Origin: Octopus sinensis
Lineage: Eukaryota
Length of the DNA: 38,878 nt
NCBI RefSeq assembly: GCF_006345805.1
Contig: NW_021835718.1
Span: 1-38,878, forward strand
Direction of reading: 5' to 3'
Part shown: positions 1 to 38,878 of the stretch, piece by piece
Position numbering within the stretch: position 1 is the stretch's first letter
Layout: each line of letters begins with the position of its first letter
Notes under the pieces: generated by a model
Databases searched by the model: none
The model's input: only the letters and a program-made list of their open reading frames with translations
Told to the model about the DNA's origin: nothing
Position numbers and translations under genes: made by a program

Positions 1-112
1 CCTTGTTTTGAAATTGTATGGATAATACTGTATTAATTCTGGTGCCTCAACGTAAGTACCATATTCATCTGAATCTAAATTTTTGCTGAACTCATCTATA
101 TATATATATATA

Positions 113-271
113 TGACAGGATTCTTTCAGTTTCCGTCTACCAAATCCACTCCCAAGGATTTGCTCGGCTCGAGGCTATAAAGTAGAAGACACTTGGTCAA
201 GGTATCACACAATAAGACTAAACCCGGAACCATGTAATTGGAAAACAAGCTTCTTTACCACACAGCCACTG
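113..271 (-). mobile_element. SINE family A, 5' half (tRNA-like head and core)
   Basis: Reverse complement reads agtggctgtgtggtaaagaagcttgttttccaattacatggttccgggtttagtc...gtgtcttctac...gatttggtagacggaaactgaaagaatcctgtc and matches copies at 12992-13398 and 31475-31888. Confidence 0.85.
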
Positions 272-621
272 TAGATAGATAGATAGATAGGAGACCCCCT
301 TCGGTCATGAATGACCATGGGATTGCACCTAGAAAGTTACCCTCCTAGACACAAGTCCGGGCAAGGTTGTTTATGGAAGACCAGCAGTCGCCCATGCATA
401 CCAGCCTCCCCTCTCCACGCCACCAGTGTTATCCAAGGGAAAGACAAAGGTCGATACAGCTTGGCACCAGTGACGTCGCAACTCATTTCTACAGCTGAGT
501 GAACTGGAGCAACGTGAAATAAAGTGCCTTGCTCAAGAACACAACACGCAGCCCGGTCCGGGATTCGAGCTCACAACCTCACGATCGTAAGCTCGACGCT
601 CTAACCACTGAGCCATGCGCC
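272..621 (-). mobile_element. SINE family D, full length, (TATC)n tail
   Basis: Minus-strand head ggcgcatggctcagtggttagagcgtcgagcttacgatcgtgaggttgtgagctcgaatccc is tRNA-like with an A box and a degenerate B box; core gtgttcttgagcaaggcactttatttcacgttgctccag is shared with families E and F. Confidence 0.8.
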
Positions 622-644
622 TATATATATATATAAAGATATAT

Positions 645-676
<32 letters not shown>

Positions 677-680
677 CATA
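622..680. repeat. (TA)n microsatellite
   Basis: Read directly. Confidence 0.9.
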
Positions 681-852
681 CATACATAGACAGACTAATA
701 TGTAAATGCATATGATTGACTCACCGTGTCGATATCGACAAATAAATATCCAGTTTTACGATAACTCAGTGGAAACGAACAGAAATTTAGTGAATTAAAA
801 CAGTGAATAATTCTAAAACTTCTTACACACCAAATATTATCGTTGTTATATT

Positions 853-1290
853 AAGTCGGCGAGCTGGCAGAATCGTTGGTATGTTGGGCGAAATGCTTAG
901 CAGTATTTCGTCTGTCGCTACGTTCTGAGTTCAAATTCCGCCGAGGCCGACTTTGCATTTCATCCTTTCGGGGTCGATTAAATAAGTACCAGTTACGCAC
1001 TAGGGTCGATATAATCGACTTAATCCGTTTGTCGGTCCTTGTTTGTCCCCTCTGTGTGTAGCCCCTTGTGGGCAGTAAAGAAATAAGAAACGTTTGCACA
1101 ACGGGCGAAATGCTTAGAGGTATTTCGTCTGTCTTTACGTTCTGAGTTCTAATTCTGCCGAGGTCGACTTTGCCTTTTATCCTTTCAGGCTCGATAAATT
1201 AAGTACCAGTTGCGCCCTGGGGTCGATGTCATCGCCTATCCCCCTTCCCGCAATGTCAAGCTTTGAGCCTATTGTAGAAAGGATTATTTT
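853..1290 (+). mobile_element. SINE family B dimer (217-bp period)
   Basis: Head ggcgagctggcagaatcgtt, B box gagttcaaattcc, central gtcgactttgcctttcatcctttcggggtcgat domain present twice; unit starts at 904 and 1121. Confidence 0.9.
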
Positions 1291-1779
1291 TAATATATTT
1301 TGAGCCATAAGGACTAACATGTTGATTATCCTAGAAATAACAGCAAAATTCATTTGAAAACACTCTGTCATCTTAAAAAAGGAGAATGTAGGTTTGGAAT
1401 AAGATGGGAAAACCTGGACTGCAAAGCTTTCATAATAAGCTTACTTGATCACGGCTAATCGTTGACTAAACAAAACAGCTTCTGTATTTATAGTCCTAAT
1501 CGTTTATTGGTAATTTTTACTGCGTAGAAATAACGAAGTTCTGTGTAGAAATATCATACTCCGGGTATTCTTATAGCGGTCAGTCACTTTACTTCGCTTT
1601 GGACTAAAATGTGATTTTGGCGTTTTATCGAGGATGTGTAATAAAAAGATGAGAAAGAGAAAACCTGAACAAGAGAGGGAAGGGTAGAGAGAGAAAATAA
1701 CGAGGGTAAGATAAAACACGGGAGTAGACCAACAGCATTTTTGATGAAGAAATTGCCTATCAGTGTTGATTTCACTCAC

Positions 1780-1834
1780 CTTCTACTCACATCTCTCTTC
1801 GATAAGCATATTTTTTCATGATCAAGGAACTTAT
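1780..1834 (-). CDS. Candidate 55-nt internal exon (DKFLDHEKICLSKRDVSR, phase 1 to phase 2), unknown gene
   Basis: Acceptor cgtaacttttcatttcgtttcag and donor AAG|gtgagt on the minus strand; only one frame is open; no homology recognised. Confidence 0.35.
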
Positions 1835-2254
1835 CTGAAACGAAATGAAAAGTTACGAATATTTCAAGATCAAACAGCAACTCGTGGAATTTAAAACAAG
1901 TAGATATTCTCCACACTCTTTAATATCAGCTCCAGGCAATGATTTATCTATTTAATAAAATGTTTAATCTGAAAGAAGAAAGGAAGTATGTCAGTAATCT
2001 CAAATGCTGTATGGAGTGAACAGTCTGTTGGAGAGCGATTGCTCTTCAGCAGAGAAAAGAGAAAGAAGTAATTGGTTGTTTTCTTTACTCTGTTACCTTT
2101 CAACAGAATAAAGTAAATCGGATGATATGGTTAGTCTTTCTCTGCTCTTTTTTTAAAAAAAAAACTGCACTCAGGAAAGTTTATACTTTCCACTCAATCA
2201 AACCAAGCATTCAAATCAATTCTCTATTGTTACTTGTTGATTGCGATATAGGTT

Positions 2255-2645
2255 GCTATTATACGATGCAGAAACATGGACTTTGACGAAAACTGATAAA
2301 CTAGGAACTCTTTGAATGGGATATGTAGAATGTTAAGAATATCTTAGGTAAAACACAACACTAACGAAGATGGGCTCCAGGTAGAAAATACAAAAAGTTC
2401 ATTACTCTCACTATTAAAAAAACGGAGAGCTAAAGTACTTTCGGTATATAGTAAGAGCAAATGGAAAGATAAATGGCAAACACTTGAGAGAAGACTTACA
2501 ACAAACTGCTTTCATAACATTGAAGACTGGACCAAACTATCATGTTGTGAATGTGTAGCGATTGCTCAGAAAAGACCTGAATGGAGATTCTTAATATTCA
2601 ATCAGCTGCGTGTAGGTGACAGGTAATGATGATGTTGATGATAAC
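2255..2645 (+). mobile_element. Degenerate RTE-clade LINE 3' fragment (RT C-terminus) with (GAT)n tail
   Basis: Frameshifted peptides AETWTLTKTDK, CRMLRIS, LKYFRYIVRA, HNIEDWTKLS and IAQKRPEWR match RTE C-terminal motifs as I recall them. Confidence 0.7.
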
Positions 2646-2720
2646 ATAGATATTCACCAGTTCATTTAGACTTAGGAATCTACCTGGTCTTATCCGTAGG
2701 TTAATCTAAGTTATATAAAA

Positions 2721-3290
2721 GGCGGCGAGCTAGCAGAAACGTCAGCACGCCGGGCGAAATGCTTAGCGCTATTTCGTCTGCGTTACGTTGTGAGTTCGAA
2801 TTCCGCCGAGGTCGACTTTGCCTTTCATCCTTTCGGGGTCGATAAATTAAGTACCAGTTACGCACTGGGCTCGATGTAATCGACTTAATACCTATGTCTG
2901 TCCTTGTTTGTCCCCTCTGTGTTTAGCCCCTTGTGGGTAATAAAGAAATAGGTATTTCGTCTGCCGCTACGTTCTGAGTTCAAATTCCACCGAGGTCGAC
3001 TTTGCCTTTCATCCTTTCGGGGTCGATAAATTAAGTACCAGTTATGCACTGGTGTCGATATAATCGACTTAATCCGTTTGCCTGTCCTTGTTTGTCCTCT
3101 CTGTGTTTTGCCCCTTGTGAGTAGTAAAGAAATAGGTATTTCGTCTGCCGCTACGTTCTGAGCTCAAATTCCGTCGAGGTCGACTTCACCTCTCATCCTT
3201 TCGGGGTCGATAAATTAAGTACCAGTTGCGTGCAATCGATTGGCCCTCTCCCCGAAAATTTCGGGCCTTGTGCCTAGAGTAGAAAAGAAT
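2721..3290 (+). mobile_element. SINE family B trimer (183-184-bp period)
   Basis: Unit starts at 2770, 2953 and 3137; terminal unit ends ...gggccttgtgcctagagtagaaaag; possible imperfect TSD agttatatRaa. Confidence 0.9.
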
Positions 3291-3535
3291 CAGTTATATG
3301 AACCCGATCAATTTCCTTGATTTCTGTTAATATTTTCGAACGTCAAAGCTGCCAGTTCTCTAAATATTTTGCTCTCTTAAAGAAATTTAAAGAATTGAGT
3401 AAGAGTTTATCTCAAAAAAGAAAGGCCTGACCATTTATACATTCAATCGCGGATGAAATACATTGTTTCTAACTCTGGCATAAGGCTACATATTTGAAGA
3501 GGAAGTTGAAGAGTCATTTAAATCGACCCTAGTGT

Positions 3536-3790
3536 AAGCGCGTGACCTAATGGTTACGGTCGAAAGATTATGGATTCGATTCTGGGACAAGGCGATGCGT
3601 TGTGTCCTTGAGAAAAACATTCCCATTCACGTTGTTCCAGTCCACTCAGCTGTAAGAGAGTTCCAGCAATAACTGGAAAGTCGGCCCTGCGAGTTACCGG
3701 CGTCCCGTCCAGGTGATGTGGTGATCTCGGTTACTTAAACTCCAAGGAAACCGAGTTGATCGCCGGCTTTGATCACCGGCTTTGAGTCAT
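3536..3790 (+). mobile_element. SINE family E, old copy with V-SINE-like domain
   Basis: Degenerate tRNA head, shared core gttgtgtccttgag...ttcacgttgttccagtccactcagctg, then ccctgcga...ggcgtcccgtccagg...ggaaaccg resembling the V domain as recalled. Confidence 0.55.
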
Positions 3791-4361
3791 AGGGCTCATC
3801 ACAAACCAAAGACTATGTAACTAAATATATGCAAGACATTTACTTAATCCCTTAAGACCTATTAAAATGTTGAAACCTATTCCATTAATTTTAAGATTTC
3901 AGTCAGGCCATTGACTTTGAAGTGGTGTCAACTTCTTATTGTCGTTTTTGTAATGGTAGCAGACGGCTTGATTTGGTCTAAGTATTAGTAGAATATTTAT
4001 TCAATCGATGATGTACAAAAGAACTACAACATACTGCCTGAAGTATCAGTTATTGTCATACGCATGTTTTAATCTGTTACTACCACCATAGCCACTACTG
4101 ATAGACGCTGATGGACTCTCACGAATTTTCGACGAATGAGGGTTCGGCAAGATGCAGGTTCACAATGTAGGACTGTAAAAATGACCATCACCCTATGGCC
4201 ACCTTCGTGTAGGGTTAAAGCTGACTTCTGTTACCACCCTTAGTGACCCCGTCGCCTCTTACCCTATTGTCACTGGACTTTTGAAGAAAATGTGATGGTG
4301 CTGGCGCTGGTGTCTTGGTTTGCTGAACAATCTGCACAGTGAGTATTATTATAAGGAGCAT

Positions 4362-4480
4362 AAAGGCGGCAAGTTGGCAGAATAGTTAGCTCAGCGGGCA
4401 AAATGTGAGCAATGAAGTCAGTAATCGACTAGCACCCTCCACCAAATTTTAGGCCTTATGCCTGTGATAAAAAGGATTAG
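4362..4480 (+). mobile_element. Short internally deleted derivative of SINE family B
   Basis: Family B head joined directly to the family B 3' end; the same junction recurs at 5906-5958. Confidence 0.6.
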
Positions 4481-4732
4481 AGGGAGCATGGTTTGTACAG
4501 GGCTAGTTTCACTACCTCATCCTTCAGACTTGGTCTGGTGCAAAAAGTACCACGATCCCAGTAGTTTTCAGGTACTGGATATGTATGACGTTCTGATAAG
4601 AGTACACTAGGTACATGCATCACAACAATACGTGGTTAAGGTCAAACAATGGTATTGAGCAGAATATTTGCTGTAGCCCATCTTTTATACCAAGACAAAA
4701 CAATGTACATGATAACACTTCCAATCAGTTAA

Positions 4733-4733
4733 G

Positions 4734-4780
<47 letters not shown>

Positions 4781-4806
4781 TACTACTACTACTACTACTG
4801 TTATTA
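4733..4806. repeat. (TTA)n/(CTA)n microsatellite
   Basis: Read directly. Confidence 0.9.
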
Positions 4807-4807
4807 T

Positions 4808-4970
4808 TCAGTTCAAATTCTGACACCGTCGACCTTGCCTTTTATCATTTCGGGGACGATAAAATAGGGACCAGTTGACTCATAGGGTCGATGTAATCGA
4901 CTTACCCCATCAACACCACCCATCCCACCGTCTCACCCCAAGTTGCTGGCTTTGTGCCAAAATTTGCAAT
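4808..4970 (+). mobile_element. SINE family B monomer, 5'-truncated
   Basis: gttcaaattc...gtcgaccttgccttttatcatttcgggg...gggtcgatgtaatcgacttacccc...ggctttgtgccaaaattt. Confidence 0.7.
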
Positions 4971-5455
4971 CATCATCATCATCACCATCATCATCTTCTT
5001 AATCAAAATTATTATTATTTTTATTGATGCTGTTGTTGTTGTTGTTATTGCACAATCGTCATTATCAGCCGTTCAGGCCAGAGAAATACGTAAATGTTTG
5101 CACACTTCACCCCACCCCGTCCCCCACCCCGTCCCCCACCCCAACTTCACTCCTTTCATGAGTTATCTACAAGTATCACAGGTGTCTCTATTTATAACAG
5201 TTGCATGCTGTGAGATACCACTACATCATTTCCTGTGTCTGCAGCAGAGATTTCCTGGAGAAATGGTTCATGTGAGACTAGAAGTGCGATGGTTCGCTCG
5301 GAATCAGTAGTAAACACAACAACAACAGTATCAACAACAACAAAAACAACAACAACAACAAATAGCATTATTAATAATCTACACGGCTTTATTGAAACTG
5401 GAGACTGATTATCTAAACATTCTGGTTATTTTTAGGAATACTTAATATACAGATT

Positions 5456-5665
5456 AAGAACGTGAGCTGGCAGTATCATTAGCACGTCGGACAAAATGCT
5501 TAGCGGCGTTTCTTCGGGTTGTATATGTTCTCAATTCAACTCCCACCGAGGCCAATTTTGCTTTTCATCGTTGCAGGGTACCAGTTGAGTTCTCAGCTCG
5601 TTGTAAACGACAAGCACCTGTCCCAAAAATGGTACGCCTTGTGCCAAATTTTGAAACCATAATTA
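5456..5665 (+). mobile_element. SINE family B monomer, degenerate
   Basis: gagctggcagtatcattagcacgtcggacaaaatgcttagc head and cttgtgccaaattttgaaaccataatt tail. Confidence 0.7.
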
Positions 5666-5669
5666 TCAT

Positions 5670-5880
5670 TTCACTTCTAAATGTTCTTGATTTTTCTCGA
5701 TCCGCTCAATTCTCTTTTAAGTGTCTCACAGGATCTTCTTTCATGATATTTAACATTCAAGAACCGGTCTGAAAATCCTCGCTGTCCCCAACAGAGCAGT
5801 CTTCTGAGCATGTTCTGCCTTCGTATCAAAATCCCAATTTCTCCAACAAATTTCTCAAACCTGGCTCTTAATACTATCGC
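5670..5880 (-). mobile_element. R4/Dong-like non-LTR retrotransposon 3' fragment
   Basis: Minus strand encodes EHAQKTALLGTARIFRPVLEC*, the typical C-terminus after the restriction-like endonuclease of R4-clade elements. Confidence 0.7.
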
Positions 5881-5957
5881 TGCGCCAACAACTACTAACA
5901 CAGCAGGCAAAATACGGGCAATGAAGACAGTAAGCGACTAGCCCCCTCCACCAATTT

Positions 5958-6138
5958 CTTCTTCTTCTTCTTTTCTTCTTCTTCTTCTTCTTCATCATCA
6001 TCATCATCATCATCATCATTATTATTATTATATTATTATTATTATTATCATCATCATCATCATCATCATCATCACATCATCATCATCATCATTATTATTA
6101 TTATTATATTATTATTATATTATTATTATTATTATTAA

Positions 6139-6204
<66 letters not shown>

Positions 6205-6205
6205 C
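5958..6205. repeat. Compound (TTC)n/(TCA)n/(TTA)n microsatellite
   Basis: Read directly. Confidence 0.9.
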
Positions 6206-6207
6206 AT

Positions 6208-6575
6208 AAGGCGGCGAGCTGGCAGAAACATTAGCACGTCGGGCGAAATGCGTAGCCGTATTTCGTCTGCCGTTACGTTCTGAGATCGACTTTGCCTTTC
6301 ATCCTTTCGGGGTCGATAAATTAAGTACCAGTTACGCACTGGGGTCGATGTAATCGACTTAATCCGTTTGTCTGTCCTTGTTTGTCCCCTCTGTGTTTCG
6401 CCCCTTGTGGGTAATAAAGAAATAGGTATTTCGTATATCGCTCCGTTCTGAGTTCAAATTCCGCCGAGGTCGACTTTACCTTTCATCCTTTCGGTGTCGA
6501 TAAATTAAGTACCGGTGAATCGACCTTACTCTTCCCCAAAATTTCAGGCCTTGTGCCTATAGTAGAAAGGATTAT
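6208..6575 (+). mobile_element. SINE family B dimer, with a short deletion in unit 1
   Basis: Unit starts at 6259 and 6427; the B-box segment is missing from unit 1. Confidence 0.9.
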
Positions 6576-6617
6576 TATCATTATTATTAATATTATCATC
6601 ATCATCATCATTATTAT

Positions 6618-6710
6618 TGCCTTTGCACAGCGTCTAACGCTGGAGATGTACTACGGTGTCAGCTGTTCACTACCAGTGAACTAAAGTAACACCTCTTATT
6701 TTTCGAGCAC
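6618..6710 (-). mobile_element. About 93-bp repeat, probable 3' end of a (TAA)n-tailed retroelement (copy 1)
   Basis: About 85% identical by eye to 8142-8233; on the minus strand both end ...gctgtgcaaaggc followed by aat repeats. Confidence 0.5.
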
Positions 6711-6716
6711 CTTCAT

Positions 6717-6915
<199 letters not shown>

Positions 6916-7103
6916 TATGTTTGACTTTTGCTTTATATTTGTACAAGTTGGCTCCAAGTCTCACCCAGAGACCTCAAGAGACAACAGGTTGGAAGTTCAT
7001 GTTGCTATGCCTAGTGTGCCATATATTTGGGGGGGTTTTTTTGGTGCTGTACTAGTGAATGTCTAAAAAAAACCGAAAATTATGTTTGTTTTAAACCCTG
7101 AGA

Positions 7104-8130
7104 TTACATAGAAAGTATTTTGCGTAGGATATGAACAGTTCCCATGAGCACTATCTTTTGAATTTCTGCCATTTTGGGGTTTCCTGGTATCTGAGTTAGG
7201 TAGCAATCAGCCCCTTTCGCTATCATTCCCAGGGCACCTATGATTACAGGTATTATTTTAGTCTTCAGGTTCCAAATTTTGCTGATTTCTATTTCAAGAT
7301 CCTTATATTTGCTCAGTTTGTAGCCCCACCATCGCTTGACAACCGATGTTGATGTATTTGCGTTGTCGTAACTTAGCGTTTCGGCAAGAGCGCCCGATAG
7401 AGTAAGTACAAGGCTTAGAAAGAATAAGTCCTGTGGTCGATTTCTTCGAGTAAAGGTGCTGCTCCATCATGGCCGTAATCAGATGACTAAATGAATAAAA
7501 TAATATTTATATAGAGATTTAGATGAATATGGTACTTAAGTTGAGGCACCAGAATTTAGTACGGTATTAACCATACAATTTCAAAGTAAGGTGATTAAAA
7601 TCAAAATAAACAACAGGATATCCAGAGGTAAATGGAGTCGCATGAAACGATTGTATTGCATTACCTCGGGATATCCTGTTACTTATTTTGATACACACAC
7701 ACACACACACACACCACTCACAAACACACAAACACACAGATACGTTTATATCGATTGGGACAGTCATATCAATGAGGAGGCATGTTCTTTGTCTGAAGTC
7801 TTTCAATATGATGTCTGGCCTATTTGTATCTATCTTTCTGTCAGTTTGAATGGTGAAGTTCCAGAGGAGTGAGTCGTGGTCATTTTCAAGCACTGGAGGT
7901 GGTTTGTGTTCCCACCAGTTTTTTTCATGGGGCAAATCCAGGTTTTTGCAAATTACCCAGTGAATATATTGTGCAGCTCTATCATGCCTGTTGAGATACT
8001 CTGTAGGCGCTAGAAGACTACATTTGGAGACAACATGATCAATGGTTTCATTTTGTTGTTGACATACACGACATGTTGGGCTACTGCCGTTCTTTAATAT
8101 GTTGGCCTGATAGTTTCTTGTTGGTAGGCC
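7104..8130 (-). pseudogene. Split C-terminal ORF remnant of the R4-like element (zinc knuckle and PD..D endonuclease)
   Basis: CxxC...ETxxH...C knuckle and PD..D motif; continuity broken at 7320-7736; explains ORF-track entry 7567..7935. Confidence 0.85.
7315..7730 (+). repeat. 416-bp inserted copy of 10122-10537
   Basis: Identical by eye over 416 bp, including an 11-unit (AC) tract. Confidence 0.92.
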
Positions 8131-8141
8131 ATCATCAATAT

Positions 8142-8233
8142 TGCCTTTGCACAGCTTCTAACGCTGGAGGTGTACACAATGTTAGCTGTTCACTACCAGT
8201 GAATAAAGGTAACACCTCTTATTTTTCGAGCAC
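8142..8233 (-). mobile_element. About 92-bp repeat, copy 2 of 6618-6710
   Basis: tgcctttgcacagc..ctaacgctggag...agctgttcactaccagtgaa...aacacctcttatttttcgagcac is shared. Confidence 0.5.
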
Positions 8234-8237
8234 ATTC

Positions 8238-8252
8238 ATTATTATAATTATA

Positions 8253-8320
<68 letters not shown>

Positions 8321-8347
8321 GTTGTTGTTGTTGTTGTTGTTGTTATT
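8238..8347. repeat. (ATT)n/(GTT)n microsatellite
   Basis: Read directly. Confidence 0.9.
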
Positions 8348-8613
8348 AGAAGGCTTTTACATTCTAGTTTAATTTGTAGGGATCTTACCTACAAGTCTTC
8401 TCAAAACACAAGAATCTTTCTCAGGATTGTTACAGAATACAGAATTGCACCGTTCTCTAAATGGACAATGGGTATCTGAACCTTGATATCATTCAACCTC
8501 TTAGTCAGCAGTTTGTGAGTTGTGGCAACAATGCCCACTACCACAGAAAACAATTGTCGTTAGTCTTCCTCAATATCTTCATCCCCCTGGCTAAGTCTTG
8601 ATAGTACAGTTCT
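8348..8613 (-). mobile_element. Older R4-like retrotransposon 3' fragment from a different family
   Basis: Minus strand YQDLARGMKIL then (frameshift) VVVGIVATTHKLLTKRL...NGAILYSVTILRKILVF* (stop at 8401-8403); tail runs into (AAC)/(AAT)n. Confidence 0.6.
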
Positions 8614-8624
8614 ATATTTAAGAG

Positions 8625-9006
8625 GAGGCACAATGGCCCAGTGGTTAGGGCAGCGGACTCGCGGTCGTAGGATCGCGGTTTCGATTCCCAGACCGGGCGT
8701 TGTGAGTGTTTATTGAGCGAAAACACCTAAAGCTCCACGAGGCTCCGGCAGGGGATGGTGGTGATCCCTGCTGTACTCTTTCACTAAAACTTTCTCTCAC
8801 ACTTACTTCCTGTTTCTGTTGTACCTGTATTTCAAAGGGCCGGCCTTGTCACTCTCTGTGTCACGCTGAATATCCCCGAGAACTACGTTAAAGGTACACA
8901 TGTCTGTGGAGTGCTCAGCCACTTACACGTTAATTTCACGAGCAGGCTGTTCCGTTGATCGGATCAACCGGAACCCTCGTCGTCGTAACCGACGGAGTGC
9001 TTCCAA
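8625..9006 (+). mobile_element. SINE family C, full length, 11-bp TSD (probably one of the octopus OR-type tRNA-Arg-related SINEs)
   Basis: A box tggcccagtgg, B box gtttcgattcc; TSD atatttaagag at 8614-8624 and 9007-9017; the family name is recalled, not verified. Confidence 0.88.
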
Positions 9007-9509
9007 ATATTTAAGAGATGAGGAATTATGTACATTATTTACATTATTTACATTTGACGGATATTTTGTCCTCGTCTTGTTTGTTGTTAACACTTGATAG
9101 ACCTAAATTTTCTTTCTTTATTATTTCTTTTTCTCAAATGTGATATTGATTGCTTCCACTTAAACTGAAGATATGGAGGCAAGGAGACATGAGCATAGTA
9201 TCACTTAAAGCTCTGAATATTGCATCATATCCCTCCCACAACGTCTCCTAGCCACATAACATCGAGTGCGTCCGTCGATCAAGTATACAGACAACAAGCA
9301 AACAGCTTCTTGAGAGTTTGAAAGACGCTCCACAGTGACTTAACACCGAGCTCAAACACACTCAACGAAGCTGCATAGTCTTACCGTAAGAGATGGTCAA
9401 ACAATAGTCTCTCTGTATATTTGAAGCAAGATTTGTAGACAGAAATCTTGAGGGATCGTCGAGATTGATACCTATCGTCTCTATAAGTGGGCTGGGGATG
9501 TTCTTAGAC

Positions 9510-9715
9510 GCAGGCAAGGCTCTGTGTTTAAGAAGATCGTTATCTTCTTAAACACACGGCCTTGCCTTCTTTCTGGTTCAGTCTCACTGCGTGACACCTT
9601 CGGCAAGTGCTTGGCACAATAACTATGTCATGGACAGACGCTTTGTAAATGAAATTGGTGGGCGGAAACTGTGAGGTAGCCCATCGTGCATTTATATATA
9701 ACTTGTGCACGTGTG
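9510..9715 (+). mobile_element. Old SINE family A 5' half with a hairpin-converted head
   Basis: ggttcagtctcactgcgtgacaccttcggcaagtg...gtaaatgaaattggtgggcggaaactg matches the family A core. Confidence 0.65.
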
Positions 9716-9769
9716 TGTGTATGTGTGCCTGTGTGTATGTGTGCCTCTGTGTGTGTGTGTGCGTGCGTG

Positions 9770-9822
<53 letters not shown>
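9716..9822. repeat. (TG)n microsatellite
   Basis: Read directly. Confidence 0.9.
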
Positions 9823-9824
<2 letters not shown>

Positions 9825-9943
9825 ATACATGCTATTATTTGTAGCATTATCTTCGAATTCCATCGTTGAAAAAATCGACTCATTTCATTTCTTCTGACGT
9901 AAGAAATATGTGTGTAAGAAATATGTATATATATATTTATATA

Positions 9944-10310
9944 GGCGCAAGCATGGCTCTCTGGGAAGAAGCTTGCTTCCCAACCATATGGTTCCGCATG
10001 ACACCTTGCGCAAGTGTCTTCTAGTATAGCCTCGGGCCGACCAGAGCCTTGTGAGTGGATTTAGTCGACGGAATCTGGAAGAAACCCGTCGCATATATAT
10101 GTGTGAGTGTGTGCGTGCCTGAGTTTGTAGCCCCACCATCGCTTGACAACCGATGTTGATGTATTTGCGTTGTCGTAACTTAGCGTTTCGGCAAGAGCGC
10201 CCGATAGAGTAAGTACAAGGCTTAGAAAGAATAAGTCCTGTGGTCGATTTCTTCGAGTAAAGGTGCTGCTCCATCATGGCCGTAATCAGATGACTAAATG
10301 AATAAAATAA
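9944..10310 (+). mobile_element. SINE family A, near full length
   Basis: Head ggcgcaagcatggctct, core caagtgtcttctagtatagcctcgggccgacc, internal TA/TG tract, 3' half ending ggccgtaatcagatgactaaa. Confidence 0.85.
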
Positions 10311-10527
10311 TATTTATATAGAGATTTAGATGAATATGGTACTTAAGTTGAGGCACCAGAATTTAGTACGGTATTAACCATACAATTTCAAAGTAAGGTG
10401 ATTAAAATCAAAATAAACAACAGGATATCCAGAGGTAAATGGAGTCGCATGAAACGATTGTATTGCATTACCTCGGGATATCCTGTTACTTATTTTGATA
10501 CACACACACACACACACACACCACTCA

Positions 10528-10537
<10 letters not shown>
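10122..10537 (+). repeat. Source copy of the 416-bp duplication
   Basis: Contiguous with the 5' half of its SINE (9944-10121), unlike the copy at 7315. Confidence 0.9.
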
Positions 10538-10572
<35 letters not shown>

Positions 10573-10964
10573 GGAACACACGAGTTGATATGTATAAGGA
10601 AAACAGGACAAGGTAGAAAATGCTTAAATAATTTTATCATGAAAAACATCTTGGTACCGGTTTCAGTCTTTGTGACTTCTTGAACTGATAGTAAAAAACA
10701 GTAAAAAAGAGAGACAGAGACAGACATACAGAAAAGGGAAATGCCACTTGCATTTGAAAACTACGTAAATATTTTTTTAAAAAAACATTTCATTTAATCT
10801 TTCCACAATTTAATTGTTTTTCGTGCTTTACTCTAAGTTGAAAAAGTGGCAAAGACTGGAACAAGTAAAAAATGTTCTTCATGATAAAATTATTTTAACA
10901 TTTTCTACCTTGTCTTATTTTCCTTATGTAAATATATATGTGTGTGTGTGTGAGCGTGTATAAT

Positions 10965-11125
<161 letters not shown>

Positions 11126-11571
11126 CACAGGCAGACAGACTTAATTTATTGCAGCATCCAGTGATATTCCATCTCGTCACCACTCTCGTTAGATGATTGC
11201 TCTGAAGTCAGGAGATGTAAAGTGAATTGAATTGAGGTGTGTGCATATGTCTGTTTGTGTATATGTCTGTCTGTATGTATGTATGTCGGTATATAATATT
11301 GATTTAAGTTGAGATACTGTATTTTCTTTACTTGTTTTTGTTTTTTTTTGTTTCAATATATTTTTTTACTCTTCTTGAAATGTTTACGGATTAAGTAAAC
11401 AGACCACAAAAGCTCAGGTGAAGTCAATATATTGTATATATTAGTTCAAGCCATTTCATTACTCGTTATTAAGCGGCTATCATGAGGTAGGAGTGATGAC
11501 TGGTTGTGAAAACTCGTGTAAACCCGGGCCTTGCTACCATAAATTATGAATGTACGTATGTGTATATGTCA

Positions 11572-11700
11572 GTATTCAGTTTTATTTCAAGATTTCTTGC
11601 CAAACGAAAGATAGAGCCGGTCTCTAACCTAAATCCAAGGCTACTTCATTGAAATTTCAGCAACATCAACAGGGTATTTTTGTATGTATGTATGTATGAT
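11572..11700 (+). mobile_element. About 110-bp interspersed repeat embedded in (TATG)n
   Basis: ttcagttttatttcaagatttcttgcc...gagccggt.tctaacct..atccaagg...ttcattg.aatttca...catcaacagggtatt, also found at 19180, 19371, 19729 and 20049. Confidence 0.65.
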
Positions 11701-11702
11701 AG

Positions 11703-11960
11703 AGGCGCAATGGTCCAGTGGTTAGGGCAACGGACTCGCGGTCGGAGGATCGCGGTTTCGATTCTCAGACTGGGTGTTGTGTGTGTTTATTGAGCGGAAA
11801 CAACTAAAGCTCCAGGAGGCTCCGGCAGGGTGTGGTGGCAAAGAAGACTGATCTAAATGCCAGGTTTAGAACACTAGGGGCGATTTGTTCGACTAACTCC
11901 GGCAAGGTGGTGCTCCAGTATGGCCTTAGTCCGGTGATTTGAAGAAATAAAGAGACAGAA
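11703..11960 (+). mobile_element. Family C 5' part fused to a family A 3' end
   Basis: 11703-11838 matches 8625-8760; 11875-11955 matches the family A tail gatttgttcgactaa...ggtggtgctccagtatggcc. Confidence 0.65.
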
Positions 11961-12480
11961 GTTAAAACACCATGTGAAACCCCGAAGGCCTTTAAATTGT
12001 AAGGTCTATGAATTTTATTCATTGGGGATGAAGGTTCTCACAAAGAGGGTCTGAAAATCTGAAGAGATCGCGAATGAACTTAGCCAAGGTTTTCAAACTT
12101 GTTTGAAGTGTGCACTAATGGAATGCGTTATGCGCTAAATAGTAAACCAAGTAGGTGAGCTGATGTGGGAGACCTCTATGTGGATACTTAATCTGCGAAT
12201 TATATTTGATATTCTGAGCTCTTTCCTGGGTACCTTTCTTAGGTCATAAAGCCAGGTAAAATGTACACATTGCAAAATGTGACTCAATATGCTTTATGCC
12301 CATGAAAAAAAGATCATGATGGTAGGTATGTTTGGTCAAAGCTTTCCTGGGGGTAAACAAGGTAATCCATGAGAGTGAATAGTACAGTTCTCTTAATGGT
12401 TTATAAGACTCATATTTTCCCAAAAATAAATGTAAAAAATTACGCCGGGACTTATGCACAAACCTGGGTCTCCCATAAAT

Positions 12481-12795
12481 TGGCACTCCATTAGTTACGA
12501 CGACGAGTGTTCCAGTTGATCCAATCAACGAAATAGCCTGCTTCTGAAATAAACATGTAAGTGGCTGAGCACTCCTCAGACACGTGTACCTGTAACGTTT
12601 TTCTCATGGAGATTCAGCGCGACACAGAAGGACAAGGATTGCTGTTTGAAATACAGGTACCTCCTCATTTTTGCCAACTGGGTGGACTGGAGCAACGTGA
12701 AATAAAGTGTCTTGCTCAAGGACACACCGCGTCGCCAGGAATTGAACTCATGACCTTGTGATCGTGAGCCGAATGCCTTAACCACTAAGCCACGT
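12481..12795 (-). mobile_element. SINE family F (D/E-type head and core with the family C 3' half)
   Basis: Head acgtggcttagtggttaaggcattcggctcacgatcacaaggtcatgagttcaattcc; tail ...gagtgctcagccacttacatg...ggaacactcgtcgtcgtaac as in family C. Confidence 0.8.
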
Positions 12796-12991
12796 ATATC
12801 CCATAAGTTTTAATTTACTAAAAACTTTCTTTTCTTCTGAAGTTGAGATACACCTCATAGTCCATGCATCTTTTACGCCATCAAATGCGGTAGCTTCTTA
12901 GCTTTTTTCTCTCCGATGTCCCTAAACACGTACCAGCATCATTTGGTGGTTTGTCTAAAATATTAGCAAAAGTCTAGGGTTACTCTCTCTA

Positions 12992-13210
12992 TTACTCTTT
13001 TACTTGTTTCAGACATTTGATTGCGGCCATGCTGGAGCACCGCCTTTAGTCGAGCAACTCGACCCGGGGACTTATTCTTCGTAAGCCCAGTACTTATTCT
13101 ATCGGTCTCTTTTGCCGAACCGCTAAGTGACGGGGACATAAACACACCAGCATCGGTGGTCAAGCAATCTAGGGGGACAAACACAGACACACAAACACAC
13201 ACGCATAGAC

Positions 13211-13243
<33 letters not shown>

Positions 13244-13398
13244 TACGACGGGCTTCTTTCAGTTTTCGTCTACCAAATCCACTCACAAGGCTTTGGTCGA
13301 CCCGAGGCTATAGTAGAAGACACTTGCCCAAGGTGCCACGCAGTGGGACTGAACCCGGAACCATGTGGTTGGTAAGCAAGCTACTTACCACACAGCCA
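12992..13398 (-). mobile_element. SINE family A, full length, young
   Basis: Close match to 27051-27483 and 31475-31888; internal (TA)/(CA) tract. Confidence 0.9.
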
Positions 13399-13413
13399 TA
13401 TTTCTTTATTTAT

Positions 13414-14255
13414 GCGGCGAGCGAGTTGGCAGAAACGCTAGCACACCGGGCAAAATGCTAAGCGGTATTTCGTCTGCTGTTACGTTGTGAGTTCAAATTC
13501 CGCCGAGGTCGACTTTGCCTTTCATCCTTTCGGGGTCGATTAAATAAGTACCAGTTACGCACTGGTGTCGATGTAATCGACTTAATCCGTGTGTCTGTCC
13601 TTGTTTGTCCTCTCTGTGTTTAGCCCCTTGTGGGTAGTAAAGAAATAAGTATTTCGTCTGTCTTTACATTCTGAGTTCAAATTCCGCCGAGGTCGACTTT
13701 GCCTTTCATCCTTTCAGGGTCGATAAATTAAGTACTAGTTACACACCGGGGTCGACATAATGGACTTAATTTGTTTGTCTGTCCTTGTTTGTCTCCTCTG
13801 TGTTTAGTCCCTTGTGGGCAATAAAGAAATAAGAAGCGATCGCACGCCGGGCGAAATACTTAGCTGTATTTCGTCTGTCTTTACGTTCTGAGTTCAAATT
13901 TCACCGAGGTCGACTTTGCCTTTCATCCTTTCGGGGTCGATAAATTAAATACCTATTTCTTTACTACCCACAAGGGGCTAAACACAGAGAGGACAAACAA
14001 GGACAGACACCAGTGCATAACTGGTACTTAATTTATCGACCCCGAAAGGATGAAAGGCAACGTAGACCTCGGCGGAATTGGAACTCAGAACATAACGGCA
14101 GACGAAATACGGCTACGCATTTCGCCCGACGTGCTAACGTTTCTGCCAGCTCGCCGCCGATAAATTAAATACCAGTTGCGTACTGGGATCGATCTAATCG
14201 ACTGGCCCCTCCCCCCCAAAATTGAGGGCTTTGTGCCTAGAGTAGAAAAGATGAT
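13414..14255 (+). mobile_element. SINE family B trimer interrupted by a nested copy
   Basis: Unit starts at 13466, 13650 and 13867; the terminal unit resumes at 14159. Confidence 0.9.
13954..14158 (-). mobile_element. Nested inverted SINE family B copy with a 15-bp TSD
   Basis: TSD gataaattaaatacc at 13939-13953 and 14159-14173. Confidence 0.9.
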
Positions 14256-14459
14256 ATTATTATCTTTGTTCTTTTTGCATTTGATGACACTGAGAACGAT
14301 GTAATTAACGGTTTGTTGTTTCTGGATTTATGTTTATATATTTCAAAATTTGACAAATAGTCGAGAGACAATTGTAACGCCGATTTTTATGTCTGCGTCT
14401 AAGACAGCCCCAGATTTGTTCTGTTCTTTTCTTTCTTTCGTTCTTTCTGTCTTTTCTTC

Positions 14460-14465
14460 CTTCTC

Positions 14466-14506
<41 letters not shown>

Positions 14507-14681
14507 ATTTCTCTTTGTGTGTATATATACAGACAGACGAGTGTATATACACATACACACACACACATTACATGTATGTTAATGCGTAAGCCTGTGAGCG
14601 TATGTATATGTGTGTTTGGATATGTGTGTACATGTTTGCATGTATATCCATTTACATATGTACATATATATATATATATAT

Positions 14682-14718
<37 letters not shown>

Positions 14719-14840
14719 GATAGATAGATTGATAGATAATGATTATATAGAGGCATAAATACACACACATACATACATACATACATACATACATACATTC
14801 ATACATACATACATACATACATACACACATACATACATAA
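14460..14840. repeat. Compound (CT)n/(TA)n/(GATA)n/(CATA)n microsatellites
   Basis: Read directly. Confidence 0.9.
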
Positions 14841-15109
14841 GTAAATACAAAACAAACAATGAAAGAAAATATTTTTCCCCACCCCCGTTGTATCCTTAAC
14901 ATAACAAAGCAAGAAAGAAAGAAGAAAGGAAAGAAAGAAGGAAGGAAGGAAGGAAATAAATAAGAGAAACAATGAAACAATGAAAGAACAAGAGAAAACA
15001 AAAAAAAAACAAAAAGATATCCGTGTTATAGAATATAGAACAAATAGCTTTAATTGTTGTAACATAGAAGGAATTTGCAAAGAATGACTTTACATATCTG
15101 GTTTTACGC

Positions 15110-15247
15110 TGATGGTGGTGTCAGTAGGACCGCTGGCAGGGGAAGAAGGGCATGGCGGTTGTGGTGATGGTTGGCGGTGGTGGTTAATTATGATGGCAGA
15201 GTCGGTACTAGTTGCTATTGTTCTTGTTTTTGTTATTGTTGTTGTTT

Positions 15248-15294
<47 letters not shown>

Positions 15295-15672
15295 GGTGGG
15301 TGATAGGGGTGGGCGGGTGTTTGGAGAAATGTGGTGATGCGGGGTGCCTTGAGGGGTCGGCAATAATGATGTGATGGCGATGCTGATTTTAGGTGTGGGT
15401 GGGAGTGGGGCGAGATGAAGGTTGCAAATGATGATGATGATGATGAGGAGGAGGAGGAGGAGGAGGGTAATGGTGATGATGATGATGCCCTGATTTTGAT
15501 GGGAAGGCAATAATGATGATGATAGTGTTGTTGTTGTTACTGGTGGTGGTGGTGGAAGTTATGAAGTTATTGTAGTAGTGGCAGTGGTGAGGCCAAAGGT
15601 AATGGTGACGATAGTGGTGATGATGATAGTGGTGGTGGTGATGGTGAATTCGGGGGAAATGATGACGGAGGA

Positions 15673-15713
<41 letters not shown>

Positions 15714-15950
15714 TAGTAGTAGTAGTAGTGTTGGTGGTGGTGGTGGTGGCTTTGGCGGCGGTGCTGGAGGCACTGAGACAGTGGGTGACGAAAAACAGAA
15801 AGGAGGACTACGTAAGACGGGTGACAAGAGACGTAACGGTGGGTAGCTTCAAGAGAGAAAAAGTGGACGTAGGAGAAGACGACTGAGAAGGAAGAAGAGG
15901 GAGATGAAGCAGAAGAAGATGAGGAGGAGGAGGATGATGATGATGAAGAT
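15110..15950. repeat. Mosaic of trinucleotide repeats (GGT, GTT, GAT, GAG, AGT)
   Basis: Read directly; strongly G/T-skewed on the plus strand. Confidence 0.85.
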
Positions 15951-16878
15951 GCGAGAAAAATGTAAATTAAGAAACAGACATGATGTCATTGAAAATACAC
16001 AAAGGCGATCGTTGATGTCATACAATGTAAGGGACACACAACGTGCGAGATATATTATGTTCTCACTTATGTTTATATGTGTGTATGCATTTGTGTGTAT
16101 GTTTATGTGTGTGTATGAACCTATGTGTAAGGCACGTGCCTTCAGTAACTGCCCAGAGTTCGCCGTAGGTATTAATGAAGTCAATTGCCAGCGTTTAGAC
16201 GTGAAATAAATTGTATCTGTCTTTATGCTAAAATATTAAACATATTCTGAATTATAAAATGAATTCCAGGCGTTATGTAAACGATGATTTGCGTATTAGA
16301 AATAATTTAATCCTTCTAATATTTTATTGCGAAAAAAAAAAAAAAAGAAAAAACCCAATATCATATTTTGTATATTATACGTTTATGAATATATATTATT
16401 TTAATTGAGTCAGTCACGTGCTACACGGAGTTTCATTTGTGGGTGTACAGGATCTTCAGACAAGATATAAGCAAAATAAAATATATAATTAATCTCTACT
16501 ACCGCACAGAGTTATAACAGAAACAATTTGACATTTAACTAATTAACTCTATCGTTACTGTATTTATTTTGAGATGCTCTGTTTTTCTTTCAATTACTTT
16601 AAATACAACAAAAAAATTGGTAAAATAATTTAGTTATCATTCATCTAGTGTTAAGAACATAAATTGTGACTAAGGTTTGGTGGAAGATTTTAATTCAAAA
16701 CTTATAAAAACAAGACATTTCTACTGAGAACCAGAGCCGGTTACAGCAGGGTTGGTAACGACATTCATAATTTTAGTACGTATATTAAACATTTACCAGA
16801 TGTGTGACAGTGGCTTTTTTACTTTTGATTGTGCAGCCGTATATACGTGCGTACATACATACATACGTACTTACATGC

Positions 16879-17266
16879 GGAGGCGCAATGGTCCAGTGGT
16901 TAGGACAGAGGGCTCGCGGTCGTAGGAACGCGGTTTCGATTCCCAGACCAGGCGGTGTGAGTGTTTACTGATTGAAAACACCTACAGCTCCACGATGCTC
17001 CGGCGGGGGGTGCTGGCGAACCCTGCTGTACTCTTTCACCACAACTTTCTCGCACTCTTTCTTCCTGTTTCTGTTGTACCTGTATTTCAAAGGGCCAGCT
17101 TTGTCACACTCTGTGTCACGTTGAATCTCCTCGAGAACTACGTTAAGGGTACACGTGTCTGTGAAGTGCTCAGACACTTGCACGTTAATTTCACGAGCAG
17201 GCTATTCCGTTGATTGGATCGACTGGAACCTCCGTCGTTGTAACCGACGGTGTACCACGACGACGA
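16879..17266 (+). mobile_element. SINE family C, full length, (ACG)n tail
   Basis: Colinear with 8625-9006. Confidence 0.9.
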
Positions 17267-17470
17267 CATACATACATACATACATACATACATGCATACA
17301 TACATACATACATACATACATACATACATACATACATGCATACATACATACATACATACATACATACATACATACATACATACATACATACATACATACA
17401 TACATACATGCATGCATGCATACATACATACATACATGCATACATACGTACTTACGTACGTACATACGTA
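17267..17470. repeat. (TACA)n microsatellite
   Basis: Read directly. Confidence 0.9.
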
Positions 17471-17629
17471 CATTGGCCGTGGTCCAATAACTGAAACTAG
17501 TGAGACAAAAGATAGATGATATCCTTCGCAGACAATATATGCATGTGCGCATGCCCTGTGTATGCATGTATATGAGAGTGTGTATGTGTAAATATGTGTG
17601 TGTGTGAGTATGCATGGGTGCATATCTAT

Positions 17630-17830
17630 TATTTATTTCAGTCATTAGACTGCGGGCCATGCTGGGGCACCGACTTGAAGTTTTAGTCGAATAAATCGAC
17701 CCCAGTACATTTTTTAAATCGGTTCTTATGCCGAACCGCCATGTAACGAGGAAGTAAACACACCGACAACGGTTGTCAAAGGAACAAACACAGACACGAA
17801 GACATACAAAACGCACACACACACACACGC
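17630..17830 (-). mobile_element. SINE family A 3' half
   Basis: tttcagtcattagactgcgggccatgctggggcacc...gccgaaccgc...gtaaacacaccgacaacggttgtcaa. Confidence 0.75.
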
Positions 17831-17984
17831 ACACACACACACACATATATATATATACATATACATATATGTATGTTTATTTATATATATATATGATATA
17901 TAATATAAATAATATATAAATATATGCATATATACATACATATATGTACATACCTACATATATATGTATATATACATGAATATA

Positions 17985-18175
17985 TGGGTACAGGACATCA
18001 AAAAAACACAATGAGAAACGAAAACATAAAAACAAAAACATAGAAACGAACTTTTTTCGAACAACGAAAAAAACAAACAGCGAAACAACACCTACAACAT
18101 AAAGAATATTCCTCTTCCTCAGTTGTCCCTGTTACATCTACTCCACGTTTCGAAGGTAATATAATACATTATATG
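17985..18175. mobile_element. Possible Penelope-like element terminal remnant
   Basis: A-rich body ending ...ctccacgtttcgaagg; the cgaaacgt motif is typical of PLE repeats as recalled; no ORF. Confidence 0.3.
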
Positions 18176-18219
18176 TATTATATTTATATATACACTCATA
18201 CATACATACATACATACAC

Positions 18220-18340
18220 GACAAGTGTATCAAGGATAAAGTAGAAGAAACTTGCTTGTAAGATTGAACCCAGAACCATGTGGTTTGGAAGCAAACATCT
18301 TATCACGCATTCATGTCTACACCATGTGTGCTGACACGCA

Positions 18341-18415
<75 letters not shown>

Positions 18416-18721
18416 TATATGTATGTTTATTTATATATATATATATACACATATACATATATGTATGTTTATTTATATATATATATATACATATACATAT
18501 ATGTATGTTTATTTATATATATATGATATATAATATAAATAATATATAAATATATGCATATACATACATACATACTACATACATACATACATACATACAC
18601 GACAAGTGTATCAAGGATAAAGTAGAAGAAACTTGCTTGTAAGATTGAACCCAGAACCATGTGGTTTGGAAGCAAACATCTTATCACGCATTCATGTCTA
18701 CACCATGTGTGCTGACACGCA
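18220..18721 (+). repeat. Direct duplication of a 121-bp segment (18220-18340 = 18601-18721) that includes a SINE A head fragment
   Basis: Identical by eye, period 381 bp. Confidence 0.9.
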
Positions 18722-18739
18722 CACACACACATATATATT

Positions 18740-18894
18740 TATATACATACATACATACATACATACATACATACATACATACATACACATACATACATGC
18801 ATGCATGCATACATACATACATACACATACATACATACATGCATGCATACATACATACATACATGCATGCATACATACATACATACATACATTA

Positions 18895-18951
<57 letters not shown>

Positions 18952-19130
18952 CACGTGTGTGTGTGTGTGTGTGTGTGTATTTGTGTGCATGGATTTATGT
19001 ATGTATATATGTATGTATGTATGTACATATGTATGTACGTATTTATGTATGTATGTATGTATGTAGGTATGTATGTATGTATGTATGTATGTATGCATGT
19101 ATGTATGTATTTACGTATTATGTGTATGTA
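18740..19130. repeat. (CATA)n-(GACA)n-(GT)n-(TATG)n compound microsatellite
   Basis: Read directly. Confidence 0.9.
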
Positions 19131-19135
19131 TATAT

Positions 19136-19907
19136 GTGTATTAACGTGAGTATGTATGTACGTATTTATGTATGTATGTCATTGTTCAGTTTTATTTCAA
19201 GATTTCTTGTCAATAGAGAATAATCGGTTTCTAACCTAGATCCAAGTCGTCTTCGTTGTATGTATGTATGTATGTAAGTATGTATGTATGTATGTATGTA
19301 TGTATGTAGTATGTATGTATGTATGTATGTATGTATGTATGTATGTATATATGTATTTACGTATGTATTTCATTGTTCAGTTTTATTTTAAGATTTCTTG
19401 CCAATAGAAAAAGAACCGGTTTCTAACCTAGATCCAATGTGTCTTCATTGGAATTTCAACAGCATCAACAGAGTATTTTATTATGTATGTATGCATGTTT
19501 GTATGTATGTATGTTTGTATGTATGTATATGTGCAGATTTGTATGCATGTATGTATATATGTGTTTGTACATCCGTATTTACGTGTGTCTGTATGTATAT
19601 CTATGTATGTATGTTTGTATGCATGTATGTATGTATTCATGTTTGTATGTACGTTTTTACATCCGTATTTACGTATGTATGTATGTGTATTAACGTGAGT
19701 ATGTATGTACGTATTTATGTATGTATGTCATTGTTCAGTTTTATTTCAAGATTTCTTGTCAATAGAGAATAATCGGTTCCTAACCTAGATCCAAGTCGTC
19801 TTCGTTGTATGTATGTATGTATGTACGTATGTATGTATGTATGTATGTATGTATGTATGTATGTATGTATGTATGTATGTATGTATGTATGTATGCGTGT
19901 ATGTATG

Positions 19908-19941
<34 letters not shown>

Positions 19942-20352
19942 TGTAGGTATGTATGTATGTATGCGTGTATGTATGTATATATGTATGTATTCACGTACTT
20001 ATGTATGTATGTATGTATGTATGTATATATGTATTTACGTATGTATTTCATTGTTCAGTTTTATTTTAAGATTTCTTGCCAATAGAAAAAGAACCGGTTT
20101 CTAACCTAGATCCAATGTGTCTTCATTGGAATTTCAACAGCATCAACAGAGTATTTTATTATGTATGCATGTTTGTATGTATGTATGTTTGTATGTATGT
20201 ATATGTGCAGATTTGTATGCATGTATGTATATATGTACGTTTGTACATCCGTATTTACGTGTGTCTGTATGTATATATCTATGTATGTATGTTTGTATGC
20301 ATGTATGTATGTATTCATGTTTGTATGTACGTTTTTACATCCGTATTTACGT
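19136..20352 (+). repeat. Tandem duplication (19136-19684 and 19685-20352), each unit holding two copies of the (TATG)n-embedded element
   Basis: A copies at 19180 and 19729 differ by 1 nt; B copies at 19371 and 20049 are identical by eye. Confidence 0.88.
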
Positions 20353-20519
20353 ATGTATGTATGTATGTTTGTATGTATATATGTTTTTATGCATGTATGT
20401 ATGTACATTTCTACATCCGTATTTACGTGTGTAAGTATGTATATGGTTGGGTGGTAAGGAGCTTTCTTCCCAAATACATGGTTCCAGGGGCTGCATGTGT
20501 GTGTGGCAAGGCTTCCTCA

Positions 20520-20791
20520 CAGTTTTCGTCTATCAAATACATTTACACGGCTGTAATAGAAAGCACATACTCAAGCACTAGCGTAGCAGAGGTGAGGCGA
20601 CATGGGTTGTAGGCTATTGCTCTTGGCAATATGTGTTTTTTGTGGGGTCCGGGGGCGTCAAACGGAAGAACCGCCCCGGGCGGCACGCACTCTAGCTACG
20701 CTGGTGTACTCAAGGTACCGCAGAGTGGCACTGAAACCGAAAGCAGCTGGTTATAAAGCGAACTTCGTAACCACACAGCCATGCTTGCGCC
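20520..20791 (-). mobile_element. Old SINE family A 5' half interrupted by a MITE
   Basis: Minus-strand head ggcgcaagcatggctgtgtggttacgaag...ggtttcagtgccactctgcggtaccttgagta. Confidence 0.65.
20576..20706. mobile_element. 131-bp MITE with CAC(C/T)AGCGTAGC TIRs and an 8-bp TSD
   Basis: TSD tactcaag at 20568-20575 and 20707-20714; left end cactagcgtagcagag versus reverse complement of right end caccagcgtagctagag. Confidence 0.78.
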
Positions 20792-21251
20792 CTTTACACA
20801 GTCATGCGGACACCTTCGGATGAAAACTGAGAAGAATTGAGATAACCACGTACCAAACTCGTTAAGAATAACATAGTTGCGTTGCTGAAGGCTATGCCTG
20901 TTCAGACTGACAAGGAGATCAAAAGATATTTCCAATTAACATAAAGAAAAGAAAAACAGAAATTTAAATGTATAAACTTTGATAGACATCTTGATCTCTA
21001 CTGAACAAACTGTTGCATTGAAAGAAGACGAATAAGTATAATAATCTTGAAACGCAAATAAGCAACATAAAGTAGAAAGAATGGCATCAATAATTAGCAA
21101 GCTACTAGATTAGGATAAAAGAAAATATTATGAAAGAAAAGAGAGAAAAAACATACCAGCACATATAACTCTACATATGTTTAGGAATACATGCAACGAA
21201 GTAAAGCAAAATGCGTATCTAATACAAGCAAGAAATTTAAAATTCAATGTC

Positions 21252-21590
21252 TGGTACTCCGTCGGTTACGATGACGAGGGTTCCAGTTGATCCGACCGAC
21301 GGACCAACTTGCTTGTGAAATTAACGTGGAAGTGGCTGACACGCGTACCCTTAACATAGGTACGCACAGATACGTGTACCCTTAGTGTGGTTCTCCGGGA
21401 GATTCACCGTGACACAGAATGTGACAAGGTTAGCCCTTTGAAATACAGACACTAGTCTCATTTACCAGCTAAGTAGACTGGAACAACGTGAAATGAAGTG
21501 TCTTACTCAAGGACACAACTCGTCGCCGGGAATTGAATCCACGACCTTACGATCCTGAGTGGAATACCCTAGCCACTAAGCCACGTGGCC
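21252..21590 (-). mobile_element. SINE family F, second copy
   Basis: Colinear with 12481-12795; tail ...ggaaccctcgtcatcgtaaccgacggagtacc. Confidence 0.8.
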
Positions 21591-21855
21591 TTTACTACTC
21601 GCAGTTTAATAACATGTCTGTCACTGTAGATCTTCTGCGCAATGATCTGCGCATCACGGAAGACAATTCCTGCAAAATATAAAATTAAAACGCAATCACT
21701 GTCCAGGTTGGCTTTGCTTTTCATTCTTCGGAGATCGATAAAATACGTACCAGCTGAGTTTTGTAGTCGATGTAATCGATTTCTCTTAACTTCAAAATTA
21801 CTGGCTTTGTGCCAAAATTAGAAAGTAAAAAACTATCATTATAATCAGCAAAAAT

Positions 21856-22070
21856 GGTGGCGAGCTGGCAGAATCGTTACGACACCCGAACAAAATGCCT
21901 CGTGGTATTTCTTCTGGCATTTTACAACCTGAGTTCAAACATCGCCGAAGTCGACTTTGCCTTTCATCTTTTCGGAGTCGATAAAATTAAGTATCACTTG
22001 AGCCCGGGATCGATGTAATCTACTTACCCTTCCCCTCAAAATTGTTGACCTTGTGCCAAAATTAGAAAGA
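21856..22070 (+). mobile_element. SINE family B monomer, flanked by further B fragments (about 21715-21830 and 22110-22210)
   Basis: Head ggtggcgagctggcagaatcgtt, central domain and 3' end present, no linker. Confidence 0.8.
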
Positions 22071-22224
22071 AAGAACCATTACTAGGTATAAAAGTCTTTC
22101 ATCGTACATCTACGATTTTTTGCTCAGTGTCGTTAGGTTTTGCGTTCAAATTTCACTCTGGCTGACTTCGGTATTTATCGATCACTCCCGGGACGGATAA
22201 ATTAAATATTAGTTAATTATTTGA

Positions 22225-22480
22225 ATCAAGTCAAGTCAGGTATGGGGGTATGCATCGTTGCAGTGCGTTGTTGCATCAACCATCTGTTTGTCCAATTCTA
22301 GGTCCTCCCGGACGACCTATCAGGCACAGTCCGAGTCTGCCCCACCTCGCAAAATCCTCCTCATCTACCGTGACCAGATGGCACATGGTCGGCCAACACG
22401 AGCCGTCAACCCAGTGAAGAGAACGCGGTCAGCTGGAACTAACTCGGAAAATCGAGCAACGCAGACAAACAGTCTAGGCT
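22225..22480 (-). mobile_element. Probable RTE-type LINE 3' end with (TGACT)n tail
   Basis: Minus strand ...GRPCAIWSR... and ends gcatacccccatacctgacttgacttga. Confidence 0.5.
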
Positions 22481-22697
22481 GGCAAACCCGAATCATTTAT
22501 TTCTCTCTTTGACAACTGGCGGTTTCGGTAGGAAATATTATTAGTAACTCTGTCGGGTCAATGATTCGAACTTTAAACTACCTCCTACTGACGTTCCTGG
22601 TTATAAATATATGCCTAAAAATTACAGATTGAATTTGAGAAAATAAAGAAAATCTAAAAGACAAAAGGCCAAAGAAAATTGAAATCTTATAGTTATT

Positions 22698-23115
22698 GAC
22701 GCAGGTACGGTAATGTGGTTAAGAAGATCGCTTTTGAACTGAGTAGTTTTGAGTTTAGTCCCACTGGGTGACACCGCGGATAATTGCTTTCTATTATAAC
22801 CTGGACCGACCAATGCTTTGTCAGTGAATTTGGTAGACGGAGACTGTGAGCAATCCCATCGTATATATGTGCATGTTGTGATTGTGTTATGTTTGTCCCT
22901 ATTATTTTGTTATGTTTGTCCCTAGCTATTTGATGTTGGTTTGTTTGCGTAATCGTAACCTAGTGGTTTGGCAAAAGTAAACGATAGAATGAATAGCTAC
23001 CAGACTTAAAGGAAAATAAGCACTTGGAACGATTTGTTCGATTAAACTCTTCAAGCGGTGCCCCAGCATGGCCGCAGTCCATTGACTGAGACAAGTAAAA
23101 GCTAAAAGGAAAAAG
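22698..23115 (+). mobile_element. SINE family A, old full-length copy
   Basis: Head, core gtgaatttggtagacggagactg and tail ccccagcatggccgcagtccattgactgagacaagtaaaa. Confidence 0.75.
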
Positions 23116-23451
23116 ATAACTGTTTACTTTGAAATATAAATAATCCCCATCAAATGACAGATGTCATCTCTCTCAACCGACAGAATTTTTGGCAATGATA
23201 TCTCTTAATTAAGTTTTTCAGGTTTCTTTTAATTACAGTTGGGTGTCAGATTTAAGATGTAATGTGTTTTTACCAAAATATGAATCATGCTTATTTATGT
23301 ATGAATAAATATCCACGCACATGCGCGCGAGTGTCTCTATCTATGTATATTCAGCGTGGAATTGTAAATATAAAGCACTGATTAAATGTGAAATGCAGGA
23401 GTGTATCTAGAACACGAGTTCAATCTGAGAGTGAGTAAAGCTATATATATG

Positions 23452-24268
23452 CTAAATACACTACAGTCGGGAGACCTACTTGAACCGTCGGATAATATCA
23501 GAGATTTAGATGTAACTGTCGACATCAGCTTTAGCTGGAGTGTGCACTTCAAAAAAAAAGTCGATCTTCCCCACAGAATGTGCTCATGGATCCTCAGAAC
23601 TTTTCAATCTAGGGATCATGAAACCATCATTTTTCTCTTCTCCACATTCGCTAGTCCCCACCTCGAATACTGCTGCCCATTGTGTTTCTCTATAAAAAAA
23701 ACAAGACATAATGAGGATCGAAGCGCCACAAAGATCAATCATTAAGAAAATAAATGGCATGATGGGACTTGATTATTGGGCTCGACTTAAACAGCCGAAA
23801 CTCTATTCTCTTCAACGCCGCCATGAGCGATACATTATTTGCACCATGTGGAAAATATTCCACCAATATTATCCAAATGGTATCGATATTATATTTACAA
23901 TTCACCCAAGGCTAGACCCCTGTGTAATGAGTCCCCTACAAAGGTCCAGATCACATCACAAAAGAACATAGTAACACAATTTCGCCAATGCAAATGGCCC
24001 TGCTCTTTTCAAAGTTATCCCCAAAGAAATTAAAGTAGAAAAAGACCCCACAATTTTCATACGGTACCTGGACAAATTAATCCAGGAAATACCGGATAAA
24101 ACACCTACACCTGGATACGTCTCAGTTAACAACAACTATCTGCTTGAGTGGTCGTCGGTGTCCTGAAATAATTAACTAAAAGACTTTTCCAGGTGGTGCT
24201 ATTGAGTTAGTCATGACATGGGTCGATAAATGGCCGAAACCAATCTAATTTATCTGAGTTATCTGAGT

Positions 24269-24275
<7 letters not shown>
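23452..24275 (+). mobile_element. CR1-group LINE 3' fragment (RT C-terminus), frameshifted
   Basis: Peptides WILRTFQSRD, PHLEYCC, GLDYWARLKQPKLYSLQRRHERYII and MWKI; short tandem tail ttatctgag x2; explains ORFs 23401..23745 and 23711..23971. Confidence 0.85.
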
Positions 24276-24299
<24 letters not shown>

Positions 24300-24529
24300 T
24301 ACGCATGCATGTATGTTTGGATTTTAGCTGTTCCTTCTAGTGTGCAAGGAATCCTATGACGGATACCGCTTATGTGTTTAAATGTACGCTGTATTTATAT
24401 GAATATTATATAGTCTATTGACAAATATTTTTTATACGCTAGGCCACTTGTAGTAAAATTTTGTAAAAATTTTTATTACCCTGATATTATTAAATATATA
24501 TATACTTATATATATTACGCATGCATGTA

Positions 24530-24531
24530 TG

Positions 24532-24563
<32 letters not shown>

Positions 24564-24622
24564 ACATATATATAATATATATATATATGTATATGTATAT
24601 GTATATATATATATATACATAA

Positions 24623-24654
<32 letters not shown>

Positions 24655-24706
24655 CATACATACATACATATATATATATACATATATATACATATATAAT
24701 ATATAT

Positions 24707-24738
<32 letters not shown>

Positions 24739-24762
24739 GATATATATATATATATATATAAA
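24530..24762. repeat. (TA)n/(TACA)n microsatellite
   Basis: Read directly. Confidence 0.9.
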
Positions 24763-24924
24763 TATGATAGACTCACCCATCCAAGACAACGTATGAGCGT
24801 TCCGCTTTTGCCGAACGACCGGCACAAATGATTTGTTTACATTTATTAAATTTATGTGCTGTACATTAATTCACACTCTCCATCAAAACGATGTTGTTCT
24901 GAACAGGTTCATAGAGTACCACGC

Positions 24925-25005
24925 GTAAGGTGTCAAAGTGATCGCAGATTTGAAACCACGATCTCATGATTGAGAATGCAGTACCCCTAACCTCTAGGCC
25001 ATACA
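24925..25005 (-). mobile_element. tRNA-derived SINE head fragment
   Basis: Minus strand tatggcctagaggttaggggtactgcattctcaatcatgagatcgtggtttcaaatc has A and B boxes. Confidence 0.5.
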
Positions 25006-25089
25006 CACACACACATGTGTATGTATATATATATATATATATATATACAAATTACAAAAGCAATAAAAGTTCATGGGCTGTTCACAGTT

Positions 25090-25340
25090 AATATCATTAG
25101 AGTGGCGCTCAAAGAAAAAGAGTTAGAAAGTAAAACCTATAGAGGAAAAAAGTGAAACGTTTCGGATTTGGTCCTTCATCAAATGCTAGAGGAAAATCCA
25201 GGAAACACAAGAAAGCGGGCGAGAGGAAGGGGATAAAAACGAGAAGAAAGCAAGGAAAAGGCTTACGTGGGTTGCCTTCACACACACACACACACACACA
25301 CACACATGCTGTTTCGACCGTAACCACCAAGCAGCTTTAT
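25090..25340 (-). mobile_element. Possible Penelope-like terminal-repeat remnant
   Basis: Minus strand ttgatgaaggaccaaatccgaaacgtttc resembles the tgatga...ccgaaacg motif of PLE repeats. Confidence 0.35.
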
Positions 25341-25779
25341 ATAAGTTAGAAGAGTATCTAATATAAACTTATGTTCCAAATAAACTATTTGCCCGATTTT
25401 TAGATTCTAGTCTCTCTCAAAAGTGATCTTCGGTTAAACAAACTGTAATTTATTCATACTTTTTTTGCTCTATATCAAAATCGGGCTCCAATTAAATGCG
25501 GTTGACCAACTTTCTGCTTAAAAAGAAATGGTTAATTATATATATTTTAAAAGTGTTCTAATCAGTTCATATTAAACGCAATCTGTTGTTTCTGTTTTGA
25601 TAACACTTTATAATTAGCTTTCGTTTTCTGTCCTCCACCAGAAAAAAAAAAATTCAGCATTTCCTTAATATATATATTTTATACACACGCGCACACACAG
25701 ATACATACACATACACACGTTGTCACATACACACGGTTGCACACATCTATGCACACGCTCCCACTCACCTTGATAAGCA

Positions 25780-25889
25780 TATGCTTATGTATACATACAT
25801 ACATACATACATACATACATACATACATACATACATACATACATACACACACACACATACATACATACATACATACATACATACATACA

Positions 25890-25920
<31 letters not shown>
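25780..25920. repeat. (TACA)n microsatellite
   Basis: Read directly. Confidence 0.9.
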
Positions 25921-26251
25921 CGAAACCTCCATTTATAATCTTTAACCAGATTATAAATTCACATTTATACCAATAATAATTGGTCCATTTGACTTTGTGA
26001 GTAAATGATTGAGTGACAAATTAGATAAGCTAGGATCATCAGAAAAAGAAATCAATCAACAAACTCACAAATTGCAAATACAATCTGTAAGTAGAACAAT
26101 GAAAATATGTAAGACTTTTCTCAAGATTAAAATGTTACATTGCTTTTGTTGTCTTCATTCCAGCGATGAAGATTTGTATCTTTGTTAGTAACCAGCTCCT
26201 TCTTCAGAGACCATACATATTAACATACGCACATGTGTTGTATGTATGTGG

Positions 26252-26296
<45 letters not shown>

Positions 26297-26384
26297 ACAT
26301 TCTTTCTTAGTAGTTAGACCATAGCGGATCTTCTTCTAGCATAATGGATGTCCACTTACAGGTCATCCTTTAATATATAATATA

Positions 26385-26604
26385 TATATAATATTAATTC
26401 GAGACAAAACCACTATTTTGCAAATCAAACTTCATAAATTAAAACTGAATAGAAGATCGGAAATCCACCTGACGAATGTCATTTGAAGAATGAAACAATT
26501 GTAGTGGCGATTTATTACTTTATATAAAAATTTTTATGTATTGATTAAGTCTTTCCTTGTTTGATTTGCAAAATAGTGGTTTTGTCTCGAATTAATATTA
26601 TATA
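26385..26604. repeat. Perfect 46-bp inverted repeat (26385-26430 and 26559-26604) with a 128-bp spacer
   Basis: tatataatattaattcgagacaaaaccactattttgcaaatcaaac and its exact reverse complement. Confidence 0.92.
26461..26513 (+). ncRNA. Type I minimal hammerhead ribozyme motif with degenerate stem II
   Basis: aaat-ccac CTGACGA atgtcatttgaagaat GAAA C-AATT-G TA gtgg-cg-attt: full core, GUA cleavage triplet, stem I ccac/gtgg, palindromic stem III. Confidence 0.6.
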
Positions 26605-26700
26605 ATATTTTACTATAAAATTGGATTTAATCCTAAATCTGATTTTTTCCCTGTAATTTTGGATTTATTCCCTAATATTTATTATTATATATTATATATA

Positions 26701-26982
26701 ATATCTGTTGTGTCTGGGGAGATCATTTTCTTTTGTACCTTATTATTAACACACTCACCGTAAAATTCCACTTTTTTTCTTATTTTTTGTCCTAAAATTT
26801 TCGTTGCGTCTTGCAACCTTTTCAATAGTTTTGACTCTCAAAACTATTTTGAAAAGGTTGCAAGACGCAACGAAAATTTTAGGAGAATAAAGTTAAGAAA
26901 AAAAAGTGAAAAATTTTACGGTGAGTGTGTTAAATAATAAGTCACAAAAAGAAAATGACTCTCCTCAGACACAACAGAATAT
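26701..26982. repeat. 282-bp imperfect palindrome (foldback or MITE-like)
   Basis: Arms 26701-26834 and 26838-26982, loop ctc; perfect 35-bp core cctaaaattttcgttgcgtcttgcaaccttttcaa. Confidence 0.9.
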
Positions 26983-27050
26983 GCTTCAACCCACGAACTC
27001 ATATAAAGAATGTTGCAAACCAAATCCAAAAACTATATATATATATATAC

Positions 27051-27483
27051 TTTTACTCTTTTACCTGTGTCAGTCATTTGACTACGGCCATGCTAGAGCA
27101 CCGGCTTTAGTCGAGCAAATCGACCCCAGGACTTATTCTTTGGAAGTCTAGTACTTATTTTATCGGTGTCTTTTGCCGAACCACTAAGTTACAGGGACGT
27201 AAACACACCAGCATCGGTTGTCAAGCGATGTTGGGGGACAAACACAGGCACACAAACATACAAACACACACACTCACACACATACACATATATATATGTA
27301 TATACACACATACATATATACGACGGGCTTCTTTCAGTTTCCGTCTACCAAATCCACTAACAAGGCTTTGGTCGGCCCGAGGCTATAGTAGAAGACACTT
27401 GCCCAACGTGCCACGCAGTGGGAATGAACCCGTAACCATGTGGTTGGTAAGCAAGCTACTTACCACGAAGCCACTCCTGCGCC
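27051..27483 (-). mobile_element. SINE family A, full length
   Basis: Colinear with 12992-13398. Confidence 0.9.
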
Positions 27484-28409
27484 TGTATTTATATATATAT
27501 ATGTATATACACGCGTGCGCATATATATTTAAATACATGTACTTATATAAAACACAGAAAAGCGGACAACTCTAACACGTACACATACATAAATGCTATT
27601 TATACATACACATAACACATACACACACAGACTCTCTCAAAGACAAACATTTGTCCTTAATTAAAAATTTCGAGTATAACCACACGCGTACGAAAAGAAG
27701 TTTTATTCGTATACATTTACGACATTTTACGTACCTGGAGCCAACGAGAATGATTTTATGTAATTGTAGGACCCGTTAGATATGGTAGCTAAATCCACTT
27801 GAAATCCTATCCCACCATCATGGAAATTGACATGTTTGATAATGTGGCCGTTGGTTCATTAATCATAGATAACTTGATGGGTTAGTCAAAGAAGGAATAT
27901 CTTTACTCATCAGTCTTGTCAGTCAAGATTGCCCTGGAGTCAAACAACAACTTACATAACTGCGTTAATTCATGTATATTAAGTGGCCTGGATACTCATG
28001 AACACGTATAAGAGAGTATGGGAGTATGTGCGTATGTTCCTGTGTGCTTGTATGTGTATGTGTACATCTGTATGTGCATGTGTGTGTGTGTGTGTGAAAA
28101 ATTGGACGGTGTAGGTATATGTGAATGAATATGATGGAGTAAATAGTATTTTAGGTGCTTGTAATTTGATAAGCTGCAGTAAGTTAGTTGCCCAGAATTT
28201 TCCCCAAGAAACGTTATGCATGTATTTGATGTGTATATGTATATATATTTTTTCTCTCTCTCTTTCTCTCTCTCACTCTCTCACTCTGTTCTGGTTATGA
28301 TTGTGAATGGTGTACGTATAAATATATGTATGTTAGTGTGAGAGCGTATGCATATATACTCACAAATATTTACATATACAGCTAGACATAATGTGTGTAG
28401 GTAGCTATA

Positions 28410-28748
28410 TAGGCATGTATGTATGTATGTATGTATTTATGTATGCATGTATGTATGTATGTATGTATGCGTGCATGTATGTATGTCTATGTGTATGAGT
28501 GAATCTCTGTACACATGTATGTATAAATATATATATATAAATGTATTCTTACTACATGCATGTCTATGTATGAGTATATATATATATATATATCTATATA
28601 TATAGATATATATATATATACTTACATACATGCATATCTATGTATGTGTATGTATGTATGTATGTATGTATGTATGTACGTATATATGTATATATAAATA
28701 TAAAAATGGAACCAAAACGAAATAGAAGACATTACATATATACATATA

Positions 28749-28814
<66 letters not shown>

Positions 28815-28833
28815 AGTAGATAGATAGATAGCT

Positions 28834-28874
<41 letters not shown>

Positions 28875-28945
28875 GATAGATAGAGATATATACATATATG
28901 TATATGTGTGTGTGTGTGTGCATATATATGTGTGTGTGTGTGTGC

Positions 28946-28979
<34 letters not shown>

Positions 28980-28980
28980 A
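28410..28980. repeat. Compound (TATG)n/(TA)n/(GA)n/(GATA)n/(TG)n microsatellites
   Basis: Read directly. Confidence 0.9.
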
Positions 28981-29829
28981 TTTATTATGTATCTATATGT
29001 GAATTGCGCGTATGTATGTACCGAGCGATCGGTGAAAAGAATTCCTTGCAATGGATTCTCGGCATCTTTTAATGATGAAGATGGAATGGAAGCGAGGTGC
29101 TACTTACCTGAGAAGATCAAACAAAGTTATTTCGTTTAGATTTGAAGAGGGGAAAACCTCAGAGAATAACTGTGCCGCGAATGTTATTTCTCAGGTGAAG
29201 GATACATTCATGGAAGGGTCATTTAACTAAAGTCAGTTATTACAGAGAGGTCAGAGAAACGGTTTTTGCAAAGGAAGAAAATACCTGCCGGCGTCCATTC
29301 AAGGTAAAATAGAAAGCAAAGAGCAAAAGGCTGATAGTTTCATCTTATCTGTTATTCAATACATATCCTACAAAATACTTACCTTGGGCCATATAATTTC
29401 ATTGTTTTAATTAATTAATAAATATAGAAATTATTGATGATATGTTGCGCCCAGGAGGATCATATGAGGAAACATATGGACTTCTATTTTGCGAAAAAAT
29501 AATAAATACCTCTCAGTCGTCCTCAATCTGGAATGAATTAGCTCCAAGTGATTCTCCATCACAAAAGAGAGATCCGACGCGGTCAATAGACAGCTTAAAA
29601 GTGGTAGCTGAACCTCTCTCAAAACATACCCAAGGTTTTTAGAAGAAACAAGAGCAGAATAGAAAAGGAAATTCTAGTTACACAAAACGATTTTGTTTGC
29701 AGTGCGATATTTCGTTGTTTTTTTCCGAGAATTTCTAATATAACTTTTCCCATTCCATTTCAAAATGCTTTCGTTGTATATATCCACCAAAACATGCGTG
29801 GTCTGTATGTTAATGTCTTCAGTCTCTAA

Positions 29830-30022
29830 GAAGGCGAACTGGCAGAATCGTTAGCACGCCGGACGAAATGCCGTCTTTACGTTCTGAGTTCAAATTCCGT
29901 CGAGGTTGACTTTGCCTTTCATCATTTCAAGGTCGATAAAATAAGTACGAGATGAACATTGGTGTCGATGTAACCAACTTAGTCCCACCACTGAACTTGC
30001 TGGCCTTGCGCCAAAATTTGAA
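29830..30022 (+). mobile_element. SINE family B monomer
   Basis: Head aaggcgaactggcagaatcgttagcacgccgg, B box, central domain and 3' end. Confidence 0.78.
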
Positions 30023-30034
30023 GTCACTTTTTTT

Positions 30035-30288
30035 TTTTTATTTGTTTCAACCATTGGACAGCGGCCATGCCGGGTCACAATCTTGAAAGGTTTTAGTTGA
30101 ACAAATCGAACTCATTACTTATTTTTCTTTTCAAGCCTGGTACTTATTCTGTCGATCTCTTTTGCCTAATTGCTAGATTATGGTAACGTAAACAAACCGA
30201 TACCGGTTGTCAAGCGATGGGGAGGACAAAGGCAAACACATACATATATAACAGACACACACATTCACACATATACACACATCCGCCT

Positions 30289-30348
<60 letters not shown>

Positions 30349-30493
30349 GCGATGGCTTTCTTCACAGATTCCGTCTACGGGATTCACTCACATGGCAGTG
30401 GTCGACCCATGGCTTTAGTAGAAGACACTTGATCAAGGCAGCGTGCAGTGAGACTGAACCCGGAACCACATGGTTGCAAAGTGAACTTGTAAC
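30035..30493 (-). mobile_element. SINE family A with an expanded internal (CA)n tract
   Basis: Tail and head halves both recognisable. Confidence 0.8.
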
Positions 30494-30769
30494 ATATTTA
30501 ATCTCTAATTTTAACTTTCCGAAATCTTTCTTTCTACAATGTTCCTTCATGATAGCTACTTTCGTCTTATCTCGCTGTGTGTGAGTATTGTACCTAAATA
30601 TTAACAGCCGTCTATATCTGGCTGTTTTATGATGTTCTTATCTGTTAATTGTATTATATTACTTGCTACTATCTTTTTTAGTTTCATTATTATAACTCTA
30701 TACTCCATAATCGCAAATTCCATTCCAATATCGTCATTAAATCCATTTGTGGTTACAAGTAGGGACGTG

Positions 30770-30900
30770 CGTTTAGGAATCTCACCTCACAATCATAAGG
30801 CTCCAGGTGTGATACCACTCTGGGGCACTTTAGGCGGCAGGTGTATTCTATCAGAATCGAATAGATTCAAGCTTTGTGAGTGGAGGTTGGTAGACGTTAA
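30770..30900 (+). mobile_element. Old SINE family A-related head fragment
   Basis: ccactctggggcactttaggc...aagctttgtgagtggaggttggtagacg. Confidence 0.5.
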
Positions 30901-30924
30901 CTTGCTCTGCTTCCTGTAAGCTTG

Positions 30925-31400
30925 GGTCATTGTATAGGTCAAAAGACTATCTTACATCCGAGGCCATTCTGTATCTTTACGAGTCCACAATTCTGTATGG
31001 AATACTGTTTTTATATTTGGGCAGAGGCACTATTTTATTGCTTGCGATTTCTTCCACCGAGTTCAGAAGTGGGTTTCTAATTTCAGTAGTTCCTTTCTTG
31101 TAACTGTTGCAACTCTGCAACCTTTGTCACGTGGCGCCGCCAGACTTATTCTTTGCTCCCATTAATACCTTCAGGAAATGCTCTGATGAGATTTTATCTC
31201 TTAGTTCCAGATCACTTTGTGCTATCTCACTTGACTCGTAACTTATGGCATCTTCGTCCAAATGCTGTTGTGCTTCCACAAATAAGGAAGTCTTTTTACG
31301 GTCGCAACATTTCCCCTCAAACTGCCAGACTTTGGATCTCTTTCATCTCATTGTTTTCTTCCTTTTTATGACCCGAGCCCTTTCATCTCAATTTCTCCTT
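30925..31400 (+). mobile_element. Degenerate L2/CR1-group LINE 3' fragment
   Basis: Peptides YLTSEAILYLYESTI, MEYC, GKCSDEILSL and QIRKSFYGRNISPQTARLW resemble the RT C-terminus ending ..FFPRTARLWNSL. Confidence 0.65.
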
Positions 31401-31474
31401 CTTCATAGTCCTTTATACTAGAGGCTTCTCACTTTGAGATAATCTAACAAAAACAAAAGTAAAAAAAATAAACA

Positions 31475-31888
31475 GAGTAGAAGTGGCTGTGTGGTAAGTA
31501 GCTTGCTTATCAACCACATGGTTCCGGGTTCAGTTGCACGCGAGGAACATTGGGCAAGTGTCTTCTACTATAGTCTCGGGCCGACTAAAGCCTTGTGAGT
31601 GGATTTGGTAGACGAAACTGAAAGAATCCCGTCGTATATATGTATATATATGTATGTGAGTATGTATGTTTATGTGTCTGTGTTTGCCCCCCACCCCACC
31701 CCAACATCATTTGACAACCGATGCTGGTGTGTTTACGCCCCCGTAACTTAGCGGTTCGGCAAAAGAGACCGATAGAATAAGTACTAGGCTTTCAAAGAAT
31801 AAGTCCTGGGGTCGATTTGCTCGACTAAAGGCGGTGCTCCAGCATGGCCACAGTCAAATGACTGAAACAAGTAAAAGAGTAAAAGAGA
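31475..31888 (+). mobile_element. SINE family A, full length, young
   Basis: Head gtggctgtgtggtaagtagcttgcttatcaaccacatggttccgggttcag to tail gactgaaacaagtaaaagagtaaaagag. Confidence 0.9.
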
Positions 31889-32764
31889 GGAAAGAGTAGA
31901 GTGGAATCCTATGGAGAAGATTGCATTTATTCTTGGGGCGGGGGGGCAGATTTAATTTATTGTAGAATTCAACATCACCTCTGGAGCCTTGAATGCCTCT
32001 AGGCACTATTAAGTCCATTTTCTTTCGAGCATTTCCACCAGGTTTCTGGTCTAAGGATGTCCCAACAGTATTCGATTCGTCTTTCTACTAGTTTCGAAGG
32101 CTATGGATAAAAAAATCATCGGTGCTTCACTTTCTCTTCTGTCAAGGCCATAAACAAAACTAACAAAGGATTTTCAAGTTCGTAAACAGTTTCAAATCAT
32201 CTATAAAGATAAGGCGATATGCATATACAGCTTGTATCCAATAATAGACCACCCTACTATTCTTAATAGCAGGGTTAAAGGTACAGACATTTCGCAAAAA
32301 ACTGTGATAGCACTTCCCAAAAAAACTGAGGTCATGCTATCAAAAGAGATTCTCCTGTTAACATCAGTTTTTTTTTTTTTTACATCTTCAACAGATTATC
32401 TTACATTTGTTTTTCCTTTACTCATAGTTCTTCAAAATCAACTTAACATTATTCTCTGTCATCCATAGATTATGGAGCTAAGTATTTTATTATCTATGGT
32501 GGGTGATCACAAAATTTTTCTTTGTAATAATTCGTAGTTGACATTGTTAAATTTATATGTCGTTTCCTACGAACCTGGCTCTTTGGAGTTTCTATTTTTT
32601 ATTCAAGTATCTTTTATAATGTAGTAGTAATGTAACCAGGATTTCACTTGCATGTGAATGTGTGTGTGTGTGTGTGTGTGTGTTGTTTGTTTGTTTGTTG
32701 CTCTCCACTACTTGACAACCGGTGTTGCCTAGCGGTTCGGTAACTGTAACCGAGAGAATAAGTA

Positions 32765-33330
32765 TTGGGTTGTCCAGAAAGTTCATGCCGATTTTTAAAG
32801 GAAAGAAAAAGGTCAATAAATACTTGCCATTACATTTTTAATCAACCAAATATGAACCATTTTGTTGCACAATGCGTCTCCATCTTTCCTTTAGCTTGAA
32901 AATACCCTCTTCCCAGAATTGAGATAGTTTCATGGCAAAGAATTCATCAATGTATCTTTTCACATCATCCAAGGAATTGAAATTTTTACCATTAAGGCTA
33001 TTCTGCAGAGACCTGAAGAAGTGGAAATCCGAAGGAGCAATATCTGGTGAATATGGAGGGTGGGGTAACACATCCCAGCCGAGCTGCAGCAATTTTTGTC
33101 TGGTTCCTAAAGCATCAAGTGCCGCAAATGAACTTTCTTATCTTCCGTTTTAAAGGGTTACAGGATTAACACAGGTTATCGGAACATAAGCCTTCTTCCA
33201 CGAAAAGATAGCTTAAACTGTGCTCTAAATGGAGGTGTAGTCAAATCCTATTTAATGGACTCAAGCATGTTCTAAAATAAGTCTCAAGGTAAGCTACAAT
33301 AAATCGGCACGAACTTTCCGGACAACCCAA
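32765..33330 (-). mobile_element. 566-bp internally deleted mariner transposon
   Basis: 30-bp TIRs ttgggttgtcc(a/g)gaaagttc(a/g)tgccgattt with 2 mismatches; TA TSD at 32763-32764 and 33331-33332. Confidence 0.93.
32838..33148 (-). pseudogene. Mariner transposase remnant, N-terminus fused to C-terminus
   Basis: ACG (mutated start) EDKKVHLRHLML, then GTRQKLLQLGWDVLPHPPYSPDIAPSDFHFFRSLQNSL...YLVD*; YSPDxAPSD motif. Confidence 0.9.
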
Positions 33331-33439
33331 TATAAGAATGAAGAAAAAATAAGTACTAGCTGTGGTTTGTTAGACTAAAACCCTTCGAGGTGTGCCCTAA
33401 CATGACCACTGTTCAAGATTAAAATAAGTAAAAAGAAAT

Positions 33440-33912
33440 GTAGAACCTATCCAACAACCATTCCATGTATCCCGCGTCGTGACACGATTTTGGTAGCTCT
33501 TATTGGAAAATCTTCGGATTTCGGCAGCTTATAAGAAATCTATCGCCCTTGGTTTTCAGTCGTGCTCTTCTCAGGCAGGCTGAATCTTTTCTTTGTCTTT
33601 GTTCACTATTTTTAAGTACTTGCAGTGTAAGGGTTTTTGGCAAAACATAATGTTCCTTCATTTTCCGAATAATTTCGGGGTTTATTTCTAAATTTCCGTT
33701 GTTGTTTCCCCTTTATCCTCTCTAGAACCTGGCTTACATTCGTTTGTGTTTTGTATCTATTTGTATTACTTTCCCTTTTTTTAATCGGTTATATTCGTAA
33801 TACTACAGCAGCCACTTTTTCGTTGCGAAGGCCTCAACCTCTCTCTATTCCAGCTTGGTAAAAATATTTTCTTTGTGTCAGCATATTCTAAAGTTAATCG
33901 CCAATTATCTTT

Positions 33913-33956
<44 letters not shown>

Positions 33957-35110
33957 TTAGTTCCTGTCTAGTCTTGCTAACTCAATGTCTGGTTTAAAAT
34001 ATTATAACTATAACTTATTGCTGTTTATTATCTCAGCTTTATCTACATTTAGTTGTTTTGAATTTTAATGAGATCTGGTTATATTTTTCCTAATACTTTT
34101 TTTTATTGTTTGTTGTACTCTGTCTAGTCGCTAATTTCCAGTAGGTGTTTGGTCTAAACCTTTTATCTCTGTTTCTTCATCCGACATTGCGTACGTGATT
34201 TTCATTAATTCACCACTCTTTAAGATTGCCTTGGTGAATTTTTTTCTAATCTGAATTTCATACATATTCTTCTCGTAAATCGGTGAACTCTTTGTAGCAG
34301 TGTTTCTACTTATGTTTCTTCTAGAGCGTACAATTTGAGGTTGACCGTATGCAACAGTGATTGGTTGATTTCGCTTACCATTTGTAATCTAGTCTAATCT
34401 AGTTTAAATAGATGATTAAAGGTGTTAACAGGTGGCAGAAGGAGAGGAGCTGTGTTTTTTATAATTTTCACTTTCGTCTTTTTCTGCAGACGAAAGCCTT
34501 GTTTAATTTACGAACGCCATCACAATCTTTCTGGCACTCAGTCTATGCTAAGACTCTTCCTTCTCTTTCTACAGATTTTAGCAGCAGATTATTTTATCAA
34601 TAATTGGTTTTTACAGCCATGTGAGATTTTACAGTTCACCTATTCTTTTCTTTATCTCAAAATATACTGTTTTTCTTTGTTCAGATATAAATCTATCTTC
34701 TGTGATATTATTGGTAAGATGTAGAGAAATAGTTTATGGGCTTCTAGTTTAAGATTTGCTGTTTTCTTTGTTTTTTTAAATTTTTACTTTGGGAAGTTAA
34801 AATGAGTTTACCTGTCTGTGAGCTATTTCTGGTTCTTTTAGAATGTTAGATACTTATAAATTTTGCTTGTACTTCATGTTTACCGGTTGAATATTTCAAT
34901 CAAGAACTTTGAGATTTTATTCTACTCTAGAGCTTTCCAGTTCCTCATTTTCTTTATACTATAGTGCCTGCTTGGGGTTATTTCTTAAGTAATATGGCCT
35001 GTCATGTTTTGTTCAATTACTGACTTTAGTTTTTCGAAAAATCTGGTCGGTGCTGATCTCTTTGCAGCCAATATTCTGTTCCACAATTCTCCTACTCCTG
35101 AAATTCGTTC
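33440..35110 (-). mobile_element. Highly degenerate A-rich LINE-like relic, family unresolved
   Basis: Strong strand skew and broken Lys/Glu/Ile-rich frames on the minus strand; no diagnostic motif recognised. Confidence 0.25.
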
Positions 35111-35124
35111 TGCATTGATTCATT

Positions 35125-35400
35125 ACTTTGTGTCAATCATTGCGTCACACTAGGGCACCACTTTGAAGGGGTTTAGTCAAGAAAATCGACCCCAATACTT
35201 AAGTCAAGGCTTTAAAAAAATCTGTAACTTATTGTATCGGACCTTTTTGCTGAACCGTAAGTTACGGGGTCGTAAGTCAATATGGCTTTTGTGGAAGGAG
35301 ATTACAAACACAGACACAAAACACATATACACATATATAACTGGCTTACACACACACACATTCACACATGACGAGCTTCCACACAGTCCCAATCAAGCAA
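35125..35400 (-). mobile_element. SINE family A 3' half
   Basis: gggcaccactttgaagggtttagtcaagaaaatcgaccccaatactt...tttgctgaaccgtaagttacgggg. Confidence 0.65.
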
Positions 35401-35513
35401 ATTCACTCATATCTTTTCGGACTCGATGAAATAGAGTACCAATGAAGTACTGGAATTGATGTAATCGATTACCTACACCGTTCCAAGAACAAAAATCATT
35501 ATTAACCCTATCT

Positions 35514-35730
35514 AAGGTGGCGGAATAGCAGAATCGTTAGCACGTCAGGCAAAATGCTTAGCATCACTTCTTCCCACGTTCTGAGTTCAATTTCCATTAA
35601 GGTTGACTTCGCCTTTCAGCACTTTCGGGAGTCGATAAAATAAATATCAGTTGAGCACTGGTTCGATGTAATCGCCTAGCCCATCCCCTCAAAATTTCAG
35701 ACCTTGTACCTATAGCAGAAAGAATTATTA
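35514..35730 (+). mobile_element. SINE family B monomer
   Basis: aaggtggcggaatagcagaatcgttagcacgtc head; tail aaaatttcagaccttgtacctatagcagaaagaattatta. Confidence 0.75.
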
Positions 35731-36115
35731 GCACTGTCTCATCGCAGAAAATTATATGTTTATAATCTTATGGTCGTGTATTTTTAGTCAGAACATTTCA
35801 AATTTCTATCACAGTTATGGTCGAGAGGGTTAAAACACGCCCAGAGGAATGTTTTACTTTGGTGCCAGCTTATTAAAAGGGCGTTACAAATGAGATGTGT
35901 CAACCAACACGAGGAAACGTTTATTAACACTTACGTCCATAAAACAGTTTAAAGGAAACACTGAAAAGGTAAGTTCACAAATAAATACAAAAATAAACAC
36001 AGAAATAAGTATATGAATAAATAAATAATCTTGTAAGCAAGCGACTGGAGCCGTCAAAATATTATGCTTGGAATATATTTTACTCTTGGAGAGGATATAT
36101 GGATATTTTTAAAAG

Positions 36116-36266
36116 AGATTTTTCGTAATGTTACGCCAATTTGGCTATGGTACAAATATTGGTATTTACATTTCATCACCAGGAGTGGAAAACTGGTACA
36201 AAGACAGCGACCAGACAGTTCATGCTACCACAGGTAGCTCTGAATTTAAGGGGATGTTGATGGCGG
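36116..36266 (+). CDS. Candidate exon, sugar-porter (SLC2-like) TM1 and loop: RFFVMLRQFGYGTNIGIYISSPGVENWYKDSDQTVHATTGSSEFKGMLMA
   Basis: Open frame with a QFGY..IG motif and donor G|gtgaga at 36267; the 5' boundary is uncertain and the phase does not match the next exon by 1 nt. Confidence 0.35.
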
Positions 36267-36334
36267 GTGAGACTGACTGGTGCGTCCCGCAGTAACCACA
36301 GTGCGGTTTTGTTGTTTTTTTTTTTGTTGAACAG

Positions 36335-36399
36335 ATCTATGTCATTGGTGCAATTGTAGGAGTTGCATTTTTGCTGAATGAATTCCGCCTCAGTGGAAG
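36335..36399 (+). CDS. Candidate 65-nt exon IYVIGAIVGVAFLLNEFRLSG(R), sugar-porter TM2 and GR motif
   Basis: Long T-tract acceptor ...ttttgttgaacag, donor AAG|gtatgg, only phase 0 open; G-x3-G to GR spacing fits sugar-porter TM2 and loop 2. Confidence 0.5.
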
Positions 36400-36589
36400 G
36401 TATGGCTGTCTGATAAAGACGGTCAATTGGCAGAGAAATGGGTTCTGGTTTCGGTTTCAGACCCCGTAAACTTAGTTAAATCTTATACTAGATGTTCTGG
36501 GTTGACTATCGTCTTATTACTGGAATTTTGTACAGAATCTGTGTTAAGTTCCTCGTATGCGTACATATATATGTCCATAATATCTATCT

Positions 36590-36668
36590 ATTCGTTCCAC
36601 TAAAGGCGGTGCTCCAGCATGGCCACAGTCAAAATGACTGAAACTAGCAAAAGAATAGAATAAAAAAG

Positions 36669-36762
<94 letters not shown>

Positions 36763-36903
36763 CACGACGGGCTTCTTTCACTTTCGCCTACCAAATCGAC
36801 TGACAAGGCTTTGGTCGGTTCGAGACTCTAATAGAAGACATTTGTCCAAGATGCTACGCAGTGGGGCTGAACCCGGAACCATGTAGTTGGTAAGCAAGCT
36901 ATT
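36590..36903. mobile_element. SINE family A 3' end (+, 36590-36665), (TA)n (36670-36762) and family A 5' half (-, 36765-36903)
   Basis: Both halves match family A, in opposite orientations. Confidence 0.8.
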
Positions 36904-36985
36904 TATTCATACTGTATGCTGATGACGAGCAGTGTGAACGGCCGGCAAAACCTTGAAATAGTAAATTATAATATCTAAAACGACG

Positions 36986-37318
36986 AAGGCGGCGAGCTGG
37001 CAGAAACGTTAGCACGCCGGGCATAATGCTTTGCAGTACTTCGTCTGCCGTTACGTTCTGAGTTCAAATTCCGCTGAGGTCGACTTTGCCTTTAATCCTT
37101 TCGGGGTCGATTAAATAAGTACCAGTTACGCACTGGGGTCGATATAATCGACTTAATCCGTTTGTCTGTCCTTGTTTGTCCTCTCTGTGTTTAGCCCCTT
37201 GTGGGTAGTAAAGAAATAGGTATTTTGTCTGCCGTTACGTTCTGAGTTCAAATTCCGCCGAGGTCATCTTTGCCTTTCATCCTTTTGGGGTCGACAAATT
37301 AAGTGCCAGTTGCGTACT
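36986..37318 (+). mobile_element. SINE family B dimer, second unit truncated
   Basis: Unit starts at 37037 and 37221 (184-bp period). Confidence 0.9.
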
Positions 37319-37566
37319 TAAATTGCCAAAATTTGAAATCAGTATTCGAATTAATGGTTGTTGATTCCAAACAGTGAATAAAGTTCATTTTTAAAAACTG
37401 TATGTGAGCAAAGAAAGAGAGTGAGAGAGAGAGAGTATGTGTGTGTGTGTGCGTGTGTATATTTATACATGTATGTATGTATGTATATACATGTGTGTAT
37501 GTATATATGTATCTATCTATATGTATGTATACATACACACACATAACACACACACACACATGCACA

Positions 37567-37607
<41 letters not shown>

Positions 37608-38149
37608 ATATATATATATATGAATATATGTACGTATGAAAATAAATAAGCATGAGAAAGAGCAAGTTGGATACATACATAGAAAGAAAGAAAACGTAAG
37701 TTACCTATGCTCACTCCGTAACTCTCTACCTCTTGACATACTCATAAGCATTAATGCGGTCACCACGTGAGGCCAGAATTTGCACAGCGGCAGTATGAAT
37801 TGCAGGAGCCATTCTTTCGAAAGTAACCACGAAAAGTTCCTTTCCTCTCACTGCACTACGAGCGTTCCTGCGCAGGCGGGCGGGCGGGTAGGCGTGTTTG
37901 CGCGTGCGTCTGTGCACGTGCGCGAGCTTCTGTAAACTTGTGCGTGCCTGCGTGTGTCTAGCCTTGTGTGTGAGTATCTGTGAGTGTGTTTGTTTCGGTG
38001 AGAATAAATCATAGCTAACATCATATTTTTTAGAAACGGATATATTACAGAACAACACTACGCTCCCGAAGAATTTATAAAACGACAGGAATATTAATAA
38101 TTACAAGGGAAAAAAAAAACAAAAGCAAAGAACCAAACAATTTCTCCAC

Positions 38150-38209
38150 TTAATATATACATGCACACACACACATATAGATGTACATACAGATACACAT
38201 ACTCACAAC

Positions 38210-38243
<34 letters not shown>

Positions 38244-38255
38244 ATGTATAATATG

Positions 38256-38315
<60 letters not shown>

Positions 38316-38460
38316 TAGATAGATAGATAGATACATACATACATACAATACATATATATACATACTACATATATACATGCATACATATATACATAATATA
38401 CATATATATATATACACACACACACAAACATACACACACAAACACACACACATACACACA
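38150..38460. repeat. Compound (TA)n/(TG)n/(GATA)n/(CA)n microsatellite
   Basis: Read directly. Confidence 0.9.
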
Positions 38461-38878
38461 CCTAAACATTTATATAATTCTCTTTGTTTCGTAGAAATTC
38501 AGTTCCTGTCACGTGACACCCACTTAATCCTCACGAGAGAACGATGAAAGAAAATGTTTTAATACCTCAAACCCAAGTTAACCCATTACCCTAATAATAA
38601 TTGCGCTAACGTAGGTGGCCTCTGCGCGGTTGCTCGATCCAGTTAAAAAAAATAGCAGTCAAATCTTCTTCAAATCGCATTTTAATATTTTAAATGCAGG
38701 AATGATACAATAGTCTATAGCCACCGATAGGCTTGATCATAGGTCCGTTAGAACAGTAATAACATTAGCGCACTACAACAGTAGCCCTCAGCCGATCTGC
38801 AAGAAGCAGATGCTAATTACGGTGCCTAAAGACACAGAGAAATATCAGCATATTTGTGGATCAGAGGCTGGAGTCTGT

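What the first reader, a model, noticed from the sequence alone, without database searches (positions are those of the whole stretch)
7315..7736. 416-bp identical copy of sequence 2.8 kb away pasted into an R4 endonuclease ORF without a TSD
Seen: 7315-7730 equals 10122-10537, including the (AC)11 count. The 10122 copy is continuous with its SINE 5' half, so it is the donor. The insert splits ...DINVSV from KLSKYKDL..., has no TSD or tail, and the junctions share short microhomology (agttt on the left; aca, within CA repeats, on the right). A few R4 codons appear to be lost (inferred from the family motif). Established: templated insertions with microhomology are a signature of synthesis-dependent or polymerase-theta end joining. 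Alternative: a 5'-truncated, 3'-extended SINE transcript used as an RNA patch. It must be very recent.
Basis: partly seen in the sequence, partly recalled or inferred. Interest (0 to 1): 0.7.

Follow-up and report, generated by a model that had tools for sequence, protein, structure and literature searches.

The report
Repair patch copied from nearby DNA
A 416-base stretch of an octopus-type genome (half a SINE plus the DNA next to it) was copied from 2.8 kb away into a dead retrotransposon fragment. The join has the scars of sloppy chromosome-break repair, so it is a clean but ordinary example of a process already catalogued in vertebrates, plants, flies and worms.

Summary
Window 7315-7730 equals 10122-10537 base for base (416 bp, including (AC)11). 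It is the only near-identical dispersed duplicate in the window; the next best pair is 94% identical.

The 10122 copy is the source, because the SINE consensus runs straight across its left edge. The 7315 copy sits inside the C-terminal zinc-finger/restriction-like-endonuclease region of a 5'-truncated R4/Dong-type LINE fragment embedded in (AAT)n.

Relatives read ...DINVS[A/V]KTYQKLSKYKDL, so four codons (12 bp) of target were lost. The left junction shares AGTTT and the right about CACA. There is no TSD and no tail. One mismatch (7731) lies next to the right junction.

This anatomy matches the "repair-mediated duplications" of Pace et al. 2009: donor under 5 kb away, up to 619 bp, microhomology 2-9 nt, deletion 1-15 nt, never a poly(A). 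I therefore read it as a DNA-templated, microhomology-primed patch (SDSA / theta-mediated end joining / MMBIR class), probably under 1-1.5 My old.

The rivals are an RNA patch, an assembly artefact and a composite mobile unit. They are weaker but not excluded, because no reads or second assembly could be reached.

The parts
7315..7730 (+). Inserted copy (acceptor), identical to 10122-10537. It consists of the SINE 3' part (~191 bp) plus 225 bp of non-SINE DNA, including a 93-nt hairpin and (AC)11.
   Evidence: Exact-match extension; BLAST; alignment A1.
7315..7319 (.). Left junction microhomology AGTTT. It is present in the donor, and its reverse complement AAACT supplies the conserved Lys-Leu codons of the LINE frame (AAA CTg).
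   Evidence: K and L are invariant or nearly invariant in 12 relatives. The chance that 5 foreign bases would encode K-L in frame is about 1/256.
7731..7738 (.). Right junction octamer AACACACA. It continues the donor's CA repeat with one mismatch (A for C at 7731). Its last 3-4 bases (CAC/CACA) overlap the LINE's Val/Ser codons, which is the right microhomology.
   Evidence: protein alignments of all relatives end at 7738.
10122..10537 (+). Donor segment, continuous on the left with the 5' half of its SINE and on the right with (CA)20.
9944..10312 (+). Donor SINE, old and degenerate. It is 70-74% identical to three full copies in the window and lacks a 15-bp segment (GGGTTCAGTCCCACT) holding the B-box-like motif.
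   Evidence: BLAST; alignment A3.
10313..10505 (+). Non-SINE part of the donor ('X'). The stretch 10320-10398 has a third, ~90% identical copy at window 1-77 (minus strand). The stretch 10407-10499 is a near-perfect 93-nt hairpin.
   Evidence: Folds: RNA -44.8 kcal/mol, z -8.8; DNA -26.2 kcal/mol, z -8.65. No Rfam family.
10532..10571 (.). (CA)20 microsatellite in which the copied tract ends.
7104..7319 (-). Downstream part of the LINE reading frame: KLSKYKDLEIE...RKILSM plus the stop codon (7104-7106).
7735..8157 (-). Upstream part of the LINE reading frame: 141 open codons ending ...DMTVPIDINVSV. It holds a CCHC-type zinc knuckle and the RPD...D part of a restriction-like endonuclease domain. 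The fragment is 5'-truncated and has no reverse-transcriptase domain.
   Evidence: Pfam zf-RVT E 1.1e-4, below the family cut-off. A profile of relatives hits the C-terminus of R2 retrotransposon proteins 9nl3_A and 9dou_A at E 1e-4.
6925..7103 (-). Probable 3' UTR of the LINE fragment, running into the (AAT)n tail/target.
6716..6920 (.). (ATA/ATT)n microsatellite flanking the 3' end of the LINE fragment.
8241..8345 (.). (ATT)n(GTT)n microsatellite flanking the 5' end of the LINE fragment.

Best explanation
This is a repair-mediated duplication, a templated 'patch'. A chromosome break, or a stalled and disengaged nascent strand, arose inside a dead R4/Dong-type LINE fragment. About 12 bp were lost from the ends. 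One 3' end paired through a few bases with a non-homologous site 2.8 kb away on the same chromosome. It was extended by a DNA polymerase for about 415-424 nt across the 3' half of an old SINE, its flank, a hairpin and into a CA repeat, and then let go. The new tail paired through a second few-base match with the other broken end and was sealed.

Shown here: the copy, its direction, the 12-bp loss, the two microhomologies, and the absence of TSD and tail. Inferred: that the template was DNA, that the event was germline, and which enzyme set did it (SDSA-like copying finished by theta-mediated or other microhomology end joining, or FoSTeS/MMBIR template switching). These sub-pathways give the same product and cannot be separated from sequence alone.

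The event has no functional consequence for the LINE, which was already truncated.
For: (1) A 416-bp exact copy, the only near-identical dispersed pair in 38.9 kb.
(2) The donor is continuous with the SINE consensus across its left edge, and the acceptor interrupts one reading frame whose two halves abut in 12 relatives.
(3) Four codons (12 bp) of the target are lost.
(4) Microhomology is 5 nt on the left and about 4 nt on the right. For blunt random joins P(MH>=5) = 0.0046.
(5) There is no TSD and no tail.
(6) The donor is 2.8 kb away in cis and in the same orientation. In the human catalogue of such events 66% of donors lie under 3 kb away, lengths reach 619 bp, microhomology is 2-9 nt and deletions 1-15 nt. 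The commonest proximal classes are MH+Del and MH+Del+Filler, and 0 of 39 proximal events had a poly(A).
(7) A 12-bp loss falls in the ~7-13 bp range typical of theta-mediated germline repair in C. elegans.
(8) A single mismatch 4-8 nt from the right junction fits error-prone repair synthesis.
(9) The donor SINE lacks its B-box-like segment, which argues against a SINE transcript as the template.
Against: No reads, second haplotype, second assembly or sister-species empty site could be reached, so the junctions rest on one assembly. Junction anatomy alone does not exclude an RNA template, because microhomology at the 5' join, priming on CA/TG and target deletions also occur in endonuclease-independent retroposition. 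Polymerase-theta templated inserts are described as coming from sequence in close proximity to or immediately flanking the break, so the strict 'pol theta' label does not fit a 416-bp copy from 2.8 kb away. The pre-insertion nucleotide sequence is inferred from protein relatives (74-75% identity at best), so microhomology lengths are +/-1-2 nt. The SINE-plus-X arrangement occurs twice in the window, which leaves some room for a mobile composite unit.
Confidence: 0.68

Rival explanations
1. RNA-mediated patch. A transcript running through the donor (the SINE 3' half plus flank, ending in the CA repeat) was reverse-transcribed into the break. Three routes are possible: LINE machinery with 5' truncation and 3' transduction, endonuclease-independent retroposition, or a repair polymerase using a nascent cis transcript as template.
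For: The block starts inside a SINE and runs past its 3' end, as a read-through transcript would. The SINE-plus-X adjacency is seen a second time at window 1-260, which could reflect earlier 3' transduction. The minus-strand target end ...TCTGTG could prime on a ...CACA RNA end. Pol theta can reverse transcribe RNA and support RNA-templated repair (PMC8195485). Dong-R4 and other LINEs are reported as recently active in Octopus vulgaris.
Against: A retroposed copy landing within 3 kb of its source in a genome of a few Gb has a prior of about 2e-6, whereas proximal templated repair is the rule. There is no TSD and no tail. The donor SINE lacks the B-box-like segment, so it is a poor Pol III unit. 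A T4 run at 10493-10496 lies 41 bp before the end of the copy. The donor SINE is about 25-30% diverged from its relatives, so it is not a plausible master copy. Only a cis nascent-transcript version escapes the distance argument, and there is no evidence here for such a transcript.
Confidence: 0.1
2. Assembly artefact. The 416 bp were placed into the LINE fragment by a chimeric read, a gap-filling step or a consensus error, and the real chromosome has an intact (or merely 12-bp-deleted) LINE fragment there.
For: Perfect identity, including a microsatellite count, over 416 bp at 2.8 kb distance is what a copy-paste error would give. Both edges lie next to simple repeats, and the region is extremely repeat-rich. 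No independent data could be obtained.
Against: Assemblers join on long overlaps or k-mers, not on 4-5 nt, and an artefact would not be expected to delete exactly 12 bp of target and leave microhomology at both joins. The window has no N in 38.9 kb despite microsatellite arrays longer than 100 bp, which points to a long-read assembly where such insertions need multi-read support (inference). No other suspicious identical duplicate exists in the window. The one mismatch at 7731 is not expected from a pasted sequence.
Confidence: 0.12
3. The block is a mobile or extrachromosomal unit in its own right. It could be a composite [SINE 3' half + X + (CA)n] element that inserted independently, or a small circular DNA excised from the donor and re-integrated.
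For: Both components are repeated: SINE copies at 12984-13399, 27038-27501, 31484-31876 and elsewhere, and X at 1-77. The ~0.4-kb size is in the range reported for small circular DNAs (own knowledge, not tested).
Against: No other copy in the window shares either edge of the block. The left edge falls inside a conserved SINE segment, not at an element end, and the right edge is inside a microsatellite. Other copies are at most 90% identical, against 100% for the neighbour. A re-integrated circle would usually be permuted relative to its source, but this copy is colinear.
Confidence: 0.05

Closest known systems
[quoted passage not shown]
   Same: A TE is interrupted by a copy of unique or other DNA whose donor lies within 5 kb on the same chromosome. 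Length is within the reported range (up to 619 bp). The junction has microhomology plus a small target deletion, with no poly(A) and no TSD. The detection logic is also the same: two TE halves that abut in the consensus.
   Different: The event is in an octopus-type invertebrate genome, whereas the catalogue covers vertebrates. At 416 bp it lies in the upper tail (reported mean 162 bp). The donor is itself part SINE, part hairpin-bearing flank. This is a single event, not a survey.
Polymerase-theta-mediated end joining with templated inserts (e.g. van Schendel et al. 2015, PMC4490562; Carvajal-Garcia et al. 2020, PMC7165422)
   Same: Germline break repair that leaves a ~7-13 bp deletion, short junctional homology and inserted sequence identical to nearby DNA.
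   Different: In the paper read here the inserts are described as copied from sequence in close proximity to or immediately flanking the break; that they are typically only a few to tens of nt long is my own knowledge. This case is 416 bp from 2.8 kb away. Pol theta dependence is untestable here.
FoSTeS / microhomology-mediated break-induced replication (Hastings et al. 2009, PMC2621351; templated insertions linked to MMBIR, PMC8421209)
   Same: Two template switches at 4-5 nt microhomologies, a templated segment of hundreds of bp from a nearby site in direct orientation, and a point mismatch close to a junction. The donor is surrounded by structure-prone DNA: a hairpin, (CA)20, a 335-bp foldback and (TA)n.
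   Different: This is a simple one-segment insertion rather than a complex rearrangement. A replicative origin cannot be shown.
LINE-mediated retroposition with 5' truncation and 3' transduction
   Same: The copy begins inside a SINE and extends past its 3' end, with microhomology at the 5' join.
   Different: There is no TSD and no tail, the source is 2.8 kb away, and the source SINE lacks its B-box-like segment.

Membership tests
Repair-mediated duplication (proximal, SDSA-type; Pace et al. 2009) | The acceptor interrupts a sequence whose two halves are adjacent in the uninterrupted form (consensus positions within +/-30 bp). | tested here: met
   Twelve relatives align to 7738 and resume at 7319, with 4-5 residues between.
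Repair-mediated duplication (proximal, SDSA-type; Pace et al. 2009) | The inserted DNA (>=50 bp) is a copy of a donor within 5 kb on the same chromosome. | tested here: met
   416 bp at 100% identity, with the donor start 2807 bp downstream in the same orientation.
Repair-mediated duplication (proximal, SDSA-type; Pace et al. 2009) | Break-repair scars at the junctions: microhomology (2-9 nt), deletion (1-15 nt) and/or filler, with no poly(A/T). | tested here: met
   AGTTT (5 nt) on the left and CAC(A) on the right, a 12-bp deletion, one mismatched base near the right join, and no tail.
Repair-mediated duplication (proximal, SDSA-type; Pace et al. 2009) | An empty orthologous or allelic site exists. 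| not testable with these tools
   No octopus assembly or reads are reachable.
Polymerase-theta templated insertion (TMEJ) | The template lies in close proximity to or immediately flanks the break; that the insert is usually a few to tens of nt is own knowledge. | tested here: not met
   The insert is 416 bp and the template is 2.8 kb away.
Polymerase-theta templated insertion (TMEJ) | Dependence on POLQ. | not testable with these tools
   This needs genetics.
FoSTeS/MMBIR templated insertion | Template switches at 2-5+ nt microhomology to nearby sequence, with error-prone synthesis near the junctions. | tested here: met
   Microhomology at both joins and one mismatch at 7731, 4-8 nt from the right join.
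FoSTeS/MMBIR templated insertion | Replicative (fork- or BIR-associated) origin. | not testable with these tools
   The only evidence is circumstantial: structure-prone DNA around the donor.
Non-LTR retroposition (TPRT) of a SINE read-through transcript | Target-site duplication. | tested here: not met
   There is no direct repeat at the edges, and 12 bp of target are lost instead.
Non-LTR retroposition (TPRT) of a SINE read-through transcript | A 3' tail (poly(A) or the family's own tail) at the insert's 3' end. | tested here: not met
   The insert ends in ...CAAACACACA AACA, inside the donor's own CA repeat, and other SINE copies end about 225 bp earlier.
Non-LTR retroposition (TPRT) of a SINE read-through transcript | A transcription-competent source element. 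| tested here: inconclusive
   The donor lacks the 15-bp B-box-like segment present in three other copies. Pol II read-through cannot be excluded.
R4/Dong clade of restriction-like-endonuclease (RLE) LINEs (identity of the target) | A C-terminal CCHC zinc knuckle followed by a PD-(D/E)xK-type RLE domain. | tested here: met
   The motifs C..C...H....C and RPD...D...K are conserved in alignment A2. The profile hits the R2 protein C-terminus at E 1e-4. zf-RVT scores E 1.1e-4, below the Pfam cut-off.
R4/Dong clade of restriction-like-endonuclease (RLE) LINEs (identity of the target) | Placement of the reverse transcriptase within the R4 clade rather than R2, NeSL, CRE or HERO. | not testable with these tools
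   The fragment is 5'-truncated and has no RT domain. The support is indirect: Dong-R4 has by far the most recently active insertions among the RLE-type LINEs listed for O. vulgaris (1129, against 13 Hero and 1 R2).
R4/Dong clade of restriction-like-endonuclease (RLE) LINEs (identity of the target) | Insertion into a (TAA)n microsatellite (Dong-type specificity; own knowledge, Kojima & Fujiwara 2004). | tested here: met
   The fragment is flanked on both sides by (ATT)n on the plus strand, which is (AAT)n on the element's strand.

The most novel reading that the evidence does not exclude
The patch was copied from RNA, not DNA. A nascent plus-strand transcript running through the locus was still tethered in cis and served as template for a repair polymerase at the break, which would explain both the read-through-like content of the block and the closeness of the donor. 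A related reading is that SINE-internal microsatellites and hairpins in octopus genomes are recurrent switch points. These would shuffle SINE halves and their flanks locally, so that break repair rather than retroposition spreads some 'SINE fragments'. The second SINE-plus-X arrangement at window 1-260, which lacks just the SINE part found in the block, hints at this.
Probability: 0.07. Interest if true: 0.6.

Novelty: new member of a known kind. Interest (0 to 1): 0.25.

Why it matters
On its own it matters little: a neutral insertion into a dead LINE fragment, formed by a process already catalogued in vertebrate genomes. It has three modest uses.

First, it is a very clean and very young natural example in a cephalopod, with both junctions and the donor intact, which makes it a good presence/absence marker and a calibration case.

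Second, it shows that in SINE-rich octopus genomes some 'SINE fragments' are dispersed by break repair rather than by retroposition. This affects TE age and activity estimates based on identity between copies.

Third, the Pace-type scan (a TE interrupted by a copy of DNA from under 5 kb away) could be run on octopus assemblies to measure how common this is.

Tried and rejected
Independent support for the junctions:
- Exact look-ups of ORFs spanning the right junction (122 aa) and the donor's left edge (130 aa) were not on record.
- The best octopus relative, P0001, is also not on record.
- The contig of relative P0049 (ENA ERZ25067570) was fetched. It carries none of the window's SINEs or X, so it is not an octopus and is of no use.
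- A metagenome-contig scan for a 33-nt motif of X gave 0 hits.

RNA families: Rfam has nothing at gathering score in the whole window. Only sub-threshold miRNA-like noise falls on the hairpin, and ARAGORN finds no tRNA.

Other readings considered:
- LTR-pair reading (two 416-bp direct repeats flanking a 2.4-kb internal region). I rejected it because the two LINE halves abut across the first repeat, and nothing links the sequence left of the first repeat to that right of the second. There are also no TG..CA ends and no TSD.
- Reverse direction (7315 copy as the source). I rejected it because the SINE consensus spans 10121|10122.
- Tandem or segmental duplication. I rejected it because the sequences upstream of the two copies are unrelated.

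Pfam scans of seven other ORFs in the window gave nothing.

Full report
OBSERVATION

The claim is correct to the base. Extending from inside the block, 7315-7730 equals 10122-10537 (416 bp), and the bases immediately outside differ on both sides. The (AC) run inside the block has 11 units in both copies. The next eight bases still match at 7 of 8 positions: 7731-7738 AACACACA against donor CACACACA (BLAST 427 bp, 99.5%). A self-comparison of the window finds no other dispersed pair above 94.3% identity. The window has no N and is packed with microsatellites and SINEs. The best protein relatives of its LINE fragment are from Octopus bimaculoides (74-75% identity), so the source is an octopus-type genome.

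THE DONOR

Four copies of one SINE family in the window share common 5' and 3' ends and have unrelated flanks (alignment A3). By that alignment the donor SINE is 9944-10312. The family consensus runs straight across the left edge of the block (...GTGCCTG|TGTTTGTCCCC...; donor ...GTGCCTG|AGTTTGTAGCCCC...). The 10122 copy is therefore in its original context and the 7315 copy is derived.

The block has two parts. The first is the SINE 3' part (10122-10312, ~191 bp). The second is 225 bp that are not SINE: a stretch I call X, a 93-nt near-perfect hairpin (10407-10499), (AC)11 and the start of a CA repeat. The hairpin folds at -44.8 kcal/mol as RNA (z -8.8) and -26.2 kcal/mol as DNA (z -8.65).

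The donor SINE is old. It is 70-74% identical to the three full copies. It also lacks a 15-bp segment (GGGTTCAGTCCCACT) that the other three carry and that holds a B-box-like motif.

THE TARGET

On the minus strand the flanks form one reading frame. There are 141 open codons ending ...LIDMTVPIDINVSV (7735-8157), and 71 codons KLSKYKDLEIE...RKILSM plus a stop (7104-7319). Ninety database proteins match. A profile of 13 of them hits the C-terminus of solved R2 retrotransposon proteins at E 1e-4, covering the zinc knuckle and the RPD...D...K endonuclease motifs. Pfam gives only a sub-threshold zf-RVT match.

The fragment has no reverse-transcriptase part, so it is a dead, 5'-truncated copy. It is flanked on both sides by (ATT)n, which is (AAT)n on its own strand.

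RLE-bearing LINE clades are typically target-specific, several for microsatellites (PMC4640811). Dong-R4 has by far the most recently active insertions among the RLE-type LINEs listed for O. vulgaris (PMC13282606). 'R4/Dong-type' is therefore the likely label, but the clade cannot be proved without the RT domain.

THE JUNCTIONS

In tblastn every relative aligns up to 7738 and resumes at 7319. The two octopus relatives read DINVSA-KTYQ-KLSKY and DINISV-KTYQ-KLSKY, so four codons (12 bp) are missing.

The conserved K-L just after the gap is encoded by AAACT|G. The AAACT is the reverse complement of the first five bases of the block (AGTTT), which the donor also carries. This is a 5-nt microhomology, and the chance that five foreign bases would give K-L in frame is about 1/256.

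On the right, the LINE's Ser-Val codons (TCT GTG, which is CAC AGA on the plus strand) overlap the donor's CA repeat by CAC(A). Between the exact match and this overlap lies one mismatched base (7731). For blunt random joins P(MH>=5) = 0.0046. There is no direct repeat at the edges and no tail.

MECHANISM

The anatomy is that of a templated repair patch. A break or disengaged 3' end in the LINE fragment lost about 12 bp. It primed at a few-base match on a non-homologous site 2.8 kb away in cis and copied about 415-424 nt. It then released within the CA repeat and annealed to the other end by a second few-base match.

The closest published description is the 'repair-mediated duplication' class (PMC2671141). 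That study found 824 human events with donors under 5 kb away (66% under 3 kb) and lengths up to 619 bp. Microhomology was 2-9 nt and deletions 1-15 nt, and the commonest scar classes were MH+Del and MH+Del+Filler. None of 39 inspected proximal events had a poly(A), whereas 59% of distant ones did. The present event falls inside every one of those ranges.

The 12-bp loss also matches the ~7-13 bp deletions of theta-mediated germline repair in C. elegans. The templated inserts described there, however, come from sequence in close proximity to or immediately flanking the break (PMC4490562). A strict 'pol theta templated insert' label therefore fails on distance, and by my own knowledge also on size. 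SDSA-type copying or FoSTeS/MMBIR switching (PMC2621351) fits better.

The donor is surrounded by structure-prone DNA: the hairpin, (CA)20, a 335-bp foldback at 10594-10927 (DNA fold z -7.9) and long (TA)n. This is compatible with a replication-stress origin but proves nothing. Which sub-pathway acted cannot be read from the product.

AGE

There are zero differences in 416 bp. I took a rate of about 0.0036 substitutions per site per My per copy, from JC 0.09 = 25 My in PMC13282606. This gives a 95% upper bound of about 1.0 My, or about 1.6 My if the 7731 mismatch is counted as a later substitution. Gene conversion between the copies could hide a greater age.

RIVALS

RNA template. The block looks like a 5'-truncated read-through transcript, and the SINE-plus-X arrangement occurs a second time at window 1-260. 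Against this:
- a retroposed copy landing within 3 kb of its source has a prior of about 2e-6;
- there is no TSD or tail;
- the donor SINE lacks its B-box-like segment;
- a T4 run lies inside the block.
Only a cis nascent-transcript version, using for example the reverse-transcriptase activity of pol theta (PMC8195485), escapes the distance argument.

Assembly artefact. It cannot be excluded, because no reads or second assembly were reachable. However, assemblers do not join on 4-5 nt or delete 12 bp of target. The gap-free, microsatellite-rich window suggests a long-read assembly, and a pasted sequence would not carry the 7731 mismatch.

Mobile composite unit or re-integrated circle. No other copy shares either edge. 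The left edge is inside a conserved SINE segment, and all other copies are at most 90% identical.

VERDICT

The event is a new instance, in a cephalopod, of a known kind of mutation. It is of modest interest: a young, clean marker, and a reminder that some SINE fragments are spread by repair.

Noticed in passing
window 1-260 (minus strand): A third copy of the non-SINE stretch X (1-77, ~90% identical to 10320-10398) again lies directly 3' of a SINE (about 104-260). That SINE keeps its 5' half, its internal (TA)n and perhaps its last ~20 bp, but lacks the 3' half that forms the SINE part of the 416-bp block. The copy is cut off by the window edge. I could not decide between a composite unit, old 3' transduction and a local duplication.
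   Followed up: partly
window 10407-10499 (and its copy 7600-7692): A 93-nt near-perfect hairpin with stems of about 10+12+7 bp (RNA -44.8 kcal/mol, z -8.8). It matches no Rfam family at gathering score, only sub-threshold miRNA-like hits. It could be a MITE remnant or a hairpin-RNA locus, and it is now present twice.
   Followed up: partly
window 10594-10927: A ~335-bp foldback or MITE-like element with ~100-bp arms at 83% identity (10594-10695 against 10827-10927). The DNA fold is -63 kcal/mol, z -7.9. It lies immediately after the donor's (CA)20 and before a long (TA)n array.
   Followed up: partly
window 6606-6737 and 8130-8260: A ~100-bp unit (ATTGCCTTTGCACAGC.TCTAACGCTGGAG...TTTTTCGAGCAC.TTCAT) plus adjoining ATT/ATA repeat occurs on both sides of the LINE fragment at 87% identity. 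It may be an unusually long target-site duplication of the LINE insertion or an older local duplication.
   Followed up: partly
window 9985-10000: The donor SINE lacks 15 bp (GGGTTCAGTCCCACT, a B-box-like motif) that the copies at 12984-13399, 27038-27501 and 31484-31876 retain.
   Followed up: yes
window 917-1243, 2782-3265, 6207-6560, 13479-13990, 37050-37350: A second SINE family (GGCGGCGAGCTGGCAGAAAC...) occurs repeatedly with partial internal tandem duplication at a 184-bp spacing. The copy at 6207-6560 ends in an (ATT)n/(ATC)n tail.
   Followed up: no
window 8620-9000: This is a third, different SINE-like element with a tRNA-like head (GGAGGCACAATGGCCCAGTGGTTAGGGCAGCGGACTCGCGG...). It lies between the acceptor and the donor.
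   Followed up: no
window 17200-20450: Very long (CATA)n/(TATG)n tetranucleotide arrays lie in opposite orientation, forming ~200-bp inverted repeats about 2.3 kb apart at up to 93% complementarity. A 482-bp direct duplication at 93% identity lies within them (19257-19732 / 19934-20409).
   Followed up: no
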